Origin: Candidatus Daviesbacteria bacterium
GTDB taxonomy: Bacteria; Patescibacteriota; Microgenomatia; Daviesbacterales; UBA10151
Assembly (NCBI GenBank): GCA_028715175.1
Contig: JAQUSJ010000001.1
Span: 148,356-212,355, forward strand
Direction: 5' to 3'
Length of the DNA stretch: 64,000 nt
The first letter of the stretch is position 1. The number at the start of each line of letters is the position of its first letter. This document shows, piece after piece, positions 1-64,000 of the stretch. The position numbers were made by a program, and so were the translations under genes. The notes beneath the pieces are model-generated. The model searched no databases. It saw nothing but the letters and a program-made list of their open reading frames with translations, and was not told where the DNA came from.

Positions 1-1
1 C

Positions 2-211
2 AGAGGCGGAGAGGGAAGACGGCCTTTTGGAGACAGACCCAGAAGTGGCGGGTTTGATAGACCAAGGTTTGGCGGAGGTGAAAGACGTCCGTTTGGCGGA
101 GAAAGACGAAGCAGTGGATTTAACAGAAGCGGGTCAGGTCGTAGCTCTGGTGGGTTTGATCGTGGAGGCGGTGGCAGGGATAGAGGCGGCCGAGGCGGAT
201 TTAACCGTTAA
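2..211 (+). CDS. 3' end of an upstream gene, entering from the left edge; RGG/FGG-repeat GC-rich tail (RGGEGRRPFGDRPRSGGFDRPRFGGGERRPFGG...GGRGGFNR*), reminiscent of DEAD-box RNA helicase or RNA-binding protein C-termini
   Basis: Translation of frame 2 is read directly and is open from position 2 to TAA at 209-211. RGG/FGG repeats resemble helicase tails, but no catalytic domain is in the window. Confidence 0.35.
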   Translation, partial: RGGEGRRPFGDRPRSGGFDRPRFGGGERRPFGGERRSSGFNRSGSGRSSGGFDRGGGGRDRGGRGGFNR

Positions 212-251
212 CTGTTTCATTAACATTGCCATTACGTTGTAGAATAGAAGC

Positions 252-1289
252 ATGGAAAGTTCTGCCCGAACTATAATTGAAGAATTAAGAATCAAGATTA
301 CTCAAGCTAATCTTCCAAACGAAATCGAAGAAAAGCTGATTAATCTCTTGAAATTCAGCGGTCTGTCAATCGGTGGAGGAATGGAACTTGCAAGTTTGGT
401 TTCTTATATTGATTTTGTAATTTCACTGCCTTTTGGGAAATTATCACAGGATATTTTAGATATAAGCAGGACCAGGCAAATTCTGGACAAAAATCACTTT
501 GGTTTACAGTCTGTTAAAGATCGGGTTTTAGAATATCTTTCGGTTTTGATTTTACATAAAACTTCCGGACAAACAAATGATTTCCATGCTCCGATTTTAG
601 CTCTTATTGGTTTGGTTGGTACAGGCAAAACTTCCCTTGCATATTCCATTGCCGAAGCTTTGGGAAGACCCTTGATGAGGATTCCTTTTGGCGGTTTGGG
701 AGACCCGGCCAGCTTGCGCGGTACATCCAGGATCCGTCCGGATGCTGAACCAGGTCAAATTATGAAAGCTATAAGATCAGCCAAGGTTTCAAATCCTGTT
801 ATAGTTTTGGATGAGATAGACCGGGTGGCGGAGGAGTACAAAGTAGATATTATGGGGGTTTTAGTAGAACTTCTTGATCCGGCGCAAAATCAGGCTTTTT
901 TGGATCATTATTTGGATTTTCCATATGATTTATCACAAGTTTTATTTATTGCGACTGCCAATAATACCGGAAATATTGCCACAGCAGTATTGGATAGACT
1001 TGAACCAATTACGATGCCTGCTTATTCAGATGAGGAAAAACTAACCATCGGACGGAATTACCTTTTACCGAAAGCGATTAAAGAAGCGGGATTGGATGAA
1101 AGGTTGCTTTCCATTGATGAGGCGGTGTGGCCGCAAATACTTCGTCCTCTTGGTTTTGATTCCGGGATTCGGTCGTTGTCCCGTTCTTTGCAGGCAATCT
1201 GCCGGAAAGTTGCCAGGAAAAAAGTAGAAGGGGAAACCGGACCGTTTAGAATCTCTCAGGAAAATTTAGGGGAGTTTTTATCAGGATGA
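252..1289 (+). CDS. Lon-type AAA+ ATPase module only (no N-terminal substrate domain, no S16 peptidase domain)
   Basis: Walker A GLVGTGKTS, Walker B VIVLDEIDR, sensor-1 FIATANN, Arg finger VLDRLEP and sensor-2 GIRSLSR are collinear with the Lon A-domain. The ORF ends where the Lon protease linker would begin. The stop overlaps the RNase J start (ATGA). Confidence 0.7.
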   Translation: MESSARTIIEELRIKITQANLPNEIEEKLINLLKFSGLSIGGGMELASLVSYIDFVISLPFGKLSQDILDISRTRQILDKNHFGLQSVKDRVLEYLSVLILHKTSGQTNDFHAPILALIGLVGTGKTSLAYSIAEALGRPLMRIPFGGLGDPASLRGTSRIRPDAEPGQIMKAIRSAKVSNPVIVLDEIDRVAEEYKVDIMGVLVELLDPAQNQAFLDHYLDFPYDLSQVLFIATANNTGNIATAVLDRLEPITMPAYSDEEKLTIGRNYLLPKAIKEAGLDERLLSIDEAVWPQILRPLGFDSGIRSLSRSLQAICRKVARKKVEGETGPFRISQENLGEFLSG

Positions 1290-2980
1290 AATCATTTAAA
1301 CCAAATTTTTTACCACAGGTAAACAGCAATCAAGCGCTAAGGATAATTCCTCTTGGTGGCGTTGGCGATGTCACCAAAAATATGTATGTTTATGAGTATG
1401 GTGAAGATATTATTATTGTTGATTGCGGAGTGGGTTTTCCGGATGAAGCTATGCCGGGAGTTGATTTGGTTATTCCGGATATTTCATACCTTAGGGATAA
1501 GGTTAATAAAATTAAAGGAATAATTATTACCCACGGGCACGAGGATCATATAGGCAGTTTACCTTATATTTGGCCAGAACTTCAGGCGCCTATTTATACT
1601 CAAAGACTGACAGCCGGTTTTATCAGGGCAAAATTCACCGAACATAATTTGCCAAAAAACAAGATTATCGAAGTTAAAATTGATCAAAAACTGGATTTGG
1701 GAAATTTTAAGATTTCTTTTTATCAAGTATCTCATTCCATACCCGATTCTACAGGGATAGTTATACAAACACCTCAGGGTAAAATTATTCATCAGGCAGA
1801 TTTTAAGATAGACTGGACTCCTGTATCTGGTCAGGTGACAGATGTAGGGAAAATTGCAGAGCTTGGCAGCGAGGGGGTATTAATGCTTCTTATAGATTGT
1901 TTAAGGGTTGAAAAGCCTGGTTTTAACAAATCGGAAAAATCTATTGAAGATACATTTGAAAAAGCTTGCCTTGAAACGTCGGGTAAAGTACTTATTACTA
2001 TGACTTCATCGAACGTTTCAAGAATGCAGCAAGCAATTAATGTAGCAGAAAAATTAGGCAGAAAGGTTGCAGTGGTGGGACGTTCATTTGAAAACAACTT
2101 CCAGGTAGCCAGAGACTTAGGGTATTTATTGGTCCCGCCGGGGATTATAATTGCTCCGGATAGCATTTCCTCCTTCGCCGAAAGTAAAGTTTTGATCCTA
2201 ATTGCCGGAGCGCAAGGACAGTCAGATTCTTCGCTTGCGAGGGCAGCGAACGAGGAGCACAGGCAAGTCAAACTTAAAGAAGGAGACAGCGTGATATTTT
2301 CTGCAGACCCGATTCCGTCAACAGAATCTGCCCAGAATGCATTAATTGATTCGCTGTCAAGATTAGGTTTAAACGTTTATTATTCTGCTGTACTTTCCGA
2401 TCTTCATGTTTCAGGTCATGCAGCACTTGAGGAACTTAAGTTGATGGTTAATTTAATCAAGCCAAAATTTATGTTTCCTATTGGAGGAACTTTTAGGCAC
2501 ATGGAAGCTTTTTCCAAAATGGCGGAGGAGATGGGATATGATAAAAAACAAGTCTTGAATGTTGAAGACGGAGATATTTTAGAGATTAGGGGTGAAGGTG
2601 TTAAACTTGCCGGTAAAGTTGATATACAAAATGTGTATGTGGACGGATTGGGGATTGGTGATATAGGACATGTGGTGTTGCGGGACAGACAGAAGATGAG
2701 CGAAGAAGGAGTGGTTGTGGTAGTGGTATCTGTCGATCAACATACCGGTAAGTCGGTATCTGATGTGGATATTCTCTCAAGAGGATTTGTTTTTGGGGAA
2801 ACAGCCGAAGGCATTCTGAATGAGGCAAAGGTAGTAGTTAAGAATGCTTTGCAAAAACATACTCATAAAACCGCCGATTGGCGTTTTATCAGAAGAATTA
2901 TTGAAGATTCATTAGATAAATTCTTATATCAGACAACAGAAAGGAGACCATTGATTCTATCAGTAGTGGTGGAAGTTTAA
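1286..2980 (+). CDS. rnj: Ribonuclease J (metallo-beta-lactamase/beta-CASP)
   Basis: IIPLGGVGDVTKNMYVYEY, HGHEDHIG metal motif and beta-CASP region; 564 aa. Confidence 0.9.
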   Translation: MKSFKPNFLPQVNSNQALRIIPLGGVGDVTKNMYVYEYGEDIIIVDCGVGFPDEAMPGVDLVIPDISYLRDKVNKIKGIIITHGHEDHIGSLPYIWPELQAPIYTQRLTAGFIRAKFTEHNLPKNKIIEVKIDQKLDLGNFKISFYQVSHSIPDSTGIVIQTPQGKIIHQADFKIDWTPVSGQVTDVGKIAELGSEGVLMLLIDCLRVEKPGFNKSEKSIEDTFEKACLETSGKVLITMTSSNVSRMQQAINVAEKLGRKVAVVGRSFENNFQVARDLGYLLVPPGIIIAPDSISSFAESKVLILIAGAQGQSDSSLARAANEEHRQVKLKEGDSVIFSADPIPSTESAQNALIDSLSRLGLNVYYSAVLSDLHVSGHAALEELKLMVNLIKPKFMFPIGGTFRHMEAFSKMAEEMGYDKKQVLNVEDGDILEIRGEGVKLAGKVDIQNVYVDGLGIGDIGHVVLRDRQKMSEEGVVVVVVSVDQHTGKSVSDVDILSRGFVFGETAEGILNEAKVVVKNALQKHTHKTADWRFIRRIIEDSLDKFLYQTTERRPLILSVVVEV

Positions 2981-3016
2981 CCCATAGTTTTATGGTATAA
3001 TTATTACATTCTTTAT

Positions 3017-5116
3017 ATGGCAAGAAGAAGATCAATCTATAAATTACCCAAGTTTAGGTTAAAACAGAAAACTATAACTGCTGTTGGTACCCTAATAGCT
3101 TTCAGCTTGAGCGTTTTATCAATTGTGGCACTTTTTACCCATTCTCAAACACTAGTATTTTGGAGAGATTTTCTAAATGAGTATTTAGGTGTAGCAAAAA
3201 TTGCCTCCCCAATCATTTTTTTGCTTTCCGGTTTGGTTCTGACAAAAGCCAAATGGAAAATAGCACAGACTAATGTTCTTTTGGGATTTATTTTACTGGT
3301 TTTATCCAGTGTTTCATTTGTTGCGGCGCTAAATTCTGAAAAAGCGGGTTCGATCGGGCAAACTTTGTGGATACAGCTGTCTTCTTTTGTCACTCCGCTT
3401 GGGGCAGCCACTTTGTTTGTGTTAGTTTTCCTGATTGGTTTGGTTGTACTTTTTAATACTTCCCTGCAGCAAATTTTTGCCGTTTTTGTTTATATTTTTA
3501 ATATCTTGCAAAGACTGTTTAAAGCAATTTTTAACAATCAGCGGACATTTGAAGCAAAACATATTCCGATTAAAGTTTCCGGGGTTGACGAACGCCCCGT
3601 CACAAAACCGCTGGCAATGCAGCAAAAAGAGGCCGTTATTGCTGATGTATTGGTACAAAATGTGGCCGGGCAAAGTAAAATCTGGAAATATCCACCTTTA
3701 AATTTATTATCTGATAAAGTGGGATCGGCCGCTGAAAGAGGTAATGTTAAAGATAATGCTAATATTATCGAAAAAACGCTAGATTCATTTGGGATTCAGG
3801 CAAATGTGGCAGAAGTCAACGGCGGGCCGGCAGTAACACAATATGCGCTGCGGATTTCAGCAGGAACCAAAATTTCGAAGATTGCCAATTTACAGCATGA
3901 TATTGCGCTGTCTCTGGCTACGCCTACCGGTACTGTCAGAATTGAGGCGCCTATTCCCGGAAAATCCCTGGTTGGTATTGAGGTACCAAACCGCTCTCTT
4001 GAGATAGTCGGCTTGAAACAAATTTTAGCATCAGAAGAGATGCAGAAGCATAAATCAAGACTGGCTGTTGCACTGGGACGGGATACTTCTTCAAAGCCAA
4101 TGATTGTAGATATAGATAAGATGCCTCACGTTCTGATTGCCGGTACAACCGGTTCAGGTAAATCGGTGTTAATTAATGCAGTTATTGCTTCCTTGCTTTT
4201 CAGGAATTCACCGGACACCTTGAAGATGATTTTGATTGATCCAAAAAGGGTAGAACTGACAAACTACAATGGTATTCCTCATCTTCTAACACCGGTTATT
4301 ACGGAACCGGAAAAGATTTTATCTTCCTTGAAGTGGGCAATGGCCGAAATGGATAGACGCTATAAATTATTCCAGTCAGTCGGAGTGCGTAATATCACGG
4401 GTTATAATGAAATGTCCGGTTTTCAGGCCCTGCCGTATATTGTCATTATTGTTGACGAGTTGGCCGATCTTATGATGTTTGCGCCGGTTGAGATTGAGGA
4501 TGCAATTACCAGGATTGCCCAACTAGCTAGGGCAACAGGAATTCATCTGGTGGTGGCAACCCAGCGGCCTTCTGTTGACGTTATTACAGGTTTAATCAAA
4601 GCCAATATCCCCTGCCGGATTGCATTTAACGTATCTTCCATGATTGACTCCCGGGTTATTTTAGACGGACCCGGGGCGGAGAAATTGCTGGGACGGGGAG
4701 ATATGTTGTTTTTGCCTCCGGATGCTTCAAAACCGATTCGTATTCAAGGAGTGTTTGTTCAGGATAATGAGATCGAGAGTTTGATTAAATATCTTAAGAA
4801 TACCGGCATTGCGCCGGAATATACTACAGAGGTAACGGAGATGCCGCTGGGCAGGTGGGGCGGAAGAAATGGTAATGGAGGCGAAAAAGACCAGTTATTT
4901 GAGGAGGCAGTTAAAACTATTTGCCAATATGATCGGGCTTCGGCATCGCTGCTTCAAAGAAGGCTTAAGGTCGGTTATGCCAGAGCTGCCAGGATTTTAG
5001 ATGAGCTGGAGGCAGCAGGGATTGTTGGCCCGGGTGAAGGTTCAAAGCCCAGGGATGTGCTGGTCCGTAATGCTGAGGAATATTTTGCAGCTCAACAAAG
5101 TGCGAGCGGAAATTAA
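3017..5116 (+). CDS. ftsK: DNA translocase FtsK/SpoIIIE
   Basis: N-terminal TM helices, Walker A AGTTGSGKS, motor domain, C-terminal gamma winged helix (LLQRRLKVGYARAARILDELE). Confidence 0.9.
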   Translation: MARRRSIYKLPKFRLKQKTITAVGTLIAFSLSVLSIVALFTHSQTLVFWRDFLNEYLGVAKIASPIIFLLSGLVLTKAKWKIAQTNVLLGFILLVLSSVSFVAALNSEKAGSIGQTLWIQLSSFVTPLGAATLFVLVFLIGLVVLFNTSLQQIFAVFVYIFNILQRLFKAIFNNQRTFEAKHIPIKVSGVDERPVTKPLAMQQKEAVIADVLVQNVAGQSKIWKYPPLNLLSDKVGSAAERGNVKDNANIIEKTLDSFGIQANVAEVNGGPAVTQYALRISAGTKISKIANLQHDIALSLATPTGTVRIEAPIPGKSLVGIEVPNRSLEIVGLKQILASEEMQKHKSRLAVALGRDTSSKPMIVDIDKMPHVLIAGTTGSGKSVLINAVIASLLFRNSPDTLKMILIDPKRVELTNYNGIPHLLTPVITEPEKILSSLKWAMAEMDRRYKLFQSVGVRNITGYNEMSGFQALPYIVIIVDELADLMMFAPVEIEDAITRIAQLARATGIHLVVATQRPSVDVITGLIKANIPCRIAFNVSSMIDSRVILDGPGAEKLLGRGDMLFLPPDASKPIRIQGVFVQDNEIESLIKYLKNTGIAPEYTTEVTEMPLGRWGGRNGNGGEKDQLFEEAVKTICQYDRASASLLQRRLKVGYARAARILDELEAAGIVGPGEGSKPRDVLVRNAEEYFAAQQSASGN

Positions 5117-5288
5117 ATTCAGTATTTAAAAATCAATTTATTCACGATCGTGAACATTTTGAATCCTTAACCATTAACTTCCTTAACTATTAACTTTAGA
5201 ATACTGAGGTGTAACTACAATTTCACCCCCGAGGTGGAAGCATGGAAGCAGGAATAATGGCAGATTATGAATTTGGTACAATTGAGCA

Positions 5289-5876
5289 ATGAAATCTCAA
5301 AATCTAACCTTCAAAGAAACAGATCAGATTATAAAACTTTTAAAATCTGGCAAAGTTGGCGTGATGCCGACGGATACTATTTATGGAATTGTCGGGTTGG
5401 CGCTTAACCCAAAAACTGTTGAGGAAATTTATTCTTTGCGGAAGAGAACGACCGATAAGCCAATGATCATATTGATTTCCTCGATAGAAGATTTGAGAAA
5501 ATTTGATATAAAGATCACAAAAGCGCAAACTGATTTTTTAAAAAAGATTTGGCCCAATCCGGTCAGTGTGATTTTGCCATGCCTCCAAGATAAATTTTCT
5601 TATCTTCATAGAGATAAAAAGAGTTTGGCATTTAGGATACCAAAAAACGAAATACTACAGGGAATTTTAAAAAAAGTCGGTCCTTTAGTTGCACCTAGTA
5701 CAAACTTTGAAGATAGTAAACCAGCCGAAACTATTCATAAGGCAAAACAATATTTTGGGGATAAGGTATCTTTTTATGTAGACGGAGGAAAATTAAAGTC
5801 TAAACCTTCGACAATCGTTAGACTATACAAGGATGGCACGCGGATAGTTTTAAGAGAAGGTACTTACAGGGTATAA
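5289..5876 (+). CDS. tsaC: L-threonylcarbamoyladenylate synthase TsaC/YrdC family
   Basis: PTDTIYGIVG...KPMIILI YrdC/Sua5 signature. Confidence 0.8.
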   Translation: MKSQNLTFKETDQIIKLLKSGKVGVMPTDTIYGIVGLALNPKTVEEIYSLRKRTTDKPMIILISSIEDLRKFDIKITKAQTDFLKKIWPNPVSVILPCLQDKFSYLHRDKKSLAFRIPKNEILQGILKKVGPLVAPSTNFEDSKPAETIHKAKQYFGDKVSFYVDGGKLKSKPSTIVRLYKDGTRIVLREGTYRV

Positions 5877-5886
5877 TATCGGTTAC

Positions 5887-6525
5887 ATGAGAACTGCTGG
5901 ACAGATTTTAAAAGAAGAAAGAGAAAGAAAATTTTATACTCTGGACGAGATTGAGAAAGCTACAAAGATTAGAAAAGAACTGTTAGAGGCGTTAGAAGCA
6001 GGTCAGTATTCAAAACTTCCTCCGCAAACTTTTGTTCAGGGTTTTATTAAAAATTACGGTAAATTCCTGGGACTTAGTCAGGATAAATTATTGGCAATAT
6101 ATAGGAGAGAGTTTTCTGAATCGAAACATCCTCCCCGGATTTTGGATTCATTTAAAGAGCCTATTGAAAAGAAAAAATTTAAGCTTACACCGGCAAGAGC
6201 TTTGGGAAGCGTGGTTTTAGGTCTTATTATTATTTTTTTTGTCTATCTTTGGATCCAATATAGATTTTTGGTAGGAGGACCATTTTTGGAGGTAAGCCAA
6301 CCGGTTAACCAGTTTAATACAACTTCTCCGGCAGTGCAGGTTACGGGTAGAACGGATCCGGAGGCGAAAGTAAGCATTAACAATCAAGAAGTTGGGGTAG
6401 ATACCTCCGGAAGATTCTCGCAAGAGATTAAGCTGACTGATAATATAAGCAATATAGAAATTAGCGCTAAATCAAAAAGCGGCCAAGTCACAAAAATCGA
6501 AAGAACGGTTTTTTTGAAAAAATGA
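5887..6525 (+). CDS. RodZ-like HTH (XRE-type) membrane protein
   Basis: N-terminal HTH as in the RodZ family (TLDEIEKATKIRKELLEALEAG...FVQGFIKNY) followed by a TM helix. Confidence 0.55.
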   Translation: MRTAGQILKEERERKFYTLDEIEKATKIRKELLEALEAGQYSKLPPQTFVQGFIKNYGKFLGLSQDKLLAIYRREFSESKHPPRILDSFKEPIEKKKFKLTPARALGSVVLGLIIIFFVYLWIQYRFLVGGPFLEVSQPVNQFNTTSPAVQVTGRTDPEAKVSINNQEVGVDTSGRFSQEIKLTDNISNIEISAKSKSGQVTKIERTVFLKK

Positions 6526-6624
6526 CCCCGATTTATTGTGGGTTATCCTGAGCAATTAGCGACCGCGTGCCGCCATAGCTTTAGCGGTGGCGCAAGGATC
6601 TATTATTATGTTAAACTTAAGCTC

Positions 6625-6915
6625 ATGGATTATTTACAAATTGCTTTAATTTTTTTGATTTTGCTACTGTCCATTTTCCTGGCCATTACCGGTATTCAGG
6701 TATTTTTTATTTTACGGGATCTGAAGAAAGCTCTGGATAAATTTAATGCAATTTTGCAAACAGGTGAGGACTTGGCGGAAGATATTGAAAGGCCGATGGC
6801 AGCTGCCAGCAGTCTGGCAACTAGCACAGGAGCAGCGGTTGTTTCAGGTGCAGCTAAGGTGCTGGAAAAAATCATCAAACCCAAACCAAAAAGATTTTAC
6901 AAAAAGGTTCTTTAA
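6625..6915 (+). CDS. Small membrane protein, DUF948-like (start moved to the internal ATG at 6625)
   Basis: TM helix ALIFLILLLSIFLAITGIQVFFIL followed by a coiled/Ala-rich tail. The upstream part of the listed ORF lacks coding character. Confidence 0.4.
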   Translation: MDYLQIALIFLILLLSIFLAITGIQVFFILRDLKKALDKFNAILQTGEDLAEDIERPMAAASSLATSTGAAVVSGAAKVLEKIIKPKPKRFYKKVL

Positions 6916-6919
6916 TATT

Positions 6920-7141
6920 TTATATAAATTTTTCCAGCTCTTTTCTGGTCATGCCAGCCTGCTTAAGGATGCTAGTGAATGTACCAATAGCTATTTCTTT
7001 ATGATTTGGAACAATGACAGTAAAATGCTTATTTCCTTGTCTTTTAAAGAGTTTAATATGGCTTCCTCTTTGACTGATAACGCAAAATCCTGCCCTTTGC
7101 AAGGCTGAAAGTATGATGCGGGCAGAGTATAGCTTAGGCAT
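6920..7141 (-). CDS. hicA: Type II toxin HicA (mRNA interferase, YcfA-like)
   Basis: 73 aa. The motif GSHIKLFKRQGNKHFTVIVPNHKEIAIGTFTSILKQAGMT matches HicA family topology. Confidence 0.8.
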   Translation of the reverse strand: MPKLYSARIILSALQRAGFCVISQRGSHIKLFKRQGNKHFTVIVPNHKEIAIGTFTSILKQAGMTRKELEKFI

Positions 7142-7349
7142 TAATTTGGATGGATAAATCCTGAAGTCTTGGTTTACTTACTGGTGTTAGTTCAATATTA
7201 GATTGGTCTTCAAAGTATAATTCAAGAGCCTCTTTTAAATTGTCCAAAGCTTCTGTGTGGGTTTTGCCTTGACTAGTTACTTCTATCTCTAGAGCTTTGG
7301 CAACATACCATTTATCTTCTTTCCATACTACAGAATGAATTCTTTTCAT
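7134..7349 (-). CDS. hicB: Antitoxin HicB (UPF0150)
   Basis: Start moved to the internal Met (MKRIHSVVWKEDKWYVAKALEIEVTSQGKTHTEALDNLKEALELYFED). Overlaps hicA by 8 nt. Confidence 0.7.
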   Translation of the reverse strand: MKRIHSVVWKEDKWYVAKALEIEVTSQGKTHTEALDNLKEALELYFEDQSNIELTPVSKPRLQDLSIQINA

Positions 7350-7421
7350 AGGTGTATTATACCATTTACTTGATAGAGGTTTATGCTTCGTTTGGAGGAT
7401 AATAAGTGTTAAAATACCAAC

Positions 7422-9305
7422 ATGACATCTCAAGAATTAAGAGCAAAATTTTTAAAATTTTTTGAAAAGAATGATCACAAAATTATTCCTTCTGCCTCTT
7501 TGGTACCCTCGGAAGAAGAACAGCTTGAGGGTAAGGAAAAAGTTTTATTTACCAGCGCCGGAATGCAACCCTTGATCCCCTATCTTATAGGACAAAAAGA
7601 GCCTCCTAGTAAAAGATTGGCCAATGTCCAAAAGTGCTTAAGGACAGACGATATTGAAAAAGTGGGAGATGCAGTTCATCATACTTTTTTTGAGATGTTA
7701 GGTAATTGGTCCATAGGTGATTATTGGAAAGAAGAAGCAATCAGATTGTCTTTTGAATTTCTAACACAAGAATTAGGAATACCTATAGAAAAACTTGCTA
7801 TTTCTGTTTTCGCTGGTGATGAGGATGCGCCAAAAGACGAGGAGTCGGCTCAAATATGGAAGAGTTTAGGGATTTCTGAGAAAAGAATATTTTACTTTGG
7901 TAAAAATCATAATTGGTGGCCTACAGGTGAAAAATCAGGTCTGTGCGGTCCTGATACAGAAATGTTTTATTGGATAGGTGGTGGTAAACCAGAAGGTAAA
8001 CCTAATGAAGATTCACGATGGGTGGAAATTTGGAATGATGTTTTCATGCAGTTTAATAGAAAAGAAGACGGTACTTTAGAAGATTTGCCTCAAAAAAATG
8101 TGGATACAGGAATGGGTTTAGAAAGAATACTGGCTGTATTAAATGGAAAAGAAAGCGACTATGAAACAGATTTATTTTTACCAATTATAAAGGTAGCGGA
8201 AGAACAACTATTAATAAAATTTAAATATGGAGAGGACAAACGAGTAGATCGCGCTTTTAAAATAATAGCTGATCATATAAAGGCAGTAGTTTTTTTGATT
8301 AATGAAGATATAGAACCTAGCAATAAAGATCGAGGATATATCTTAAGAAGATTGATAAGGCGAACGCTGACGCAAAACCATTTATGGGGTGATATAAATT
8401 CTTCTATATCGTTGTTAGTCAATAGTGTCATTGAGATTTATAAGAATAAATATAGTGATCTTGCCAGGAATACTCAACACATAAAAGATGTTATCAAACA
8501 AGAAGAAATAGGTGCGAATAAAGCAGTGAATGCTGCAATGACTGTGTGGAGAAAGTGGGTTGAAGAAGAACATAGAGGAGGTTTTGGAAGTCAGCCATTT
8601 GGAACGGCGACTTTTGGTTCTGGTGGGTACCTTCCTCCTGTATCGGCAGAAAAGATGTTTGATCTTTATCAATCATATGGATTACATCCTGAAATCATGG
8701 AAGAAATTACTCAAGGACAATTTGATAGGACAGGTTTCGACAAGCTATTTTTTGAACATCAAAAAAGATCTAGAGCTGGATTAATACAAAAATTCGCTGG
8801 GGGATTAGCAGGACATTCAGAGACGGAGATCAAATATCACACTGCCACTCATCTTTTGCATCAGGCCTTGCGGGATGTTTTGGGGCCGGAGGTTTTTCAA
8901 AAAGGTTCCAATATCACAGCTGAAAGGCTCAGATTTGATTTTTCCTATCCAGAGAAATTAACAGATGAACAAATTAAAAAAGTTGAAGATTTAGTTAACC
9001 AAAAAATAGCAGAAGATTTGGAAGTTACATCAGAAGTAATGAGTAAAGAAGAAGCATTAAAATCCGGAGCTTTGGGATTTTTCAATGAGAAATACGGGGA
9101 CAAGGTTAAAGTTTACACAATAGGTAGCCCTTCGACCTTTCGGCCTCGCTCAGGGCTGGCAAGCTCAAAATCTCCCTTTTCAAGGGAGATTTGCGGTGGG
9201 CCGCATGTTGAGCGTACCGGAGTAATAGGAAAAATTCAGATAATAAAAGAAGAAGCAGTATCTTCCGGCATACGTCGAATTAGGGCGGAAATTGTGTTAA
9301 GATAA
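7422..9305 (+). CDS. alaS: Alanine--tRNA ligase, short form (catalytic, tRNA-binding and editing domains; no C-Ala domain)
   Basis: N-terminal class II AlaRS motifs. Editing-domain metal motifs HTATHLLHQAL and CGGPHV. 627 aa. Confidence 0.9.
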   Translation: MTSQELRAKFLKFFEKNDHKIIPSASLVPSEEEQLEGKEKVLFTSAGMQPLIPYLIGQKEPPSKRLANVQKCLRTDDIEKVGDAVHHTFFEMLGNWSIGDYWKEEAIRLSFEFLTQELGIPIEKLAISVFAGDEDAPKDEESAQIWKSLGISEKRIFYFGKNHNWWPTGEKSGLCGPDTEMFYWIGGGKPEGKPNEDSRWVEIWNDVFMQFNRKEDGTLEDLPQKNVDTGMGLERILAVLNGKESDYETDLFLPIIKVAEEQLLIKFKYGEDKRVDRAFKIIADHIKAVVFLINEDIEPSNKDRGYILRRLIRRTLTQNHLWGDINSSISLLVNSVIEIYKNKYSDLARNTQHIKDVIKQEEIGANKAVNAAMTVWRKWVEEEHRGGFGSQPFGTATFGSGGYLPPVSAEKMFDLYQSYGLHPEIMEEITQGQFDRTGFDKLFFEHQKRSRAGLIQKFAGGLAGHSETEIKYHTATHLLHQALRDVLGPEVFQKGSNITAERLRFDFSYPEKLTDEQIKKVEDLVNQKIAEDLEVTSEVMSKEEALKSGALGFFNEKYGDKVKVYTIGSPSTFRPRSGLASSKSPFSREICGGPHVERTGVIGKIQIIKEEAVSSGIRRIRAEIVLR

Positions 9306-9311
9306 TTTAAA

Positions 9312-11522
9312 ATGAGCTTTCTAAGTAACCTCGCTAATCTATTACCAATTGGTAAAAAAGAAGAAACGAAGGAATATTTTTTTGCGCTTAATATCGGAAC
9401 GGAAACTTTGACGGCCGCTCTTTGGGTTATTGAAGGTTTAAACTTAAAAATTTTAGAAACAGCTTCAGATAATTACTCTTCGAATGATGATATTGCGACT
9501 GTTACGGATAAACTTTTGGATGCTGTCTTAGGCTTAAAAGAGGTTGAACCCCAAAAAATTCTCTTTGGTGTACCAAATTCCTGGATTGCGGATGAAAATC
9601 TAAAAGACGAGTATTTAAAGATTCTTAAAAGTTTAGTGAAAGAATTGGAACTGGTTCCAATGGCATACGTCGCTACAAGTCATGCCTTAATTCATTTCTT
9701 GGAGAAACAAGAAGGTGTTCCGACAACTGCCATACTGGTTGGTTTTGAGAAGCAACATCTAACCGTAATTGTGGTTCGGGCAGGGAAACTTGATGGTGTA
9801 AGAGTTATAGCGAGAGGAGAAACTGCCGGTTCGGATATAGAAAAAGCGCTACTTGCATTCACGGATGTGGAGACCTTACCTTCTAAGATTTTAATTTATG
9901 GGGAGCAAACTGAAAATTTAAAAAGCCAACTATTGTCTTTTTCCTGGATGTCAAAACTTTCTTTCCTGCATCTTCCCAAAATAGATGTTTTGGGAGACGA
10001 TGCTCCGATTAAAAGTGTTTGTTTGGCCGGAGGATCGGAGATAAACAGTGATATTAAATTTACCGAGCAGCATATTCAGAAGTCCCCTGTCAAATCGACC
10101 TTGATTGATACCGGTGAGGAAGAGATCAAGAACAAGATTGAGGTGGATGATTCTGCTGCCCAAGAAAATTTCGGATTTGTTGTCGGGGATGTTTCGAATC
10201 AGAAAAAATCAGCCCCGATTGAATCTGGGTTAAAGAGTCAAGAGACCGGTGAGTCAGAAGAACTTGTGGTTTCGCAAGAGCATGCTTTAGAAGTTGAAGA
10301 TTTTGAGCAAGAAATGCCCGTAACAAGCGAATCTCCAAAAGAAATACATAAAGAAAAATTTAATCTCAAACGATTTATCCCAAAGCAAAATTTTACAACT
10401 ATGACTATAATTATCGGGGTAATTCTGGCACTGGTTTTGATTGGGGGCGCTTATGTTTTTCTACCAAAAGCAAACATGAAGATTTTTGTAGAACCGAAGA
10501 TTGTAGAACGGGATACCCAAGTTGTGGCTGATCCAAATCAAAAAACCGTTAACGAAGACGGGAAAATCATTCCGGGACAGATTATCGAGACGGAGGTATC
10601 CGGATCGGCAAAAGACAGTGCTTCCGGTAAAAGACAGATTGGCGATCCGGCAAAAGGGACGATTGTGCTTTACAATAAAACTTTAGATTCCATCTCTTTG
10701 AGTAAGGGAACACAAGTTAGTAAAGGGAGTATAAAATTTACACTGGATACCAGTGTAACAATTGCCTCATCGTCCGCCAGTGATACCGGAATTGCTTTTG
10801 GTAAAGTTAATACTACAGTTACAGCAGTAGCAGTCGGAGCTGACGGAAATATTTCATCAGGTGCGGATATAACGGTTGCGGGATATTCATCGGATAAATT
10901 AACGGCAAAATCAGAAGGTAATTTTTCCGGAGGAACCTCTAAGGATGTAACTGTTGTTTCAAGTGAGGATACTCAGCGACTTCTGGCCAAGTTATCTTCG
11001 GATTTAAGGCAACAAGCTCAACAGAAATTACAGGAGAAATATCCTAACAAGAAAATTCTGGAAGAAGCGCTGTCGGAACAAATTACCAGTAAAAGCTATA
11101 ACAAAAATGTTAATGATCAGGCAAGTGAATTTTCGCTAAATATGACCATTCGTTATAAAGGTACGGCGTTTGATGATAATGATCTTAAATCAATTGTTTC
11201 AAAGTTAGTAAATATGCAAGTGCCTGATGGTTTTAAGCTTGATATTTCGGCAACCGAAACCCAGGCAGATGTTTCTAAGCTGGAAAAGGACGGGAAGTTG
11301 ATATTTTTAGCAAGGTTTAAGGCAAAATTAATACCCAAGATCGATATGGATAAAATTAAAGATAAGATTAAATTTAAGAGTTACTCTGAAGCTACGAACA
11401 TTATTAAAGAAATGGAGAATGTTTTGGGTTCCGAAATTAATATAACTCCTGCTTTACCGAAAGCGATTCAACGACTGCCAATACTTTCAAAAAATATCAC
11501 GATTGAGGTGGGACTTAAATGA
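9312..11522 (+). CDS. Membrane protein with an N-terminal FtsA/PilM-like actin-fold domain, one TM helix and a large extracytoplasmic C-terminal domain
   Basis: FALNIGTETLTAALWVIEG actin-fold start. TM helix IIIGVILALVLIGGAYVFL at about aa 365. Ser/Thr/Gly-rich external region. Confidence 0.5.
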   Translation: MSFLSNLANLLPIGKKEETKEYFFALNIGTETLTAALWVIEGLNLKILETASDNYSSNDDIATVTDKLLDAVLGLKEVEPQKILFGVPNSWIADENLKDEYLKILKSLVKELELVPMAYVATSHALIHFLEKQEGVPTTAILVGFEKQHLTVIVVRAGKLDGVRVIARGETAGSDIEKALLAFTDVETLPSKILIYGEQTENLKSQLLSFSWMSKLSFLHLPKIDVLGDDAPIKSVCLAGGSEINSDIKFTEQHIQKSPVKSTLIDTGEEEIKNKIEVDDSAAQENFGFVVGDVSNQKKSAPIESGLKSQETGESEELVVSQEHALEVEDFEQEMPVTSESPKEIHKEKFNLKRFIPKQNFTTMTIIIGVILALVLIGGAYVFLPKANMKIFVEPKIVERDTQVVADPNQKTVNEDGKIIPGQIIETEVSGSAKDSASGKRQIGDPAKGTIVLYNKTLDSISLSKGTQVSKGSIKFTLDTSVTIASSSASDTGIAFGKVNTTVTAVAVGADGNISSGADITVAGYSSDKLTAKSEGNFSGGTSKDVTVVSSEDTQRLLAKLSSDLRQQAQQKLQEKYPNKKILEEALSEQITSKSYNKNVNDQASEFSLNMTIRYKGTAFDDNDLKSIVSKLVNMQVPDGFKLDISATETQADVSKLEKDGKLIFLARFKAKLIPKIDMDKIKDKIKFKSYSEATNIIKEMENVLGSEINITPALPKAIQRLPILSKNITIEVGLK

Positions 11523-12175
11523 TTGCTACCCTCCGCCGGTCCCAGGGGAAACTCATTTCAAGTCTATTTTTATCAGTCGGAATCTTTCTTTTGATACAAG
11601 TTATTGCACCACTTGTATCGTTTGAGGTATGGGCGATTGGACAGAAAATAAATAGCCGGACTTTGGTTAGTCCTGTTAAATCAAGCGAGCAAATTCCAGG
11701 TGTTTCAGTGCAAGATCGGAATAATTTTCCTGCTTTTATTTCTTCTTTGAAGAGGGAGACTCAACCCAATTATGATCGGTTTAGCTTGTCTATTCCAAAA
11801 TTAAAGATCGAAAGACAAGATGTTTTAGTTGATACGAATTATCTCTCGGAGAACCTGGCTCATCTGTCGGGATCTGCTTTGCCGGGCGAGAAAGGTAATG
11901 TATTTATTTCCGGCCATTCTGCACTAAGTCAATTTTCCGTTATAAAAAGTGTCCCTTTTTCAAAACTACCTGAATTAAAAAAGGGCGATCAAATTATTGT
12001 TGAAACTTCCGGGTCAGAGTTTATCTATGAAGTTTCCGATTTTAAAGTTGTTGATCCGACAGATTTATCCGTTGTAGAAGCACCGGAAACTCAAGGTAGA
12101 TACATTTCTTTGATGACTTGTGTACCACCAGGTTTAAACCTAAAGCGACTGGTTGTTTTAGGGAAAATGATATAA
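11519..12175 (+). CDS. Sortase family transpeptidase
   Basis: N-terminal TM anchor, catalytic His (FISGHSA), Cys (LMTCVPPG) and Arg (KRLVV). Confidence 0.75.
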   Translation: MIATLRRSQGKLISSLFLSVGIFLLIQVIAPLVSFEVWAIGQKINSRTLVSPVKSSEQIPGVSVQDRNNFPAFISSLKRETQPNYDRFSLSIPKLKIERQDVLVDTNYLSENLAHLSGSALPGEKGNVFISGHSALSQFSVIKSVPFSKLPELKKGDQIIVETSGSEFIYEVSDFKVVDPTDLSVVEAPETQGRYISLMTCVPPGLNLKRLVVLGKMI

Positions 12176-12285
12176 TGGAGTAGCTCGTTACGTACAAAAT
12201 ATGCTAACTTGCTGACTCGTCGATGCACAAAGCCAGCTTACTTGCGACTTCGCTGCTCCTTATAGATTTATAATCACTAGCAGAA

Positions 12286-12310
12286 AACCCCGCTTTCTTA
12301 AAGCGGGGAT
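12286..12310 (+). terminator. Rho-independent terminator-like hairpin (ccccgctttcttaaagcgggg) after the sortase gene
   Basis: Perfect 8-bp GC stem with a 5-nt loop; the downstream T tract is weak. Confidence 0.4.
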
Positions 12311-12430
12311 GAATGCTAAAGTGATTACAGTCTTCCGCGGAAAGTTCGGTGGAATAAGCAAGGTAGGGTTTTCTGCTGTTCTTGTAAACTTGAAAGGAGA
12401 AAACCGCGGATTTTCAGTCCGCGGAAGTTT

Positions 12431-12808
12431 ATGAAGTATCTTGGAATAGATTTTGGAATGAAAAGAATAGGATTGGCAATTTCAGAAGGCGAGCTTGCTT
12501 CTCCGTGGCAGATTTTAGAAGTTAAAGGTTTCTCCGAGACGATAGAAAAAATTTCACAAATTATTGAAAATGGACAATTTCAAAAAATAATTGTAGGATT
12601 ACCTGAGGGGAAAATGGGGCAAAACGTGAGAGGCTTTGTTAAGGCTTTAAACAAAATGGGGATTGAGATAGAAACTATGGATGAAACGTTATCCAGCAAA
12701 AAGGCGCTGCAGGCTATGATTGAGCAAGGTATTGGTGTAAAAAAGCGCCGAAACGAAGATGCTTTTTCAGCTGCAGAAATTTTGCAGGATTATTTGGATA
12801 ATCTATGA
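12431..12808 (+). CDS. ruvX: Putative pre-16S rRNA nuclease / Holliday junction resolvase-like YqgF
   Basis: LGIDFGMKRIGLAISEGELASPW RNase H-fold start; 125 aa. Confidence 0.8.
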   Translation: MKYLGIDFGMKRIGLAISEGELASPWQILEVKGFSETIEKISQIIENGQFQKIIVGLPEGKMGQNVRGFVKALNKMGIEIETMDETLSSKKALQAMIEQGIGVKKRRNEDAFSAAEILQDYLDNL

Positions 12809-13785
12809 GAAAAAAAACCAATAATATAACTTTTATAATCATAATAACTTTTATAATTGTTATAGTGATTTGTGGTTGGTGGAATAGCCAGCTTGTTCCG
12901 GTTTCTTCTGATAAATCTACTAAAGTTTTTGTTATAGCTAAAGGAGTTGGTGTATCGGATATTGCAAAAAAGTTAAAAGAAGAAAATTTGATTAAATCCG
13001 AACTGGTTTTTAAGATTTATATTAAACAAAACAACTTCACTAATAAACTTCAAGCAGGTTCATATAAACTCTCTCCTTCAATGTCTGTACAAGAATTGGT
13101 AAAAAATTTACAAATCGGCAGTGAAGATGTCTGGGTTACGTTAATAGAAGGTTGGCGGCTTGAGGAAATGGCAGATAAGCTAAATGAGCAGTTAAAGATT
13201 GATAAGAAGCAGTTTCTAAAGAGTGCAAAAGAGGGTTATATGTTTCCTGATACATATCTTTTTCCCAAAGAAGCAACAGTAGAGTATGTAACTGATACTT
13301 TGAGAAAAACTTTTGATACTCGTTTAAACTCGGAACTGCGGTCTAAAATCCGTTCTCAGGGATTAACAGAAGAGCAGGGAGTAATTTTGGCGTCAATAGT
13401 TGAAAGAGAAGCCAGATCTGATAAAGCAAGGATGGAAGTTGCCAGTATTTTACTAAAAAGATTTAAGATCGGTATGGGGTTAAATGCTGATGCAACTGTA
13501 CAATATGCTTTGGTTCCAAAGGGATCAGAAAACGCGCCGGCTGACGGATGGTGGAAAAGAAATTTAACTAAAGATGATCTGAAGATAGATTCTCCGTATA
13601 ATACTTATTTGCATTCTGGTTTACCTCCAACCCCAATTTGCAATCCCGGACTTGCATCTTTACAAGCCGTTGCCAATGTCGACCCTTCGACTCCTTATCT
13701 TTATTATTATCATGATTCAAAAGGGGTATCCCATTATGCTAAAACTTTGGAAGAACACAATCAAAACGTAGTCAATTATCCATAA
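12805..13785 (+). CDS. mltG: Endolytic murein transglycosylase MltG (YceG)
   Basis: N-terminal TM helix, YceG-like domain, LPPTPICNPG motif; conserved ruvX-mltG adjacency. Confidence 0.8.
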   Translation: MRKKTNNITFIIIITFIIVIVICGWWNSQLVPVSSDKSTKVFVIAKGVGVSDIAKKLKEENLIKSELVFKIYIKQNNFTNKLQAGSYKLSPSMSVQELVKNLQIGSEDVWVTLIEGWRLEEMADKLNEQLKIDKKQFLKSAKEGYMFPDTYLFPKEATVEYVTDTLRKTFDTRLNSELRSKIRSQGLTEEQGVILASIVEREARSDKARMEVASILLKRFKIGMGLNADATVQYALVPKGSENAPADGWWKRNLTKDDLKIDSPYNTYLHSGLPPTPICNPGLASLQAVANVDPSTPYLYYYHDSKGVSHYAKTLEEHNQNVVNYP

Positions 13786-13833
13786 ATACTTTTTCTTCAT
13801 GCTTTTGGCCGCAAAAGCGCGGGAAAACTCTTT

Positions 13834-14220
13834 TTGTTATACTCAGCAATACTTATGTATAAGTTTTGGGGGAAGATTAAAAAACATAATCAAAGAGGAA
13901 AAAAATTGGGGTTTCCAACAGCTAATATAAATCTTAAAAAAAATATTCCGGAAGGGATTTTCATTTCCAGAACTAAAATTAAAAATAAATTTTATCCTTC
14001 ACTTACCTTTATTGGAATAGCCAAAACTTTTAATGAAAAAAGATTCCACGCTGAAACCTATATTTTGGATTTTGATCAAGATATTTATGGCAAATGGATT
14101 TCTGTAAAACTTTTAAAAAAGATCAGGAATAATAAAAAATTTAATTCTACTAAAGAGCTAATTGTTCAAATAAAAAAAGATACACAAGAAGCTAAGAAAT
14201 ATTTTAGTGAAATTCTTTAA
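13834..14220 (+). CDS. Riboflavin kinase (RibF C-terminal-type monofunctional)
   Basis: GKKLGFPTANI..., YILDFDQDIYG riboflavin kinase motifs; start may be the Met 8 residues in. Confidence 0.65.
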   Translation: MLYSAILMYKFWGKIKKHNQRGKKLGFPTANINLKKNIPEGIFISRTKIKNKFYPSLTFIGIAKTFNEKRFHAETYILDFDQDIYGKWISVKLLKKIRNNKKFNSTKELIVQIKKDTQEAKKYFSEIL

Positions 14221-14849
14221 AGATCAGCCATTTGTTTCAGTTTTAAACCCGCTGGCGAATCTAAGATTGGTATAATTATTTCGAGATGAGAGTCTAGTAT
14301 TGTAGTGAATCCTATAGGTGAATAATGAAAATAGCTATTTACATTTTGAAATTTTTCATTAAAATTCGCCATATTCTTCTTCAGATTAACCTTAGAAGAT
14401 TTATCAATAATACCAGATACTGTTTCATGAGCCGTCATCAAACGGCTTCTAATATTTAGTAAAAACAGTTCCACGGTATTTCCATAATTAACAATATAAT
14501 TTGCTCTTTCAATATCAAAATAGAATCTATTAATACCATTTATTTGGTCAGAATCCAAATCTTTAATAAATAGATGAGAGTACTTATTCCAATTATTCTG
14601 AGGTAAAATAATTAGTTCTGGTATTTCGTTTGCCTTGTTCCGCGTTTTTAGAGCCTGTATGGCTGTCTCTGCATTTCTTATCTCATTTACTAGAAGAGCG
14701 GCGATCTGCCGTTTCTCTGCATCTTTTTGGCGTTTATAAAGAATTATTGCTCCTGCAACTGTGAATATAGTGGAAAGGCCTACAAAAAAATTAGAATCTA
14801 GGAAACTTTGCCAAATAGAAGAAATGTTTAATGCTGTCCAAAAAGTCAT
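14217..14849 (-). CDS. Hypothetical membrane-anchored protein (N-terminal TM, no recognisable domain)
   Basis: Long ORF on the opposite strand between + strand genes; TM helix FFVGLSTIFTVAGAIILY; no family assigned. Confidence 0.4.
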   Translation of the reverse strand: MTFWTALNISSIWQSFLDSNFFVGLSTIFTVAGAIILYKRQKDAEKRQIAALLVNEIRNAETAIQALKTRNKANEIPELIILPQNNWNKYSHLFIKDLDSDQINGINRFYFDIERANYIVNYGNTVELFLLNIRSRLMTAHETVSGIIDKSSKVNLKKNMANFNEKFQNVNSYFHYSPIGFTTILDSHLEIIIPILDSPAGLKLKQMADL

Positions 14850-15015
14850 ATTCTTGGGCAGCTGAAGATTATAGTAGCATAATTCAAATAACTGTCAATA
14901 GTACCAATAATTTCCCTCTTGACGATCAGTACCTTGAAACTCCCGAAGTTGCAGGTTATATTTTAAGCAATATTTAGCAAGATTAAGCAATATCTGGCAA
15001 TAAATAATTTGCCTC

Positions 15016-15044
15016 TTGACGAGTGGGTTTCCTTGTGTTAAATT
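15016..15044 (+). promoter_or_regulatory. Sigma70-like promoter upstream of rpoB (TTGACG-17-TAAATT)
   Basis: -35 TTGACG at 15016-15021, 17-nt spacer, -10 TAAATT at 15039-15044, about 100 nt upstream of the rpoB start. Confidence 0.4.
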
Positions 15045-15148
15045 GAGTTCAATTAAATAGAAAAAATGAAGGCGTACGGGTACGTATGCTTCTTTTTGTT
15101 GATTCTGCCCAATTACGATCAACAAGATCAAAAATAGGCCATCTACTA

Positions 15149-18100
15149 ATGTCATTAAACTTATCTAATACTAAAATTTACGAGCGTAAATATTTTAGCA
15201 AAGCACCTTCTATAGTACCTGAACTTAATTTAATCCAAATTCAGCTAGATTCATATCGTTGGTTTATGCAAACAGGAATCAGGGAGGTTCTTAAAGAGAT
15301 CTCCCCTGTTGAAGACTTCACAGGCAAAAATTGGACCCTGGAACTAGGGTCTTTTTATTTCGGTAAACCCAAATATGCTTCCGAAGAAGCTTCTCTAAAA
15401 GGTGTAACTTATGACGCGCCTCTTAAAATAGAGGCCATTTTAATTAATAAACAAACCGGCCAAAGATACAAACAAGAGGTTTTTTTGGGAGATGTCCCCC
15501 AAATGACAGAGAAGGGCACCTTTATCATTAATGGGGTAGAGAGAGTTATTATTAACCAATTGGTTCGTTCGCCGGGGGTATTTTTTCAAGCATCTGACGA
15601 CCCGATTACCGGAAAAAGATTATTCTCGGCAGAAATACGTCCATATCGGGGTTCATGGCTTGAATTTTCAATAACAAGGGGTGGAGTTTTGACTGCGAAA
15701 ATAGACAGAAGAAGGAAATTTGCCGCGACGACCCTGCTTCGTGCGTTGGGATTTTCCGATAATGAATCAATTATCGCACAATTTACCGATGTTGATACAG
15801 GGGAGGATAAATTCATTGATACAACACTTGCAAAAGATCCGACTACCAATACTGAAGAAGCTTTACTTGAGATTTTCCGAAAAATGCGCCCGGGTGATCC
15901 GGTTGTTTTGGATAATGCAAAAGCGCTTTTGGATGGGATGTTTTTTAATGCCAGACGTTACAACTTAATCAAAGTGGGCAGATACAAGATTAACAAAAGA
16001 TTAAATTTAAATTTACCAAATGTGCCGGAGAATTGGGTTTTAACCAAGGAAGATATAATTGCTACCTTAAAATATCTAATGAAATTAAATTATGGTGAGG
16101 GTAAATTGGATGATATTGATCACCTTGCCAACAGACGCGTCAGGTGTGCCGGAGAATTGGTCCAGCAAAATGCTTTTAGAATTGGAGTGCTCCGGCTTGA
16201 GCGGATTATAAAAGAAAGAATGAGTCTGACTGCTGCTGATCAGGAGGTTTCACCCGGTAGTTTAATTAATGCCAAACCGGTAATCGCCGCAATTAATGAA
16301 TTTTTCCGTTCTTCGCAACTTTCATCTATTCTGGATCAAGTGAATCCTTTATCAGAACTGGATCATTTGAGAAGACTTTCTGTTATGGGGTCAGGAGGCA
16401 TTACAAGAGATAGAGCTTCTTTTTCTGTCCGCGATATTAACCATTCCCAATACGGGAGGATTGATCCGATTAGATCTCCTGAAGGTCAAAATATTGGTTT
16501 GGTTACATATCTGGCGCTTTATGCTCGTATCAACGAATACGGATTTTTGGAAACTCCTTACAGAAAGGTAGTCATGCAGAAAGGTAAACCCAGGGTAACG
16601 AATGAGATTATCTACTTTACTGCAGACGATGAAGAAAATTATCATATTACCGAGGCGACGGTAAATTTAGATGAAAATGGTTATATCCTGGATGAACGGG
16701 TGCCAACCCGTTTCCAGGGGAGTTTTTATGAAGGGTTTGCCAAAGATATTTCATTCATTGATATTTCTCCGCAACAGATTTTCGGAACAAGCGCATCATT
16801 AATTCCATTTTTGGCAAATGATGATGCCAACAGAGCTTTGATGGGTACTCAAATGCAATGTCAGGCTGTTCCACTGCTTCGTCCATCAGCACCCATTGTT
16901 GGTACAGGCATGGAGAGGATCGTTGCTGACAATATGGGTAGAGTTATCAGAGCTCCCGAGGACGGCGTTATAAAATATGTAGACGGCAAAAAACTTATAT
17001 TAAAGACCAAAAAGCAAGAAATCAGCTTCGAAATCAAAAAATTTGTACACTCGCCTCAAGGCACTTGTTACTCTCAGCGGCCTGTTGTTAATGTCGGCAA
17101 TAAGGTTGCCAAAGGCGATCTTTTAATTGATGGAGCAGCGTGTGAGAATGGCGAACTTGCGCTGGGCCAGAATTTGTTAATCGCCTATATGAGTTTCGAA
17201 GGCTTAGGTTATGAAGACGCTATTGTCATTTCAGATCGATTGGTAAAAGAAGATACATTAACTTCAATTCATATTGAAGAATATGAAGTTGATGTTGTTG
17301 AGACCAAATTAGGACCGGAAGAGTTGACAAATGATATTCCAAATGTATCTGAAGAAGCGCTGGTAAACCTGGATGAAAAAGGAATTGTCAGGATCGGCGC
17401 AGAAGTAGGACCAAACGATATTATTATCGGTAAAGTTCAGCCTAAGGGCGAGACTGAACTTACTGCTGAAGAAAGATTACTGCGGGCTATTTTTGGGGAA
17501 AAAGCAAAAGAAGTCAGGGATACCAGTTTGCGGATTCCGCACGGAGAGCGAGGTACTGTTATTGGAGTACAAATTTTATCCCGGGATGAGGGCGACGAGT
17601 TGGATACAGGAACTCTGATGAGAATTAAAGTTAAAGTTGCCCAACTACGGAAAGTAACTGCCGGGGACAAATTGGCAGGCCGTCACGGAAATAAAGGAGT
17701 AATTTCAAAGATTGTTCCTGTTGCTGATATGCCCCATCTTGCAGATGGTACAGCCATAGATATTATTATTTCTCCCTTGTCGGTTTTGTCCCGTATGAAT
17801 CTTGGACAACTGTTGGAGACTCACTGGGGTTTTGCAGCGCAAAAATTAGGTCATAAAATAGCCGCACCTGTTTTTGAAAAAATTCCTGAAGAAAAATTAA
17901 TAGAAGCACTGCAAAAAGCCGGATACCCGACTGATGGTAAAGTACAGCTTTTTGATGGCAGGACAGGTGAACCTTTTGGTAACAAAATTGTGGTAGGTAG
18001 AAATTATATCCTTAAACTGATTCATATGGTTGAGGAAAAGATTCATGCTCGCTCTACAGGTCCGTACTCCTTAGTTACACAGCAGCCTTTGGGTGGAAAG

Positions 18101-18520
18101 GCTCAAATGGGGGGCCAGCGGTTGGGAGAGATGGAAGTTTGGGCTTTGGAAGCATATGGAGCGGCCAATATTCTGCAGGAAATGTTGACTATCAAATCTG
18201 ATGACGTTGTTGGAAGAGCTAAGGCTTTTGAAGCAATTGTTAAGGGAATTGATATACCGCAGGCTTTAATCCCTGAATCTTTCAAGGTATTGGTAAAAGA
18301 GCTCCAAGCTTTAGGTTTATCTGTTGAAACGCTTGGAGCAAAAATAGTCCAGGCGGAGGAGTTGGAAGAAAAACCGGAAGTAGTAGAGGAAGTAGCCGAG
18401 CTTCAGGAAGCGCTCGGAATGCAGCCAACTGCCACCCAGGGAGAACTTGAGGCAGAGGGAAGTCCTTTTGAAGTTGTAGATGCAGGTTCTGAAGTTGAAA
18501 AAGAAAAGGAGGAATCATAG
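15149..18520 (+). CDS. rpoB: DNA-directed RNA polymerase subunit beta
   Basis: Start moved to MSLNLSNTKIYERKYF (matches the RpoB N-terminus); full-length RpoB motifs throughout. Confidence 0.95.
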   Translation: MSLNLSNTKIYERKYFSKAPSIVPELNLIQIQLDSYRWFMQTGIREVLKEISPVEDFTGKNWTLELGSFYFGKPKYASEEASLKGVTYDAPLKIEAILINKQTGQRYKQEVFLGDVPQMTEKGTFIINGVERVIINQLVRSPGVFFQASDDPITGKRLFSAEIRPYRGSWLEFSITRGGVLTAKIDRRRKFAATTLLRALGFSDNESIIAQFTDVDTGEDKFIDTTLAKDPTTNTEEALLEIFRKMRPGDPVVLDNAKALLDGMFFNARRYNLIKVGRYKINKRLNLNLPNVPENWVLTKEDIIATLKYLMKLNYGEGKLDDIDHLANRRVRCAGELVQQNAFRIGVLRLERIIKERMSLTAADQEVSPGSLINAKPVIAAINEFFRSSQLSSILDQVNPLSELDHLRRLSVMGSGGITRDRASFSVRDINHSQYGRIDPIRSPEGQNIGLVTYLALYARINEYGFLETPYRKVVMQKGKPRVTNEIIYFTADDEENYHITEATVNLDENGYILDERVPTRFQGSFYEGFAKDISFIDISPQQIFGTSASLIPFLANDDANRALMGTQMQCQAVPLLRPSAPIVGTGMERIVADNMGRVIRAPEDGVIKYVDGKKLILKTKKQEISFEIKKFVHSPQGTCYSQRPVVNVGNKVAKGDLLIDGAACENGELALGQNLLIAYMSFEGLGYEDAIVISDRLVKEDTLTSIHIEEYEVDVVETKLGPEELTNDIPNVSEEALVNLDEKGIVRIGAEVGPNDIIIGKVQPKGETELTAEERLLRAIFGEKAKEVRDTSLRIPHGERGTVIGVQILSRDEGDELDTGTLMRIKVKVAQLRKVTAGDKLAGRHGNKGVISKIVPVADMPHLADGTAIDIIISPLSVLSRMNLGQLLETHWGFAAQKLGHKIAAPVFEKIPEEKLIEALQKAGYPTDGKVQLFDGRTGEPFGNKIVVGRNYILKLIHMVEEKIHARSTGPYSLVTQQPLGGKAQMGGQRLGEMEVWALEAYGAANILQEMLTIKSDDVVGRAKAFEAIVKGIDIPQALIPESFKVLVKELQALGLSVETLGAKIVQAEELEEKPEVVEEVAELQEALGMQPTATQGELEAEGSPFEVVDAGSEVEKEKEES

Positions 18521-18597
18521 CTATCAGTCTTCAGCTATCAGCTATCAGACAAAAACAAAAAGTCTGACGACTGACAGCGAAGCGATACTGAAAGCTG

Positions 18598-21500
18598 ATG
18601 ACTATTATGAATGATTTACTAGATTTTGAAAGCTTAAGGTTAACAGTTGCTTCTCCTGAACAAATCCGCAGCTGGTCTTTTGGCGAGGTCACAAAACCTG
18701 AGACCATTAATTATAGAACCTTAAAAGCAGAGAAAGATGGTTTGTTTTCCGAGAATATATTTGGTCCGACCAAAGATTATGAATGTTACTGCGGTAAGTA
18801 CAAAAGAATTAGGTTTAGAGGCGTAATTTGTGATAAATGCGGAGTTGAGGTAACACAGAGCAAAGTAAGACGGGAAAGAATGGGTCATATCAATCTTGCC
18901 TCGCCTGTTGCCCATTCCTGGTTTGTTAAAGGAGCGCCCTCAAAATTGTCGCTAATTTTGGATATTTCGCCTAAAAATTTGGAAGCAGTTATATATTTCG
19001 CCTCTTATTTAGTAATAAATATTGATCCTGTTGGTAAAGCAGCAGCATTGGAGAAATTAGATAAGGATTTGCTGGCAAAGATTGCCGAAGCAGAAGAAAA
19101 ATTGGAAGCTAGCATTAAAGATGCTGAAAGCTCTTTGAAAAAAGCCGTTGCCGATCTAAAGAAAAAGTTAGAGAAAGAAAAATTTGAACTAGAAGCAGAG
19201 GAACTGGAGTTGAAAAGCCGCGCAGAGATTCAAAAATTAAGAGATAATTTGGTAGTAGAAACCGGACAGCTGGAAGGAATCTTCAAGGCAGTATCTGATT
19301 TGGTGAAAAGTGTTGCCTCCTTAAAACTACTATCGGAGGAAGAATATTTTAAACTTTCCGAATATGGGGTCTCGAATTTTGTTGAGGTCGGAATGGGAGC
19401 AGAAGCATTTTTGGAAGTTTTGGAAAAATTAGATTTAGATAAAACTTCTTCGCATCTGCGCGAAGAAGTTAGAAAATCTACCGGACAAAAACATATAAAG
19501 GCTACTAAAAGACTTCGCATAATTGAAGGCATGCGATCATCCGGTATTTCCCCTGCATGGTTGATTATGAGAGTACTGCCGGTTTTACCTCCGGATCTCC
19601 GTCCCATGGTACAACTTCCCGGCGGGAGATTCGCAACGTCCGATTTAAACGACTTGTATAGAAGAGTTATAAATAGAAATAATCGATTAAACAGGTTGAT
19701 TAATCTTGGCGCTCCGGAAATAATCTTGCGGAATGAAAAAAGAATGCTTCAGGAAGCTGTGGACAGTCTGATTGATGCGACATCCCGTACTTCAAGACGG
19801 GGAGGTCCTGCTACCACTCATGTGCTCCGTTCACTTTCAGACATGTTGCGGGGCAAACAGGGAAGATTTAGACAGAATTTACTCGGTAAAAGAGTTGATT
19901 ATTCAGGAAGATCGGTTATTGTTGTTGGGCCAAAACTTAAGCTAGATCAAGTCGGTTTACCAAAAGAGATGGCTTTAGAGATGTTTAAACCTTTTGTTTT
20001 GCGTGAGATGATAGCCCGCGGTTTAGCTTCTAATGTTAAGGGTGCAAAAAATGTTTTAGAACTTAGACCTAGTGAGGTTTGGGATATTTTGGAGGAAATT
20101 ATCACCGGACACCCTATTTTAATCAACAGAGCCCCCACTTTACACAGATTAGGTATACAAGCTTTTTACCCGGTATTGGTAGATGGTAATGCAATTGCTA
20201 TTCACCCTTGCATCTGCGCAGGATTTAATGCTGATTTTGATGGTGACCAAATGGCAGTTCATGTACCTTTGTCATCTAAAGCTCAAGAGGAAGCTCGGAG
20301 ATTAATGATGGCTAAGGAGAATATTTTCGGTCCGGCTAATGCTCAGCCAATCACGGTTCCGAATCGGGAAATGGCTTTAGGGTGTTACTATTTAACTTTT
20401 ATCGATGAGTCTGAAAGTTCGAAAGATTTACAATTTTTTGCACTTGCGGAAGATGCCGTCAGGGCTTTTACTTTGGGAAAGATCGGTGTCCAACAAAAGA
20501 TTCAGATAAGAGTAAACAACGAAATCATTGAGACATCGGTTGGGAGGATTTTATTTAACCAGGTATTGCCTCCTCAAATGAGATTCCTGAACTCTGTTAT
20601 CAAAGGATTTACGATCCGTGACATTATCCTCAAAGCTATGGAAATTTTAGGTAAAGATGAAACAACTAAGCTGATTGATAATATCAAAGATATTGGTTTT
20701 TGGGGAGTGACAATTGCAGGTATTTCAATATCAATATTTGATGCAAAGATTGTTCCTGACAAGAATAAATATTTAGAGAGGGCAATCAAAGAGATTGAAA
20801 CAATCGAAGCGAATACTGCTAAAGGTTTAATTACCCCGCAAGAAAAATCACAGCTTTCTCAAATGGTTTGGATCAAAACAACAGAAGAATTGGCCAATGC
20901 TACATGGGAACATTTGGGTTTTAAAAACCCTATCAGAATGATGGTTGAGGCAGGAGCCAGAGGATCCAGAGATCAGGCAAAACAATTGTCCGCCATGCGT
21001 GGTCTCTCAACCGATCCAACCGGTAAAATTGTTGAATTACCTACCAAATCAAACTACAGGCAAGGCTTATCGGTATTTGAATACTTTACATCAGCTCGGG
21101 GAGCAAGAAAAGGTGTGGCAGATAAAGCACTAAAAACTGCAGATGCAGGATACTTAACCAGGAGACTAGTGGATGTTGCTCACGATGTCATTATCAGGAT
21201 GGAAGATTGCGGAACATCCAGTGCGCTTGAATATGATCTAACCAAAAATAGCTTCAATATAGCAAGAGAGAAATTGCTTGGTAGATTAATCTCGGAAAAT
21301 GTTTTGGAACCGAAAACCAGAAAAGTAATTATCAAAAAAGGTACAATATTGACTGAAGATATAATTTCAAAAATACTGAAAGCAGGAGTTGTAAAAGTAT
21401 CGGCCCGGTCTCCCTTAACTTGCGAGGCCCGTGTCGGAATTTGTAGCGCTTGTTATGGATTTGATTTAACTACCAGAGAGTTGGTTAAAATTGGTACTCC

Positions 21501-22302
21501 TGTTGGTGTGGTGGCAGCTCAGGCAATCGGTGAGCCCGGAACACAGCTAACAATGCGTACTTTTCACACCGGAGGAATTGTCGGTTTGGATATTACTCAA
21601 GGTTTGCCAAGAGTTGAAGAGTTGTTTGAAGCTAGAACTCCAAAAGTTGTGGCGCCAATTTCCGAGATTGCCGGAAAAGTTTTCGTTGTTGAAGCAGAGG
21701 ATGCAGGTATAAGAGTTAGAGTGAGAACTACCCAAAAACCACACGAAGAAAGAGAATACATAATTCCTGCAACAGCCACACTTTTAGTGGAAGAGGGACA
21801 ACTGATTGATGCCGGTACAACTCTTGCCTCGGGTCATGCAGATGTAAAAGAAACTTTGCGGATTCAAGGGTTGCGGGTTGCGCAGCGCTATATTGCTGAT
21901 CAGGTCCGATCGGTTTATGAATCTCAAGGGGTGCCTATTAATGAAAAGCATTTCGAAGTTATTGTGCGGAAAATGTCAGATAAAGTTAGAGTTGAAACCC
22001 AGGGTGATACCAATCTTTTGCCCGGTGAAATTATTGATAAACTTCGTTTTGAAGAAGAGAATAAGCGTGTTTTGGCCGGCGGCGGCGAACCGGCAACGGC
22101 AGAAGTTGTGATTTTAGGAATTACCAGAGCATCTTTACAAACGGAAAGCTTCTTGTCTGCTGCTTCTTTCCAGGAAACTACTTCAATACTTTCAGATGCA
22201 GCCATCTCTGGTAAAGAAGACAAGTTGGTAGGTCTAAAGGAAAATGTTATAATTGGCAGGCTCATTCCTACAAGTATAGAGAGAGCAAGGATAGAAAGTT
22301 AA
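18598..22302 (+). CDS. rpoC: DNA-directed RNA polymerase subunit beta'
   Basis: Zn-binding [23 protein letters not shown] and the NADFDGD catalytic motif. Confidence 0.95.
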
Positions 22303-22304
22303 AA

Positions 22305-22775
22305 ATGCCAACTATTAATCAATTAGTTAGAAAAGGTAGAAAAAAGATCGTTAAAAAGATTAAAGCTACGGCTTTAAGACGTAGTTTTAATGCCAAAGAC
22401 AGGAGATATACCCAAGATTTCAGCCCGCAAAAACGGGGAGTTGTTACTTTGGTTAAAACTATGACTCCAAAAAAACCAAACTCAGCACTCAGAAAAGTGG
22501 CCAGAGTAAGACTTTCCAACAGAACTGAGGTGACGGCATATATTCAAGGTGAAGGTCACTCGTTAGCAGAACACGGAATTGTGCTAGTCCGGGGCGGCAG
22601 GGTGAAGGATTTGCCGGGAGTGAAATACCATTTAGTCAGAGGTAAGTTCGATCTGGTAGGAGTAGTAGGTAGAAAACAAGGTAGATCAAGATACGGTACA
22701 AAAAGCGGAGGAGGCGGACCGGTGCCCAGAGCGGCTGCGCCTCCGCCAGCTGGCGGACCAACTCCAGCAGTATGA
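22305..22775 (+). CDS. rpsL: 30S ribosomal protein S12 with an unusual GC-rich 24-aa C-terminal extension
   Basis: [11 protein letters not shown]...KYHLVRG S12 core; tail [23 protein letters not shown]. Confidence 0.9.
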
Positions 22776-22792
22776 AAGAAAGGAATTAAAAC

Positions 22793-23269
22793 GTGAGAAG
22801 CGGAAAAGCTGAAAAGAAAATACTCCCACCGGATCCTATTTACGGGTCAAGGCTTGTGGCCCGATTTATTAATAAATTGATGATCAGCGGTAAAAGAACC
22901 GTTGCAGAAAAATTAGTTTATGAAGCTTTGGAGACAATAAGAGAACAAGTTAAGCAGGAACCGCTTTCTGTTTTTGAGAAAGCTATTTCTAATATTGCTC
23001 CAAAGATGGAGGTTCGACCCCGGCGAGTCGGTGGAGCTTCATACCAGGTGCCGGTTGAAGTCAGAGGCGACAGGAAAGAAGCTTTGGCAATCAGGTGGAT
23101 TTTAACCGGAGCAAGATCCAGGTCTAATAAAGAGTTTCATTCTTTCGATAAAAAATTAGCGGCAGAACTTATTGACGCTGCAAATAATACCGGTGCGGCA
23201 ATTAAAAAGAAAGATGATGTCCAAAAAGCCGCTGCAGCCAATCGTGCATTCAGTCACTTCCGTTGGTAA
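22793..23269 (+). CDS. rpsG: 30S ribosomal protein S7
   Basis: S7 family sequence; 158 aa. Confidence 0.9.
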   Translation: MRSGKAEKKILPPDPIYGSRLVARFINKLMISGKRTVAEKLVYEALETIREQVKQEPLSVFEKAISNIAPKMEVRPRRVGGASYQVPVEVRGDRKEALAIRWILTGARSRSNKEFHSFDKKLAAELIDAANNTGAAIKKKDDVQKAAAANRAFSHFRW

Positions 23270-23293
23270 ATACTCATTGAAAGGTAAAGATAT

Positions 23294-23518
23294 ATGAATA
23301 AAAAAATAAGAGAACAAAAAATTAAAATGTGGAAAGATAATTTAGCTAAGTTGGAAGAAGAGTTAAGGGTGATTGCGGAGAAAAAAGGAGTTGCTGCTCA
23401 AGAAGGCGATCTGTCGGAAAACGCTGCTTATACTATAGCTGTTGAGGATGCGGAAACAACTAGAGTTAGAATTGAAGAAGTGAAAAAGTTAATTAGAGAT
23501 TTGGAAAAAGAAGGTTAA
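23294..23518 (+). CDS. GreA N-terminal coiled-coil domain-only protein (mini-Gre factor)
   Basis: [50 protein letters not shown] aligns with the GreA NTD including the acidic tip D-x-x-E. No C-terminal FKBP-like domain, since fusA starts 2 nt later. Confidence 0.6.
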
Positions 23519-23519
23519 T

Positions 23520-25658
23520 ATGACATTAACAAAGACAAAACGGGATTTTCCGCTGGACAGGATTAGAAACATTGGAATTATTGCCCATATTGATGCAGGA
23601 AAAACTACTACAACCGAGCGAATCCTCTTTTATACAGGAAAAACTTACAAAATAGGCAATATTGACGAGGGTACAACTGTTACAGACTGGATGGAGCAGG
23701 AAAGAGAGCGGGGAATCACTATTGTTTCTGCAGCCATCACAGCTTTTTGGACTGTTAAAAAAGGTCAATTTGAAGGTGAAGAAATGAGAATTAATTTGAT
23801 TGATACACCGGGTCACGTTGATTTTACAGCCGAAGTTGAGCGGAGTTTGCGGGTTTTAGACGGGGCAGTAATTGTTTTGGATTCCTCATCCGGCGTGCAA
23901 TCACAGACAGAGACTGTTTGGAGACAGGCTAATAAATATAATGTGCCTTTAATTGCCTTTTCCAACAAGATGGATGTGGTGGGAGCGGATTTTCAGGCCA
24001 CTATTCAATCTGCCAGGGATAGGCTAGGTGCAAATGCTATTGCTTACAATCTGCCAATAGGCAAAGAGAACGATTTTAAAGGAGTGGTAGATCTTTTGAG
24101 CGAGAAAGCAATTATTTGGGAAGGGGATGAAACCGGCGCAAAGTTTCATGAAATAGATATACCCGCTGATATGGCTGAAGTTGTCAAGGCGGCTCGCGAG
24201 AAGTTGGTTGAGGAAATTGCAGGTACCGACGATATTTTGATGGGGAAGTATCTGGAAGGGAAAGAAATTACAGTGCAAGAGTTAAAACAAGCCTTAAGGA
24301 AAGCAGTAATTGCCAATAAAATCGTACCCGTTATGGCGGGGTCATCTCTTCGCAATAAAGGGGTTCAGTCAATGCTTGATGCTGTTGTAGAATATCTTCC
24401 CTCTCCGCAAGACATAGCTACAGTTTCAGGTTACAATCCAAAAACAGGTGATCCTGAAGAAAGAAAAGCAGACTCGACTGCTCTCCTGGCGGCGTTGGCT
24501 TTTAAAATTCAAGTTGATCCGCATGTAGGAAAATTGACTTATATCAGAGTATATTCCGGAACCTTGAAAAGCGGTTCTTATGTGTACAACGCCACCAAAC
24601 AAATTAGAGAAAGAGTAGGTAGGTTGCTTCTCATGCATGCCAATGACAGGGAGGAAATCGATGAAGCTTTCGCCGGAGAAATTGTGGCAGCGGTAGGTTT
24701 GAAAGATACTGTCACTGGTAATACCCTTTGCGATGAGAATACTCCAATTATTTTAGAGTCTATCTCTTTTCCTGATCCGGTTATTTCTTTGGCAATAGAA
24801 CCAAAAACAAAATCAGATCAGGAAAAGCTAGGTTATGCTTTGCAAAGACTTTCCGAAGAAGATCCGACTTTCCGGGTCAAGTCTGATCCCGAAACCGGCC
24901 AGACTATTATTGCAGGTATGGGTGAATTGCAGCTTGAAATTTTGGTTGACCGGATGAAAAGGGAGTTTAAGCTGGAGGCTAATGTGGGTCAGCCGCAAGT
25001 TGCATACAAGGAAACTATTACTCAGATAGCAAAGGGTGAGGGGAAGTATATCAGACAAACCGGAGGTCGTGGTCAATATGGCCATTGTTTGCTTAGAATT
25101 GAGCCTCTGCCGCGGGGAACCGGCAGGGAATTTGTCTCAGAAATTGTCGGTGGCGCTATCCCGCGGGAGTTTATTCCCCCAATTGAAAAAGGAGTTATTG
25201 AAAAAGAAGATACCGGTATTTTGGCTGGATTCCCTGTGACTGATATTAAAGTAGCTGTTTATGACGGGTCTTTTCATGATGTTGACTCCTCGGAAGTTGC
25301 TTTTAAGATTGCAGCTTCACTGGGGCTTTCTGAGGCAGCCAAAAAAGCTGACATGATTCTCCTTGAGCCGATTATGAAGGTGGAAGTTACTACTCCTGAG
25401 GAGTTTTTGGGGGAGATTATTGGTGATTTGTCTTCTAAAAGAGCGCAAATTCTTTCTTCCGAAACCCGGGGAAATGCCAGGGTGGTGATAGCTTTGGTTC
25501 CTTTGGCAGAAATGCACGGTTATGCTACAGCTATCCGCTCCATGTCTCAGGGTAGAGCTACTTATTACATGGAGGCAGATCATTATGAAACAGTACCGCA
25601 AAACATCACCCAAAAAATCATTGAATCCTCAGGCTTTACAGGTAGAGTGGAACACTAG
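23520..25658 (+). CDS. fusA: Elongation factor G
   Basis: [17 protein letters not shown]1 motif, DTPGHVDF; 712 aa. Confidence 0.95.
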
Positions 25659-25659
25659 A

Positions 25660-26667
25660 ATGAGAAGGCTCAATATTGCTATTTTGCCTGCAGGAGTTTG
25701 GGGGACTGCTTTGGTAGTTCCTGTTTCAGATAATGGGCACAGAGTAACGCTCTATTTTAGACAAAATGCAGACGCAAAAAAGTTTAATGAAGTAAAACGG
25801 AATTTAAAAAGACTACCGGAGATCCGGTTTAATGGACAGGTTAGTGCGACTTCTAATTTAAAGAAGGCAATTTCAGGGGCAAATATATTGGTTTTAGCTT
25901 GTGACGTTTACCATGTCAGAAATTTCTTTAAGCAAATCAAACCTTTTGTTAAAGAAAATATGATTATTCTTTGTAGCGCCAAAGGAATTGAGAAAAAGAC
26001 GAATCTTTGTATGTCGGAAGTGCTCAGTGAAGTTTATTCTAACAATAATGCTAATTTAGCAGTTATGTCCGGCCCAAATTTCGCAGTTGAGGTAGCCAAA
26101 AGATTACCAACAATGACTGTAATTGCTTCAAAAAAGAAAACTGTCGGTAATCTTTTGCAAAAAGCTTTCAGTACGGAAAACTTTAAGGTTTATACCCAAG
26201 ATGATGTTTTGGGGGTGGAACTGGGAGGGGCGTTAAAAAATGTTATAGCAATCGGAGTGGGTATTGGGGAAGGACTACGGATGGGTGAGAACTGTAGGGC
26301 GGCTCTCATCACTAGAGGGATTGCAGAGATGATTAAACTAGGAACAGTATTAGGTGCTAATAAGTTGACTTTTGCCGGTTTATCCGGTATGGGGGATTTA
26401 ATATTGACTTGTACTTCTGCCCAAAGCAGAAATTATAAAGCAGGATTTAAAATAGGTAGGGGAATGAATCCGAAAGATCTGCTTACATCGGGTGAAACTA
26501 TTGAAGGATTGCGAACAGTTAAGGTTGCTGTTGGAATAGCGAAGAAAAAAAATATTGAAATTCCCATAATGGAGATGGTTTATAAAATAGTTTATCAGGG
26601 TTTAAAACCCAAGATAGGATTCAGGGAACTTATGAAGTTTGAACTAAGTAGCGAGAACGGAGATTAA
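25660..26667 (+). CDS. gpsA: Glycerol-3-phosphate dehydrogenase [NAD(P)+]
   Basis: Start moved to the ATG at 25660, just after the fusA stop. NAD-binding N-terminus and GpsA C-terminal domain (GLSGMGDLILTCTS). Confidence 0.85.
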   Translation: MRRLNIAILPAGVWGTALVVPVSDNGHRVTLYFRQNADAKKFNEVKRNLKRLPEIRFNGQVSATSNLKKAISGANILVLACDVYHVRNFFKQIKPFVKENMIILCSAKGIEKKTNLCMSEVLSEVYSNNNANLAVMSGPNFAVEVAKRLPTMTVIASKKKTVGNLLQKAFSTENFKVYTQDDVLGVELGGALKNVIAIGVGIGEGLRMGENCRAALITRGIAEMIKLGTVLGANKLTFAGLSGMGDLILTCTSAQSRNYKAGFKIGRGMNPKDLLTSGETIEGLRTVKVAVGIAKKKNIEIPIMEMVYKIVYQGLKPKIGFRELMKFELSSENGD

Positions 26668-26790
26668 ATTAGGTATTGTAATTTAGATAAATTTATTGTA
26701 TATTTCTTAATACCAGCTTAAGGAGCTGGTATTTAATTGTTATATTTGATTCTAGACAAGTCAGAATGGTAATGATAAAATAATAAGATT

Positions 26791-27975
26791 ATGGCTGAAC
26801 AGAAAAAATTTGATAGAAGCAAACCGCATGTAAATGTTGGAACCATGGGTCATGTTGACCATGGTAAAACAACTTTAACTGCTGCAATCACCAAAGTCTT
26901 GGCCGGCAAAGGTATGGCTGAAGAGCGCAGTGTTGATCAAATTGATAACGCTCCGGAAGAAAAAGCCCGTGGCATTACCATTAATATTTCTCACCAAGAG
27001 TATGAAACCGAAAAAAGGCATTATGCCCACATTGATATGCCAGGGCATGCAGATTACATCAAAAACATGATTACCGGCGCCGCCCAAACAGATGGCGCCA
27101 TTTTGGTAGTTTCTGCACCGGATGGCCCAATGCCTCAAACCAGAGAACATCTTCTATTGGCTCGCCAGGTAGGAGTTCCGGCAATTGTAGTTTATTTAAA
27201 TAAGGTAGATATGGTAGACGATCCTGAACTTTTGGATTTGGTAGAAGAAGAAGTTCGTGATCTTTTGAAGAAATATGAATATGATCCGCAGTCTCCTATA
27301 ATCCGCGGCAGCGCCAAAAAGGCTTTGGAAGGTGATGCTGAGGCAGTAAAATCTATTGAAGATTTAATGACTAAAGTTGACGAGTGGATTCCGACTCCTG
27401 TCAGGGATACGGATAAGCCGTTCCTGATGGCGGTTGAGGATGTTTTCTCAATTAAAGGCAGAGGTACGGTAGTAACCGGAAGAATTGAAAGAGGCAAGGT
27501 TAAAGTTAATGAAGAAATCGAAATCGTTGGCATCAAGCCCACAAAGAAAAGCGTTGTCACAGGAATTGAGATGTTCCATAAAATGCTGGATGAAGGTCAA
27601 GCGGGCGACAATGCCGGAATTCTGCTTCGAGGTATTGAAAAAGACGATGTTGAAAGAGGTCAAGTTTTGGCCAAACCAGGCTCAATTACCCCGCATTCCG
27701 AATTCCAGGCTGAAGTTTATATTTTGAGCAAAGAAGAAGGCGGAAGACACACTCCTTTTTTCAAAGGCTACAGACCGCAATTCTATATTAGAACTACAGA
27801 TGTGACCGGTGAAGTTACTTTACCGGAAGGAGTAGAAATGGCGATGCCAGGTGATACAGTCAATGTTACCGGTAAACTTATTACACCTGTTGCTATGGAA
27901 GAAGGTCTTCGTTTTGCTGTCAGAGAAGGCGGAAAAACGGTCGGAGCCGGGGTTATTACCAAAATAATCGCTTAA
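26791..27975 (+). CDS. tuf: Elongation factor Tu
   Basis: [39 protein letters not shown]; 394 aa. Confidence 0.95.
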
Positions 27976-27983
27976 GCTTATTT

Positions 27984-28039
27984 GTCATTCTGAACGTAGT
28001 GAAGAATCTAATTGGATTTTTCGTTTTACTCAGGATGAC
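27984..28039. repeat. Dual-hairpin palindromic repeat element (GTCATTC...hairpin...GAATC / GATT...hairpin...GATGAC), copy 1
   Basis: Two about 25-nt units in inverted orientation (gtcattctgaacgtagtgaagaatc / gatttttcgttttactcaggatgac). A near-identical element is at 50127-50182 and a related one at 31218-31288. Confidence 0.6.
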
Positions 28040-28088
28040 AATTTAGTATAATGCACATTGAAAGGGAAATCCCTAAAGGGATTATAAT

Positions 28089-28397
28089 ATGCCAAGAGGA
28101 CGAATCAGAGTAAAACTGAAGAGTTACGATCATCGGGTATTAGATAATACCTGTGAATCCCTTTTGGATACAGCCCTTAGAACCGGTGCCAAAATAGTCG
28201 GGCCAATCCTCCTTCCTACAAAAACTGAGCGCATTACGGTTTTAACTTCCCCCCATACAGACAAAGACTCAAGAGAAGCTTTTGAAATAAAAACCCACAA
28301 AAGAATGATTGATATTGTGGAACCTACCCAAAAAACCATTGATTCTCTCATGCATCTTGAAATCCCAGCCGGGGTTGATATTGAAGTAAAGATGTAG
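28089..28397 (+). CDS. rpsJ: 30S ribosomal protein S10
   Basis: IRVKLKSYDHRVLD...S10 family; 102 aa. Confidence 0.9.
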   Translation: MPRGRIRVKLKSYDHRVLDNTCESLLDTALRTGAKIVGPILLPTKTERITVLTSPHTDKDSREAFEIKTHKRMIDIVEPTQKTIDSLMHLEIPAGVDIEVKM

Positions 28398-28398
28398 C

Positions 28399-28992
28399 AT
28401 GTCTAAATTTAAGGTTTTAGGATTTATTAATTGCCTTTTAGCAATTTTGCCTATTGTCGTTCGGTATCCTCTTAATTTAGTTTTCTTATTTTCATTAGGA
28501 CTAAATATTTATTTAGGATATAAATTACTTTGGGAACACTATGATCTAACAAAATTTAAACAATATTCAACTCTGACTTTCTTAACTGTTTTTTGGCTCA
28601 TTTGGGGTTTGATCGGATATATTTTTGCGTCAGGGTTTGTTTACCCAATAATCTCTCTTGTGCCAATTACTGGAATTTTTATCTTTATTAGGAAACTTTC
28701 GGTTAAACTGGCTTTACTTGTTTCCTTTGCTACATTTTTAATTGTTGTCCAAACGATAGCTTGGAGATTTGAAGAAGATTATTGCTGGAAGAAAGGGTAT
28801 GAAATGGCTGTAGGTAAACTAGGAACGATGGTTGTTCCTGGCCAAGAAGCTAAAAATTTATTCGGCAGTGATATTGATATTTCTGCATCTGGTTCTGCTG
28901 AAGTTGGTACAGCCGCATATTACCATTTTAAGTGTCATCAGGATTTTGATTTGGGTAGAGTACTGAGAGAAAAATATATCCCAAAGAAGTAA
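28399..28992 (+). CDS. Hypothetical polytopic membrane protein inserted between rpsJ and rplC
   Basis: Starts 2 nt after the rpsJ stop (coupled); 4-5 predicted TM helices; no family recognised. Confidence 0.5.
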   Translation: MSKFKVLGFINCLLAILPIVVRYPLNLVFLFSLGLNIYLGYKLLWEHYDLTKFKQYSTLTFLTVFWLIWGLIGYIFASGFVYPIISLVPITGIFIFIRKLSVKLALLVSFATFLIVVQTIAWRFEEDYCWKKGYEMAVGKLGTMVVPGQEAKNLFGSDIDISASGSAEVGTAAYYHFKCHQDFDLGRVLREKYIPKK

Positions 28993-29162
28993 ATATAAAT
29001 TCACCTCTCTTGCATTTAGCCTCGAGTTTGTGTTAGAATTTCCTTACATGATTAGGTCAGGTTAAATAATTTAACCTAAACTACGTTCATGTAAACTGAA
29101 CGTAGTAAAATTTCAGTAGATCGCGCGTCCTGAAACGATACGGCGAATCTAGCGAGATACTG

Positions 29163-29197
29163 AGTGAGCTTCGCCTAGGCGAACTCACTCTTTTTAG
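29163..29197 (+). terminator. Attenuator/terminator-like hairpin plus T tract 10 nt upstream of the rplC start
   Basis: gagtgagcttcgcc-tag-ggcgaactcactc (13-bp stem with one bulge) followed by ttttt. No room for a promoter before rplC, so it is probably a regulated read-through attenuator. Confidence 0.45.
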
Positions 29198-29207
29198 TGC
29201 AAAAATT

Positions 29208-29999
29208 ATGATAAGTACACTTTTAGGTATAAAAAAGGAAATGACGAGTGTTTATGATTCCCGCGGAAGAAGGGTGGGAGCTACCGTTGTACAAATTTCA
29301 CCTAATTTGGTGACTCAAATAAAAACTACCGATGGTAAAGATGGTTACAGCGCAGTCCAGCTAGGTTATGGAACCAAAAAATCAGTCAAAAAACCTCAGC
29401 TTGGACACGGGAAAAAAGCTGGAATTGAAACTCCGATTAGATGGTTTAGGGAAGTTAAAATCAAGGAAGAAAATCCCTCGACTACGCTCGGGACTATAGA
29501 GCCTGGAACAGAAATTAAACTGGACCAGGTTTTTTCAATAGGAGATGCAGTAAAAGCGACAGGTATTTCTAAAGGTAAAGGTTTTCAAGGTGGAGTGAGG
29601 CGTCACGGCTTTCATGGCGGACCAAAGACTCACGGTCAATCAGATAGGTTGCGAGCTCCGGGCGCAATTGGTTCAGGTACTACCCCGGGAAGAGTTTATA
29701 AGGGCAAAAAGATGGCAGGTCATATGGGTAGTAGCGGAGCAAGTACCAAGAATTTAGAAGTCGTAGGGTTAAATAAAAATGATAATTTATTGATTATTAA
29801 AGGCGCAATTCCGGGGCCGGTGAATAATTTAGTTTTAATTACAAAATTAGGAAGAGTAAAAGGTTACACTCCGCCACCGGAAGAAAAACCATCGGAAGAA
29901 GAATTAAGCGAAGAGAAGCAAGAATCAAGCAAAGAAACAGAAGAGCCAAAGACTGAAGAAGCAAAGGTGGAACAAAAAGGAGAAGAAAATGCCAGTTAA
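29208..29999 (+). CDS. rplC: 50S ribosomal protein L3 with an acidic C-terminal extension
   Basis: L3 core (GKGFQGGVRRHGF...). About 45-aa Glu/Lys/Ser-rich tail. Confidence 0.9.
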   Translation: MISTLLGIKKEMTSVYDSRGRRVGATVVQISPNLVTQIKTTDGKDGYSAVQLGYGTKKSVKKPQLGHGKKAGIETPIRWFREVKIKEENPSTTLGTIEPGTEIKLDQVFSIGDAVKATGISKGKGFQGGVRRHGFHGGPKTHGQSDRLRAPGAIGSGTTPGRVYKGKKMAGHMGSSGASTKNLEVVGLNKNDNLLIIKGAIPGPVNNLVLITKLGRVKGYTPPPEEKPSEEELSEEKQESSKETEEPKTEEAKVEQKGEENAS

Positions 30000-30780
30000 A
30001 AAAGTGATAAGTAAGAAGAGAAAAGTAACAAGTGACAAGAAACAAGTGACAAGAAAAAAAGCTGGAAGTGCTTCTCTATCTGTTCCAGTTTATTCTCTAG
30101 CTGGTAGAGTTGCTGGAACTTTGTCATTACCAAAGGAAATTTTTGGGGTTAAAGTTAATAAAACATTGCTGTCACAAGCAGCTAGAGTTTATTTAACAAA
30201 CAAGAAGACCTTATTAGGTTCTACCAAGACCCGGGGTGAGATTGAGGGTTCAACTGCCAAGATTTATAGGCAAAAAGGCACCGGCAGGGCTAGACACGGC
30301 GCTATCCGCGCGCCGATATTTGTCGGGGGCGGTATTACTTTTGGTCCCAAGTCCCGCAAGGTACGGCTGGATTTACCAAAGAAGATGAAAAAAGCAGCTT
30401 TATTGTCTGCTCTTTCAGCTAAGGCGGCTGATAAGAATGTAATAGGGTTAGCTGGAGTTGAAAAAGCATCAGGTAAGACAAAAGAGTTATCTAAAGTTTT
30501 AAATAAAATTACTGGAGAAAATAAAGGCATGAAAAGTGTTTTGATTGTGACTGAGGGAAAAGCAGATAATATGATTAGAGCGGTCAGGAATATTCCAGGG
30601 GTTAGTATTTTGTCTACAAATTTGATTAATGCTTACGAAGTTTTAAGACACGACTTATTAATTTTGAACAAAGAAGCGGTCAATGTCATTCTGGGGAGTA
30701 AAACGACACCAGAATCTGGTAAGAAAGATTCTGGACGCGCTCTGCTTGCCAGAATGACAAAGAAAGGGAAGAAAAAATGA
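29989..30780 (+). CDS. rplD: 50S ribosomal protein L4 with basic N- and C-terminal extensions
   Basis: L4 core (KGTGRARHGAIRAPIFVGGG); 263 aa. Confidence 0.85.
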   Translation: MPVKKVISKKRKVTSDKKQVTRKKAGSASLSVPVYSLAGRVAGTLSLPKEIFGVKVNKTLLSQAARVYLTNKKTLLGSTKTRGEIEGSTAKIYRQKGTGRARHGAIRAPIFVGGGITFGPKSRKVRLDLPKKMKKAALLSALSAKAADKNVIGLAGVEKASGKTKELSKVLNKITGENKGMKSVLIVTEGKADNMIRAVRNIPGVSILSTNLINAYEVLRHDLLILNKEAVNVILGSKTTPESGKKDSGRALLARMTKKGKKK

Positions 30781-31205
30781 TCATTTTAAAACGGCCAATT
30801 ATTTCTGAAAAATCAATGAAACTTGCCCAAAATGGTTTGTATACTTTTGAGGTTGACAGAGAGGCAACAAAGCCTTTAATTGCCAAAAAAATTTCCGAGA
30901 AATTTAATGTTAACTTTTTAAAAGTTAGAGTAATAAATATTAAAGGAAAGATGAAATCACAAAGAAAAGTTAGAAAAGTTTATCAAACCGGGGGATACAA
31001 AAAAGCTATAGTCCAGGTTAAAAAAGGAGATAAAATTGCTGTCTTTGAAACTCCTAAAGAAGAGGCTACAGTCACAACAGCTGAGGGCGAACCGATCAAA
31101 TTAAAAGAGAAAAAGGATATTTTAGGAAGGACCAAAGTAAAAGTAGAAAAAACCGCGGTTGGGGCAGCGCCTACAACGCAGAGAAAGGTAATAACAGGAA
31201 AGTGA
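30777..31205 (+). CDS. rplW: 50S ribosomal protein L23 with a C-terminal extension
   Basis: L23 core in the first about 95 aa; the tail is Lys/Glu/Thr-rich. Confidence 0.85.
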   Translation: MIILKRPIISEKSMKLAQNGLYTFEVDREATKPLIAKKISEKFNVNFLKVRVINIKGKMKSQRKVRKVYQTGGYKKAIVQVKKGDKIAVFETPKEEATVTTAEGEPIKLKEKKDILGRTKVKVEKTAVGAAPTTQRKVITGK

Positions 31206-31217
31206 CGAATGCAGTGA

Positions 31218-31288
31218 GTCATCCCTGCGAAGGCAGGGATTCACTTAACAGCATCAATTAATTGGATTCCCGCATCCGCGGGAATGAC
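31218..31288. repeat. Dual-hairpin palindromic repeat element, copy 2 (gtcatccctgcgaaggcagggattc ... ggattcccgcatccgcgggaatgac)
   Basis: Same architecture and GTCAT/ATGAC termini as 27984-28039. The spacer carries the shared aattaattgg motif. It creates the spurious MDSRIRGNDK N-terminus on the rplB ORF. Confidence 0.6.
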
Positions 31289-31303
31289 AAGAATGAGAAG
31301 ATT

Positions 31304-32056
31304 ATGGAAACAATAAAAAGCACAAAAAGATTAAAGGTTTTGTTAAAGAAACACTCAGGCCGCTCTGGTGGAGTGTTGACTGTCCGTGGTCAAGGCGGAA
31401 GACATAAGAGGTATTACAGGGGGATTGATTTTAGAAGGGATAAATTTGGAGTTTCGGGTGAAGTGATGGATATTGAATATGATCCGAATAGAAATGTAAA
31501 AATTGCCTTAATCAAATATACGGATGGAGAATACAGGTACATTTTGGCCCCAAAAGGGTTATCTGCGGGTGACAAAGTGATAGCCGGTGACAAAAGTGAA
31601 ATAAAAATTGGTAATGCGATGAAGTTACAAAATATAACGATCGGGACACTGATACATAATGTTGAACTTACTCCTGGTAAAGGCGGACAATTAGGTCGGA
31701 GTGCTGGAATGGCGTTACAACTTCTTGCCAAAGAAGGCGGTTTCGCTAATTTGAAGATGCCCTCAGGTGAGGTTAGGATGATCTCTCTGCAATCAATGGC
31801 TACGATTGGCACATTAGGCAACGAGGAAGTGAGACAGCGGGTATTGGGCAAAGCCGGCAGATCCCGCCATATGGGTATCAAACCAACTGTTCGCGGTGTG
31901 GCTCAAGATCCTGATTCTCACCCGCACGGCGGGGGAGAAGGAAGATCAGGAATTGGGCGAAAAAGCCCGATGACAAAATATGGCAAGATTGCTGTCGGTA
32001 AAACCAGAAATAGAAGAAAGCAAAGCAATAGATATATTTTGAAAAGGAGAAAATAA
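31304..32056 (+). CDS. rplB: 50S ribosomal protein L2
   Basis: Start moved to [12 protein letters not shown]2 motifs (GRNxxGxIT-like, HPHGGGEG). Confidence 0.9.
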
Positions 32057-32057
32057 T

Positions 32058-32342
32058 ATGGGTAGATCAGTTAAAAAAGGTCCGTTCATCGACGAGAAGC
32101 TGATGAAAAAAGTAATGATGCAAAAGCAGGGTGTAAAGAAAGATCCGATTAAAACCTGGGCCAGAAGATCACAGATTCCGCCGGAATTTGTCGGGCATAC
32201 TTTTTTAGTCCACCAAGGGAAAAATTTTGTGACTGTATATGTGTCTGAATCAATGGTGGGACACAGGTTAGGTGAATTTGCGCCAACACGAGTATTTAGA
32301 GGTCATGGAAAGGTAACAGAAAAGAGTACGTCAAAGACTTAA
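32058..32342 (+). CDS. rpsS: 30S ribosomal protein S19
   Basis: GRSVKKGPF...[10 protein letters not shown]19 motifs. Confidence 0.9.
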
Positions 32343-32356
32343 AAAAGGTCAAAAAT

Positions 32357-32698
32357 ATGGAAATACAAACAATACAAAAATTCTTACACACCAGTCCCAG
32401 GAAACTTCGTCTGGTTTCGGATATGGTTCGTAAAATGGAACCGTCTAAAGCTTTGGATGTTTTGGGGATTGTTCCCAAAGCAGCTGCTAAAGATTTGGAA
32501 AAAGCTCTGAGAGTAGTTTTAGCGAATGCAAAACAGCAAGGCCTGGATGCATCAAAACTAACTTTCAAAAAAATTGAAATAAACGAGAGTATGAAAATGC
32601 GTCGATTCAGAGCTGGTACGAAAGGGAGAGTTAAACCGTATAAGAAGAGAATGAGCCATATAAAAATCGTCTTGTCAGATGAGAAAGGAGAAAAGTAG
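32357..32698 (+). CDS. rplV: 50S ribosomal protein L22
   Basis: L22 family; 113 aa. Confidence 0.85.
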   Translation: MEIQTIQKFLHTSPRKLRLVSDMVRKMEPSKALDVLGIVPKAAAKDLEKALRVVLANAKQQGLDASKLTFKKIEINESMKMRRFRAGTKGRVKPYKKRMSHIKIVLSDEKGEK

Positions 32699-32700
32699 TC

Positions 32701-33342
32701 GTGGGTCAGAAAATACATCCAGTCGGTTTTAGGATGGGTATTGGAGCAGCTTGGAAGTCGCGTTGGTTTGCTCATGGGGCAAAATACCAACAGTATATTG
32801 CGGAGGATTTGAAGATCCGCGAACTTTTGATGAAGAAATTGCGTCCGGCAGGTATTAGTTCGGTTGAGATTGAGAGAGCTGTTAACAAATTAAAAATAAT
32901 AATCTATGTTTCCCGTCCCGGGGTTTTGATTGGACGGGGAGGCAGCGGCTTAAACGATCTGAAGAAATTTTTAATGGCCGAGTTAAAAATTAAGAGCGAC
33001 AATAGTTTAGAGGTTGCGCCGATGGAGTTAAAATCGGCAGACTTATCATCTTATCTTGTTGCCCAATCTGTAGCTGAACAGCTTGTCAGAAGACTGTCTG
33101 CGCAACGAGTGATGAATCAAGTAATTGATAGAGTAATGAGGGCCGGCGCCAAGGGTGTAAGGATTGTTTTATCCGGCAGAATAGGTGGCGCAGAAATTGC
33201 AAGACGCGAATGGAAGGCTGCAGGAACTATGCCTTTGCACACTCTTAGGGCAGACATAGATTTTGTTACATACCCGGCTTTAACAAAGTCAGGATATGTG
33301 GGAGTGAAAGTTTGGATTAACAAAGGGGAGGTAGAAATTTAA
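32701..33342 (+). CDS. rpsC: 30S ribosomal protein S3 (GTG start)
   Basis: [13 protein letters not shown]...KH and S3-C domains. Confidence 0.9.
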
Positions 33343-33343
33343 C

Positions 33344-33757
33344 ATGTCGCTATTGCAACCAAAGAGAATGAAGCATAGAAAAACCTTTAAAGGTAAAAGA
33401 GGCGGGATAGCTACGCGCGGTAATCGTTTATCGTTTGGGTCTTTCGGGTTAAAGGCTATGGAGGCAGGTTTTATCTCTGCAAGACAACTCGAAGCAGCCA
33501 GACGGGCGATGACTCATTTTACGCAAAGAGGCGGACGTATTTGGATCAGGGTTTTTCCTGATAAGCCGGTTACCAAACACCCGGCAGAGAGTAGAATGGG
33601 TTCTGGTAAGGGTGATGTTGAAGGATATGTGGCTGTTGTGAAACCGGGAAGCTTAATTTTTGAAATGGGGGCTGTTGCAAAAGGGATAGCGGAAGAGGCT
33701 TTAAGATTAGCTGCCCATAAGTTGCCGATTGATACAAAATTTGTGGAAAAGACTTAA
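33344..33757 (+). CDS. rplP: 50S ribosomal protein L16
   Basis: [15 protein letters not shown]... L16 signature. Confidence 0.9.
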
Positions 33758-33759
33758 CT

Positions 33760-34044
33760 ATGAAGAAAAACGATTTTTTGCAGATAAAAGGATTAGATGT
33801 AAGAGAGCTGAAGGTTAAAGCGAGGACTCTAAAGGAAGAAATTGCAAATTTAACTTTGGATAAAAATATGAAAAAGTTGAAAGATCTAAAAATGGTTTCG
33901 AAAAAGAAAAAAGAGCTGGCTCAAATTTTGACAATTATTAAACAGAAAGAACTCTTAATACAACTAGAATCAATAAGTCATCAGACTGAAAAGATAATTG
34001 AGAAAGAAGAAAAACTTAAAGAAAGAAAGGAAAAAAATAAATGA
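33760..34044 (+). CDS. rpmC: 50S ribosomal protein L29 with a C-terminal Lys/Glu-rich extension
   Basis: L29 core, about 65 aa, plus the tail ...ISHQTEKIIEKEEKLKERKEKNK. Confidence 0.8.
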   Translation: MKKNDFLQIKGLDVRELKVKARTLKEEIANLTLDKNMKKLKDLKMVSKKKKELAQILTIIKQKELLIQLESISHQTEKIIEKEEKLKERKEKNK

Positions 34045-34433
34045 TTGGAAGGGTTGTTTCAACAAAAATGCAAAAAACGGTGACTGTCTTAATAGAAAGA
34101 GTGGCCAAGCACCCTTTGTATCAAAAAACTTTTATTCAAAGTAAAAGATATTTGGTTGATGATCCTGTTGGTGTAAAGATGGGGGATGTGGTAGAGATCG
34201 TTAAAGTCAAACCGATTTCTAAGAACAAGCATTGGAGGATAGTCAAAGTAGTAGGGAAGAATTTGGAAGAAATTACAGAAAGTGCATTAAAGGCAGCAGC
34301 AGAAAAAATAATTGCGGAAGCGATGCCGGAGGGAAAGACTGAAGAGTCGTCAGTCATCAGTCATCAGACTGAAGAAGAAACAAACAAAAGACAAGAAAAA
34401 CTTAAAGAAAGAAAGGAAAAGTCTGAAAGCTGA
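34041..34433 (+). CDS. rpsQ: 30S ribosomal protein S17 with a C-terminal extension homologous to the L29 tail
   Basis: S17 core (GRVVSTKMQKTVTV...) plus the tail ...SVISHQTEEETNKRQEKLKERKEKSES. Confidence 0.85.
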   Translation: MIGRVVSTKMQKTVTVLIERVAKHPLYQKTFIQSKRYLVDDPVGVKMGDVVEIVKVKPISKNKHWRIVKVVGKNLEEITESALKAAAEKIIAEAMPEGKTEESSVISHQTEEETNKRQEKLKERKEKSES

Positions 34434-34458
34434 TAGCTGAAGACTGAGAGCTAATTTT

Positions 34459-34827
34459 ATGGTTCAACACAGGACCAGGTTAACAGTTGCAGATAATAGC
34501 GGGGCAAAAGCAGTCCAAGTAATTCAACCCTTGGGCGGTTCAGGCAAGAGAAAAGCTTCTTTGGGACAATTGGTAGTGGCAGTTGTTAAAGGGGCAGATC
34601 CGAATGGGCAAGTAAAAAACCACGAGATAGTTAAAGTTGTGATTGTCAGGACGAAAAAAGAGGTCAGACGTGATGACGGTTCATATATAAAATTTGATGA
34701 TAATGCGGGAGTGATTGTAGATAACGATGGAAACTTAAGAGCTACCCGTATATTTGGTCCGGTTGCAAGAGAAGTCAGAGATGCCGGGTACGCAAAAATT
34801 ATTTCTCTGGCGCAGGAGGTTTGGTAA
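34459..34827 (+). CDS. rplN: 50S ribosomal protein L14
   Basis: [18 protein letters not shown]14 signature. Confidence 0.9.
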
Positions 34828-34830
34828 ATT

Positions 34831-35151
34831 ATGAAAATACAAAAAGGCGATAAAGTCAAAATAATGTTGGGTAAAGATAGAGGCAAGGAAGGTAAAGTAG
34901 AGTTTGTTTTAGTTAAGAGGAAAAAAGTATTTGTTGGGGGAGTAAATCTTTACAAAAGACATGTTAAAAAACATGGCAACCTGGAGGGAGGCATCATTGA
35001 TCTTCCTAAACCAATGGATATTTCCAATGTAGCTTTAATTTGTCCCAATTGCAATAAGACGACCAAAATCGGAATAAAGAAACTGGAAAGTGGCAAAACT
35101 AGAATTTGCCGTAAGTGCAAAAAGGAGATTAATACAAATGCAAAGGATTAA
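34831..35151 (+). CDS. rplX: 50S ribosomal protein L24 with Cys4 zinc-ribbon-like C-terminal hairpin
   Basis: KOW motif GDKVKIMLGKDRGKEG. CPNC...CRKC replaces the usual C-terminal beta-hairpin residues. Confidence 0.85.
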   Translation: MKIQKGDKVKIMLGKDRGKEGKVEFVLVKRKKVFVGGVNLYKRHVKKHGNLEGGIIDLPKPMDISNVALICPNCNKTTKIGIKKLESGKTRICRKCKKEINTNAKD

Positions 35152-35695
35152 AGAAAAATATATCAACGAATTGCGACAAAAATTACAACAGGAATTAGGC
35201 CTGAAAAATAAATTGGCGGTTCCCGCTGTAGAAAAAATCGTCATCAGCATTGGTTTGGGTGAGGCGAAAGATAATGCCGGAGTATTGGATAAAGTAAAAG
35301 TTTACTTTGCAGCATTGGCTGGTCAAAAACCTGTTGTGACTTTAGCTAAAAAATCTATTGCATCTTTTAAAGTCAGTAAGGGACAACCGATTGGGATGAT
35401 GGTGACGCTGCGGGGTGATAAAATGTATGCTTTTCTGGATAAATTAATCAATATAGTCTTACCTAAGGTTAGGGATTTTAAGGGGATATCGCAAAACTCT
35501 TTTGATAGTCATGGAAATTTAAATATCGGCCTGAAAGAACAGACTATCTTTCCCGAAGTTGATTATAAGAGCGTAGATAAAATACGCGGTTTGGCGATAA
35601 CCATTACCACAACTGCAAAAAAGAGGGGTGGTTTCACCGCTAAAGAGGAAGGAAAGAAATTGCTTGACGGGTTAGGTATGCCTTTCAGGAGTTAA
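35138..35695 (+). CDS. rplE: 50S ribosomal protein L5
   Basis: Start moved to MQRIKEKYINELRQKL (L5 N-terminus); overlaps the rplX end by 14 nt. Confidence 0.85.
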   Translation: MQRIKEKYINELRQKLQQELGLKNKLAVPAVEKIVISIGLGEAKDNAGVLDKVKVYFAALAGQKPVVTLAKKSIASFKVSKGQPIGMMVTLRGDKMYAFLDKLINIVLPKVRDFKGISQNSFDSHGNLNIGLKEQTIFPEVDYKSVDKIRGLAITITTTAKKRGGFTAKEEGKKLLDGLGMPFRS

Positions 35696-35698
35696 TAT

Positions 35699-35878
35699 AT
35701 GGCTAAAGTATCGAATATCGTTAAAAAGAAATTTAAATACGATGTGCAGAAAAAGAATCGTTGTATGCGGTGCGGCAGGGCCCGGGCTTATCTTAGAAAA
35801 TTTGGACTTTGCAGACTTTGTTTTAGAGAATTAGCACACCAGGGACTATTGCCAGGAGTTAAAAAAGCATCATGGTAG
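35699..35878 (+). CDS. rpsZ: 30S ribosomal protein S14 type Z (zinc-binding, 59 aa); not in the supplied ORF track
   Basis: Translation [59 protein letters not shown] with a CxxC...CxxC motif. Confidence 0.85.
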
Positions 35879-36000
35879 GAAAATTAGAATTATGAATTTA
35901 GAATTAAGAATCTTGAATAACAAAATAAAGATACGTGATGGACGATTCGGAAACGTGAGTTCATCAAAAGGAGGAGGACGGTAGAATCGTCCAAAAAGAC

Positions 36001-36375
36001 ATGGATCCAGTTGCAGATGCGTTAATAAGAATAAAGAATGGTTATCAGGTTGGCAAATTGAAAGTTGCAATTAGATTCTCAAAGTTAATTTTAAAACTTG
36101 CTAAATTACTTGAGAAAGAAGGCTATCTGTTGGGGGTTGAACAAAAGGGTCAAGAAATAATAGTCACCTTGAAATATAATTCAAGAGCTCCGGTTTTAAC
36201 CGATATCCAAAGAGTTTCAAAGCCTGCTCTTAGGGTATACAAAGGAGTTAAAGACTTGCCGGTAGTCTTAAACGGATTAGGTATTGCGATTATTTCGACA
36301 CCTAAAGGTTTAATGACTGACAGGCAAGCGCGCAAACTTAAAGTAGGAGGGGAAGTGTTAGCGCTAGTTTGGTAA
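36001..36375 (+). CDS. rpsH: 30S ribosomal protein S8
   Basis: DPVADALIRIKNG S8 signature. Confidence 0.9.
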   Translation: MDPVADALIRIKNGYQVGKLKVAIRFSKLILKLAKLLEKEGYLLGVEQKGQEIIVTLKYNSRAPVLTDIQRVSKPALRVYKGVKDLPVVLNGLGIAIISTPKGLMTDRQARKLKVGGEVLALVW

Positions 36376-36381
36376 AAAAAT

Positions 36382-36942
36382 ATGAGTAGAATCGGGAATG
36401 CACCTATTACAATACCTGTCGGAGTTGCTGTTGAAAAAAGCGGCAGGATAGTTAGTGTCAGCGGGCCAAAAGGAGTATTAAAAATGGAGCTGGACCCAAC
36501 TGTTTCTTTAGAGATGGAAGGATCAACTGTGATTATCAAGAGAAAAAATGATCAAAAAAAAGTTAAAGCATTGCATGGGTTAACAAGGAGTCTAATTGCC
36601 AACATGGTAACCGGAGTGAGTAATTTATGGAGTAAAAGTTTAGAATTAGTTGGTGTTGGGTTTAGGGCACAGATTACCGGAGATAAATTAGTAATCAATA
36701 TTGGTTTTTCTCATCCGGTAGAAATTGTCGCTCCGGAGGGGATTACTTTTGAAGTAACAGATAATACAAAAATTAAAGTTAGCGGCGTGGATAAGCAGTT
36801 AGTTGGACAAGTAGCTGCTAATTTAAAAAAGATCAGGCCCCCTGATGTATACAAAGGTAAAGGGATTAGGTATGAAGGTGAATATATCAGAAAGAAAGTA
36901 GGGAAGAGTGCAAAGGTAGGAGTTGCAGTTGGAGGGAAATAA
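36382..36942 (+). CDS. rplF: 50S ribosomal protein L6
   Basis: SRIGNAPITIP...L6 repeats. Confidence 0.9.
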   Translation: MSRIGNAPITIPVGVAVEKSGRIVSVSGPKGVLKMELDPTVSLEMEGSTVIIKRKNDQKKVKALHGLTRSLIANMVTGVSNLWSKSLELVGVGFRAQITGDKLVINIGFSHPVEIVAPEGITFEVTDNTKIKVSGVDKQLVGQVAANLKKIRPPDVYKGKGIRYEGEYIRKKVGKSAKVGVAVGGK

Positions 36943-36945
36943 TTC

Positions 36946-37281
36946 ATGAAAAAAGAAATTAGGGTAATGAAGCATTTAAAAATAAGACAACGGATTTATG
37001 GGACTCAAGAGCGTCCGCGGTTGTCTGTATTCAGATCAAGCCAACATATTTTTGCCCAATTGATTGACGATAAGGCAGGTAAAACTTATGCTCAAGCAAG
37101 TGATTTGAAAATGACCAAAGAACCAAAGAATAAAAAGGCCTATGAGGTAGGTAGACAACTGGCAGCTAAAGCATTAAAACTTAAAATTAAAAAAGCGGTA
37201 TTTGATAGAGGCGGTTTTTTATATAGTGGCAGGGTAGAAAGTTTGGCAAAAGGCGCCAGAGAAGGAGGTTTAGAATTTTAA
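36946..37281 (+). CDS. rplR: 50S ribosomal protein L18
   Basis: [21 protein letters not shown]18 signature. Confidence 0.9.
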
Positions 37282-37733
37282 TGAATCCGGAAAATATTCA
37301 ACCAGAATTTTTTGAAAGAGTAGTTCAGGTGAACAGGGTATCTAAAAAAACCAAAGGAGGAGATAAGAGATCTTTATCTGTTTTGGTTGTTGTCGGTGAT
37401 AAAAAAGGAAGAGTTGGAGTGGGTTTGGGTAAGGCTGCTGAAGTGCAAGCCGCAGTAAGAAAAGCAACATCTTATGCAAAAAAACATCTGATTACAGTGC
37501 CTTTGAAAGGTAGAACTATACCACACACAATTTTAGTAAAAAATGGCGCAGCAAAAGTACTGCTTAAACCAGCTCCGATAGGTACAGGTGTTATAGCCGG
37601 AGGCGCAGTCAGAGTGGTAGTGGAGGCAGCAGGTATTCATGATATTGTATCTAAGATTTTGGGTACCAAAAATCAGGCTTCAAATGTTTATGCTACATTG
37701 GAGGCACTGGGGAAATTAAAAAAGATAATATGA
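37281..37733 (+). CDS. rpsE: 30S ribosomal protein S5
   Basis: [40 protein letters not shown]5 signature. Confidence 0.9.
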
Positions 37734-38188
37734 AATTACACGAACTTATAAAAATTGCAACCAGATCCAAGAAAAGACTTGGTCGCGGTTTGGGTTCCGG
37801 AAAAGGGAAAACCGGCGGACGAGGTACAAAGGGTCAAAAAGCAAGAGGTAAAATGCCTTTAAGTTTTACCGGCAGTCTTGCGCTCTATAAAAAACTCCCC
37901 CTTAAAAAGGGAAAAGGTAATCTCAAACCGGCAACTAAAAAAATATTACTCGACATTGCTAAATTAGATATTTTTAAAGATAAAACTATTGTTGATCTGG
38001 AAAAGCTTATAGAGATGAGCATTATTTCAGAAAAGCAAGCGAAAAGAGGGGTAAAAATTTTAAATAAGACAAGCTTGTCGCTTCGCGATAAAAGTAAGTT
38101 AAACAGGGTTTTAACCGTTAAGCTTCCCGTATCAGCTTCCGCCCGGAAAGAAATTGAAAAATTAGGCGGGAAGGTTGAATATGACTAA
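37730..38188 (+). CDS. rplO: 50S ribosomal protein L15 (no rpmD/L30 gene between rpsE and rplO)
   Basis: [25 protein letters not shown]15 signature. Confidence 0.9.
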
Positions 38189-39473
38189 TATTCTATCTCC
38201 GGTCATTAATGCTTTTAAAATTGCAGAACTACGAAGAAAAATCTTTATAACGATAGTTTTAGTCATAATTTTTAGAATTTCTGCTCATATTCCTGTTTCT
38301 GGTGTAGATCTTGCAGGTTTACAAGCTTTATTTGCTTCCAATCAATTTTTGGGACTTCTGGATATTTTCTCTGGCGGAACTTTGGCTAATTTTTCAATAA
38401 TTTCATTAGGACTTAATCCCTATATTAATGCTTCTATTATATTTCAACTTTTAACAATGATTAGTCCAAAGCTAGAAGCGCTGTCTAAAGAAGGCGAAAT
38501 GGGCAGACAAATAATTAATCAATACACAAGATATCTGACTGTACCGCTCGCTATATTACAAGCAATTGGTATGTTTGTTCTACTCAAAAATCAGGGGATA
38601 ATTGCTCAAATTAATCCAATGCAGGTGGCAGCAATTATTATCGGTATGACTGCCGGAACAATTTTTCTGATGTGGTTAGGAGAGCTGATTACGGAATATG
38701 GTATTGGCAACGGAATATCACTTTTAATCTTTGCAGGGATTGTTTCAAGAGTCCCTATTACGTTAACACAGACAGCTTTTGTTGCAGATCAGACACAAAT
38801 AATGAATATTCTAATATTCGCTGTTCTGGGAATTTTGGTAGTTGCGGGTGTAGTTTTTGTGAATGAAGGAAGAAGACAAATTACAGTTCAGTACGCCAGG
38901 AGATTTATTGGCGGGAAAGGTCCGGAAACAGGCGCCCAGACTTATTTACCGCTTCGTGTTAACCAAGCCGGAGTAATCCCAATTATTTTTGCGGTTTCAT
39001 TGGTTCTGGTTCCATCATTTGCGGGGTCGTATTTGGCCGGTCTTTCTCAACCCCAATTATCTTCAATCGGCAGATTTTTAGCAGTAAATTTTAATCCCGG
39101 AAGCCTGATTTATAATCTGGTTTATTTTATTCTGGTTGTTGGTTTTACTTTTTTCTACACTGCGGTAATTTTTAATCCCGTAAAAGTCGCTGATGAAATC
39201 AAAAAATACGGGGGATTTATTCCGGGGATACGACCGGGTACTCAAACTGCCGCTTTCCTAAACTATATTATGGTTAGAATTACCCTCGCAGGAGCTTTTT
39301 TTCTGGGCGCGATTGCGATTTTACCTTCTATTGCTTCGCAAATAACCGGCATTCAGACTTTACTCTTAGGCGGGACAGGACTTCTTATCGTCGTATCGGT
39401 TATTTTGGATACGGCCAAACAATTTGAGTCTAAGTTAATTGAAAGAAGCTATGAGGTGTTTGCCAAAAGATGA
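38175..39473 (+). CDS. secY: Protein translocase subunit SecY
   Basis: 10-TM SecY with conserved FAGIVSRVP and [12 protein letters not shown]. Confidence 0.95.
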
Positions 39474-39994
39474 AAATACTTTTGATTGGACCGCAAGGTT
39501 CCGGTAAATCAACTCAAGCTGATTTACTGGCTAAAGATTTAAATCTTCCAAAAATATCTACAGGCGATATTTTTAGGGAACTTAGCTTACAGGATTCAGA
39601 AGAAGGAAGGAAGATAAAAGGAATCTTAAATTCAGGTGAGTTGATAGACGATTTGGAAACAGCAAAAATTGTAGAACAAAGATTAAACAAGGACGATTGC
39701 AGAAAGGGATTTATTTTAGACGGATATCCAAGAAACAGAAAGCAGCAGCAAATTTTTGATCCAAAAGTTGATAAAGTATTTGACCTGGAAGTTCCTGATC
39801 ATGAAGTTGTTAAAAGGCTTTTGGCAAGAGGCAGAGAAGACGATACTATGGAGACAATCAAGAAACGTTTGAGCTTATATCATGAACAGACTATGCCTTT
39901 GTTGGATTACTACAAAAATCAAGGGATTCTAATAGAAATTGATGGTATGGGGGATATTGAAGATATCTACCGCAGGATAAAGGATAGGTTATAA
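39470..39994 (+). CDS. adk: Adenylate kinase (short type)
   Basis: P-loop [17 protein letters not shown]. Confidence 0.9.
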
Positions 39995-39995
39995 A

Positions 39996-40766
39996 ATGAG
40001 GGCAAGGAATTCCTATGAACAGAAACTGATGAGACAATCTGGTTTGATTGCCTCAAAAGCACTGAAAGCTGCCTTGGGAAAAGTTAAACTGGGTGCGACA
40101 GGGTTTGAAGTTGATAAAATTGTAGAAAAAGAGATTTATGCGCAGGGCGGGGATTTATCATATAAGACTGTACCTGGGTACAAATATGCTACTTGTATTA
40201 CGGTAAATGAGGGAGTAGTCCATGGTATACCTACGGACAGAAAATTTGTTGACGGGGATCTGGTCAGTATAGATTTGGCAGTAATGTATAAAGGTTGGCA
40301 TACTGATTGCGCTTGGAGTGTTTTGGTAAGCGGACAGGAAACAGAGAACAAGGAACAGTTGGAAAAGACAAAATTCTTGAAAATCGGGGAAGCAGCTCTT
40401 TGGGACGGAATAGTACAGGCGGTTGATGGCAATAGAGTGGGAGATATATCTGCTGCTATTCAAGCCAGAATTGAGGGAGCAGGATACAGCGTTGTAAGAA
40501 GTTTGGTAGGGCATGGCGTGGGCAGGTCTTTGCATGAAGATCCGAAAATACCAGGGTTCGGAGCAAAAGGCAAGGGAGTAGGCTTAGAAAGCGGTATGAC
40601 TCTCGCAATTGAAGTAATTTTTACCTCCGGATCTCCGGAGCTGGTCTTAGGCAGTGACAGATGGACTTATTATACGGCAGATAGATCATGGGGCGGACTT
40701 TTTGAGATGACGGTGATTGTAGGAAAAGGAAAAGCGGAGGTTTTGACGGATTGGCGGAAAGTTTAA
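39996..40766 (+). CDS. map: Methionine aminopeptidase type I
   Basis: Metal ligands in conserved D...D...H...E...E context (HGIPTDRKF..., LVGHGVGRSLHEDP). Confidence 0.9.
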   Translation: MRARNSYEQKLMRQSGLIASKALKAALGKVKLGATGFEVDKIVEKEIYAQGGDLSYKTVPGYKYATCITVNEGVVHGIPTDRKFVDGDLVSIDLAVMYKGWHTDCAWSVLVSGQETENKEQLEKTKFLKIGEAALWDGIVQAVDGNRVGDISAAIQARIEGAGYSVVRSLVGHGVGRSLHEDPKIPGFGAKGKGVGLESGMTLAIEVIFTSGSPELVLGSDRWTYYTADRSWGGLFEMTVIVGKGKAEVLTDWRKV

Positions 40767-40858
40767 TGGTCAGCAGTTTTAGGTTGTAAAATGAAGCTAA
40801 ATCTGATAAAATAAGGACCTGCCTCCCGCCTTTGGCGGGACGTAGTTAGTTTTAAATT

Positions 40859-41101
40859 ATGTCAAAAGATGTGATCGAAGTGGAGGGTAAAGTTAAAGAG
40901 GTTTTGCCCAATACTTTATTTAGAGTTGAAATTGATAAAAGCGCTGATGTGTCAGAACTCTTAGGAAGAGTGATCTTGTGTCATATCTCAGGCAAGATGA
41001 GAATGCACTATATCAGACTTCTGGAAGGGGACAGGGTAAAAATTGAGATGAGTCCGAAATATGATTTGGATAAAGGAAGGATTACATTTAGATTGAAATG
41101 A
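40859..41101 (+). CDS. infA: Translation initiation factor IF-1
   Basis: S1-like OB fold [24 protein letters not shown]...; 80 aa. Confidence 0.85.
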
Positions 41102-41214
41102 AAGTATTAGCTAGTATTAAAACCAGGTGTAAATTTTGTAAAATAGTCAAGCGCGAGGGCATGTTATATGTTATCTGTCCCCGTGACCCAAGACACAAAC
41201 AAAGACAAGGATAA
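41098..41214 (+). CDS. rpmJ: 50S ribosomal protein L36 (38 aa); not in the supplied ORF track
   Basis: Translation [38 protein letters not shown]; its ATG overlaps the infA stop. Confidence 0.85.
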
Positions 41215-41216
41215 AT

Positions 41217-41642
41217 ATGGCTAGAATTGCAGGAGTAGATTTACCGGAGAATAAAAGAATTGATATCGGACTTACCTATATTTTTGGTATAGGGCGGTCT
41301 AATGTGGTTAAAGTGATTAAAGATGCAGGGATAGAGGAGAATAAAAGGATTAAAGATTTAACAGAAGAGGAGATCAATAAATTACAAAAAAGCGTTGAGC
41401 AATTTAAAATGGAAGGAGATCTTAGACAGGAGATTGAACAGAATATTAAAAGACTGGAAGAGATAGGAAGTTATAGAGGTTTAAGACACAGGAAAGGTTT
41501 GCCGGCAAGAGGGCAAAGAACAAGGAGTAATGCCAGAACTAAACGAGGTAAGAGAAAGACTGTAGGAACTGTCAGAAAAGAAGCAGTTGCCGCGACAGGC
41601 GGACCAGTCGCCGGTAAGGTTGAAGGAGGAAAAGGTGGCTAA
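41217..41642 (+). CDS. rpsM: 30S ribosomal protein S13
   Basis: [26 protein letters not shown]13 signature. Confidence 0.9.
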
Positions 41643-42030
41643 AAAGAGAATACAGATTAAGAAACAAAAAGTAACGGAGAAAAAAGTTAGCAGCGGTAGA
41701 GTATATGTTACAGCGACTTTTAATAATACCATGATTACTTTAACTGATACTTCCGGCAATACGCTAGCTTGGGGAACTTCGGGTAGTGCCGGTTTTAAAG
41801 GCGCAAGAAGGGCAACTCCATATGCGGCAATTTCAGCTATGGAAAAGGTCGCCCAAAAAGCAAAGGAGTTTGGGATGAGCTCGGTTGAGGTATATATAAA
41901 AGGCCCGGGGTCTGGCAGGGATGCCACAATTAAGGCGCTGCGAGGTGCCGGGATTAATATCACTATGATTGCTGATGTGACGCCTATTCCGCATAATGGT
42001 CCAAGACCCAAAAAAAGGAGAAGAGTGTAA
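41635..42030 (+). CDS. rpsK: 30S ribosomal protein S11 (GTG start)
   Basis: GTG at 41635 preceded by ggagg; VAKKR...[12 protein letters not shown]11 signature. Confidence 0.85.
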
Positions 42031-42632
42031 TGGCAAGATATACTGGGCCTAAAAGGAGATTATCAAGACGGGAAGGTATTGCTTTGTTTGCAAAAGACGC
42101 TAAGCATCTTGAGAAAAAAGGCGCCATACCGCCGGGGCAACATGGAGTAGGTCGGAGAAGGCGGATATCGGAATACGGATTGCAGCTTAGAGAGAAACAA
42201 AAAGCTAAACGTATTTATGGAATTTTGGAGAGACAATTCAAGAAATATTTCAATGAAGCCAGTAAAGTTAAGGGCGCAACAGGTTTAGTTTTACTCCAAA
42301 CTTTAGAAACCAGATTAGATAATGTGGTATACAGATTAGGTTTTACCAAAAGCAGGGCCGGAGCCAGACAATTGGTTAGTCATGGCCATATTACGGTAGA
42401 TGGTAAAAAAGTGACAATTCCTTCCTTCCGGGTTCACAAAGAGCAGACTATTGCAATATCTGACAATTTGAGAGATAATACACAGATTAAAACTAGTTTA
42501 GAAGAGACGTCGACCTTGCCGGAATGGCTTGAACGAAAAGCCACCATTGGCAAGGTTTTAAGAATCCCTGATCGAGATGAAATGGAACAGGTGATTAATG
42601 AACAATTTATCGTCGAATACTATTCTAGATAA
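42030..42632 (+). CDS. rpsD: 30S ribosomal protein S4
   Basis: [17 protein letters not shown]4 N-terminus plus S4 RNA-binding domain. Confidence 0.9.
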   Translation: MARYTGPKRRLSRREGIALFAKDAKHLEKKGAIPPGQHGVGRRRRISEYGLQLREKQKAKRIYGILERQFKKYFNEASKVKGATGLVLLQTLETRLDNVVYRLGFTKSRAGARQLVSHGHITVDGKKVTIPSFRVHKEQTIAISDNLRDNTQIKTSLEETSTLPEWLERKATIGKVLRIPDRDEMEQVINEQFIVEYYSR

Positions 42633-42638
42633 CGTAAA

Positions 42639-43544
42639 ATGTTTAAAGTTAAAACAGAAAAAGAGTTGGAAAATTTTGCGAGTATAGCAATCGAACCGCT
42701 TGAAGCGGGTTTTGGTCATACATTAGGAAATAGTTTAAGACGGGTATTACTAACAGCTTTACCTGGCGCATCTGTAACTTCAGTTAAGATTGACGGTGTA
42801 TCCCACAGGTTTTCAACAATAGATGGAGTGCTGGAAGACGTAATTGAGATTATTTTAAATATCAAAAAAATTCGTTTAAACATACATTCCGATAAGCCGG
42901 TCAGGTTAGCGCTTAAAGCATCAGGCAAAAAAGAAGTTAAGGCTAAAGATTTGGAAATAGAAGGCGATGCAGAAATTATAAACCCGGATCAATATATTGC
43001 AACTTTAACTGATGCCAAATCCAAACTGAATATTGAAATGACGGCAGAGCAAGGTAAGGGTTACTTAACTTCGGAAGAGGGAAAAACTGACGAGCTCGGC
43101 GTTATTTCCGTTGACGCATTATTTAGTCCTGTCGTAACAGTTAATTACAGCGTTGAACCAACCAGGGTAGGCCGCAGGACAGATTTTGATAAGTTAATTA
43201 TAGATGTTACTACAGACGGAACCATTACTCCTCTTGATGCTCTTAACTCCGCTGCCAGGATTTTGGCTGATACATTTCATGCAATTTTTGAACCTAGTGT
43301 TGAGGAAGAGATAGAAGAGATTGGTCCCAAAATTTCGGAAGAAACTTTGAAATTGACCATTGAAGAGCTTGATTTACCGGTAAGGATTACTAATGCGCTG
43401 AAAGCGATAGAGATTAATACGATTGAAGATTTGATAAGTATCCCGCGCCCTCAACTGTTAAAGGCAAAGAATTTGGGAACCAAATCCATTCATTTAATAT
43501 CAGAGAAGCTAGTTGAGAGGGGGTTGTCTTTGTGTGAGGCATAG
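42639..43544 (+). CDS. rpoA: DNA-directed RNA polymerase subunit alpha
   Basis: NTD IEPLEAGFGHTLGNSLRRVLL; CTD HhH LEELDLPVRITNALKAIEINTIEDL. Confidence 0.9.
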   Translation: MFKVKTEKELENFASIAIEPLEAGFGHTLGNSLRRVLLTALPGASVTSVKIDGVSHRFSTIDGVLEDVIEIILNIKKIRLNIHSDKPVRLALKASGKKEVKAKDLEIEGDAEIINPDQYIATLTDAKSKLNIEMTAEQGKGYLTSEEGKTDELGVISVDALFSPVVTVNYSVEPTRVGRRTDFDKLIIDVTTDGTITPLDALNSAARILADTFHAIFEPSVEEEIEEIGPKISEETLKLTIEELDLPVRITNALKAIEINTIEDLISIPRPQLLKAKNLGTKSIHLISEKLVERGLSLCEA

Positions 43545-44034
43545 AGTTTATGGTAAACACCTCGGAAGAAACAAAGACGAGCGCAAGAACCTTTTCAAAG
43601 GGCTGGTGCGGTTACTTTTAATCCACGGGACTATTCAAACTTCTGAGACTAAAGCTAAAGCAATAAAGGGTTTGGTTGACAGAATAATTAATTTGGCCAA
43701 AGATAAGAGAGAGACCCGGCTTAAATCTTTTTTAGTTGATAAAAACCTGAGGGAGCGGTTAATTAAAGATATTATCCCGCGTTTAAGTGTTGCCAGAACA
43801 TCTGGTTATACTTCGATAGTGAGAATGGGAACAAGACTGGGTGATCAAACTACAATGGTTAAGATGAGTTTGATTGGGGTAGAGGAATTGAAGCCTTTAG
43901 AGAAAGAATCAAGCAGCAAGAATCAGGAATTAAGCAAAAAGCCTGAAAAACCGAAGAAAAAAACTATAACTACTCCAAGAAAATCTATTAAAGTAAAGAC
44001 TGTGAAAACTAAAAAAGGAGCAAAAAAAGCTTAA
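43534..44034 (+). CDS. rplQ: 50S ribosomal protein L17 (GTG start)
   Basis: VRHRVYGKHLGRNKDERKNLF matches the L17 N-terminus; the listed ORF begins at an upstream TTG inside rpoA. Confidence 0.8.
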   Translation: MRHRVYGKHLGRNKDERKNLFKGLVRLLLIHGTIQTSETKAKAIKGLVDRIINLAKDKRETRLKSFLVDKNLRERLIKDIIPRLSVARTSGYTSIVRMGTRLGDQTTMVKMSLIGVEELKPLEKESSSKNQELSKKPEKPKKKTITTPRKSIKVKTVKTKKGAKKA

Positions 44035-44062
44035 TCCATAATTCTAATAGCTTAATTCTAAT

Positions 44063-44455
44063 ATGGGTACTAATAAATTATCAGCAAAAGATATAAAAAG
44101 AGAGACACATACTATTGATGCATCCGGAAAAATTTTGGGCAGACTTGCGACAGAAGTGGCAACTATTCTGATGGGCAAAAATAAAAATAAATTTGTACCG
44201 TACTTAGATTTAGGAGACTTTATTGTAGTGACTAATGCAAGCAAAGTTAAGGTTACAGGGAAAAAGATGAAGGATAAGAAATATGTACGACATTCAGGAT
44301 ATCCGGGCGGACTAAAAGTTGAAACTTTTGATAAGTTGATAAACCGTAAGCCGGAATATATTATTGAACACGCAGTAAAAGGTATGCTTCCGCATAATAG
44401 GTTAGGCAGGCAAATGATCAAAAAAATGAAAGTTTTTGCAGGAGAAGTGAAATAA
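44063..44455 (+). CDS. rplM: 50S ribosomal protein L13
   Basis: [17 protein letters not shown]13 signature. Confidence 0.9.
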
Positions 44456-44457
44456 TT

Positions 44458-44847
44458 ATGGAAAATACCTCTACAATTGGACGACGCAAAGAAGCAAATG
44501 CCAGAGTAAGATTAAGTTCTGGAAATGGTCAAATTGTAGTTAACGGGAAACCTATTGCACAGTATTTTGCAGGTCCGATTTTACAAAAAATTTACATGAA
44601 ACCATTGGAAATTACTCAAACTTCCAAAAAATTTACAATTTCGGTAAAAGTTGTTGGCGGAGGACAGGTTTCACAGCTTAAAGCAGTTATTCACGGTATC
44701 GCCAGAGCCATTGCTAAGCAAACACCGGCTTTACGGACAATTCTTAAAAAGGAAGGCTTTCTCACCAGGGATGCAAGAGTAAAAGAACGAAGAAAATATG
44801 GTTTGGCTCAAAAAGCGCGGGCAAAGAAACAGTCACCAAAACGGTAA
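44458..44847 (+). CDS. rpsI: 30S ribosomal protein S9
   Basis: GRRKEANARVRL...KYGLAQKARAKKQSPKR S9 signature. Confidence 0.9.
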   Translation: MENTSTIGRRKEANARVRLSSGNGQIVVNGKPIAQYFAGPILQKIYMKPLEITQTSKKFTISVKVVGGGQVSQLKAVIHGIARAIAKQTPALRTILKKEGFLTRDARVKERRKYGLAQKARAKKQSPKR

Positions 44848-44873
44848 GTTTGGTAGAATACGTTAAGGATTAA

Positions 44874-46283
44874 ATGGACAAATCGATTCCTCCGGAAAAT
44901 ATTTTTAAAAGCTATGATATCAGGGGTATTTATCCTACAGAAATTAATGAACAATTTGCAGTCCCTATCACACGGGCAATTTATAAACTCTTGTTAAATC
45001 AGCTAGAAAGTAAAGGCCCTTTAACAGTTGCTGTTGGACGCGATATGCGACTTTCATCACCAACAATTTTTGAGGCAGTCTCAAAAACTTTGGTGAAACT
45101 GGGAGCAAAAGTTATCGATCTAGGTATAGTTTCTACCCCGACTTTTTATTTTGCAGTTTTTAAAAATAAATATGATGGGGGTTTACAGATTACAGCCTCT
45201 CATAACCCTAAAGAATATAACGGTATAAAAATTGTGAGAATTTCTCCAACCGGTTTGGTTAAAATCGGCAAAAATACCGGTATGGATGATATTAAGAATA
45301 TGAGCATAGACGGGGTGGATATTCCTAATGTAAGCGGGGGAATCCTTTTTAAAAAAGAAGGGGTTTTAGAAGAAGAAGTAGAGAATGCCTTAAGTATTGC
45401 AGGAAATCCACAAATTAATGAGTTTAAGATTGTAGCAGATGCGGCTAACGCTCTGGGGGCGCTTTATATCGAGGAGCTATTTAACCGTATTCCTGGAAAA
45501 TTAATAAGGATGAACTTTGAGTTGGATGGAACTTTCCCGGCACATCAAGCAGATCCTTTACAAAAAGAAACTTTGGTTGATTTACAGAAAAAAGTGGTGG
45601 AGACGGGCGCTGATTTGGGGCTTGCACCGGATGGCGATGGGGACAGGTTATTTTTTATTGATGAAAAAGGAAAAATCGTTCCGCCTTCAATAATTACTGC
45701 AATTGTTGCCAGGGAGCTTTTGAAAAAGCATAAAGGAGCAACTGTTTTGGCAGATATTAGATACATAATGACTCCTAAAAAAATTGTTGAAGAATTGGGT
45801 GGAACTTTTGTGATTACAAAAGTAGGCCATGCATTCATAACAGAAAAGTTACACGAAACAGGGGGAGTTTTTGCCGGCGAATCCTCGGCCCATTATTTTT
45901 TCAAAGAAACAGGTAACGCTGAATCGCAACTCCCAATGATTTTAACTATTTTGAAAGTAATGACTGAAGAAGGTAAAAAACTTTCTGAGATTGTTAATGG
46001 TTTAAAAAGGAGCCACGAATCAGGCGAGTTCAATTTCCGGGTTAAAAATGCAAAAGAAGTAATGACAGCAGTTAAAAAAGAATTCCCGGAAGGTGAAATT
46101 TCGGAGCTGGACGGAGTATCGATCTCTTTTGCTGATTGGAGGTTGTCGCTTAGAAGTTCAAATACCGAACCACTACTTCGGCTTAATATAGAAGTTGATA
46201 TTAATGGTAATGTTGAAGAGAAAAAAGAAAAAGTAATTAAGCTGATAAAAAAACATGGGATTTTTGAGGACTTGTCAAAGTAG
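44874..46283 (+). CDS. Phosphomannomutase/phosphoglucomutase (alpha-D-phosphohexomutase family)
   Basis: Active-site TASHNPKEYNGIKI, metal loop DGDGDRLFFIDEKG, IFKSYDIRG N-terminus. Confidence 0.8.
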   Translation: MDKSIPPENIFKSYDIRGIYPTEINEQFAVPITRAIYKLLLNQLESKGPLTVAVGRDMRLSSPTIFEAVSKTLVKLGAKVIDLGIVSTPTFYFAVFKNKYDGGLQITASHNPKEYNGIKIVRISPTGLVKIGKNTGMDDIKNMSIDGVDIPNVSGGILFKKEGVLEEEVENALSIAGNPQINEFKIVADAANALGALYIEELFNRIPGKLIRMNFELDGTFPAHQADPLQKETLVDLQKKVVETGADLGLAPDGDGDRLFFIDEKGKIVPPSIITAIVARELLKKHKGATVLADIRYIMTPKKIVEELGGTFVITKVGHAFITEKLHETGGVFAGESSAHYFFKETGNAESQLPMILTILKVMTEEGKKLSEIVNGLKRSHESGEFNFRVKNAKEVMTAVKKEFPEGEISELDGVSISFADWRLSLRSSNTEPLLRLNIEVDINGNVEEKKEKVIKLIKKHGIFEDLSK

Positions 46284-46308
46284 ATAGTTTATGGTTTACT
46301 AGTAAATA

Positions 46309-46448
46309 CATCAAGAGTCTACGTTCATGTAAGCTGAACGTGGCGGCAACCGGAAAGTAATCGGTGCCAATCCCGATGTAATATCGGGAGATGTGGTCTT
46401 AAGTTTTAGGACAAACTTTATCTAGACCTCTCTTGATGAGAGGTTTTT
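46309..46448 (+). promoter_or_regulatory. Candidate SAM-I-like riboswitch with terminator expression platform in the metK leader (atypical: no P2 arm)
   Basis: P1 CAUCAAGAG...AGAUG; GGCAACC at 46345-46351; GGUGCCAAU at 46363-46371; P4 hairpin cccgauguaauaucggg. Terminator ccucucuugaugagagg plus UUUUU ends 2 nt before the metK ATG and is complementary to the P1 5' strand. Confidence 0.4.
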
Positions 46449-46450
46449 AA

Positions 46451-47566
46451 ATGGTAAAAAATAATGGGGTAACAACTTTTACATCTGAGTCGGTTTGCGC
46501 CGGTCATCCGGATAAAATTTGCGACCAAATCTCCGATGCAATTTTGGATGCTGTTTTAACTCAGGATAGATTCGGTCATGTAGCTTGCGAAACACTAGTC
46601 GGATTTAACAGAGTAGTAATTTCCGGCGAAATTACAGCTAACGCTAAAGTAAATTATGAAAGTATTGCCAGAGAACAAATCAAGAGACTTGGTTATAAAG
46701 ATCCTAAATTGAATTTTTCCGATAAATCGCATATAGAAAACTATCTGCATGAACAATCGCAAGAAATTGCAATAGGGGTTGATGGTAAGGGCGCAGGCGA
46801 TCAAGGTATGATGTTCGGATTTGCTTGTAATGAAACTCCACAGCTAATGCCTCTTCCTATAACTCTTGCTCATGGTTTAACGAGACGAATGGATTATGTC
46901 AGAGAAGAAGGCTTAGTTGACTACCTTAGGCCGGATGGCAAAAGTCAGGTAACTGTGGAATATAGGAATGGCAGACCATTGAAAGTTTTGCAAGTAATTA
47001 TTGCCGTGCCACATAAAGAATCAGTTCTTTTAAGTCAAGTTAAAAAAGATATTTATAATGCAGTTGTCGTACCTGTCTTGGACCAGTTTGGCTTTAAATT
47101 AAATATCAAAGATTTGATTGTCAACGGAACAGGTGTCTGGCATAATGGTGGACCAGCTGCTGATTGTGGAGTAACCGGAAGGAAAATAGTTGTTGATGGA
47201 TACGGAGGTTATGCCAGAGTTGGAGGTGGAGCTTTTTCCGGAAAGGACCCGACAAAAGTTGATAGGTCAGGAGCATATGCTGCCAGGTTTTTGGCCAAAA
47301 ATATAGTTGCCAATAAATTGGCTGATAAAGCGGAGGTAAGACTAGCATATTTTATTGGAGCAAAAAAACCTTCTATGCAGGATGTAGAAACTTTTGGTAC
47401 TAACAAAAAGTCTCACAAGGTAATACTTTCTTTTATGAATAGTATTTTAGATACATCAGTTTCCGGAATCTTGAAAGCTCTGGATTTACAAAGACCAATT
47501 TATCTGCCAACAGCAGCTTATGGTCACTTCGGCAGGGAAGAGTTCCCCTGGGAAAAAGTTGTTTAG
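46451..47566 (+). CDS. metK: S-adenosylmethionine synthetase
   Basis: TSESVCAGHPDKICDQISDAILDA, GAGDQGMMFGFA, GGAFSGKDPTKVDRSGAYAARF. Confidence 0.9.
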   Translation: MVKNNGVTTFTSESVCAGHPDKICDQISDAILDAVLTQDRFGHVACETLVGFNRVVISGEITANAKVNYESIAREQIKRLGYKDPKLNFSDKSHIENYLHEQSQEIAIGVDGKGAGDQGMMFGFACNETPQLMPLPITLAHGLTRRMDYVREEGLVDYLRPDGKSQVTVEYRNGRPLKVLQVIIAVPHKESVLLSQVKKDIYNAVVVPVLDQFGFKLNIKDLIVNGTGVWHNGGPAADCGVTGRKIVVDGYGGYARVGGGAFSGKDPTKVDRSGAYAARFLAKNIVANKLADKAEVRLAYFIGAKKPSMQDVETFGTNKKSHKVILSFMNSILDTSVSGILKALDLQRPIYLPTAAYGHFGREEFPWEKVV

Positions 47567-47829
47567 TTTACTGTAAATTGCGAGAAGTTTTTCAATTTGC
47601 CCTCAGTTATAATAACTTTTTTTACTTCGGCCAGCGAAGGACCAATGTGACACCATTTGACAAATTCATCTAAGTTTTCCTTTTCCCCTTCTACCTCAAT
47701 TAAAACCGATCCATCAGGTTGATTTCTGGCAAACCCACTTAAACCCAACTGATCAACTTTTTCTTTGGCAGTGGCTCTAAAAAATATTCCCTGGACTAAA
47801 CCAAAAACTGAAATGTTGTAATGCTTCAT
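47563..47829 (-). CDS. acyP: Acylphosphatase
   Basis: VFGLVQGIFFRA...GFARNQPDGSVLIEVEG acylphosphatase signatures; 88 aa. Confidence 0.8.
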   Translation of the reverse strand: MKHYNISVFGLVQGIFFRATAKEKVDQLGLSGFARNQPDGSVLIEVEGEKENLDEFVKWCHIGPSLAEVKKVIITEGKLKNFSQFTVN

Positions 47830-47838
47830 GCTGTAAAG

Positions 47839-48027
47839 TTAGCCTTTTTTAGGCATGACAATTGCAGCGAGGATATATACAATAAGCCCGGGGACAAATC
47901 CGGTAAAGACAAAAACCAAAATGAAAATTAACCTTAAAAGTACTGGATCAATATTTAGATATTCTCCCAGTCCTCCGAATACTCCCAGCCAGACTTTATT
48001 TTTACTAGATCTGTATAATTTTTTCAT
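47839..48027 (-). CDS. PspC-domain small membrane protein
   Basis: WLGVFGGLGEYLNIDPVLLRLIFIL PspC N-terminal domain plus a TM helix. Confidence 0.65.
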   Translation of the reverse strand: MKKLYRSSKNKVWLGVFGGLGEYLNIDPVLLRLIFILVFVFTGFVPGLIVYILAAIVMPKKG

Positions 48028-48052
48028 ATAACCTAAATTATACCATTTAAGG

Positions 48053-48838
48053 TTAGGAAAATTCTAAAATCATCGGTAAATGGTCGGAAACTTCTACTTC
48101 AGGCGCTTCAAAGCTTTTTACGTTTACATCGGGTGAAACAAAAATATAATCTGCAAATTTTTGAAAATCCGGCCTTTTAAAGAAAGGGCTTAAGCTGCTT
48201 CTGGTTTTTTCTATATTAAATTCTTTTATTAAATTTCTCATATTCTTTTCCAGCATCCTGATACTTTCGGTTTGAGGTAAAAGATTCAAATCTCCAGTTA
48301 AGATCTTTGCTCCTGATTTACTTTTTAAGAAATTATTAATTTTCATGGATTGTTCAAGTCTTTGTTTGGTGTCTAATTTAGAGCCAGGGAAAGAAGTACC
48401 ATGAATATTACAAATAATGTAAGATTTGTTATCGATAATTAAATTAATGCATTGTAAAGCAACAGGTAAATTAGAAAAATCTGTCTTTAAGATTTTTTCA
48501 GATCCATCTCCGCTAATTGGCAGTTCTTCAAAGGAGTGAACATTAATATCTTTGCGAATAAAGGTTGCCTCGCCTACAGTTAAGTCAAAATCCACAGGAT
48601 TTGGATTAGAGTCATAACCACTAAATTCCGGAGTATAGAATACTTGAAAATCAGGTAAGATTTGTTTTAATTCCTCCAGCAAATTAGCCCTAATGCTGTG
48701 AAATTGTTTTACAGAAGTTGTGGTGCTGTAAATTTCCTGAAAGCAAAATATATCGCTGTCCCGGGAATAGTTTTTAATAAAGGTGACTAGGGGTTGATAA
48801 ATTTTTCCGCCCCAGGTATTTAAAGAAATTAGTTTCAT
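48053..48838 (-). CDS. Endonuclease/exonuclease/phosphatase (EEP) family protein
   Basis: Start moved to MKLISLNTWGG (downstream of the tRNA). LNTWGG...FCFQE EEP N-terminal motifs; a C-terminal SDH motif. Confidence 0.65.
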   Translation of the reverse strand: MKLISLNTWGGKIYQPLVTFIKNYSRDSDIFCFQEIYSTTTSVKQFHSIRANLLEELKQILPDFQVFYTPEFSGYDSNPNPVDFDLTVGEATFIRKDINVHSFEELPISGDGSEKILKTDFSNLPVALQCINLIIDNKSYIICNIHGTSFPGSKLDTKQRLEQSMKINNFLKSKSGAKILTGDLNLLPQTESIRMLEKNMRNLIKEFNIEKTRSSLSPFFKRPDFQKFADYIFVSPDVNVKSFEAPEVEVSDHLPMILEFS

Positions 48839-48844
48839 AAGACT

Positions 48845-48915
48845 ATAGATATTGTCGGGGAGGGGAGAATCGAACTCCCGATGCCGCACCCCCAGCGCGG
48901 CGTGTTGCCACTATA
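48845..48915 (-). tRNA. tRNA-Pro (anticodon GGG), no encoded CCA
   Basis: Reverse complement folds as a cloverleaf. Acceptor CGGGGAG/CUCCCCG, anticodon stem CCGCG/UGCGG with loop CUGGGGG (U33, GGG, G37), T arm GGGAG-UUCGAUU-CUCCC, discriminator A. Confidence 0.75.
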
Positions 48916-49059
48916 CTACTCCCCGCCTTCGCCAAGGCTTCGGCGGGCAAGCCCGTTTTTTGCCTTAGACTTATGGTATTTTATCAGGTTAAAGGCCAAT
49001 ACTCTATATAATCATTTTGGGGGATTGATATTTGGGAAATATTTGGTAATCTTGAACAT

Positions 49060-50121
49060 ATGGTACATAACGACGATGCTAAGAAAGCCGCGATTTCAGC
49101 TGCAATGGCTCAAATTCAAAAACAATACGGCACAGGTTCCATTATGCGCTTGGGTGAGCGGGTTGAAAAATTCGCCACCGAGGTTATCTCAACAGGCTCT
49201 CTTGCTTTGGATTTAGCACTGGGTGTTGGCGGTTTGCCGAAGGGGAGAATTATAGAGGTCTATGGTCCTGAAGCAGGCGGAAAGACGACGGTTACCCTGC
49301 ATGTGATTGCTGAGGCTCAGAAAAAAGGCGGAGTGGCGGCATTTGTTGACGCTGAACATGCTTTGGATCCCCAAAGGGCGCAGAAGATCGGAGTTAATTT
49401 AGACGATCTTTTAATTTCTCAACCGGATACCGGCGAGCAAGCTTTGGAGATTGCCGAAAGCTTAATCCGCTCCGGCGGAATAGATGTTTTAGTGATAGAT
49501 TCTGTGGCAGCATTAGTACCTAGATCAGAATTGGAAGGAGAAATGGGAGATTCTTCTATGGGTGTGCAAGCCCGTTTAATGTCGCAAGCCCTTCGAAAAT
49601 TAACCGGAGCTGTTTCTAACACCAACACAATCGTTATTTTTACCAATCAATTAAGACAAAAAATTGGAGTGATGTTTGGTAATCCGGAAACTACTACGGG
49701 AGGATTGGCCTTAAAATTTTATGCCTCTATCCGTCTGGATATCAGAAGGATTGAAAATATAAAAGATGGAGATGTGGTTGTGGGTTCAAGACATCGGGTT
49801 AAAGTTGTCAAAAATAAGGTTGCTCCCCCATTTCGGATTGCAGAATTTGATATGGATGAGAATGGAATATCTCATGAAGGTGAACTTTTGGATGTAGGGG
49901 TAGAACTGGGAATTTTAACAAAGTCCGGCGCATTTATAAAATGGGGTGAAAAGCTACTGGGTCAAGGAAGACCCGCATCGATAATTTTCCTGAAAGAAAA
50001 CAAAAAAGAAGCGCAAAATTTGGAAAAAGAAATAAGAGAGGCCTGGGGTAAACAAAAAGAAGGCAAGGAAAAAATTGTAGTAGGACAGGAAGAAGAGAGC
50101 ATGATAGTAGAAACCGGTTAG
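49060..50121 (+). CDS. recA: Recombinase RecA
   Basis: GPEAGGKTT Walker A, L1/L2 loops, 353 aa. Confidence 0.95.
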
Positions 50122-50126
50122 CAAAT

Positions 50127-50182
50127 GTCATTCTGAACGAAGTGAAGAATCTAATTAGATCTTTCGTTTTACTCAGGATGAC
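50127..50182. repeat. Dual-hairpin palindromic repeat element, copy 3 (near-identical to 27984-28039)
   Basis: gtcattctgaacgaagtgaagaatc ... gatctttcgttttactcaggatgac. It abuts the recX start codon and accounts for the spurious MKNLIRSFVLLRMTI extension. Confidence 0.6.
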
Positions 50183-50186
50183 AATT

Positions 50187-50849
50187 ATGAAAATAACTCA
50201 AGTAGAACCTCAAAAGAAGAATCCGCATAGATTTAACATATTCATAGATGGAGAGTTTGCTTTTGGGGCAGACGAAGATTTGGTGGTTAACAGAAGATTG
50301 GTGGTTGGAAAAGAACTGACCACATCCGATGTGGAAAAGCTGCTATTTGAGGCAGAGGTGGGAAAACTAATGGAGCGGATGTATAGATGGTTTAGTTTGA
50401 GGCAACATTCAGAAAAAGAAGTCAGAGATTATTTTAAAATTAAGAATCAACAATCAAAAATCAAGGGTAAGGAGCAAATAAGTCAGTTAACAATGGATGC
50501 TTTGGTGGAAACTTTGAAGAAAAAAGGCATGATAAATGATCTGGAATTTGCCAAAGCCTGGGTGGAGGCAAGAAGAAAAAGTAAGAATTTAGGAATAAGA
50601 GCTTTAAGAATGGAACTTTATAAAAAGGGAATTGATAAGGAAATTATTGAGGAGGTATTGAGTGAGCCCTTCGACTTCGCTCAGGGCGAGGAAGAATTAG
50701 CAAAGCAAGCTCTTGAAAAGAAAATGAGAGTTTGGAAAAACTTAGACCATTTGGAATTTAACAAAAAGGCCTATGAATTTTTAGCAAGAAAAGGTTTTGA
50801 GTATGAGATAATTAAAGAGACAATTGAAAACTTGGCGGGAAAAGAGTAA
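50187..50849 (+). CDS. recX: Regulatory protein RecX
   Basis: Start moved to MKITQ after the repeat. Three-helix repeat RecX-like sequence (HRFNIFIDGEFAFG...); recA-recX synteny. Confidence 0.75.
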   Translation: MKITQVEPQKKNPHRFNIFIDGEFAFGADEDLVVNRRLVVGKELTTSDVEKLLFEAEVGKLMERMYRWFSLRQHSEKEVRDYFKIKNQQSKIKGKEQISQLTMDALVETLKKKGMINDLEFAKAWVEARRKSKNLGIRALRMELYKKGIDKEIIEEVLSEPFDFAQGEEELAKQALEKKMRVWKNLDHLEFNKKAYEFLARKGFEYEIIKETIENLAGKE

Positions 50850-50964
50850 AATATATTTGGAGAATCAGATAGAGTGAGTTTATGATGATGAAAATAATTC
50901 TCGACAATTTAATACTCCCTCTAAACTTCATTTAACGAAGTCTTTTTCTGATCCTCCAAAAAAT

Positions 50965-52290
50965 ATGCAAAGAACATTTGGACCGATTAAATCTAGTGAT
51001 GGCAGTGATTTCATCAAGCAAGAAGCAGAACTAGCCAAGCGTGAGGGTATTTTAGAGGAAAGAGAGCGGCAAATTGCTGAAAAGCAAAAGCTGATTGACG
51101 AGAAACTTGAGCAGTTGGAAAAAATCAGGAAAGAATTGGTTTCCAAACTGGAAAAAGTTTCTTCTGTGTCCAAAGATGAAGCCCAAAAAATACTGCTAGA
51201 AAATTTAGACCAAGAATTAGCCAGTGAGATTTCCAAAAAAATAAAAGAAGCAGAAGAAGAAATTAAGCTGCGCTCCGATGAAAAAGCTAAAGAGGTTTTA
51301 GCCGATGCCATGTTACATGGAGTAACAGACTATATATCCGAATTTACAACTTCTAAAGTGAAACTTCCTGATGAGGAAATGAAAGGGAGAATTATTGGTA
51401 AAGAAGGCAGGAACGTTAGGACGTTTGAACAAGTTACCGGTGTTGATGTGGTAATGGATGATGAGATACCGGATACATTAATTTTGTCATCCTTTGATCC
51501 GGTTCGCCGTGAAATTGCCAGAGTTTCACTTGAACGCTTAATGGAAGACGGGAGAATCCAACCGCAGCGAATTGAGGAAATTGTTGAGAAAACGAAAGAA
51601 GATGTTAATAAACTAATGCGTCAGGCAGGGGAAAAACTTTGTGCAGACTGCGGAGTTTATAATTTGCAGGTTGAGTTGGTAGATCTGGTTGGAAGATTCA
51701 AATTCCGGTATTCCTACGGACAAAATTTGATTCAACACACCCAAGAGGAAACACAAATCGGTATTGCACTGGCAAAAATGATCGGGGCTGACGTGAATGT
51801 CGTTCGACTCGGATGTTTGTTACACGACATCGGTAAAGTGGTGATTGAAGGAGATGAGGGGACCCATGTCGATAAAGGTGTACAACTGGCAAAGAAATTT
51901 GGATTACCGGAAAAAGTCGTGAGTTGTATAGCCGAACATCATGAAGATAAACCATTCTCATCGGTCGAATCCACAATAGTTTATATTGCTGATGCTATTT
52001 CTGGAGCTAGACCGGGCGCAAGACATGAGAATGTCGAGGATTACATTAAGAGAATGGATGATATAGAACAAATTGCACTGTCTTTTGAAGGCGTAGAGAA
52101 AGCATTTGCCATACAGGCCGGCAGGGAAGTTCGAGTTATTGTTACACCGGAGAGAATTTCTGACGACGAATTGCCAAAACTGGTTCATGATATAGCAGAG
52201 AGAATCTCCAAAGAAGTGATGGTTCCCGGGGCGGTAAAGATAACAGCAATCAGGGAAACCCGTTATGCTGAAAGTACAATGACTCTATAA
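50965..52290 (+). CDS. rny: Ribonuclease Y (KH + HD domains), no N-terminal TM helix in this ORF
   Basis: KH motif IIGKEGRNVRTFEQVTGV; HD domain LLHDIGK...HH; coiled-coil N-terminus. Confidence 0.85.
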   Translation: MQRTFGPIKSSDGSDFIKQEAELAKREGILEERERQIAEKQKLIDEKLEQLEKIRKELVSKLEKVSSVSKDEAQKILLENLDQELASEISKKIKEAEEEIKLRSDEKAKEVLADAMLHGVTDYISEFTTSKVKLPDEEMKGRIIGKEGRNVRTFEQVTGVDVVMDDEIPDTLILSSFDPVRREIARVSLERLMEDGRIQPQRIEEIVEKTKEDVNKLMRQAGEKLCADCGVYNLQVELVDLVGRFKFRYSYGQNLIQHTQEETQIGIALAKMIGADVNVVRLGCLLHDIGKVVIEGDEGTHVDKGVQLAKKFGLPEKVVSCIAEHHEDKPFSSVESTIVYIADAISGARPGARHENVEDYIKRMDDIEQIALSFEGVEKAFAIQAGREVRVIVTPERISDDELPKLVHDIAERISKEVMVPGAVKITAIRETRYAESTMTL

Positions 52291-52343
52291 AGATCGTTTT
52301 GGGGCTTGATAAAAGGCAAAACATCTGGTAATTTATCAGTTGT

Positions 52344-52616
52344 ATGACTAAGAACGAGCTTATTGAAAAAGTTGCCAAGAAAGCAAATCTTACAAAAAGA
52401 GCTTCTGCCGATGCAGTCAACAGCACTTTTAATTTAATCAGAGACGGTCTAGTCCGGGGTGAAAAGGTAGTTATAACCGGTTTCGGGACATTTCTAATAA
52501 GATCCCGGGCTGCGAGACGTGGCAGGAATCCACAAACAGGTGAAACTATTCAGATTCCTAATAAAAAGACCCCGGGATTCACTGCAGGTAAAACCCTAAA
52601 AAGACTTATTAAATAA
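52344..52616 (+). CDS. hup: DNA-binding protein HU
   Basis: MTKNELIEKVAKK...GFGTF...RNPQTGE HU/IHF signature. Confidence 0.9.
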   Translation: MTKNELIEKVAKKANLTKRASADAVNSTFNLIRDGLVRGEKVVITGFGTFLIRSRAARRGRNPQTGETIQIPNKKTPGFTAGKTLKRLIK

Positions 52617-52633
52617 CTCGGTTATCATTTTCT

Positions 52634-53545
52634 ATGACTAGAGTTTTAAATTCCTTTAAAGTCCGAGCAGGTAATAAAACCTTTGATTATCGTTCAGGAA
52701 AGAAATTAAATCTTAATCAGGTAAAGCTATTTTTTCAAAAAAATTATCAGGTAAAAAAACTGTGGAATGGAAACAGGCATGTTTTGGGAATTTTAACCAA
52801 GAGCGATGTAGGCTATTTCCTGAAATTGTCAACTAGCGAAGGAATTAGTGCCGTTACAAAAAATGAATATAAATGGAATGATTATTTCTGTAAATATACA
52901 GAAGTGAGTAATTACTTTGTCCCCAAAAATCATGATAGAGGTTATTATCAAAAGAAATATTTTTATTTAATCACAGATTATTTTGACGGTAAATTAATTT
53001 GTGAAATCAATGGGGATGTTAATAATCTGGTTACACATATTGATGATATTATTTTACTTTCCGAGTTAATACAAAAAATGCCCGTAGTTGAAAGTGATTA
53101 CAGAATGCGATTTATCAACAAAGTAAATAGCTGGTTTAACGATATTCCAAGTAGTATTTGCAAGAGGTATAAAATTAAAACTCTTTTGGATATTGCTGAA
53201 AAGGGAGTAGATGGATTATCCAGCAAGCCTAGACATGGGGATTTTACGCCCTGGCATATTATTAAGTTGTCTGATCATAGGCTTGGACTGATTGATGGAG
53301 AGCATTTTTTACCGGACGGTGTTGAAAGTTATGATATTTGCTATTTTATACAGAGAGTTTTTAGCGTTTTGAAAAATCCTGATATTGCCAGAAAGATTTA
53401 TGCCGAACTTATAAAAAAAGGATATAGCAAAGATAAATTAAAAGTTGTTTTGGCTGCCAGGGCAATTGGAGGATTTTTGGATGAGTCATTAAAAGATAAA
53501 CCAAATTATACATTTGCCAATAATTTTAAAAATTGGGTAATTTAG
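52634..53545 (+). CDS. Phosphotransferase (APH/choline-kinase-like) family protein
   Basis: Brenner-type catalytic motif HGDFTPWHII and GLIDGEH (IDWE-like) motif; protein kinase-like fold inferred. Confidence 0.5.
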   Translation: MTRVLNSFKVRAGNKTFDYRSGKKLNLNQVKLFFQKNYQVKKLWNGNRHVLGILTKSDVGYFLKLSTSEGISAVTKNEYKWNDYFCKYTEVSNYFVPKNHDRGYYQKKYFYLITDYFDGKLICEINGDVNNLVTHIDDIILLSELIQKMPVVESDYRMRFINKVNSWFNDIPSSICKRYKIKTLLDIAEKGVDGLSSKPRHGDFTPWHIIKLSDHRLGLIDGEHFLPDGVESYDICYFIQRVFSVLKNPDIARKIYAELIKKGYSKDKLKVVLAARAIGGFLDESLKDKPNYTFANNFKNWVI

Positions 53546-53550
53546 CTTAA

Positions 53551-54780
53551 TTAGAAGGGATTTTTTGAAAGGTTAGTCATGAAGAATAGTTTAACAAGGT
53601 CTCTTGGGACGGGCAGTCCTGTCAGGAAAGGGAAAATTAAAATAAAGCTAAGTATTATTAAAAATAGAAGTAAGATAACTAACTTCCATCCTTTTTCATC
53701 ATTAAGCAGTGTATTCAGTTGGTGTCCTAAGGCAAGAGATAAAAAAGGTACGGAAGGGCTGAAGTGGTATAAAAACATAATTCTGGGAGAGGTCGCCCAA
53801 GGTAACCAAAAAGCAAGAAACCCTAAAAGAACTATCATTAAATGTATGGATCTTTTTTTAACTGCTTCCCAAGTGGTTGCTAAAATAGCAATACTTCCCG
53901 TCCAGAAAACCAAAGGATTTCCTGAAGCAAAGATATTGGCGATGGAGTTTTTTTGATAATCCACAAAATACCAGACAGGATATAAATTTAGCGGCCACGA
54001 CCACCAGAGTGAAGAATAAGGATGAGTAGCTTCCAGGTGAGTTTGGTACCACCAGATTTGGTTGTGTAGCTCAATAAAATCATTCCAGTTGTAACCCATT
54101 AAAAAATAATGGGTATAACTTAAAAAATAGACAGCTGGAGGAATTAAGAAGAAATAGATTAGTTTTTTATACTGGCGATGATATAACATAATTGGAAAAA
54201 ACATTAATACTAAAAAGATTCCGGGCCATTTAGTAGCCATGGCTACTCCCATAAAAAGAGCTGCAATAATATATCTTTTTTGGACGAAGAAAATAATACT
54301 TGCTAAAATAAAGGCTACCAAATAGACATCGTTCATGCCGATCCTGGATTGAACAAAAACCAGCCCATCAAGAGAGAAAATTAGAGTAGATAAAAGAGCT
54401 GTTGTTTCATTTTTAAATAAGATTAACGCAAGTTTGTATACCAAAAATACCGATAAGATTCCCAGTAAGGCTCCCGGCAGTCTGTAAGCCCAAGCATCAG
54501 TGGTACGAAAGATAAACATTGATGCGGTCATTATTTCTTTCTCAACAGGAGGATGCAACCACTCAAAAGCGACTCCAGGAGGAGATTTGCCCCAAGGATT
54601 CCAGGCATCCCTATTTCCTTTTAAGTATTCTTTTGCGGTATATGCATGGTAAACTTCGTCAAATACATATTTGTTTGGATAATCTAGCCGGTATAAACGC
54701 AAAAATGCCGTTACTACTAGAATAATAATTAAAATATTTTTCGGTTTTAAAATTTTTTTAAGCATGAGATTTTTTATCAT
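53551..54780 (-). CDS. GT-C membrane glycosyltransferase, PMT/ArnT-like (GT39/GT83 family)
   Basis: Polytopic. First-loop motif YVFDEVYHAYTA (PMT/ArnT DE motif region). Confidence 0.65.
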   Translation of the reverse strand: MIKNLMLKKILKPKNILIIILVVTAFLRLYRLDYPNKYVFDEVYHAYTAKEYLKGNRDAWNPWGKSPPGVAFEWLHPPVEKEIMTASMFIFRTTDAWAYRLPGALLGILSVFLVYKLALILFKNETTALLSTLIFSLDGLVFVQSRIGMNDVYLVAFILASIIFFVQKRYIIAALFMGVAMATKWPGIFLVLMFFPIMLYHRQYKKLIYFFLIPPAVYFLSYTHYFLMGYNWNDFIELHNQIWWYQTHLEATHPYSSLWWSWPLNLYPVWYFVDYQKNSIANIFASGNPLVFWTGSIAILATTWEAVKKRSIHLMIVLLGFLAFWLPWATSPRIMFLYHFSPSVPFLSLALGHQLNTLLNDEKGWKLVILLLFLIILSFILIFPFLTGLPVPRDLVKLFFMTNLSKNPF

Positions 54781-56032
54781 TACTAAACTTGTAGTATACC
54801 AAGATTAATATCCCAAAACCGAGTAAATTAAGTACAGTAAACAAGTTGTAGTATTTGTTTAATAGTTGGTATATAGAAAATGAGGAAAATTCAGAATTTG
54901 GATATACATAATTATAAAAATAATAGACATACCAGAGGTTAATAAAATGAACTAAGGACAAAATTAGATAAATAATCTTCAATTTCATTGAATTAATTAA
55001 AAATGCTGTAATTAATAAAAATGGAAAAAAAGGAAATAGATAACGCTGATGGATTCTGGTAAGAAATAGAAAAAATGCAAAACTAGCTAAAGTTATAGCA
55101 AAATATACTATATAATTATTTTTGTATCCTTTTTTGAAAACTAAAGGAAAGAGTATAAGGATTAAAGATATTAAATAAATAATCATTCCCCAGCTTTGAT
55201 ATGTAAAACTTAAGAATTTAGTTGAGTCAGGAATCCACCATCCGACAAAAGACCAAAAATTATATGAAAACATTGAGGTGTAAGGGTAAGTACTCGTGCT
55301 TTTTTGAAATAGATGGAAAAGTCCAAAAATTGGGTCTTTTAAGAAAAACGGAAAAGAAAAAATAATCAAAAAAATGGGGATTAATAATAAACTAAGGCAT
55401 TTTGGATATTTGAAATTGGCTATAAAATTAATAAGTATTACCGGAAAAATTGCCAAGCCTTGAGGTTTAACTAATATCGATAGAGCTGTGGTAGTGCTAA
55501 AGCGGTATGTCTTTTTAAGTTCTAATAGACAATATACTAAGTAGACTAGAAAAAACGCCAAAATTCCATCTACTTGTCCCCAGACGGAAGAATTAAAAGC
55601 TAAAGCCGGATTGGCAAGATAGAAAGTTGCCGAAAGTAAACCTAAGTTTTTTTTGTAACTCGAAACAATTTTGTAAATATAATAAGCAGTTGCGATATCA
55701 AAGAGATTGGTGAAAAGTTTTAAATAAACCTCAAAACCAAAACCGAATACAGATAAATGTGGAAATAAAAATTTAAACGATGCACCTAAAAACCACAGCA
55801 TGTATAAGTATCCAGGAAAATAATCTGAAAAATAGTTAGGAGCATAAAAATGGATGGGAGTGACTTCAACTAATCTGGCGCTCCAAGCTTGCCAATCAGT
55901 CATATCGATTTTAAAAGAAGGTAGAAAAATTAAGGCTAATCTCAATAATATGGCTATAAAGAGAATAGATATATTTCTTTTATTTCTTTTCAAAATGCCC
56001 ACCTTCCTTGAGTATAGAGATATGTCAAGCAA
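54758..56032 (-). CDS. Polytopic membrane protein, probable GT-C glycosyltransferase
   Basis: About 11 TM helices, aromatic-rich loops; overlaps its neighbours by 23 and 43 nt, so probably operonic. Confidence 0.45.
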   Translation of the reverse strand: MLDISLYSRKVGILKRNKRNISILFIAILLRLALIFLPSFKIDMTDWQAWSARLVEVTPIHFYAPNYFSDYFPGYLYMLWFLGASFKFLFPHLSVFGFGFEVYLKLFTNLFDIATAYYIYKIVSSYKKNLGLLSATFYLANPALAFNSSVWGQVDGILAFFLVYLVYCLLELKKTYRFSTTTALSILVKPQGLAIFPVILINFIANFKYPKCLSLLLIPIFLIIFSFPFFLKDPIFGLFHLFQKSTSTYPYTSMFSYNFWSFVGWWIPDSTKFLSFTYQSWGMIIYLISLILILFPLVFKKGYKNNYIVYFAITLASFAFFLFLTRIHQRYLFPFFPFLLITAFLINSMKLKIIYLILSLVHFINLWYVYYFYNYVYPNSEFSSFSIYQLLNKYYNLFTVLNLLGFGILILVYYKFSNDKKSHA

Positions 56033-57054
56033 AAAAGTAGTGTAATAAAAATGGTACTAATCAAAGTCAAGACAATTTTGTTCTTAATTAAAGCTAACGT
56101 AATAAAGAAGGGGAAGAGAATTAGGGTATATCTGGGAGTGCTCATGATAAAACTAGTTGAGGTAAACAACAATAAGTTAAGAAGCATATATATTCCGTAA
56201 GACTTTCTAACACAGATATACACCAAGATGGTGGCAATAACTAAAAGAAAGATAGTAATTAGTTCCGCTAAAAACAAGTAGTAATAATCACCGGTTTGAT
56301 TTTGAAAGAAATTAATTAAATTTTGGATACTTATCCATGGCCAGGTAAGGTGTTTGTACCAATGAGACGACAAGACTTTAGAAAAATAAAAAGGGTTTTT
56401 AAAAGTTAGATAATTTATTAACAGATAAATGAAAAAACCCACAGGGATTAATATGAAAGCAATTAAATTTTTACCAACTGATTTTGTTTCTGTTAAAAGG
56501 ATCGGTAAAAGTAGAACTCCATTGATTCTTGTCATGCTGGCGAGAGCTCCAGCAAGACCAGATTGGATGATTTTTCCTTTCCTGAAAAAATATACTGTTG
56601 CTAAAGAAGTGGTTAAGAAAAGAGATTCCGTATAGGCAGATTGTAAAAAAAATGCAGTAGGAAAAATATTTAAAAACCAAACAGACAATAAGGCAACTCG
56701 TTTATTGAAATCAAGTAGAACCAGTTCATACAATAATATTGAGGCGAAAATCGAGAATATCCATGAAATAATGATGGCGCTTAAATTATAATTACCGATA
56801 AGGACGTTAAACGCCTTAATCAGTATAGGATAGAATGGATAAAAAACTATGAAAAGAGCTGGTTCTCCGATTGTTTGGTAGCCATGTTTTGCTATTTCAA
56901 TATAATGAGGGCCATCCCATCTAATCCAAGGATCAAATAAATTAATTAGGTGGGGGGTAAAAAAGAGAGGGATGCTAAATAATAGCAGCCTAACTAGAAT
57001 AGTTATAATAATAACTTCTTTCCATCTAATTAGCGCTTTGGTATTATTTCCCAT
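55990..57054 (-). CDS. GT-C mannosyltransferase-like membrane protein (PIG-V/GT76-like)
   Basis: WDGPHYIEIAKHGY motif in the first external loop, typical of PIG-V-like mannosyltransferases; polytopic. Confidence 0.5.
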   Translation of the reverse strand: MGNNTKALIRWKEVIIITILVRLLLFSIPLFFTPHLINLFDPWIRWDGPHYIEIAKHGYQTIGEPALFIVFYPFYPILIKAFNVLIGNYNLSAIIISWIFSIFASILLYELVLLDFNKRVALLSVWFLNIFPTAFFLQSAYTESLFLTTSLATVYFFRKGKIIQSGLAGALASMTRINGVLLLPILLTETKSVGKNLIAFILIPVGFFIYLLINYLTFKNPFYFSKVLSSHWYKHLTWPWISIQNLINFFQNQTGDYYYLFLAELITIFLLVIATILVYICVRKSYGIYMLLNLLLFTSTSFIMSTPRYTLILFPFFITLALIKNKIVLTLISTIFITLLFCLTYLYTQGRWAF

Positions 57055-57080
57055 AAACTCATTATATGGTTTTGAAGAAG

Positions 57081-58040
<960 letters not shown>

Positions 58041-58047
58041 CCTATTA

Positions 58048-59016
58048 ATGCCACAAAAAATAGATATTTCTCATCGGACGGTTATATTTACAACCATTTT
58101 CATTTTAGCCCTTTGGATTACTTATTTAATCCGTGATCTTTTAATAATTTTATTTGTTGCGCTTATTTTTGTATCAGCGCTTTCTCCTTTGGTAAAAATT
58201 TTTGTTAAATTAAGATTACCAAAAGTTTTAAGTATCGCTATAACCTACATTGTTATAGTAGCTGCTATAGTAGGTTTGATTATCAGTATCGTGCCTCCTT
58301 TGATTGAACAAAGCACGAAATTAGTAATAACTGCCCCGGGGTTATTAGCACAGTTTTTTAACATTACAAATTTAGATAAATCTGTTTTTTCGTCAGAACT
58401 AACCTCTCTTTCGAAAAATCTATTTTCGATTACCCTCTCGGTTTTTGATAATTTATTAACAATAATTTTTTTATTAGTTATAACCTTCTATATGCTGCTG
58501 GAACAAGATAGTCTTGAAAATCGGTTTTCGTCTTTATTTAAAGGTAAAGAAGAAAGGATAAGAAGATCGATTGTAAAAATTGAAGAAAAATTAGGAGCTT
58601 GGTTGCGGGGACAATTAATTTTAAGTTTGATTATAGGTGTTTTGTCTTATATTGGCTTAACTATTCTGAATATTCCTTACGCTCTACCTCTTGCTATGGT
58701 GGCCGGGATTATGGAGGTAGTACCTGTTATTGGTCCAATAGTGTCAGCACTGCCTGCCATTTTTCTTGCACTAACAATCACTCCGGTTTTAAGTGTGGGA
58801 GTTGCAGTAATGTTTCTATTAATTCAACAACTGGAAAATCATCTGATTGTGCCACAGGTAATGAAGAGAGCAGTTGGTCTAAATCCTTTGGTAGTAATTT
58901 TAGCAATTGCTATCGGAGGCAGACTACTTGGAATTGCGGGTGCGCTGCTGGCGGTACCAATGGCGGTAGTGGTGCAAATAATCGCGGCAGAGATACTTGA
59001 AGGTGAGAAAATTTAG
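58048..59016 (+). CDS. AI-2E family transporter (PerM/UPF0118)
   Basis: 8-TM topology; conserved C-terminal ...LLGIAGALLAVPM... region. Confidence 0.75.
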   Translation: MPQKIDISHRTVIFTTIFILALWITYLIRDLLIILFVALIFVSALSPLVKIFVKLRLPKVLSIAITYIVIVAAIVGLIISIVPPLIEQSTKLVITAPGLLAQFFNITNLDKSVFSSELTSLSKNLFSITLSVFDNLLTIIFLLVITFYMLLEQDSLENRFSSLFKGKEERIRRSIVKIEEKLGAWLRGQLILSLIIGVLSYIGLTILNIPYALPLAMVAGIMEVVPVIGPIVSALPAIFLALTITPVLSVGVAVMFLLIQQLENHLIVPQVMKRAVGLNPLVVILAIAIGGRLLGIAGALLAVPMAVVVQIIAAEILEGEKI

Positions 59017-59029
59017 TTGTATAATATAC

Positions 59030-59286
59030 ACGCCTAGGAAGAAGGATGATCGGTCGCCTTAGGCGACAGGAAAGTCCAGACAGCATAAAGCAGGGTGGTC
59101 CGATGTAAATCGGACACGGGTAACCGCTAGTTAGAGCAACAGTGACGAACCGAGGTCATGCTCGGGTGAAACGTGGCAATCCTCCCCGCTGCAATCCTAG
59201 AACCGACAGAGTTGCTTGCTCAATTGTTGAAATCAGGAGCATTAGATAAATGATCGTCTAAAAACAGAATCTGGCTTACTAGCTTC
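59030..59286 (+). ncRNA. rnpB: RNase P RNA (compact bacterial type)
   Basis: P1 gccuaggaag / cuuccuaggc (59032-59041 / 59273-59282). P4 strands GGAAAGUCCAGAC and ACAGAAUCUGGCUUA match the universal P4 consensus. AGCAGGGUGG and extended -10 tgTATAAT lie just upstream. Confidence 0.7.
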
Positions 59287-59329
59287 CTAGGCATTTTTCT
59301 TCTATTTTTCTCATTGTATACTTATATAA

Positions 59330-60889
59330 ATGCTTGCAAAAATAATCTCTGCTACGAATATTGGATTGGATGCAAATTTAGTCATTTGCGAAGTAGATAT
59401 TTCTCAACAAGGATTGCCTAGTTTTACGATAGTAGGACTTGGCGATAGGGCGGTAGAAGAGAGTAAAGAAAGGGTGCGAGCAGCATTTAGAAATTCTGGT
59501 GCAGATTTTCCTCTTCATAGAATTACTGTCAATTTAGCTCCGGCTGACATGCCAAAAGAAGGACCTGCTTATGATTTGCCTATTGCTTTAGGATTGCTTT
59601 TGGCATCAGGCCAAATAGCTAACACGGAAAAATTTGATTTTGCCAAAACTTTAATCGTAGGAGAACTGTCATTAGATGGAAATTTACGAAAAATCAACGG
59701 GGTGCTCCCTTTGGCAATACTAGCAAAAGAGCAAGGGATTAAACATATTGTTGTGCCGGAGAGGAATGGCCCGGAGGCAGCAATTATCGAAGATTTGAAA
59801 GTATTAGCCCCCAATTCGCTGCAACAGCTGATGAGGTTTTTACTGGGACAAGAAGATTTGAGGATCGTCCGAAAACCTGCTTTAAATCCGGAAGTAAATT
59901 TAACTTATGAATATGATTTTTTAGATATAAAAGGACAAGAGCAGGCAAAGAGGGCTTTGGAAATTGCTGCAGCAGGAGGACACAACGTTTTATTGAAAGG
60001 ACCTCCCGGAGCAGGAAAAACTATGCTGGCCCGCAGTTTTCCATCGATCTTGCCGCCGTTAACTTTTGATGAAGCAATAGAAGTAACAAAAATTTATTCT
60101 GTAGCAGGGCTTTTAAATACAAATAATTCGCTTATAACTATTCGGCCTTTTCGCTGTCCTCATCATAGCGCATCATATGTTGGATTGCTTGGAGGAGGCA
60201 ACATGATACGTCCAGGTGAAATCTCGCTTTCACACAGAGGTGTTTTGTTTCTGGATGAAGTGGCAGAATTTCCCCGTCAGAGTTTGGAAAGTTTACGGCA
60301 ACCTTTAGAAGATCATTGTATTACAATTTCCAGAGCATCAGGATCTATAAAACTTCCCGCACAATTTATTTTATTTGCTGCCCAAAATCCCTGTCCTTGC
60401 GGTTTTTTAGGTGATAAAAAAAGAGTTTGTGCATGTATGCCCGGGCAAATCGCTAAGTATAAACGTAGAATTTCCGGACCTTTCTTAGATAGAATTGATA
60501 TTTATCTGGAAGTACCTGCGGTTGAAGTTGAGAAATTATCATCGGATTTAAAGGTTGAAAGTTCCAGGGTAATTAGAAACAGGGTCGAAGCGGCAAGAAA
60601 GATTCAACAGGAAAGATTCCAACCAAAGGTTGGCCGTTCTCTGGACGGTAAAGTTAAGATTCTTACTAATTCGGAAATGAATAATAATGATATTAAAGCA
60701 TATTGTGTTTTAACCCGGGAAGGTTTGGAACTATTGAAAATGGCTATCTCTTCGCTTAATCTATCTGCCCGTGGTTATCATAGGGTTCTTAAACTCGGAA
60801 GGACAATTGCAGATTTGGCAGGGGTAGAAAATATTCAAGCTGAACACATAGCTGAAGCTTTGCAATACCGTTCAAGGGATGATCTTTAA
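59330..60889 (+). CDS. comM: YifB/ComM family Mg-chelatase-like AAA+ ATPase
   Basis: N-terminal Lon-like/ChlI domains, Walker A GPPGAGKT, C-terminal helical domain; 519 aa. Confidence 0.85.
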   Translation: MLAKIISATNIGLDANLVICEVDISQQGLPSFTIVGLGDRAVEESKERVRAAFRNSGADFPLHRITVNLAPADMPKEGPAYDLPIALGLLLASGQIANTEKFDFAKTLIVGELSLDGNLRKINGVLPLAILAKEQGIKHIVVPERNGPEAAIIEDLKVLAPNSLQQLMRFLLGQEDLRIVRKPALNPEVNLTYEYDFLDIKGQEQAKRALEIAAAGGHNVLLKGPPGAGKTMLARSFPSILPPLTFDEAIEVTKIYSVAGLLNTNNSLITIRPFRCPHHSASYVGLLGGGNMIRPGEISLSHRGVLFLDEVAEFPRQSLESLRQPLEDHCITISRASGSIKLPAQFILFAAQNPCPCGFLGDKKRVCACMPGQIAKYKRRISGPFLDRIDIYLEVPAVEVEKLSSDLKVESSRVIRNRVEAARKIQQERFQPKVGRSLDGKVKILTNSEMNNNDIKAYCVLTREGLELLKMAISSLNLSARGYHRVLKLGRTIADLAGVENIQAEHIAEALQYRSRDDL

Positions 60890-60894
60890 TCACA

Positions 60895-60967
60895 AAAAAT
60901 CCCACTTGTCCAGTTACACCGGATTTTGCGGGATTTTTCGAAATGGTGAACGTTCACCGATTTTTTA
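60895..60967. terminator. Convergent-gene terminator region: two hairpins (aaaatccc...gggatttt and ggtgaacgttcacc plus T tract)
   Basis: Lies between comM (+) and the small zinc-ribbon gene (-). T/A tracts flank the hairpins on both strands. Confidence 0.45.
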
Positions 60968-61102
60968 GCCGCCGATTCGAAACATTGAGGTACCACAGAC
61001 CGGGCAAGTACCTTTCGAGGCCTTTTTACCATTTTTCATGGTTACTTCTTGTACATTTTCTGCGTCCCTTTTTGTTCGGCATTTGACACAATACATTTGC
61101 AT
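60965..61102 (-). CDS. 45-aa zinc-ribbon protein (CxxC...CxxC), DUF5679-like; not in the supplied ORF track
   Basis: Translation MQMYCVKCRTKRDAENVQEVTMKNGKKASKGTCPVCGTSMFRIGG; purine-rich RBS ggggggtga 9 nt upstream. Confidence 0.55.
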   Translation of the reverse strand: MQMYCVKCRTKRDAENVQEVTMKNGKKASKGTCPVCGTSMFRIGG

Positions 61103-61121
61103 GAGTTTAGTTCACCCCCCT

Positions 61122-61436
61122 TCAAAAAAAATTTAAAGTAAGAACATTATTTTTTACAAGCAAAAATAAAATAACCTCTGCGCCTATTGTGCAGGATGCG
61201 AATAGTAGAATTTTGAGTAAATCCTGGTGCAGATAGGTAAGGTCGGTAGATGAGTTGGTAGTTGGTCCGCCAACTGGCGGATGGTAGTTGGTAGTATGGG
61301 TAGTTTTTTGTATTTCTTCTTCCCTTACTACATAATGCTTGCTACTTGCTACCAATTCACGACCATAAACTTGTCTGCGAAGTAATTGTAAGCGTTTTTC
61401 AAGATCTGATTGTTTCTTGCTTTGTTGAATAGTCAT
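61122..61436 (-). CDS. Doubtful ORF: possible small protein with N-terminal coiled coil and C-terminal hydrophobic segment
   Basis: The ORF exists, but its middle part is encoded by a GC-rich palindromic/direct-repeat region and there is no SD. Confidence 0.2.
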   Translation of the reverse strand: MTIQQSKKQSDLEKRLQLLRRQVYGRELVASSKHYVVREEEIQKTTHTTNYHPPVGGPTTNSSTDLTYLHQDLLKILLFASCTIGAEVILFLLVKNNVLTLNFF

Positions 61437-61564
61437 GACTTTGAATTCTTACGCGTGAATTGAGCCTAGCACGATACGATGAGCCTGTCAAGCACCAACT
61501 GAATCTAAAACTACAGGTCATTTTTATATTTATACAGAATGTGACTTAAAAGTAACTTTGTTAA

Positions 61565-61594
61565 TTGACAAAATTTGTTAAGGTAAGGTATATT
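61565..61594 (+). promoter_or_regulatory. Sigma70-like promoter (TTGACA-18-TATATT) for the 61608 gene
   Basis: TTGACA at 61565-61570, TATATT at 61589-61594; very short leader. Confidence 0.4.
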
Positions 61595-61607
61595 TAAAGA
61601 GTAACTT

Positions 61608-62075
61608 ATGTATTCGGATTGGGTTGTTCCCGCAGCTGCGGGCGTTTTGTTGTTTTGGCTTGGAACTTTAAGTTTTTTAATCTGGAGACAGAATAAGTTT
61701 ATAACATCACTTTTTCCAAAATCAGGAGAAAGGGATATCAGGAAAAAATTTGAAGAGATCGTAAAAACGGTTGAGGGGTTTAAGAATGAATTATCTGATT
61801 TGGATGATAGGATTGAAGCAATAAGGCTTAAGGGGTTGCAACACGTACAAAGAGTGGAACTTTTACGCTTCAACCCTTATGACGAAACAGGAGGGAATAT
61901 AAGTTTTACGGCTTGTTTTTTGGATGATAAAGGATCGGGGATTGTGATAACAAGTTTACATGCGAGAAACGGAACCAGAGTATTTGGTAAAGAGATAGCT
62001 TCAGGAAAAAGCCTTAAATATGAGTTATCAAAAGAAGAAGAAGCGGTGATTAAAAAAGCAATGGAGAAGCAATGA
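61608..62075 (+). CDS. Hypothetical membrane-anchored protein
   Basis: TM helix VVPAAAGVLLFWLGTLSFLIW followed by a charged coiled region and a small globular domain. Confidence 0.5.
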   Translation: MYSDWVVPAAAGVLLFWLGTLSFLIWRQNKFITSLFPKSGERDIRKKFEEIVKTVEGFKNELSDLDDRIEAIRLKGLQHVQRVELLRFNPYDETGGNISFTACFLDDKGSGIVITSLHARNGTRVFGKEIASGKSLKYELSKEEEAVIKKAMEKQ

Positions 62076-63256
62076 AAAATATTCTAAACATATTCAATAG
62101 TTTAACAAATTTACAAAAAATTTTAAGTTTGATTATTTTGGGAGTTATAATATACGGCGGTTCGGCAAGCATTTCTTATTCTTTGTTTAGAGCAATTTCC
62201 CGTCCGGTTGTTCCCGGCAAACAGGCTGCAGCTCCTACACTTCCTTCTCCCGCATCTGCCTTTATTGAAGATCCGAATGAGCCTAAAACCGAAAGTTGTC
62301 CGCTAAACGGTAGGAAACACACCAAAAAAGCCAAAGATTTCTGGGACAAAAGGCGGCCTCTTGCCGTGATGGTTGAAAATCATACAGAAGCAAGACCTCA
62401 ATCAGGGCTATCTTCTGCTGATGTGGTGTATGAGGCAGTTGCCGAAGGCGGAATCACCAGGTTTATGGCGTTATATTATTGCAATCTCTCGGATATTCAA
62501 GTCGGACCTGTCAGGTCGGCAAGGACTTATTACCTGGATTGGTTAAGTGAATATGACGCGCTATATGCGCATGTCGGAGGAGCTAATACTCCTGGTCCGG
62601 CTGATGCGCTCGGGCAGATTATTAAGTTTGGAACTAAAGATTTAAACCAATTTAGTATAGGGTTCCCTGTTTTTTGGAGAGATTATCAAAGACTGGGTCA
62701 TTCGGTTGCGACAGAACACACAATGTATTCTACAACGGCTAAGCTTTGGGAAGTAGGCGCAAAAAGAGGCTGGACCGCTACCGATTCGGCAGGAGTGAGA
62801 TGGGACAAGAATTTTGTTCCCTGGAAATTTAAGGATGACAAAGGCGGAGGTGGAGCGACAAATATAAAGGTTAATTTTTGGGAATCCCAGCCAGGATATG
62901 ATGTTAACTGGATTTATGATGCAGCCACCAATTCTTACAAGAGGAAGAATGGCGGGTCTGATCATATGGATTTGGACAATAATATGCAGCTCTCTGCAAA
63001 AAATATCGTTGTCCAGTTTGAGAGAGAATCAAACGCTAATGATGGCTATCCCGGGAATGTTCATCTGCTGTATGGAACTGTTGGCAGCGGTAAAGCATTA
63101 GTCTTTCAGGATGGAAATGCAATAGAAGGTAAATGGATTAAAGCAAATCGTCTGGCCAGAACGAAATATATTGATCAAAGCGGTAAAGAGATACAATTTA
63201 ATGGAGGTCAAATTTGGATTCAAACTGTCCCGGAGGGATCAAAGGTAAGTTACTAA
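62072..63256 (+). CDS. DUF3048 (YerB-like) domain protein, membrane-anchored
   Basis: N-terminal TM helix; RPLAVMVENHTEARPQSGLSSADVVYEAVAEGGITRF matches the DUF3048 core. Confidence 0.6.
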   Translation: MKNILNIFNSLTNLQKILSLIILGVIIYGGSASISYSLFRAISRPVVPGKQAAAPTLPSPASAFIEDPNEPKTESCPLNGRKHTKKAKDFWDKRRPLAVMVENHTEARPQSGLSSADVVYEAVAEGGITRFMALYYCNLSDIQVGPVRSARTYYLDWLSEYDALYAHVGGANTPGPADALGQIIKFGTKDLNQFSIGFPVFWRDYQRLGHSVATEHTMYSTTAKLWEVGAKRGWTATDSAGVRWDKNFVPWKFKDDKGGGGATNIKVNFWESQPGYDVNWIYDAATNSYKRKNGGSDHMDLDNNMQLSAKNIVVQFERESNANDGYPGNVHLLYGTVGSGKALVFQDGNAIEGKWIKANRLARTKYIDQSGKEIQFNGGQIWIQTVPEGSKVSY

Positions 63257-63301
63257 CCAATCCGCCAGCCGGCGGACTTTCTGCCCGGAAAGGAGGTTAA
63301 A

Positions 63302-63892
63302 ATGCTTGAGGAGTTATTTGTCTCAAGAGTCCGGGTAAAAATACTGCAACTTTTTTTATCTTCGTCTCAAGATTCGCTTTTTCATGTTCGTGAAATAGTC
63401 CGAAGAGTTTCAGAGGAAATTAACGCTGTCCGCAGGGAGCTTGCCAGGATGGAAAAATATGATATGGTTTCATCGGAATGGCGGGCAAACAGAAGGCTAT
63501 ATCGATTTAGAAGGGATTTTATCTATTATAAAGAACTTTTAGCATTGGTTGCTAAGACAACAGGGTTAGGTGGAAATTTGATAAAAAACAAACACAGTCT
63601 TGGAAAGATAAAATTCGCTTTCATATCAACAAAATTTTTGAAAGGTAATTTGGCTGCGACAGAAGACGTTAATGTTTTAATTGTTGGAAACGTTGTGTTG
63701 CCGGAACTGCAAGCTATTATCGCTGACGAACAAGCAAAAAGAGAAACAGAAATAAACTATTCCTTTATGGATGAAGCAGAATTTAGGTTTAGAGTAAAAA
63801 GACGGGATCCGTTTATTTTAAGAGTACTGGTTCAACCTAAAGTTATGTTGATCGGGGACGAGGATGAGTTATTGGAAGGGATTATTATTTGA
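63302..63892 (+). CDS. Winged-helix (ArsR/MarR-like) domain protein with a C-terminal uncharacterised domain
   Basis: N-terminal wHTH-like segment RVKILQLFLSS...HVREIVRRV; no firm family assignment. Confidence 0.4.
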   Translation: MLEELFVSRVRVKILQLFLSSSQDSLFHVREIVRRVSEEINAVRRELARMEKYDMVSSEWRANRRLYRFRRDFIYYKELLALVAKTTGLGGNLIKNKHSLGKIKFAFISTKFLKGNLAATEDVNVLIVGNVVLPELQAIIADEQAKRETEINYSFMDEAEFRFRVKRRDPFILRVLVQPKVMLIGDEDELLEGIII

Positions 63893-63894
63893 GC

Positions 63895-64000
63895 ATGAGG
63901 TCAAGATATTTGCTTTGGATTATTGTCATTCTCCTTTTCTTTGCTGTTTTGATAGATCTTCCGGTTTCACCGACGATTAAAATACTAAATAAAAATTTGA
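63895..64000 (+). CDS. 5' end of a membrane protein gene (signal/TM start MRSRYLLWIIVILLFFAVLIDLP); truncated by the window edge
   Basis: ATG at 63895 followed by a hydrophobic helix; the gene continues beyond the window. Confidence 0.4.
   Translation, partial: MRSRYLLWIIVILLFFAVLIDLPVSPTIKILNKNL

Follow-up and report, generated by a model that had tools for sequence, protein, structure and literature searches.

Between rpsG and fusA, the window (the whole 64-kb stretch of DNA analysed here, from Candidatus Daviesbacteria, which are tiny-genome bacteria) encodes a 74-aa protein that corresponds to the N-terminal coiled-coil finger of GreA and has no C-terminal globular domain. We refer to this protein as mini-Gre and regard it as almost certainly a genuine standalone Gre finger; with its single domain it falls short of a two-domain Gre factor, although its descent from one is plain. 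A sequence 100% identical to it is present at NCBI as a hypothetical protein of a Candidatus Daviesbacteria MAG (743,708-bp contig), and database labels for mini-Gre proteins read either 'hypothetical' or an automatic 'GreA/GreB family'. Our literature search returned no paper treating both GreA and Patescibacteria and none describing mini-Gre; Gre factors do not appear in the titles and abstract openings of the Daviesbacteria literature, and nothing on a Gre factor stands in the excerpted text of a survey that covers bacteria of the candidate phyla radiation (CPR) (PMC9297842).

The gene order in the window is rpoB, rpoC, rpsL, rpsG, mini-Gre, fusA, a gpsA-like gene and tuf (Table 1), with 24 nt between the rpsG stop and the mini-Gre start codon. 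An orthologue of the window rpsG bears PF00177, and EF-G orthologues 91% identical to the window fusA product bear the full EF-G Pfam set. A terminator-like hairpin was sought on the + strand from rpsG to fusA and none was found, in keeping with the str-operon setting that the earlier note had proposed. Many relatives carry a stronger GAGGGAGG than the Shine-Dalgarno-like element of the window, at similar spacing 5' of the mini-Gre start. The junction with fusA is likely a site of translational coupling, and RpoB and RpoC, encoded in the same gene string, are the presumed target enzyme of mini-Gre.

Table 1. Coordinates in the window of the mini-Gre gene, its landmarks and its neighbours.
Feature	Position	Strand	Basis
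mini-Gre CDS, 74 aa, ATG start, TAA at 23516-23518	23294..23518	+	ORF listing
Codons for hairpin tip G38-D39-L40-S41-E42-N43-A44-A45-Y46	23405..23431	+	Alignment to GreA
Shine-Dalgarno-like GAAAGG, 9 nt 5' of mini-Gre ATG	23279..23284	+	Read from sequence
TAA-T-ATG junction: mini-Gre stop, 1-nt spacer, fusA start	23516..23522	+	Sequence
fusA (EF-G, 712 aa), conserved 3' partner of mini-Gre	23520..25658	+	ORF
rpsG (S7), 5' neighbour in window, adjacency not conserved	22793..23269	+	ORF
rpoB	15086-18520	+	ORF; Pfam annotation of orthologues
rpoC	18598-22302	+	ORF; Pfam annotation of orthologues

The earlier note had described the ORF as a GreA N-terminal domain standing alone, and profile comparisons bear this out. 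The Pfam family PF03449 (GreA_GreB_N), the search proposed there, matches mini-Gre over profile positions 6-68 of 71 (E = 1.1e-7; 32.4 bits, the curated cut-off being 24.5). NCBIfam GreA models align only over their first 66-74 positions, their N-terminal halves, with TIGR01462 reaching 34.1 bits against a cut-off of 139 and the other GreA/GreB models also remaining far under theirs. When a profile of 43 mini family members (alignment A1) was compared by hhalign with 23 full-length CPR GreAs (alignment A2), the two were matched with a probability of 99.2% (E = 2.4e-19), mini residues 8-71 pairing with GreA columns 16-80. The AlphaFold2 model (pLDDT 90.4) is a single helical hairpin formed from helices 3-36 and 44-72 with the tip loop between them, and its top Foldseek match is GreA 1grj, at 1.2 Å over 60 residues.

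The FKBP-like docking domain is missing, as the earlier note had stated. The ORF stops at residue 74, where the GreA interdomain linker would begin, and Pfam gives no match to the Gre C-terminal domain (PF01272) in mini-Gre. Searching the window by tblastn with 12 full-length GreAs recovered their N-terminal halves only, all at the mini-Gre ORF, and revealed no sequence resembling the Gre C-terminal domain across the 64 kb, the interiors of rpoB and rpoC included. The DksA/TraR zinc finger (PF01258) has no Pfam match in mini-Gre at E <= 10, and the 74 residues include no cysteine. A marginal profile match to the ANTAR domain of a response regulator (PDB 6wsh, E = 0.013) was also obtained; we rejected this resemblance because Pfam shows no ANTAR match at E <= 10.

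At the tip of the hairpin, D39 and E42 correspond to D41 and E44 of E. coli GreA (offset +2), and they align with the tip Asp and Glu of both GreA 1grj and the GreA/Gfh1 chimera 4wqt. All nine residues of GDLSENAAY are invariant in the 120 best of 324 homologues and in the 43 sequences of A1, so that the intact acidic tip and its GreA-like spacing, as read in the earlier note, hold across the family's core. The full-length CPR GreAs of A2 share the same G-D-L-x-E-N-x-A invariants, with the tyrosine at 90% or more. That the tip is invariant while overall identity falls to 72%, and that it matches the GreA catalytic consensus exactly, argues that the RNAP active site is still the target and most likely still the place of function.

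The homologues form 324 clusters at 90% identity. The best 120 of these are all 70-103 aa long, contain PF03449 only, and range in identity to the window protein down to 72%; invariant among them, besides the tip, are K9, K11, W13, K31, G32, A34, A35, E51, D52, T55, R57, I60 and K64. Searched exhaustively with HMMER, a set of 1.84 billion representative proteins yielded only 41 matches at E <= 1e-3, about 30 of them short proteins, and the family is therefore compact and lineage-restricted. Codon alignments from 55 loci gave a median pS of 0.78 and a median pN of 0.20, and dN/dS has a median of 0.14 among the 284 unsaturated pairs, synonymous sites being saturated in most pairs. Close relatives, in which the earlier note would have taken absence or disruption of the ORF as evidence against it, thus retain the gene intact and under purifying selection.

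A context scan, motif-seeded and limited to one genome per GTDB species, with loci found through the mini gene itself, placed a 72-84-aa mini gene directly 5' of fusA in at least 53 genomes that each represent one species of Candidatus Daviesbacteria or its relatives (L005-L057). In these and one further locus (L002), the mini stop lies -8 to +5 nt from the fusA start in 41 of 54 cases, typically as TAATG or TAAnATG. The distance from rpsG to the mini gene, by contrast, ranges from 23 to 4378 nt across relatives, the longer gaps being filled with unrelated genes that vary by locus. The conserved unit is thus mini-fusA. For the rpsG-mini-fusA arrangement suggested in the earlier note, this means that adjacency to fusA is conserved and adjacency to rpsG is not, with up to 4.4 kb of unrelated genes intervening in many relatives. 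A fusion of mini-Gre to EF-G by frameshift was ruled out, as the gap and the frame relation vary (-8 to +141 nt).

The scanned records are titled Daviesbacteria, Microgenomates, Patescibacteria and, for some, 'Gammaproteobacteria', the last evidently wrongly, and the EF-G proteins of the mini-fusA loci so titled are 85-93% identical to that of the window. Many MAGs named 'uncultured Gammaproteobacteria bacterium' (L007, L011, L012, L016 and others) bear this Daviesbacteria-type mini-fusA, and their titles look mislabelled.

In a control scan, metagenome loci were seeded from the EF-G N-terminus instead of the mini gene. A mini gene was again found 5' of fusA, in L092 and L093, and it is present in the two loci closest to the window (EF-G 92% and 87% identical). 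At the 80% locus it is absent and fusA does not adjoin rpsG, at the two loci of 70-71% a divergent mini gene is present, and at 68% or below it is absent from all loci, with rpsG usually abutting fusA.

The interval between rpsG and the mini gene is an insertion hotspot in L006-L057, throughout which the mini-fusA junction stays intact. Its inserts, identified by eye from their sequences, include a ~175-aa histidine-phosphatase-like protein (14 loci), a YerC/Trp-repressor-like 149-aa protein (5 loci), and GNAT-like, YrdC/Sua5-like and other proteins. We considered these proteins as docking partners for mini-Gre and rejected them, as their families differ by locus and none is found in the window.

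The family extends beyond its core form. Some minis with the K-L-x-M-W ... GDLSENAAY signature are not associated with fusA (L058-L062), and one of these loci holds a tandem second copy with the degenerate tip GYLSENAY (L061, 5256-5480). Two tandem minis precede fusA in L088 (5001-5228 and 5209-5457), a GDLRENAAY copy followed by a 'type B' copy with the tip GDWSENAEFEDA and a PF03449 score of 42 bits; a type B mini is also found 3' of a pyrophosphatase gene (L090). Other genes 5' of fusA have tips of AAPGESAAW (L095, 2103-2357) and GAAWQENAAW (L096, 3486-3764). In the P0136 lineage, with contigs of up to 942 kb, a 72-aa gene 5' of fusA carries the tip NLGDDSALQ and has no Pfam match (L089, 5001-5219), and in P0132 and P0135 the tip is deleted. 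Within the main Daviesbacteria clade, which includes the window, the acidic tip thus does not vary, whereas some side lineages can evidently keep the gene without an intact one. The earlier note had named loss of the tip residues as evidence against its reading: close relatives keep them, but in distant lineages (EF-G ~70% identical; P0136) the tip is degenerate or deleted. Lost or altered tips in genes that still stand 5' of fusA suggest a non-catalytic role for mini genes in some lineages, a point that weighs against cleavage as the whole of the family's function.

The closest full-length relatives belong to a 149-aa GreA family whose helix 1 is mini-like (KKRGGAAADGDLKENSAY). This family comprises 163 clusters; its few NCBI names are Candidatus Shapirobacteria or 'Patescibacteria group bacterium', no cluster is named Daviesbacteria, and its Shapirobacteria greA genes lie outside the str region. 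Canonical GreAs of 151-180 aa occur in Dojkabacteria, Saccharibacteria, Nealsonbacteria and Parcubacteria. Most simply, mini-Gre is a Microgenomates Gre that has been reduced by its C-terminal domain and fixed in front of fusA.

Gre coiled coils reach the active site via the secondary channel, with two functionally important acidic residues at the tip (PMC4598747); the coiled coil carries the antipause and cleavage function and the globular C-terminal domain the binding to RNAP (PMC4598747, PMC7527559), and antipause activity is ascribed to the N-terminal domain of E. coli GreA (PMC7527559). In the reading that we favour, mini-Gre is a real, expressed, single-domain protein of the Gre lineage, a 74-aa antiparallel helical hairpin corresponding to GreA residues 1-75. 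[quoted passage not shown] All of this would proceed in the absence of the globular C-terminal part by which Gre factors normally dock on the channel rim. We infer that mini-Gre binds RNAP, stimulates cleavage and compensates for the lost docking: the missing binding energy could be made up by high dosage, arising from co-transcription with rpoB and rpoC and from translation coupled to that of abundant EF-G, and a second compensation could lie in a stabilised, lysine-rich hairpin base with family-specific residues. The invariant W13 falls on apparent heptad a/d positions with I10, L17, L20 and L24 (a pattern in the sequence only), and K9 and K11 are likewise invariant.

The isolated N-terminal domain of E. 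coli GreA is said, in 1998 work by Koulich et al., to retain weak cleavage-inducing activity. Both domains of that protein are reportedly required for specific binding to RNAP (PMC7527559, citing Koulich 1997), so a lone finger may bind too weakly. With slightly better than even confidence, we favour mini-Gre as a minimal secondary-channel finger that stimulates cleavage without a docking domain and serves as the main or sole Gre factor of its hosts. The further propositions that it is the only secondary-channel factor of Daviesbacteria, or that it docks through a lineage-specific partner, seem to us somewhat less likely than not.

The likeliest rival reading makes mini-Gre a competitor or regulator in the channel, a role that the earlier note had also raised, acting beside a full-length GreA or another factor and tuning cleavage rather than providing it, in the manner of Gfh1 or Rv3788. 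Both of these proteins inhibit despite their acidic tips (PMC4598747). Tandem pairs in which one tip is intact and the other degenerate (L061, L088), and tip-degenerate members 5' of fusA, resemble diversification of the GreA/Gfh1 type, and full-length GreA is present in other CPR lineages. On the other hand, the window holds neither a full-length GreA nor a Gre C-terminal domain in its 64 kb, the 163 clusters of the 149-aa full-length family include none named Daviesbacteria, and all known inhibitors retain the docking domain. A scan with exact motifs argues weakly in the same direction, none of the 58 mini-bearing assemblies being among its full-length GreA matches (80 loci kept). We consider a regulatory role of this kind unlikely.

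The persistent link to fusA raises the question of whether the hairpin has instead been recruited to EF-G or the ribosome, as a coupler of transcription to translation or as an accessory of EF-G. Such a role would explain why fusA is the conserved neighbour and why the two genes meet at a coupling junction; the link survives inserts of up to 4.4 kb on the rpsG side, and tip-degenerate variants remain 5' of fusA. A target other than RNAP is hard to reconcile, however, with a main-clade tip that is invariant and equal to the GreA catalytic consensus; some family members lie away from fusA (L058-L062, L090), and adjacency in an operon is by itself a weak indication of physical interaction. We find this reading quite improbable. 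The bL28 protein is reported to be missing from all draft Daviesbacteria genomes (PMC9297842); given its pI of ~5.6, mini-Gre probably does not stand in for a ribosomal protein. That the ORF is spurious, or a greA remnant left non-functional by truncation, might be supposed from its shortness and from an NCBI label of hypothetical protein only. The conservation data effectively refute this, leaving it a negligible chance: there are 324 homologues, start and length are conserved, dN/dS is ~0.14, and the gene has its own predicted ribosome-binding site and is conserved across at least 53 species.

Compared with known systems, mini-Gre is closest to GreA and GreB (PF03449 + PF01272), with which it shares a homologous N-terminal antiparallel coiled coil of equal length and the G-D-L-x-E-N-A-x-Y tip motif with its two catalytic acidic residues. 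Unlike them, it lacks the entire C-terminal globular RNAP-binding domain, and its helix 1 has a family-specific K-x-K-M-W motif. Its gene, moreover, is located in the rpoBC-str string and coupled to fusA, unlike those of the nearest full-length relatives in Shapirobacteria, whose greA lies elsewhere. TraR, a minimal DksA-like protein that at ~70 aa is a cut-down form of a two-part secondary-channel factor, resembles mini-Gre by analogy only: it belongs to a different family and represents the opposite truncation, keeping a zinc-containing globular docking part and losing some of the coiled coil.

Every characterised secondary-channel factor of bacteria (GreA, GreB, Gfh1, DksA, Rnk and TraR) is described as combining a coiled coil with a globular RNAP-binding domain (PMC4598747). 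The laboratory construct GreA-NTD (E. coli residues 1-75; pHM1885, with a stop after codon 75) has essentially the same boundaries as mini-Gre (PMC7527559), but it is artificial and reportedly binds RNAP poorly without the C-terminal domain, whereas mini-Gre is a natural gene under selection. Gfh1 and Rv3788, acidic-tipped Gre homologues that sit in the channel but do not stimulate cleavage (PMC4598747), offer a possible model for the tip-variant paralogues; unlike mini-Gre, they still have the C-terminal domain, on which both their binding and their pH switch depend. The N-terminal arm of HelD indicates that a Gre-like coiled coil can work in the secondary channel from a different, non-Gre docking module (PMC7749165). 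In HelD the coiled coil is part of a large helicase-like ATPase, unlike the free-standing hairpin of mini-Gre.

Mini-Gre thus presents the catalytic finger alone as a naturally selected family, with more than 300 sequence clusters and at least 53 species, and gives the reduced transcription machinery of CPR bacteria a further distinctive feature. It raises the testable question of what share of Gre function needs docking, and as an 8.5-kDa protein it could serve as a minimal probe of the RNAP active site. If mini-Gre is the sole Gre factor of its hosts, the accepted domain requirement for the Gre family would change; if it is the sole channel factor, it would demonstrate, in a natural setting, that a Gre finger needs no docking domain to rescue RNAP in vivo. 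A strict coupling to EF-G, if true, would, in a minimal genome, hold the capacity for transcript proofreading in stoichiometric proportion to that for translation elongation. Should mini-Gre instead coexist with a full GreA, it would represent a new type of channel regulator.

Several further features of the window and its relatives were recorded along the gene string. In the metagenome contig L001 (JGI; 1253-4945), rpoC is split into two genes of 873 and 312 aa where otherwise identical loci have a single gene of 1230 aa; this is probably a sequencing frameshift. The S12 protein of the window (22305-22775, + strand) is 156 aa long, with the Pfam S12 domain at residues 38-129 only and a Gly/Pro/Ala-rich tail. 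In relatives S12 measures 141-154 aa, and enlarged uS12 in CPR bacteria is noted in the survey cited above (PMC9297842). A glycerol-3-phosphate dehydrogenase (gpsA-like) gene (25693-26667, + strand) stands between fusA and tuf in the window, while tuf lies directly 3' of fusA in the relatives L001-L004; the mechanically called start of the gpsA-like ORF, at 25522, lies within fusA and has probably been placed too far 5'.

Between rpsJ and rplC, the window contains a 197-aa ORF with no Pfam match (28399-28992, + strand), and at the equivalent place L001-L003 carry a weakly Sigma70_r4-like gene of 139-143 aa together with a DUF3276 gene. In Dojkabacteria and Saccharibacteria loci (L063, L066 and L068, at about 300-1150), a full-length greA is found ~4 kb 3' of rplM-rpsI; at 44063-44847 in the window, a phosphoglucomutase-family gene and further genes, none of them greA, come after rplM-rpsI. 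The window also includes a match to the bacterial class A RNase P RNA (59034-59294, + strand), in which model positions 1-367 are spanned by only 261 nt, and this RNA is therefore strongly reduced.

Follow-up and report, generated by a model that had tools for sequence, protein, structure and literature searches.

Paired hairpin repeats of probable SRM/NTS type in the tuf, S10-operon and recA regions of a Candidatus Daviesbacteria genome

Short hairpin motifs that are single-stranded DNA (ssDNA) targets of the Ssn nucleases were described by Chenal et al. (2025, Nat Commun; PMC11893778). In Neisseria, the motif (NTS) reads CGTCATTCCCGCGMAVGCGGGAATCYRG, with a variant (NTSvar) reading CGTCATACTCGGGNNNNNCCCGAGTATC, and forms a subset of the dRS3 repeats, while the enzyme, SsnA, is a 94-aa, ssDNA-specific protein consisting of a single GIY-YIG domain (CDD cd10448). 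SsnA binds the hairpin solely as ssDNA, with no binding of double-stranded DNA, RNA or the reverse strand, and its cut falls upstream of the motif, at a distance of a few nucleotides. Of the bases flanking the palindrome, the preceding GTC matters in cutting and the following C in binding; two oligonucleotides carrying half an NTS each still direct cleavage, and the residues of SsnA that were mutated were Y6, Y17 and E64. Biochemical results have been published for the Neisseria and Wolbachia homologues, and in N. meningitidis SsnA reduces transformation by NTS-bearing DNA, with 2% of the NTSs being intragenic. Generalised 'Ssn-related motifs' (SRMs), found with a search string built by hand from 29 genomes in 4 phyla, flank ssnA homologues: 71% of the homologues had at least one SRM nearby and 42% were flanked on both sides, and Rickettsia was named among the SRM-rich genera. 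The NTS-ssnA-NTS arrangement was likened by these authors to an insertion sequence, with mobility raised as a hypothesis only (all from PMC11893778).

Several other families of small repeats bear comparison. The dRS3 repeats of Neisseria (ATTCCC-N8-GGGAAT) are intergenic and bound mosaic segments, the NIMEs. Rickettsia palindromic elements (RPEs) are small palindromes that are inserted in frame in protein-coding genes and translated. In the REP/BIME/REPIN-RAYT systems of E. coli and Pseudomonas, directional hairpin units with a conserved 5' oligonucleotide form inverted pairs after genes or inside operons, and a single-copy partner nuclease gene is flanked by its own repeats. Here, paired elements in a Candidatus Daviesbacteria genome (Patescibacteria; CPR) are compared with these systems. 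We consider it probable (roughly 80%) that four such elements are repeats of the SRM/NTS type, present as cargo-less pairs that were inserted within the Daviesbacteria lineage.

Four outward-facing pairs in the window

The stretch analysed (the window) comprised 64 kb, and four elements of two units each were located in it (Table 1), in the gene orders tuf-E1-rpsJ, rplD (containing E4) followed by rplW-E2-rplB, and recA-E3-recX. Each unit is directional and reads (T)GTCAT, then an imperfect palindrome, then ATC(T); the units face outward as inverted pairs (GTCAT...ATGAC) separated by spacers of 6-22 nt. Searching the window for GTCAT-N40-70-ATGAC gave five matches, against 0.79 expected from dinucleotide shuffles; four were the genuine elements, and the fifth, at 6948, was without internal structure and probably reflected chance. 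GTCAT opened all eight units, and ATC closed the palindrome in seven (E2-left has ATTC). A sequence-only reading of this DNA had reported E1, E2 and E3 as a repeat family of this architecture, and all three were present where it had placed them, E2 having different stems from the other two, identical ends and a spacer sharing TAATTGGAT. The fourth copy, E4, had escaped it, and the identity of E1 and E3, given as about 90%, was higher (95% over 61 nt). E4 consists of GTCAT-TCTGG-N14-CCAGA-ATC, a 10-nt spacer and GAT-TCTGG-N14-CCAGA-ATGAC, and is read through as a C-terminal tail of L4, VILGSKTTPESGKKDSGRALLARMTKKGKKK.

Table 1. Coordinates of the paired elements in the window and of the adjoining gene ends
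Element	Pair	Left unit (+)	Spacer	Right unit (-)	Preceding stop	Following start	Host gene
E1	27984-28039	27984-28008		28015-28039 (degenerate)	tuf 27975 (8 nt before)	rpsJ ATG 28089 (49 nt after)	
E4	30685-30758	30685-30716	30717-30726	30727-30758			inside 3' end of rplD ORF 29989-30780
E2	31218-31288	31218-31242, stem CCCTGC/GCAGGG		31265-31288, GTCATTCCCGCGGATGCGGGAATC	rplW 31205 (12 nt before)	real rplB ATG 31304 (15 nt after)	
E3	50127-50182	50127-50151		50158-50182 (partly degenerate)	recA 50121 (5 nt before)	recX ATG 50187 (4 nt after)	

Outside coding regions, the elements (E1, E2 and E3) lie 5-12 nt past the preceding stop codons and 4-49 nt ahead of the next starts. The earlier description, placing all copies within 0-40 nt of a start codon, was roughly right, with E3, E2 and E1 lying 4, 15 and 49 nt away, and the preceding stops are equally close. 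The N-terminal peptides that the elements appear to add to rplB and recX were confirmed as artefacts of ORFs opening at a TTG (31262) and a GTG (50142), respectively; in relatives, L2 begins at the Met corresponding to 31304.

In this, the window units show the features by which an SRM is recognised (a conserved GTC(A/T) directly 5' of the palindrome and a C directly 3' of it), and the bases conserved outside the stem (GTC and C) coincide with those mapped as functional in PMC11893778. The units share with NTS/SRM motifs the common frame (C/T)GTCAT + palindromic hairpin + ATC. E2-right (GTCATTCCCGCGGATGCGGGAATCC) goes further, having the Neisseria stem ATTCCCGCG...GCGGGAAT, matching the NTS at 24 of 28 positions and fitting the dRS3 pattern perfectly; the other seven window units have different stems, and no filler segments of RS type were seen. 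The units are nevertheless outside the published degenerate SRM string (HGTCWYN(0-2)YYVSBRHN(0-5)WNVSBRGN(0-2)RNCYNB), which matched none of the eight and had no hit anywhere in the window (0.13 in shuffles). The class with CTGA..GAAG fails at an 'S' position of the string, and E2-right fails in the loop. The commonest class found in the present work, YCTGA-GCGNAGC-GAAGR, combines tandem G.A with a GNA triloop and is not given explicitly in the portion of PMC11893778 available to us; the published pattern misses what is seemingly the most widespread class. Further differences from the described systems are the host, a CPR bacterium, and the arrangement of the window copies as tight, nuclease-less inverted pairs, some of them inside coding regions.

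The window had no Rfam hit at gathering scores, and permissive searches (E<=10 around the elements; E<=1 in eight canonical loci) returned hits at chance level only. A full-text literature search with the element DNA strings and the junk peptides retrieved nothing relevant. A hammerhead-like core (CUGA...GAA, GUC) was considered and rejected from the sequence, which lacks the N-G-A expected to join CUGA to stem II.

The dual hairpins proposed in the sequence-only reading were borne out thermodynamically for two of the pairs. Folded as DNA, the E2 units gave -8.6 and -9.0 kcal/mol (z -5.0 and -3.3) and the E4 units -5.4 and -5.6 kcal/mol; the left units of E1 and E3 reach only -0.8 kcal/mol, a weak fold that shuffled sequences equal, and their right units form no hairpin on their own. 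The E1 and E3 units can be recognised as degenerate versions of a unit for which covariation at other loci supports a hairpin. In locus L001, which is 92-97% identical to the window, the copy of E1-right is still canonical; the copies in the window are in decay. Several of the window units may be dead, because the hairpins of E1-right and E3-right have been lost and E2-left has ATTC instead of ATC.

A unit shared across phyla and its small GIY-YIG partner gene

A degenerate version of the E1/E3 unit, GTCATYCTGARYRNARYGAARRATC, was used to scan 596 Gb of sequence comprising one genome per species. By our own calculation about one match would be expected by chance; at least 120 stretches matched. 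The matches listed came from more than 15 phyla, including Nitrospirota, Patescibacteria, Bacteroidota, Chloroflexota, Acidobacteriota, Firmicutes, Planctomycetota, Proteobacteria, Omnitrophota and Gemmatimonadota, and matches were likewise listed from environmental viral contigs (IMG/VR). GenBank phages gave no match, and plasmids only five weak ones, in cyanobacteria and Phocaeicola. The repeat family is genuine, with the unit found in hundreds of places across phyla, where a lack of further copies combined with a position conserved in distant relatives had been named as the signature of a leader structure.

Covariation supported a hairpin within each unit. Among the matches listed, free positions 6 and 22 were T-A in 70 units and C-G in 80, with 2 exceptions, and positions 11 and 17 were G-C in 121 and A-T in 30. 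The resulting model has a 5-bp stem (A4-T24 to T8-A20), conserved tandem G.A/A.G, two further pairs and a GNA triloop. In an independent set, taken from loci selected by protein (see below) and required to contain GTCAT-N17-ATC only, 92.6% of cells paired and slid registers collapsed; 46 double-sided changes were counted, compared with 11.8 +/- 4.5 in shuffles (none of 500 shuffles reached 46). The borders of conservation were sharp (T-1 and T+26/C+27), and when only the core was required, TGTCAT and ATCT were kept in 80-86 of 90 sequences.

The outward-facing pair is the dominant arrangement: neighbouring units were outward, inward and direct in a ratio of 56:12:6 in genomes and 39:9:14 in viral contigs, with spacers of 4-60 nt between them. 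Within a pair, the units often carry different bases at the covarying positions, which indicates that selection keeps two small hairpins and not a single long one. Short tandem arrays of partial half-units (TGTCATYCTGAGC upstream, GCGAAGRATCTC downstream) were observed beside full units in three IMG/VR loci (L151, L158 and L206). Among the genome loci fetched, convergent spacers carrying elements outnumbered divergent ones 27:3, the background being 108:110, and single units were oriented in the same sense as genes in 59 cases and in the opposite sense in 43, a bias that is not significant. The spacer preference together with the lack of orientation bias argues against promoters and against a strand-specific role in RNA; the pattern fits insertions surviving only outside promoter regions.

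Two of the three functions suggested in the sequence-only reading were accordingly not upheld for the family. Promoter elements, with the outward ATGACA ends or an internal TTTACT serving as -35 for downstream genes, find some backing at E1, where the best promoter-like match in 27900-31400 (TTTACT-16-TATAAT, 28025-28052) has its -35 within the right arm, and in weak matches (9/12) in which the ends of several elements contribute ATGACA. Relatives that lack E1 nevertheless have the same downstream TATAAT, so that E1 at most substitutes a -35, and there is no room for a promoter at E3, which ends 4 nt ahead of the recX ATG, or at E4, which lies inside a coding region. With divergent, promoter-bearing spacers also avoided family-wide, we regard a promoter function as very improbable.

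An action at the RNA level, as 3'-end stabilisers, terminators or RNase sites in operons in the manner of E. coli REPs, would agree with the location of the elements shortly past stop codons in transcribed spacers, with the avoidance of divergent in favour of convergent/tandem spacers, with E1 occupying the site of the relatives' tuf terminator, and with the ability of whole E1, E3 and E4 to fold into a single long hairpin (z -3.3 to -7.0). The spacer bias is, however, equally expected for any insertion tolerated only outside promoters, and it is the intra-unit hairpins that have been maintained rather than the long one. No U tract follows the unit, conservation stopping at +27; GTC and C, though conserved, are not part of the stem; close relatives have no elements at the orthologous sites; and the RNA form is not bound by SsnA (PMC11893778). 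An RNA-level function, whether in processing, attenuation or stabilisation, therefore appears unlikely, if less so than a promoter.

All-against-all clustering of the neighbouring ORFs from 120 loci yielded no recurrent partner, and larger cargo between units consisted of ordinary genes (GroEL, a phage portal-like protein), with no transposases. ORFs lying exactly between two units nevertheless encoded a GIY-YIG protein of about 93 aa in four loci. Linkage was then tested in the other direction, using 80 metagenome loci chosen solely by similarity to a ~94-aa single-domain GIY-YIG protein. Units were carried by 63 of the 80 (47 upstream, 53 downstream, 39 on both sides), and the total of 198 units compares with 0.15 expected from shuffles. 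Typically, a (+) unit is followed after 40-100 nt by the ORF and, 10-90 nt further on, by a (-) unit; the median length of the whole span is 422 nt. The flanked proteins are 93-98 aa long, contain Pfam GIY-YIG (PF01541) as their single domain, and are about 70% identical between homologues from distant phyla; NCBIfam holds no specific model for the flanked nuclease and PDB no relative. Y7, Y17 and E64 are invariant in their alignment, at about the positions of the mutated SsnA residues, a correspondence that is suggestive only. A partner gene of this size and fold with units on both sides, like the extragenic location of units clustered around particular genes, is a further likeness to the NTS/SRM-Ssn system.

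The same evidence bears on mobilisation by other enzymes. Two inverted directional hairpin units with a conserved 5' oligonucleotide recall REPINs and BIMEs, and the ends read TG...CA, as might be expected of REP/REPIN elements mobilised by a RAYT (HUH Y1 transposase) or of classical MITEs of DDE transposons. The gene between the units is, however, a GIY-YIG nuclease and neither a Y1 nor a DDE transposase, no other neighbour recurred in the 120 loci, no target-site duplication was seen, and the unit is near-identical across phyla whereas REPs are lineage-specific. We give this explanation a very small chance of being correct, and retain the SRM/NTS assignment.

No ssn homologue was found in the 64-kb window or in 20 kb of L001. 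A Daviesbacteria relative (L329/L330, GCA_001777375.1), on the other hand, has one directly after fusA (L330 2703-2996; HMM E = 2e-36). Together with the GTCATTGCGAG...GCAATC units on its two sides, this gene forms a full unit-ssn-unit cassette, and one more single unit is present in the tail of rpmC. From their sequences, the window pairs look like an SRM-ssn-SRM cassette minus the ~94-aa GIY-YIG gene.

Gain and loss in Daviesbacteria

The distribution of the elements differed among relatives. L001 has E1 (5 differences from the window copy) and E4 (1 difference in 74 nt) and is without E2, its rplW-rplB spacer being 31 nt as opposed to 98 nt in the window. Among more distant Daviesbacteria, E1 is lacking in L324-326 and L327, which have an intrinsic terminator, GGGGCGAAAGCCCCTTTTTT, at its site. 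These relatives are likewise without E2 (rplW-rplB spacers of 1-4 nt) and without E4, their L4 ending in ...KEAV(D/E)KLSKP.VKE, whereas read-through of E4 provides L4 of the window and L001 with a new tail of 31 residues. L327 instead carries a 78-nt SRM pair (3267-3344) in frame in the N-terminal extension of L4 (VILSEAQDLKIKKQKSGDSSLVTRND). By description, this pair and E4, both in frame and translated, resemble the RPEs. Presence and absence among relatives identify E1, E2 and E4 as lineage-specific insertions and not conserved leaders, and point to mobility of the pairs. Of the functions proposed in the sequence-only reading, a mobile miniature element therefore comes closest, without the target-site duplication that such an element might leave: neither a duplication nor a clean empty site was seen at E1 and E2, and no conserved duplicated flank was found family-wide, conservation ending at -2 and +28.

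Other small variable features were observed in the same regions. A 25-nt hairpin, CTACGTTCATGTAA(A/G)CTGAACGT(A/G)G, is present at 29081-29105 and 46319-46343; both copies had been noted previously as related single hairpins, which do exist and are a different small element from the SRMs, having no GTCAT/ATC frame. Compared with 92%-identical L001, the copy ahead of rplC forms a clean indel with TAAA on both sides and may represent a tiny insertion with a 4-bp duplication; the exact pattern ACGTTCA-N7-TGAACGT was found in none of the 328 fetched loci. The rplC leader also contains a terminator-like hairpin with a T-run (29161-29197), in L001 (~11045-11090), its loop has given way to an SRM-like core, ATCCTGAGCGAAGTCGAAGGA, that is not framed by GTCAT. 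Within recX (~50660-50690), CCCTTCGACTTCGCTCAGGGC stands in frame (codons SEPFDFAQGE) and is the reverse complement of the same SRM-like core, CCCTGAGCGAAGTCGAAGGG; it may be the remnant of an old in-frame insertion. The N-terminus of L4 in L001 has a different, GC-rich insert. Between rpsJ and rplC, the window has an ORF for a predicted membrane protein of 197 aa (28399-28992), where relatives have a Sigma70_r4-like protein and DUF3276, or nothing; this spacer is a variable spot for insertions in the S10 operon. Another small repeat family is represented by a 33-nt inverted repeat of GCTGATAGCTGAAGACTGA type (18518-18550 and 34421-34453, 94% complementary, 15.9 kb apart), the second copy of which lies between rpsQ and rplN. 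The spacer before rpsH (35918-36004) is 86% like part of a ~195-nt insert of L001 (15198-15393), a mobile-looking intergenic element situated there between rpsC and rplP, a site at which the window lacks it. Elsewhere in the window, 59034-59294 encodes a reduced RNase P RNA (bacterial class A) of 261 nt, compared with the 367-position model.

Possible route of spread and implications

By analogy with the Neisseria and Wolbachia enzymes, the GTCAT strand of a unit would fold into a hairpin whenever DNA becomes single-stranded, as in replication, transformation or repair, and Ssn would bind this folded strand, and not double-stranded DNA, RNA or the opposite strand, and nick it a few nucleotides 5' of the motif. 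Since the cleavable strands of a pair point outward, cuts would fall just outside the pair, on opposite strands, and bracket it, which would be the geometry required by a mobile cassette. The pairs were gained by insertion within the Daviesbacteria lineage; the positions at which they are tolerated are those just past stop codons and the disordered extensions at the ends of L4. We infer that an Ssn of the organism acts on the window copies and that pairs spread in this manner. Alternatively, as in Neisseria, the units might label incoming ssDNA carrying the tuf, S10-operon and recA regions as a target for cleavage. We regard several consequences of the insertions as incidental: tuf has lost its terminator, E1 supplies a -35-like TTTACT 16 nt ahead of an ancestral TATAAT, L4 has a new tail, and rplB and recX have spurious extensions.

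A more far-reaching proposal, to which we would give somewhat less than even odds, is that the nuclease-less pairs are non-autonomous mobile miniatures of the SRM-ssn-SRM cassette, spread via Ssn nicking of ssDNA hairpins. They would then be part of a transposon-like or homing system powered by a GIY-YIG nuclease that acts alone, the first of its kind in bacteria; it would be active in CPR bacteria, able to enter essential ribosomal protein genes in frame and to take the place of terminators.

The repeat family itself was published in 2025; what is new is the CPR host, the sequence class, the tight nuclease-less pairs and the insertions in ribosomal-protein coding regions. With the assignment, the sequence behind a set of junk peptides in metagenome annotations (VILSEAK.., ..SLRMT, ..FAQ(N/D)DK) acquires a name and a partner whose biochemistry has been published. 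As to gene annotation, the start codons are now fixed at 31304 for rplB and at 50187 for recX, and the odd C-terminal tail of L4 is explained. The filled and empty sites in close Daviesbacteria relatives, with some insertions in frame within L4, add comparative support for gain and loss of SRM pairs in the manner of mobile elements, which PMC11893778 put forward as a hypothesis and left untested.

Follow-up and report, generated by a model that had tools for sequence, protein, structure and literature searches.

A conserved leader RNA upstream of rplC in Daviesbacteria is a candidate attenuator of a ribosomal protein operon

Introduction

In the leader of the Escherichia coli S10 operon, ribosomal protein L4 and NusA act at a hairpin followed by a U-run, and their action needs the hairpin that is located just upstream (PMC10931766, PMC3616713). 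L4 also represses the translation of its own operon (PMC3616713), and this leader family is restricted to some Gammaproteobacteria (PMC3616713, PMC10931766). An L4 leader candidate has been described directly upstream of rplC, rplD, rplW and rplB in Archaeoglobi (Eckert and Weinberg 2020, PMC7247131), and the infC-rpmI-rplT leader of Bacillus subtilis is subject to L20-dependent transcription attenuation (PMC1865079).

In the current study, we analysed a 64,000-nucleotide stretch of DNA from Candidatus Daviesbacteria bacterium (hereafter the window, whose numbering is used throughout), wherein rpsJ and rplC are separated by a membrane-protein gene and a structured, non-coding spacer. An earlier note on this DNA proposed that the spacer behaves like the L4-controlled attenuator of E. 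coli, relocated to the rplC leader. As discussed below, our best reading makes the leader a functional analogue, and not a homologue, of the E. coli S10 leader. To our knowledge, almost nothing is known of gene regulation in the Candidate Phyla Radiation, and nothing of how ribosomal protein synthesis is balanced in these organisms.

Results

Architecture of the locus

The rpsJ gene (28089-28397, plus strand; Pfam Ribosomal_S10, E = 2.9e-35) is preceded on the same strand by a promoter-like site, located by a promoter scan at 28025-28052 and consisting of TTTACT, a 16-nt spacer and TATAAT, after which comes a conserved 5' UTR, GCACATTGAAAGGGAAAT. Of 36 relatives, 13 have GCAC within 6 nt after a TATAAT that precedes rpsJ, and most of them share a GCACATTGAAAGGG-type segment. 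An ORF for a 197-aa membrane protein of an uncharacterised family (28399-28992, plus strand) begins 1 nt past the rpsJ stop codon, rather than the 2 nt given previously. Between this gene and rplC (29208-29999, plus strand; Pfam Ribosomal_L3), there is a spacer of 215 nt (28993-29207) that, as the earlier note had it, is non-coding. The rplC gene, which codes for L3, is the first gene of a putatively regulated operon that contains rplC, rplD, rplW, rplB and onwards, as judged from the genes called in the closest relative (L002). A Shine-Dalgarno sequence is present at rplD, and none is found at rplC.

From 5' to 3', the spacer carries a promoter-like element, a mini-ORF overlapping a first hairpin, a conserved core, a terminator-like hairpin and a U-run. 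RNA folding, which had been proposed as a check on the leader, bears out its structured nature: the region from 28993 to 29230 folds more stably than every shuffled version (z = -4.6), and folding from the predicted transcription start gives z = -5.3 relative to shuffles.

Accessory genes between rpsJ and rplC

The membrane-protein ORF was previously judged to be a gene, and this is upheld by seven homologs (47-100% identity) that share the invariant motifs FEEDYCWKKG and GTAAYYHFKC. A profile search yielded 76 cluster representatives for the family. The predicted structure comprises five transmembrane helices and a small C-terminal alpha/beta domain (pLDDT 74), and comparison with Pfam, NCBIfam and solved folds returned no significant match. 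Presumably, the gene is co-transcribed with rpsJ.

Examination of synteny in relatives, and of the protein family elsewhere, gave a divided result, in that the leader is conserved at rplC whereas the membrane-protein gene occupies this site in three loci only (the window, L002 and L003). Homologs were also found in other gene contexts (L004 and L005), and most relatives carry the leader without this gene. Given its presence in only three loci, the membrane-protein gene is accessory, lineage-specific cargo that is separate from the leader. Among relatives, rpsJ and rplC are 195 nt to 5.2 kb apart, and the unrelated genes found in this gap include those for GIY-YIG, DUF2283, DUF3276, Metallophos, Peptidase_S26, Peptidase_M10-like and Sigma70_r4-like proteins. 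A Peptidase_M10-like gene separates rpsJ from the leader in L007, and a minus-strand ORF lies between the membrane-protein gene and the promoter in L003, and in both instances the leader stays at rplC. In L133, whose S10 protein is 98% identical, there are just 14 nt from the rpsJ stop codon to the -35 element, which we count as a sign of recency. In our reading, the cargo gene is an insert that lies between the stop codon of rpsJ and the -35 element of the rplC promoter; as an operon boundary, this site takes up unrelated genes in the clade.

A conserved leader associated with rplC

The leader unit precedes rplC in four of four relatives that were sampled via their proteins and without use of the motif (L002, L003, L006 and L007). 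It was also found at 54 metagenome loci through a search with a core pattern, and about 50 distinct examples of the candidate RNA are available. The start of L3 follows the leader in every locus whose contig is long enough, and in every visible locus the leader is on the same strand as, and immediately before, rplC. Because the element always travels with rplC whatever lies upstream, its description as a relocated S10 attenuator does not hold. A covariance model of the leader (R1) has a single match in the window, with a score of 84.6 bits, and finds no motif in distant relatives from the Candidate Phyla Radiation (L008, L011 and L075) or at 26 other rplC loci. In two of these distant relatives, L008 and L011, an unrelated hairpin followed by a run of 7-8 T residues is located just before rplC, and L011 also exhibits a promoter-like site and another inserted ORF. 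As is characteristic of ribosomal protein leaders, the Daviesbacteria element is a conserved, structured RNA that forms part of a ribosomal protein operon's 5' UTR and is on the same strand.

The promoter-like element at the 5' end of the spacer (29010-29039, plus strand) consists of a -35 hexamer, TTGCAT (29010-29015), an 18-nt spacer and an extended -10 sequence, TGTTAGAAT (29031-29039). Both hexamers of a sigma-70-type promoter are therefore present with a separation within 17 +/- 1 nt (TTGCAT, 18 nt, TG-T-TAGAAT). Among 49 distinct relatives, the consensus is cTTGCatTt, 18 nt, TGTTAaAAT, with a constant distance to the core, and the element remains with rplC where the upstream gene differs. 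Given this conservation at the 5' end of the spacer, we infer that the rplC operon is served by a promoter of its own, located before the leader, and that read-through from rpsJ is not its sole source of transcripts. Transcription is predicted to start at approximately position 29046. The earlier note regarded a promoter mapped inside the leader as grounds for abandoning the attenuator proposal; a promoter-like element does exist, but it lies before the terminator-like hairpin and not after it.

Approximately 2 nt from the predicted start of transcription is the ATG of a five-codon, near-leaderless mini-ORF (ATG ATT AGG TCA GGT TAA, encoding MIRSG-stop; 29048-29065, plus strand). An ATG is located 7-13 nt past the -10 element in 41 of 48 leaders, as compared with a mean of 6.3 and a maximum of 13 in shuffled sequences. 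Most of these mini-ORFs finish with Ser-Gly-stop, wherein Ser is encoded by TCA or AGT and the stop codon is TAA, TGA or TAG, and some leader subtypes encode unrelated peptides (MNSS, MLIT, MRMV and others). We regard the mini-ORF as a candidate leader peptide, with the caveat that it overlaps hairpin 1, so that conservation of the ATG pattern is confounded with RNA pairing.

The spacer does contain the three hairpins that were initially reported, but only two of them belong to the element. Hairpin 1 (GGTTAAA/TTTAACC, 29060-29076, plus strand) is a weak 5' hairpin whose equivalent is predicted in almost every relative with differing stems. Hairpin 2 is formed by a 25-nt palindrome, CTACGTTCATGTAAACTGAACGTAG (29081-29105), that is flanked by TAAA on either side (29077-29080 and 29106-29109). 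This segment (29077-29109, plus strand), which represents a net insertion of 29 nt relative to L002, is missing from that closest relative and from every other aligned leader. A second copy of the palindrome with two mismatches (46319-46343) constitutes stem P2 in a SAM-I-like riboswitch that precedes metK. Hairpin 2 is, on the evidence of these alignments, a strain-specific insertion and not part of the leader element.

The conserved core (29111-29162, plus strand), as defined by the leader alignment and R1, has the nearly invariant sequence UUUCAGUAGAUCGYGCGUC, a loop, and GAUACGRCGAWU..GCGAGAUACUG. Much of this invariance is circular, because the search pattern that yielded the 54 metagenome loci already fixes 22 core bases; free tests of conservation are confined to the N positions, P1, the 3' linker and the terminator. 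The core is closed by pairing element P1 (CAGU/ACUG), within which two alternative inner folds fit the data, one of them better backed by covariation and the other by energy (mean of -13.4 kcal/mol for the energy-favoured fold versus -9.2 kcal/mol). The two folds differ in the partner of AUCGY, which is RCGAU (columns 115-151) in one and RCGAgAU (columns 115-183) in the other. The pair Y115-R151 occurs as CG in 28 sequences, UA in 15 and UG in 6, with zero mismatches. A possible boxA-like reading of the segment CUCUUUUUA (NusB/S10 antitermination) was also considered.

Hairpin 3 (29162-29195 with its U-tract, plus strand) directly adjoins P1. Its stem (29162-29190) consists of 7 bp (GAGUGAG with CUCACUC), a bulged C and 5 bp (UUCGC with GCGAA) capped by the loop CUAG, with a predicted stability of -17.1 kcal/mol, and TTTTT (29191-29195) follows directly. 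The GC-rich stem and T-run announced in the earlier note are thus present, albeit with 12 bp in total rather than 13 and ending 12 nt rather than 10 nt before the rplC ATG. This arrangement of a stable GC-rich stem-loop with a U-tract immediately 3' is that of an intrinsic terminator, and compensatory changes accompany its conservation throughout the clade: 100% of the sequences have a paired lower stem, with double changes in four of seven pairs, and the upper stem varies in sequence and length while retaining its pairing, which constitutes free covariation. Predicted stabilities range from -11 to -23 kcal/mol among 47 leaders (average -16), the mean pair probability in full leaders is 0.86, and a run of 5-7 T residues directly follows the hairpin in all 46 measurable leaders.

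The T-run ends no more than 26 nt before the ATG in 38 of 52 measurable loci, which agrees with the previous assertion that no room is left for a promoter after the hairpin, at least in most relatives. In 14 loci, 35-109 nt are inserted between the U-tract and the ATG and the hairpin is retained. L121 and L118 show the opposite extreme, with a U-tract in contact with the start codon region. Two nucleotides past the U-tract there is a conserved UG. We considered whether the NTG after the U-tract could be an upstream ORF or the true start of rplC, and rejected it as a consistent ORF since its frame relative to rplC varies. Also rejected was the view that the hairpin terminates the rpsJ unit and is followed by a separate rplC promoter, given that the promoter-like element precedes the hairpin.

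Comparison with known leaders

No Rfam family matched the leader, either in a scan of the whole window at gathering thresholds or in a cmscan of 27950-29300 at E values up to 10, although Rfam 15 lacks a model for the E. coli S10 leader and this result is therefore uninformative on membership in that family. The searched literature also yielded no match. Only chance-level matches were obtained when E. coli sequences (the S10 leader, the S10 operon and the rRNA operon) were searched with R1, and with filters off the upstream region of E. coli rpsJ gave scores of at most 7.9 bits, none of them in the leader.

Similarities to the E. coli S10 leader are functional in character. Both RNAs form the 5' leader of an operon for L3, L4, L23 and L2, have variable 5' hairpins, a required hairpin and then a hairpin with a U-run near the first start codon, and are without an obvious antiterminator, which implies factor-dependent termination. 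However, the E. coli leader is located before rpsJ, whereas the Daviesbacteria leader comes after rpsJ and abuts rplC. The two share no detectable sequence or structural homology (helices HD and HE), and the conserved 5' mini-ORF belongs to the Daviesbacteria leader. One of the two core folds places a CGUC/GRCG stem beside GAUAC, which can be set next to positions 301-323 of E. coli 23S rRNA (GCGUC..GGCGC GCGAUAC), albeit with no significant linear similarity. We take this 23S segment to be the L4 region. Local alignment of the core with E. coli 23S and 16S rRNAs gave scores within the range of shuffles, and no rRNA genes were present in the 954 kb of sequence examined.

The L4 leader candidate of Archaeoglobi is likewise structured and situated before rplC, and in its lineage, too, the operon begins with rplC and not with rpsJ. 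It is nonetheless an archaeal and unrelated motif (the Daviesbacteria leader has no Rfam match at E values up to 10) that is not described as terminator-based, whereas the Daviesbacteria element ends in a bacterial intrinsic-type terminator. As in the infC-rpmI-rplT leader of B. subtilis, ribosomal protein autocontrol would be exerted through an intrinsic terminator in the leader, with the Daviesbacteria effector being a proposed one, but the B. subtilis system concerns another operon and protein and employs antiterminator and terminator alternatives that are not seen here. Leader-peptide attenuators, including the leaderless short-ORF attenuators known in mycobacteria, also begin, at their outermost 5' end, with a very short ORF that is followed by a terminator. 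In contrast to these, the Daviesbacteria leader has no evident regulatory codons and no antiterminator overlapping the ORF, and the spacing between the ORF and the remainder of the leader is variable. An antiterminator competing with the terminator, as in trp-type leaders, was not found: no competing fold is predicted, and the terminator hairpin is predicted to form in nearly all full leaders.

Discussion

Proposed mechanism and alternatives

We consider it probable that this lineage-specific leader attenuates transcription of the rplC operon, with a ribosomal protein as the most likely effector and L4 as the choice suggested by precedent. The 215-nt spacer would serve as the promoter and 5' leader of an operon that starts at rplC, with transcription beginning approximately 7 nt past the conserved extended -10 element. 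Read-through from rpsJ and the membrane-protein gene would also enter the leader, since there is no terminator between these genes and the leader. The nascent RNA would first form the weak 5' hairpin that overlaps the mini-ORF, and then the helix system of the core, comprising P1 and an inner hairpin with either conserved bulges or the conserved loop GAUAC. After P1, the stem-loop and at least five U residues would cause intrinsic termination or pausing at a point that separates the genes from their promoter.

The number of polymerases that reach rplC could then be set by a factor with affinity for the core and for the terminator's invariant base. The most likely factor is a ribosomal protein from a downstream gene when it exceeds the free rRNA, with L4 as the candidate by precedent, possibly together with NusA. 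The same binding could also block translation initiation, because the hairpin adjoins a start codon that has no Shine-Dalgarno sequence. The lack of a competing antiterminator fold matches factor-dependent attenuation as in E. coli. Given that the terminator is predicted to form constitutively before essential and highly expressed genes, the model needs termination to be weak or factor-dependent, which we assume. The attenuator reading of the earlier note survives as a functional analogy with the E. coli L4 system, but not as the E. coli attenuator itself at a new location, to which R1 detects no homology. A simple ribosomal protein model assigns no function to the mini-ORF or to the conserved UG that follows the U-tract.

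It is unlikely that the leader acts mainly on translation, such that a bound protein or the hairpin blocks the rplC start and the U-run is a landing site for the ribosome or S1. In most loci the hairpin does end 1-26 nt before the start codon, with the U-tract of L121 and L118 reaching the start codon region; rplC lacks the Shine-Dalgarno sequence that rplD possesses, and E. coli L4 is also a translational repressor of its operon (PMC3616713). Nevertheless, a strictly conserved GC-rich stem followed by at least five U residues is the signature of intrinsic termination, and retention of the hairpin in the 14 loci with 35-109-nt inserts argues that contact with the start site is unnecessary. Quite improbable, in our judgement, is a translation-sensing attenuator wherein ribosome loading or release on the mini-ORF (M-x-x-x-S-G-stop) alters folding of the leader. 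Conservation of the ATG in 41 of 48 leaders versus about 6 expected, and of the Ser-Gly-stop ending despite different Ser codons and all three stops, would be explained thereby, and mycobacteria provide leaderless precedents. However, the overlap with hairpin 1 means that RNA pairing alone can explain much of this pattern, no alternative pairing involves both the ORF region and the terminator, a 29-nt insertion is tolerated between ORF and core in the window, and some subtypes encode unrelated peptides. A further proposal, which we view with a similar degree of doubt, is that the leader is a sensor of ribosome capacity, in which translation of the mini-ORF by free ribosomes decides read-through together with the core and terminator base. 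If true, read-through into rplC would report free-ribosome capacity rather than the level of a single protein, and a lineage of the Candidate Phyla Radiation would be seen to adjust ribosomal protein synthesis to the availability of ribosomes in a new way.

The promoter-like element and terminator, with strong conservation between them, might also be taken to delimit a free-standing small RNA gene of approximately 150 nt that is merely beside rplC. This is very unlikely given that the element is on the same strand directly before rplC in every visible locus despite differing upstream neighbours, and that it occurs in single copy per locus and nowhere else in the 64 kb; moreover, with no other rplC promoter in most loci, transcription of rplC must pass through it. 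An invariant core of approximately 35 nt whose closing helix P1 is stacked directly on the terminator brings to mind a riboswitch-like element that would sense a small molecule or nucleotide and set termination accordingly. We judge this to be extremely improbable, since no mutually exclusive pairings that could serve as an expression platform are found, the sole gene context is a ribosomal protein operon, as is typical of protein-binding leaders, and no Rfam family matches at E values up to 10.

Implications

Attenuation, most likely by a ribosomal protein, is the reading we carry forward, and the small size of the leader RNA makes it amenable to direct study in vitro using recombinant L4 and NusA. 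The finding adds a well-populated candidate regulatory RNA with a clear promoter-to-rplC architecture. In the Daviesbacteria lineage, the S10 cluster is split at rplC, as it likewise is in archaea. The operon boundary is a landing site for accessory genes within the most conserved gene cluster of bacteria, and cargo at this boundary matters for those who use the S10 cluster in synteny or phylogeny. If the conserved hairpin terminates transcription as proposed, attenuation before the L3-L4 genes would have arisen in this lineage independently of the E. coli S10 leader.

A conserved leader upstream of rplC

Within this window, which derives from Candidatus Daviesbacteria (Candidate Phyla Radiation, Microgenomates), tuf (26791-27975) is followed by rpsJ (28089-28397), an ORF for a 197-aa protein (28399-28992), a 215-nt spacer, rplC (29208-29999), rplD (29989-30780) and further genes. 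An earlier note had described a membrane-protein gene and a three-hairpin leader inserted between rpsJ and rplC. All features that it listed are present in the sequence and the corrections are small. The membrane-protein ORF does start directly 3' of rpsJ, at a distance of 1 nt rather than 2 from the stop codon; the last hairpin has a GC-rich stem with a T-run, but its stem comprises 7 + 5 bp with one bulge instead of 13 bp; and the T-run ends close to the rplC ATG, 12 nt rather than 10 nt away. With z scores of -4.6 and -5.3, the predicted fold of the spacer RNA is far more stable than those of shuffled sequences.

Relatives were sampled through their proteins and without use of the motif; the membrane protein led to L002 and L003, and L3 led to L006 and L007. 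In all four, rplC is preceded by the same unit, consisting of a promoter-like element, a mini-ORF, a core, a terminator hairpin and a U-tract. The unit directly follows rpsJ in L006, where no gene is inserted, is separated from rpsJ by a Peptidase_M10-like gene in L007, and is separated from the membrane gene by a minus-strand ORF in L003. Metagenome retrieval by a core pattern with 22 fixed bases yielded 54 loci, wherein the bases fixed by the pattern provide no independent evidence of conservation. Every retrieved locus with a long enough contig carries a same-strand L3 start (MxxTLLGxKKxMT) 3' of the leader, and the gap between T-run and L3 start is at most 26 nt in 38 of 52 loci. Covariance model R1, built from 47 leader sequences, has a single hit in the 64-kb window and no hit in the more distant relatives or E. 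coli searched; no Rfam 15 family and nothing in the searched literature matches the leader. We rate it as a probable ribosomal-protein leader with a predicted intrinsic terminator.

Two more distant Candidate Phyla Radiation relatives (L008 and L011, L3 approximately 50% identical) lack the Daviesbacteria core, but each has a different hairpin followed by T7-8 a short distance upstream of rplC (L008 3900-4000; L011 3860-4000). In L011, the rpsJ-rplC gap additionally contains an inserted 119-aa ORF, and there is a promoter-like arrangement (TTGCGT, 17 nt, TGATATAAT). The presence of this hairpin and T-run without the core suggests that the architecture may be older than the Daviesbacteria core.

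Several other features of these loci were recorded. An extra 35-109 nt lies between U-tract and rplC start in L093, L094, L100, L120, L123, L127, L129, L136 and L137; one recurring insert of ~45 nt between T-run and ATG includes GAACCCTGC..GCAGGAACC, and a TATAAT-like box occurs in another of ~100 nt. In L002 (GCA_028712705.1), an intact 263-aa rplC ORF (6793-7584), whose product is 90% identical to the window L3, has no called gene in the gene table. In the window, rplC and rplD overlap by 11 nt; L3 has an acidic and Lys-rich C-terminal tail of ~45 aa, and L4 a Lys-rich N-terminal extension of ~35 aa (29880-30090). The rplW-rplB spacer (31206-31303) holds two GC-rich palindromes, gtcatccctgcgaaggcagggattcac and ggattcccgcatccgcgggaatgac, both read through by the mechanical rplB ORF (TTG at 31262); the true rplB start is probably the ATG at 31304 (METIKS...). 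The window also contains a class A RNase P RNA (59034-59294; 111 bits, 261 nt matched of a 367-position model) and one tRNA (48855-48925, minus strand).

Anatomy of the leader

The promoter-like element comprises a -35 TTGCAT (29010-29015), an 18-nt spacer and TG-T-TAGAAT (29031-29039). Its consensus, cTTGCatTt...TGTTAaAAT at a fixed distance, recurs in 49 distinct sequences, and transcription is predicted to start near 29046. Thus, the claim that the terminator-like hairpin leaves no room for a promoter holds 3' of the terminator, where none is found, but not upstream of the hairpin, where this element (29010-29039) is conserved.

An ATG lies 7-13 nt past the -10 in 41 of 48 leaders, against ~6 expected and a maximum of 13 in 1000 shuffles. 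It opens a candidate mini-ORF of 4-7 codons (29048-29065, MIRSG-stop in the window), which in most leaders ends in Ser-Gly-stop, with Ser encoded by TCA or AGT, Gly by GGT, GGA or GGG, and all three stop codons in use. The mini-ORF overlaps hairpin 1, which is near-universal and formed by at least four different stem sequences, and therefore coding and pairing constraints are inseparable.

An A/U-rich linker leads to the core (29111-29162; UUUCAGUAGAUCGYGCGUC, loop, GAUACGRCGAWU..GCGAGAUACUG), whose helix P1 (CAGU/ACUG) shows no variation. The alignment fits two inner folds. One is a long hairpin (AUCGY-G-CGU...ACG-RCGAU), whose discriminating pair is CG in 28, UA in 15 and UG in 6 sequences, with 0 mismatches. 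The other, given by RNAalifold, pairs UCGY/RCG.A and CGUC/GRCG; its discriminating pair is CG in 27, UG in 13 and UA in 6, with 3 mismatches, and it is energetically favoured (mean -13.4 versus -9.2 kcal/mol). The two may be alternative conformers.

The terminator hairpin (29162-29190) lies immediately 3' of the core. Its base, GAGUGAG/CUCACUC, is invariant and its top freely variable, and double changes are counted in 4 of the 7 lower pairs. The stem is paired in 100% of alignment cells and its upper part has been repeatedly rebuilt, being swapped for a CCTGAGCGAAGTCGAAGG-type palindrome in several loci (e.g. L002 and L107). In relatives' leaders, hairpin dG ranges from -11 to -23 kcal/mol and the T-run from 5 to 7. 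The U-tract (29191-29195) has at least five U residues followed by N-N-U-G and the rplC ATG, which lacks a Shine-Dalgarno sequence. A UG is kept two nt past the U-tract (UUUUU-N-[A/G/U]UG; 29191-29199) in ~45 of 48 leaders; the window GTG at 29197 opens GTG CAA AAA TTA TGA, which ends in a stop codon overlapping the rplC ATG, and the frame of this NTG differs among relatives.

Of the three hairpins in the earlier note, hairpin 2 is an insertion. Relative to L002, the window leader has exactly 29 extra nt, corresponding to a 25-nt palindrome (29081-29105) and one flanking TAAA copy, and none of the other aligned leaders has this insertion, so hairpin 2 is strain-specific and is tolerated by the remainder of the leader. 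A further copy of the palindrome, with 2 mismatches (46319-46343), serves as the P2 stem of a SAM-I riboswitch match that scores below threshold (RF00162, 46305-46447; 29.3 bits versus a gathering score of 44.4, E 6.5e-5). This match contains AUCAAGAG, GGCAACC, GGUGCCAAU and AGAU, and is followed by a terminator-like hairpin and U-run directly upstream of metK (46451-47566).

The rpsJ-rplC junction as a cargo site

Among 76 diverse bacteria collected by an L3 search, the distance from rpsJ to the downstream rplC is 1-682 nt and stays below 240 nt in all but 5. The gap in Daviesbacteria-like loci spans 195 nt to 5.2 kb and holds unrelated genes on either strand, including those for GIY-YIG nucleases, DUF2283, DUF3276, a Metallophos phosphoesterase, signal peptidase S26, Peptidase_M10-like and Sigma70_r4-like proteins, small membrane proteins and large secreted proteins. 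In L133 (S10 98% identical), the interval from rpsJ stop to -35 is just 14 nt, and the window membrane gene is inserted exactly at this site. The junction is thus a cargo site.

The membrane-protein gene is real: its product (identical to NCBI protein PHE48_00980) has 7 homologs at 47-100% identity with invariant motifs in common, among them two Cys of a ~70-aa C-terminal domain. Structure prediction (pLDDT 74) gives five transmembrane helices together with one small alpha/beta domain, and a profile search of 1.8 billion representatives returned only 76 relatives. Synteny divides the two insertions proposed by the earlier note: the leader stands before rplC in relatives, but only the window, L002 (86% identical) and L003 (54%) have the membrane gene at the rpsJ-rplC junction. 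The homologs of L004 and L005 are located elsewhere, one adjoining a DUF2283 gene. The 197-aa membrane gene is incidental cargo.

The tuf-rpsJ spacer contains a long inverted repeat (27981-28040; ttgtcattctgaacgtagtgaagaatc...ttactcaggatgacaa). In many relatives the rplC promoter is flanked by similar palindromes, and in several such a palindrome replaces the top of the terminator hairpin; these repeats may help make the junction an insertion site. A sequence scan places a promoter-like site for rpsJ at 28025-28052. The adjoining segment GCACATTGAAAGGGAAAT (28053-28088) precedes rpsJ in most of 36 relatives, with or without a TATAAT box ahead; in some loci the tuf stop is only ~20 nt upstream, a distance at which tuf and rpsJ may share a transcript. 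Membrane gene and leader are not separated by a terminator, and transcripts from the rpsJ site probably also enter the leader.

Candidate regulatory mechanism

The elements occur in the order promoter, structured RNA, intrinsic terminator and first gene, and no competing antiterminator fold is predicted (mean terminator stem probability 0.86). As judged from the sequence, this is the design of a putative factor-dependent attenuator. In archaea, the S10 gene lies beside elongation-factor genes and rplC comes first in the operon. Excess L4 acts with NusA on the E. coli S10 leader to cause termination at a hairpin and U-run, which requires the hairpin immediately upstream; L4 is also a translation repressor, and this leader family is confined to some Gammaproteobacteria (PMC3616713; PMC10931766). 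A candidate L4 leader is located directly upstream of rplC in Archaeoglobi (PMC7247131).

The Daviesbacteria leader shares with that of E. coli the same logic and the same gene set minus rpsJ, but the R1 search reveals no homology between them. Hence the reading of the leader as a relocated L4-type attenuator finds support at the level of functional analogy, but not of homology or relocation. One post-hoc lead comes from the RNAalifold fold, wherein the CGUC/GRCG stem (with a U.G or U-A pair) adjoins GAUAC. E. coli 23S rRNA carries GCGUC (301-305)...GGCGC (312-316) GCGAUAC (317-323), which we take to be the L4 region, although the arrangement is permuted and overall similarity to the core is non-significant. 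Given the E. coli L4 logic, the Archaeoglobi precedent and the archaeal gene order, we propose that a ribosomal protein encoded downstream, with L4 as the prior candidate, would autoregulate the rplC operon through this leader.

What the first reader, a model, noticed from the sequence alone, without database searches (positions are those of the whole stretch)
46309..46448. metK leader resembles a SAM-I riboswitch whose P2/P3 arm is replaced by a dispersed repeat hairpin
Upstream of metK the sequence has SAM-I hallmarks: P1 (CAUCAAGAG...AGAUG), GGCAACC, GGUGCCAAU, a P4 hairpin, and a terminator plus U tract ending 2 nt before the ATG. The terminator 5' half (cucuugaug) is complementary to the P1 5' strand. 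In place of the canonical P2 kink-turn/P3 region there is only the hairpin acguucauguaagcugaacgu. That hairpin is a copy of a hairpin also found in the rplC leader (29081-29105) and is related to the GTCAT repeat unit. Either this is a minimal SAM-I/IV-like variant, or a repeat element has invaded or been co-opted into a riboswitch aptamer.
Basis: partly seen in the sequence, partly recalled or inferred. Interest (0 to 1): 0.55.

Follow-up and report, generated by a model that had tools for sequence, protein, structure and literature searches.

The report
SAM-I/IV riboswitch with repeat-derived P2
The metK leader of this candidate-phyla-radiation bacterium is an ordinary member of the known SAM-I/IV riboswitch class, whose normal plain P2 hairpin has recently been overwritten by a copy of a 25-base palindromic repeat that also sits in the rplC leader.

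Summary
Window 46308-46448 is a SAM-clan riboswitch with a terminator, in front of metK, in a Daviesbacteria-like CPR genome. It is not a damaged SAM-I. Its parts (P1, unbroken P2, P3, junction P4, 3' hairpin P5, L3-tail pseudoknot PK-2) match the known SAM-I/IV class, which is defined by lacking the P2 kink-turn. Orthologous leaders pass Rfam's SAM-I/IV threshold (up to 53 bits). The window's copy is sub-threshold for every Rfam SAM model. A covariance model built only from relatives finds it as the single hit in 64 kb (47.6 bits, E 2e-11).

All 25 nt of P2 (46319-46343) match 29081-29105 at 23/25, while P2 is only about 48% identical to the closest relative's P2 and the rest of the leader is 73-92% identical. 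In the rplC leader the palindrome is a lineage-specific insertion flanked by TAAA. Related copies, one nested in the other and flanked by TTTA, fill P5 of another species' metK riboswitch.

So a small, probably mobile palindrome has replaced a peripheral helix with no known tertiary role. The riboswitch class is known; the repeat side story is modestly interesting.

The parts
46292..46300 (+). Candidate extended -10 promoter element TGGTTTACT, with TTGTCA at 46272-77 lying 17 nt upstream of the hexamer TTTACT
   Evidence: The block TATGGTTTACT is conserved just upstream of P1 in relatives. The sigma-70 consensus scan did not flag it. Inferred only.
46308..46312 (+). P1 5' strand (ACAUC). It pairs with 46390-46394 and extends by U.G to 46307/46395
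   Evidence: MFE fold. CM alignments. P1 pairs covary across 14 leaders.
46313..46318 (+). J1/2 AAGAGU, conserved SAM-clan core
   Evidence: Invariant AAGAG in relatives. Aligned to the core in Rfam SAM and in model R1.
46319..46343 (+). P2: 9-bp plain hairpin with a 7-nt loop and no internal loop. The whole helix is a copy of the 25-nt palindrome
   Evidence: 23/25 identical to 29081-29105. -9.6 kcal/mol. Only 38-52% identical to relatives' P2, while flanking segments are 73-92% identical to the closest leader, L163.
46345..46368 (+). P3 (GGCA-A-CCGG / UCGG-UGCC with bulged A) with loop L3 AAAGUAA at 46354-60. It holds the SAM-clan ligand-binding core
   Evidence: P3 pairs are invariant or compensated in 14 leaders.
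46354..46358 (+). PK-2 5' strand (AAAGU in L3), proposed to pair with 46415-46419
   Evidence: 5 bp. Not significant alone (608/2000 shuffles). It sits at the position where relatives have 8 bp (L176 3/2000; L082 7/2000) or covarying pairs (L081 UUUUAU:AUAAAA).
46369..46371 (+). J3/4 (AAU), too short to be a PK-1 partner
   Evidence: Sequence.
46372..46388 (+). P4 hairpin inside the four-way junction
   Evidence: MFE fold. P4 base pairs covary.
46390..46394 (+). P1 3' strand (GAUGU)
46396..46412 (+). P5 hairpin directly 3' of P1 (GUCUUAA-GUU-UUAGGAC)
   Evidence: MFE fold. A hairpin occupies this position in all 13 leaders, in the Rfam RF01725 consensus and in env87 (PMC5393176).
46415..46419 (+). 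PK-2 3' strand (ACUUU) in the tail after P5
   Evidence: Same topology as PK-2 of SAM-IV and SAM-I/IV (PMC6890682).
46425..46448 (+). Intrinsic terminator (stem CCUCUC/GAGAGG extended by A.U pairs, then the U tract). Its 5' half and loop, CUCUUGAUG 46430-38, form the antiterminator with CAUCAAGAG 46309-17. Its 3' half GAGAGG doubles as an SD-like sequence 7 nt from the AUG
   Evidence: -12.4 kcal/mol. Conserved in relatives. The antiterminator is the MFE of nascent RNA ending at 46439. Not flagged by the simple terminator scan.
46451..47566 (+). metK (methionine adenosyltransferase, 371 aa), the regulated gene
   Evidence: Homologues carry PF00438/PF02772/PF02773 and are named methionine adenosyltransferase. 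Conserved pgm-metK synteny.
29081..29105 (+). Second copy of the 25-nt palindrome (CTACGTTCA-TGTAAAC-TGAACGTAG), inserted in the rplC leader and flanked by TAAA on both sides
   Evidence: Present in an independent assembly of the same organism (L169). Absent from the otherwise conserved leaders of L170, L171 and L172.
27983..28043 (+). 'GTCAT' 61-nt inverted-repeat element (second copy at 50126-50186). Possibly related to the palindrome through the shared CTGAACGTAG

Best explanation
The metK leader is a SAM-I/IV-class (Rfam RF01725-type) S-adenosylmethionine riboswitch acting as a transcriptional OFF switch.

The aptamer is a four-way junction: P1, an unbroken P2, P3 carrying the conserved SAM-clan core, and a short P4. 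A P5 hairpin follows, then a tail that can pair with the P3 loop (PK-2).

With SAM bound, P1 and J1/2 are held in the aptamer. The downstream CCUCUC...GAGAGG-U5 hairpin then forms, terminates transcription and also buries the SD-like GAGAGG. Without SAM, CAUCAAGAG (P1 5' strand plus J1/2) pairs with CUCUUGAUG in the terminator's 5' half, which prevents the terminator, and metK is expressed.

In this class P2 has no kink-turn and its tip has no known tertiary partner, so its sequence is free to vary. In this genome the whole P2 helix has recently been overwritten by a 25-nt palindrome of a small repeat family. The same palindrome has inserted into the rplC leader, and relatives of it fill P5 of the metK riboswitch in another Daviesbacteria-like species.

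Shown here: class architecture, homology, helix covariation, the copy relationship and the insertion polymorphism. Inferred: SAM binding, the switching mechanism, the promoter, PK-2 in this particular copy, and how the palindrome is copied.
For: Class:
- Rfam SAM (RF00162) aligns P1, P3 and P4 with a 22-nt insert at P2: 29.3 bits, E 9e-5 on the 321-nt search.
- Orthologous leaders in the same pgm-metK synteny hit SAM-I/IV above gathering: L081 53.0, L175 50.2, L180 44.5, L082 42.8 bits against GA 41.1. Five more score 30-38 bits.
- A CM built from 8 relatives, without the window, finds 46306-46396 as its only significant hit in the window: 47.6 bits, E 2.2e-11.
- Across 14 leaders, 97.9% of cells are paired and 12 of 18 pairs show compensatory changes; 0/500 shuffles reach this.
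- The MFE fold gives P1-P2-P3-P4, then P5, then the terminator: -53.1 kcal/mol, z -5.95.
- Literature: SAM-I/IV variants lack the P2 internal loop and show no P2-tip pseudoknot (PMC2864571 and its Additional file 1). SAM-I/IV has an unsplit P2, no PK-1 and a P4 helix; PK-2 is tied to the P5 stem-loop in SAM-IV (PMC6890682). The env87 sequence parses into the same order of parts (PMC5393176).
- PK-2 is 8 bp in L176 and L082 (3/2000 and 7/2000 shuffles) and covaries in L081.

Switch:
- There is exact 9-nt complementarity between 46309-17 and 46430-38. The antiterminator is the MFE (-49.4 kcal/mol) of RNA ending at 46439.

Repeat:
- P2 matches the rplC hairpin at 23/25.
- Window versus L163 identity is P1/J1-2 92%, P3 92%, P4 73%, post-P1 78%, but P2 48%.
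- The rplC copy is absent in L170, L171 and L172 and is flanked by TAAA|...|TAAA.
- L174's P5 holds a 22/25 match with a nested 23/26 copy flanked by TTTA. No other match of at least 19/25 occurs in 876 kb of other loci.
Against: - The window's own aptamer does not reach the gathering score of any Rfam SAM model. RF00162 scores 29.3 against 44.4. A lower-scoring match to another model of the SAM clan was suppressed; I take it to be RF01725, and if so it scored below 29.3 against GA 41.1, but the tool did not name it.
- PK-2 in the window is only 5 A/U-rich base pairs and is not significant alone.
- The consensus terminator scan does not call the terminator, and the U tract has only 5 U.
- No ligand-binding or expression data exist.
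- The repeat 'family' is tiny in the data available: 2 copies in the window and 2 in L174.
- The P2 copy has no TTTA/TAAA flanks, so the replacement mechanism is unknown.
- The direction of copying (P2 to rplC leader, the reverse, or from a third locus) cannot be told.
Confidence: 0.8

Rival explanations
1. The shared hairpin is a functional module and not a passive repeat. It would be a binding site for one trans-acting factor (a protein or RNA), placed in both the metK and rplC leaders to couple their regulation, and co-opted as P2.
For: Both window copies lie in 5' leaders that end in terminator-like hairpins. The related copies in L174 also lie in the metK leader. The one stem substitution keeps pairing (U-A to U.G), and the loops differ by a single transition.
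Against: The hairpin is absent from the rplC leaders of all three relatives, whose leaders are otherwise highly conserved. Relatives' P2 sequences are unrelated to it and to each other. In L174 the element sits in P5, in the opposite loop orientation, and is nested, which fits insertion better than a positioned operator. The loci fetched are biased towards leaders.
Confidence: 0.1
2. The riboswitch has been disabled by the invasion. P2 replacement broke folding or SAM binding, leaving a decaying pseudo-riboswitch or a constitutive terminator or attenuator.
For: Sub-threshold scores against all Rfam SAM models. The single bulged nucleotide near the base of P2 that several relatives carry (the A in ...GAGC-C-GGCAACC in L082, L165, L166 and L180; my own reading of the rows printed) is missing from the perfect 9-bp P2.
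Against: Every core segment, the junction strands, P4, P5, the tail, the terminator and the antiterminator are intact and 73-100% identical to L163 and other relatives. P2 length (9 bp) is within the family range, and other members (L081, L001, L175) also lack the bulge. metK is intact and would be permanently terminated if the switch were dead.
Confidence: 0.07
3. It is a new, minimal SAM-binding class (a SAM-I derivative that lost the kink-turn and PK-1) and not a member of any described family.
For: The best Rfam hit for the window itself is SAM-I, and it is sub-threshold with P2 unaligned.
Against: Orthologues pass the SAM-I/IV gathering score. The window is found at E 2e-11 by a model built from those orthologues. 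Every architectural feature is already described for SAM-I/IV (PMC2864571, PMC6890682, PMC5393176).
Confidence: 0.02
4. The two hairpins are similar by chance or by convergence on a stable stem-loop.
For: Hairpins of the generic pattern GTTCA-N-TGAAC are not rare by chance (12 of 100 shuffles give 2 or more).
Against: 23/25 identity including the loop, with 0 matches in 100 shuffles at up to 3 mismatches. A third and fourth related copy occur in L174, and none in 876 kb of other loci.
Confidence: 0.01

Closest known systems
SAM-I/IV variant riboswitch (Rfam RF01725; Weinberg et al. 2010; env87 crystal structure 4L81, Trausch et al. 2014)
   Same: SAM-clan core (AAGAG J1/2; GGCA-A-CC/GG-UGCC P3). 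Unbroken P2 without an internal loop. No PK-1. P4 in the junction. P5 hairpin right after P1. The tail is complementary to the P3 loop (PK-2). It controls a SAM-metabolism gene. Orthologous leaders pass the family's gathering score.
   Different: The window's copy is itself sub-threshold for RF01725. P2 is long (9 bp, against 4 bp in env87) and is made of a repeat element. PK-2 is short and A/U-rich. The expression platform is a terminator/antiterminator, whereas one relative (L180) buries its start codon in P5/PK-2. The host is a CPR (Daviesbacteria-like) bacterium, whereas the family was described mostly from marine metagenomes.
SAM-I (S-box) riboswitch, RF00162
   Same: Four-way junction P1-P4, identical ligand-binding core motifs, a metK target and terminator/antiterminator logic. 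It is the highest-scoring Rfam model for the window's copy (29.3 bits).
   Different: There is no kink-turn in P2 and no PK-1 (J3/4 is only AAU). P5 and PK-2 are present. The score is well below the gathering score of 44.4. True SAM-I leaders with a long P2 do occur in more distant relatives (L002 at 49.8 bits; L083 at 45.6 bits).
SAM-IV riboswitch, RF00634
   Same: P5 hairpin after P1 and a PK-2 between L3 and the 3' tail; the same core.
   Different: SAM-IV has a split P2a/P2b with PK-1 and lacks P4 (PMC6890682). The window RNA has a plain P2 and has P4.
REP/BIME-type and MITE-type small palindromic repeats of bacteria (for example REP, Bor, RPE)
   Same: A short, near-perfect palindrome found at several loci, transcribed as a stable hairpin. 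There is an insertion polymorphism between close relatives, identical 4-nt flanks (TTTA/TAAA) at two events, and self-nested insertion.
   Different: At 25 nt it is shorter than described MITEs. Only four copies have been seen. No transposase or RAYT has been linked to it. Three of the four copies lie inside helices of a riboswitch, which I did not find described in the papers searched.

Membership tests
SAM-I/IV (RF01725) | SAM-clan ligand-binding core: P1, J1/2 AAGAG, P3 GGCA-A-CC/GG-UGCC with bulged A, J3/4 | tested here: met
   Searches align all core positions. They are invariant or compensated across 14 leaders.
SAM-I/IV (RF01725) | P2 is a single unbroken helix with no internal loop or kink-turn (PMC2864571; PMC6890682) | tested here: met
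   P2 is a perfect 9-bp stem with a 7-nt loop.
SAM-I/IV (RF01725) | No PK-1 (P2 tip to J3/4) | tested here: met
   J3/4 is only AAU (46369-71), and the P2 loop UGUAAGC has no complement there (sequence).
SAM-I/IV (RF01725) | P4 helix present in the junction (PMC6890682) | tested here: met
   CCCGAU-GUAAU-AUCGGG at 46372-88. The basal pairs covary.
SAM-I/IV (RF01725) | PK-2 subdomain: hairpin after P1 plus pairing of the P3 loop with the 3' tail | tested here: inconclusive
   P5 is clearly present. The L3:tail pairing AAAGU:ACUUU is 5 bp and not significant alone (608/2000). The family shows 8 bp in L176 and L082 (3 and 7 of 2000) and covariation in L081 at the same position.
SAM-I/IV (RF01725) | Score at or above Rfam's gathering threshold (41.1 bits) | tested here: not met
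   No SAM-family hit at gathering on the window. In the permissive search a lower-scoring match to another model of the SAM clan was suppressed below the 29.3-bit RF00162 hit; the tool did not name it. Four orthologues pass and five are just below. A relatives-only CM gives 47.6 bits, E 2e-11.
SAM-I/IV (RF01725) | Binds SAM and represses the downstream gene | not testable with these tools
   Needs in-line probing or ITC and termination assays.
SAM-I (RF00162) | Kink-turn internal loop in P2, and PK-1 between the P2 loop and J3/4 | tested here: not met
   Plain P2 and a 3-nt J3/4. The CM leaves P2 as an unaligned insert.
SAM-I (RF00162) | Score at or above the gathering threshold (44.4 bits) | tested here: not met
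   29.3 bits.
SAM-IV (RF00634) | Split P2a/P2b with PK-1, and no P4 in the junction | tested here: not met
   Unsplit P2 with P4 present. Definition from PMC6890682.
Mobile palindromic repeat (REP/MITE-like) | Several near-identical copies at unrelated loci | tested here: met
   Two copies in the window and two related copies in L174. None in 876 kb of other loci. The family is small.
Mobile palindromic repeat (REP/MITE-like) | Presence/absence polymorphism with an intact empty site and target-site duplication or a fixed target | tested here: met
   rplC leader: L170 reads AACCTAAA|ATTTCAG and the window reads AACCTAAA|25 nt|TAAA|ATTTCAG. The L174 inner copy is flanked by TTTA|...|TTTA inside the loop GTTTACA. 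The P2 copy has no such flanks.
Mobile palindromic repeat (REP/MITE-like) | Cognate transposase or RAYT, or another demonstrated copying mechanism | not tested
   The window's ORFs were not screened for Y1 or DDE transposases. The rest of the genome is not available.

The most novel reading that the evidence does not exclude
The 25-nt palindrome CTACGTTCA-N7-TGAACGTAG is a very small mobile element of Daviesbacteria-like CPR genomes. It inserts at TTTA, including into its own loop. It preferentially survives in, or is targeted to, the apical parts of helices in structured mRNA leaders, so it remodels the peripheral helices (P2, P5) of a riboswitch without destroying it. Together with the GTCAT-core hairpins seen at helix tips of relatives' riboswitches and in the rplC leader, this would make repeat-driven helix swapping a regular mode of riboswitch evolution in these reduced genomes.
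Probability: 0.3. Interest if true: 0.55.

Novelty: new member of a known kind. Interest (0 to 1): 0.3.

Why it matters
For annotation, SAM-I/IV riboswitches control metK in Daviesbacteria-like CPR bacteria. Several of them, including this one, fall below Rfam thresholds because their peripheral helices (P2, P4, P5, L3) are long or unusual, so standard pipelines will miss them.

For RNA evolution, this is a clean natural experiment. An entire peripheral helix has been exchanged for unrelated repeat DNA while the core, the pseudoknot partner and the expression platform stayed fixed. This fits the structural view that the P2 tip in SAM-I/IV has no tertiary role.

If the palindrome is truly mobile, it would be an unusually small element, and structured leaders would be one of its niches. 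None of this changes what is known about how SAM riboswitches work.

Tried and rejected
- Rfam at gathering on the whole window gave no SAM family. The permissive search was needed.
- MAFFT alignment of the full leaders was unusable in the variable helices. I used hand-anchored parsing (two script failures) and a CM-guided alignment.
- I tested whether the hairpin is a large dispersed family. It is not: there are 2 copies in 64 kb, none in the other 168 loci held at that point, and none in viral contigs.
- I tested whether relatives' rplC leaders carry the hairpin, which would have pointed to a functional module. They do not.
- A possible third copy, CTACG...CGTAG at 22366, lies inside an ORF and was dropped as chance.
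- Rfam on the rplC leader and on the GTCAT element gave only noise.
- The simple promoter and terminator scans did not call the features I infer.
- I looked for a P2-loop pseudoknot partner (PK-1) and found none.
- The literature search for repeats inside riboswitch helices found only general statements. The Trausch 2014 paper is not held, so I used secondary descriptions.

Full report
OBSERVATION

- P1: ACAUC 46308-12 pairs with GAUGU 46390-94.
- J1/2: AAGAGU 46313-18.
- GGCAACC at 46345-51 and GGUGCCAAU at 46363-71.
- A hairpin CCCGAU-GUAAU-AUCGGG at 46372-88.
- A terminator hairpin at 46425-48, whose U tract ends 2 nt before the metK ATG at 46451.
- CUCUUGAUG (46430-38) is the exact reverse complement of CAUCAAGAG (46309-17).

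The hairpin ACGUUCAUGUAAGCUGAACGU (46321-41) recurs at 29083-103 with one mismatch. With its flanking bases, 23 of 25 positions agree. No match is expected by chance.

Two statements do not hold.
- P3 is not missing. GGCAACCGG...UCGGUGCC are the two strands of P3, so only P2 is 'the hairpin'.
- The hairpin is not widely dispersed. The window has two copies.

WHAT ORGANISM AND GENE

The downstream ORF (46451-47566) is methionine adenosyltransferase. Its homologues carry the three S-AdoMet synthetase Pfam domains, and the closest ones (75-97% identity) are named Candidatus Daviesbacteria or Patescibacteria. The upstream gene is a phosphoglucomutase-family gene, and this pgm-metK arrangement is conserved in relatives.

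WHICH RIBOSWITCH CLASS

On the whole window no SAM family reaches Rfam's gathering score. On the leader alone, SAM-I (RF00162) aligns P1, P3 and P4 but leaves P2 as a 22-nt insert: 29.3 bits against a gathering score of 44.4.

I collected orthologous leaders from genome and metagenome contigs and by look-up of MetK relatives. That gave 13 distinct leaders, with MetK identity from 60% to 97%. All share one layout:
- P1 and AAGAG.
- A P2 hairpin of hypervariable sequence.
- C-GGCAACC...GGUGCC (P3).
- A short P4 in the junction (absent in L180).
- The 3' strand of P1.
- A further hairpin (P5).
- A tail that can pair with the P3 loop.

Rfam classifies these leaders as SAM-I/IV (RF01725). L081 (53.0), L175 (50.2), L180 (44.5) and L082 (42.8 bits) pass the gathering score of 41.1. 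L163, L165, L166, L003 and L176 score 30-38 bits. The three with bulky or unusual peripheral helices (window, L161, L174) score slightly better on SAM-I, but sub-threshold.

[quoted passage not shown] - The crystallised env87 RNA (4L81; sequence in PMC5393176) parses as P1, a 4-bp plain P2, P3, junction P4, P1', P5 and a tail pairing with L3 (my own parse of that sequence).

The window RNA has the same parts in the same order.

INDEPENDENT MEMBERSHIP TEST

A covariance model built from eight relatives' aptamer cores, without the window, finds 46306-46396 as the only significant hit in the 64-kb window: 47.6 bits, E 2.2e-11.

In the model-guided alignment of 14 leaders, 97.9% of cells form standard pairs. 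Twelve of 18 pairs show changes on both sides, and no shuffle of 500 reaches these values. Sliding the 3' partners drops pairing to 36-56%. Two caveats apply: the alignment is fitted to the model, and eight of its rows are the seed.

The thermodynamic fold of 46303-46450 reproduces P1-P2-P3-P4, P5 and the terminator: -53.1 kcal/mol, z -5.95.

PK-2

The best Watson-Crick match between L3 and the post-P1 region falls in the tail just after P5 in most leaders.
- L176: 8 bp (3/2000 shuffles).
- L082: 8 bp (7/2000 shuffles).
- L081: 6 bp with a different sequence, UUUUAU:AUAAAA (59/2000).
- L165: 5 bp.
- Window: 5 bp, AAAGU:ACUUU (608/2000), so not significant alone.

I treat PK-2 in the window as likely by homology, not as shown.

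MECHANISM (inferred from the anatomy)

For RNA ending at 46439, before the terminator's 3' half exists, the MFE structure contains the 9-bp helix CAUCAAGAG:CUCUUGAUG and no P1 (-49.4 kcal/mol). The full-length MFE has P1 plus the terminator (-53.1 kcal/mol). The terminator alone folds at -12.4 kcal/mol, and its sequence is conserved in relatives.

This is the standard S-box logic. SAM locks P1 and J1/2, the antiterminator cannot form, and transcription stops. The terminator's 3' half, GAGAGG, lies 7 nt from the AUG and looks like the SD, so the same hairpin may also block translation.

The simple terminator scan missed this hairpin. This is probably because A.U pairs extend the stem into the 5-U tract.

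In L180 the start codon lies inside P5 and the tail lies in the coding region, so that member looks translational.

THE HAIRPIN

P2 is the least conserved segment of the family. Identity of the window's leader to L163, the closest leader overall, is 92% in P1/J1-2, 92% in P3, 73% in J3/4-P4, 78% after P1, and 48% in P2. Identity of P2 to the rplC-leader hairpin is 92%. Even the relative with 97% identical MetK (L161) has an unrelated P2 with an internal loop.

The 25 nt shared with 29081-29105 coincide exactly with the P2 helix, from its first pair (C46319-G46343) to its loop. They are bounded by the conserved AGAG-U and C-GGCAACC. The two differences are transitions: one in the loop, and one turning a U-A pair into U.G.

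In the rplC leader the palindrome is an insertion. The leader downstream of it (UUUCAGUAGAUCGCGCGUCC...AGCGAGAUACUGAGUGAG...CUCACUCUUUUUAGUGCAAAAAUUAUG) is highly conserved in L170, L171 and L172, but none of them has the hairpin.
- L170 reads TTAACCTAAA|ATTTCAG.
- The window, and L169 (an independent assembly with an identical L3), read TTAACCTAAA|CTACGTTCATGTAAACTGAACGTAG|TAAA|ATTTCAG.

A second species (L174, MetK 84% identical) carries related copies in a different helix of the same riboswitch. Its P5 is GTACGTTCAGTTTA|CTACGATTCGGTTTACACGAACGTAG|TTTACATGAATGTAC (-25.5 kcal/mol). Removing the inner 26-nt copy and one TTTA leaves a 25-mer that is 22/25 identical to the reverse complement of the window's element. 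The inner copy is 23/26 identical and is flanked by TTTA on both sides, the same tetranucleotide (TAAA on the other strand) that flanks the rplC insertion. No other match of at least 19/25 occurs in 876 kb of the other fetched loci.

These facts favour a small palindromic repeat that is copied to new sites, over a fixed regulatory module. How it replaced P2 so precisely is unknown, because no flanking duplication is left there.

RELATION TO THE GTCAT ELEMENT

The 61-nt inverted-repeat element at 27983-28043 and 50126-50186 (-25.3 kcal/mol) shares CTGAACGTAG with the rplC copy, or 15/19 when the 3' flank is included. About 0.4% of random 25-mers from the window share a 10-mer with it. A relationship is plausible but not shown.

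Hairpins with the core of that element (YCCYGAGC...TCGARGG) sit at helix tips in relatives: P5 of L166 and L082, L3 of L003 and L001, and the terminator loop of L170's rplC leader. So repeat-derived sequence at the tips of structured-leader helices seems common in this lineage.

VERDICT

This is a known riboswitch class (SAM-I/IV) in a CPR host, working as a transcriptional OFF switch on metK. One peripheral helix has recently been overwritten by a small palindromic repeat. The riboswitch is a new member of a known kind. The repeat behaviour is a modest curiosity that needs a genome-wide census. I found no description of a palindromic repeat replacing a riboswitch helix in the papers searched, but that search was not exhaustive.

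Noticed in passing
window 29106-29207 (rplC leader); L170 1-115; L171 about 1400-1500; L172 about 1400-1500: There is a strongly conserved structured leader upstream of rplC in Daviesbacteria-like genomes: UUUCAGUAGAUCGCGCGUCC..GAAACGAUACGGCG..AGCGAGAUACUGAGUGAG[variable tip]CUCACUCUUUUUAGUGCAAAAAUUAUG. It ends in a terminator-like hairpin just before the start codon. It matches no Rfam family and folds at z -4.75. It is a candidate ribosomal-protein autoregulatory leader or attenuator.
   Followed up: partly
window 28399-28992 (+): A 197-aa ORF, hydrophobic by eye in its translation, sits between rpsJ (28089-28397) and rplC (29208-). In L171, rpsJ is followed directly by the rplC leader, so this gene is an insertion into the S10 operon in the window's lineage.
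   Followed up: no
window 27983-28043 and 50126-50186: The 'GTCAT' element: a 61-nt unit made of two inverted approximately 26-nt halves (TGTCATYCTGA...GAAGAATC). The two copies are 95% identical, and each folds as a long hairpin (-25.3 kcal/mol). One lies between tuf and rpsJ. It matches no Rfam family. A related unit lies just upstream of the riboswitch in L161.
   Followed up: partly
window 29474-29493 (-) inside rplC; 50667 (-); L172 1764 (-) in rplC and 2361 (-) in rplD: The GTCAT-core hairpin motif (TCCCGAGCGTAGTCGAGGGA and variants) occurs on the antisense strand inside ribosomal-protein coding sequences, at the same place in rplC in two species. This recalls in-frame palindromic-element insertions such as the Rickettsia RPEs.
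   Followed up: no
L166 1134, L082 1416, L003 204, L001 2775 (-), L170 72: The same GTCAT-core motif forms the tip of P5 (L166, L082), sits inside the P3 loop (L003, L001), and forms the tip of the rplC-leader terminator (L170). Repeat-derived hairpins at helix tips of structured leaders look recurrent in this lineage.
   Followed up: partly
L161 1040-1203 compared with window 46303-46453 and L163 1064-1203: MetK of L161 is 97% identical to the window's, yet its leader has a different P2 (with an internal loop), a much larger P4 and a different P5. The window's leader is closest to that of L163, whose MetK is 89% identical. This suggests mosaic or recombinational evolution of the leader.
   Followed up: no
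L180 1118-1240: This SAM-I/IV member (44.5 bits) has no P4. Its start codon lies inside P5 (GUCAUUAUGAC), and the PK-2 tail lies within the coding region (GUUUUU:AAAAAC). It looks like a translational variant of the same riboswitch.
   Followed up: partly
window 59034-59294 (+): The bacterial RNase P RNA is only 261 nt long (111 bits), with several helices of the type-A consensus deleted in the alignment. This is consistent with a reduced CPR genome.
   Followed up: no
window 28052-28089 (-): There are weak, sub-threshold matches to CRISPR direct-repeat models (25.3 bits, E 0.005) over a small palindrome (GGGAAATCCCTAAAGGGATT) just upstream of rpsJ. This is probably a leader hairpin and not CRISPR.
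   Followed up: no
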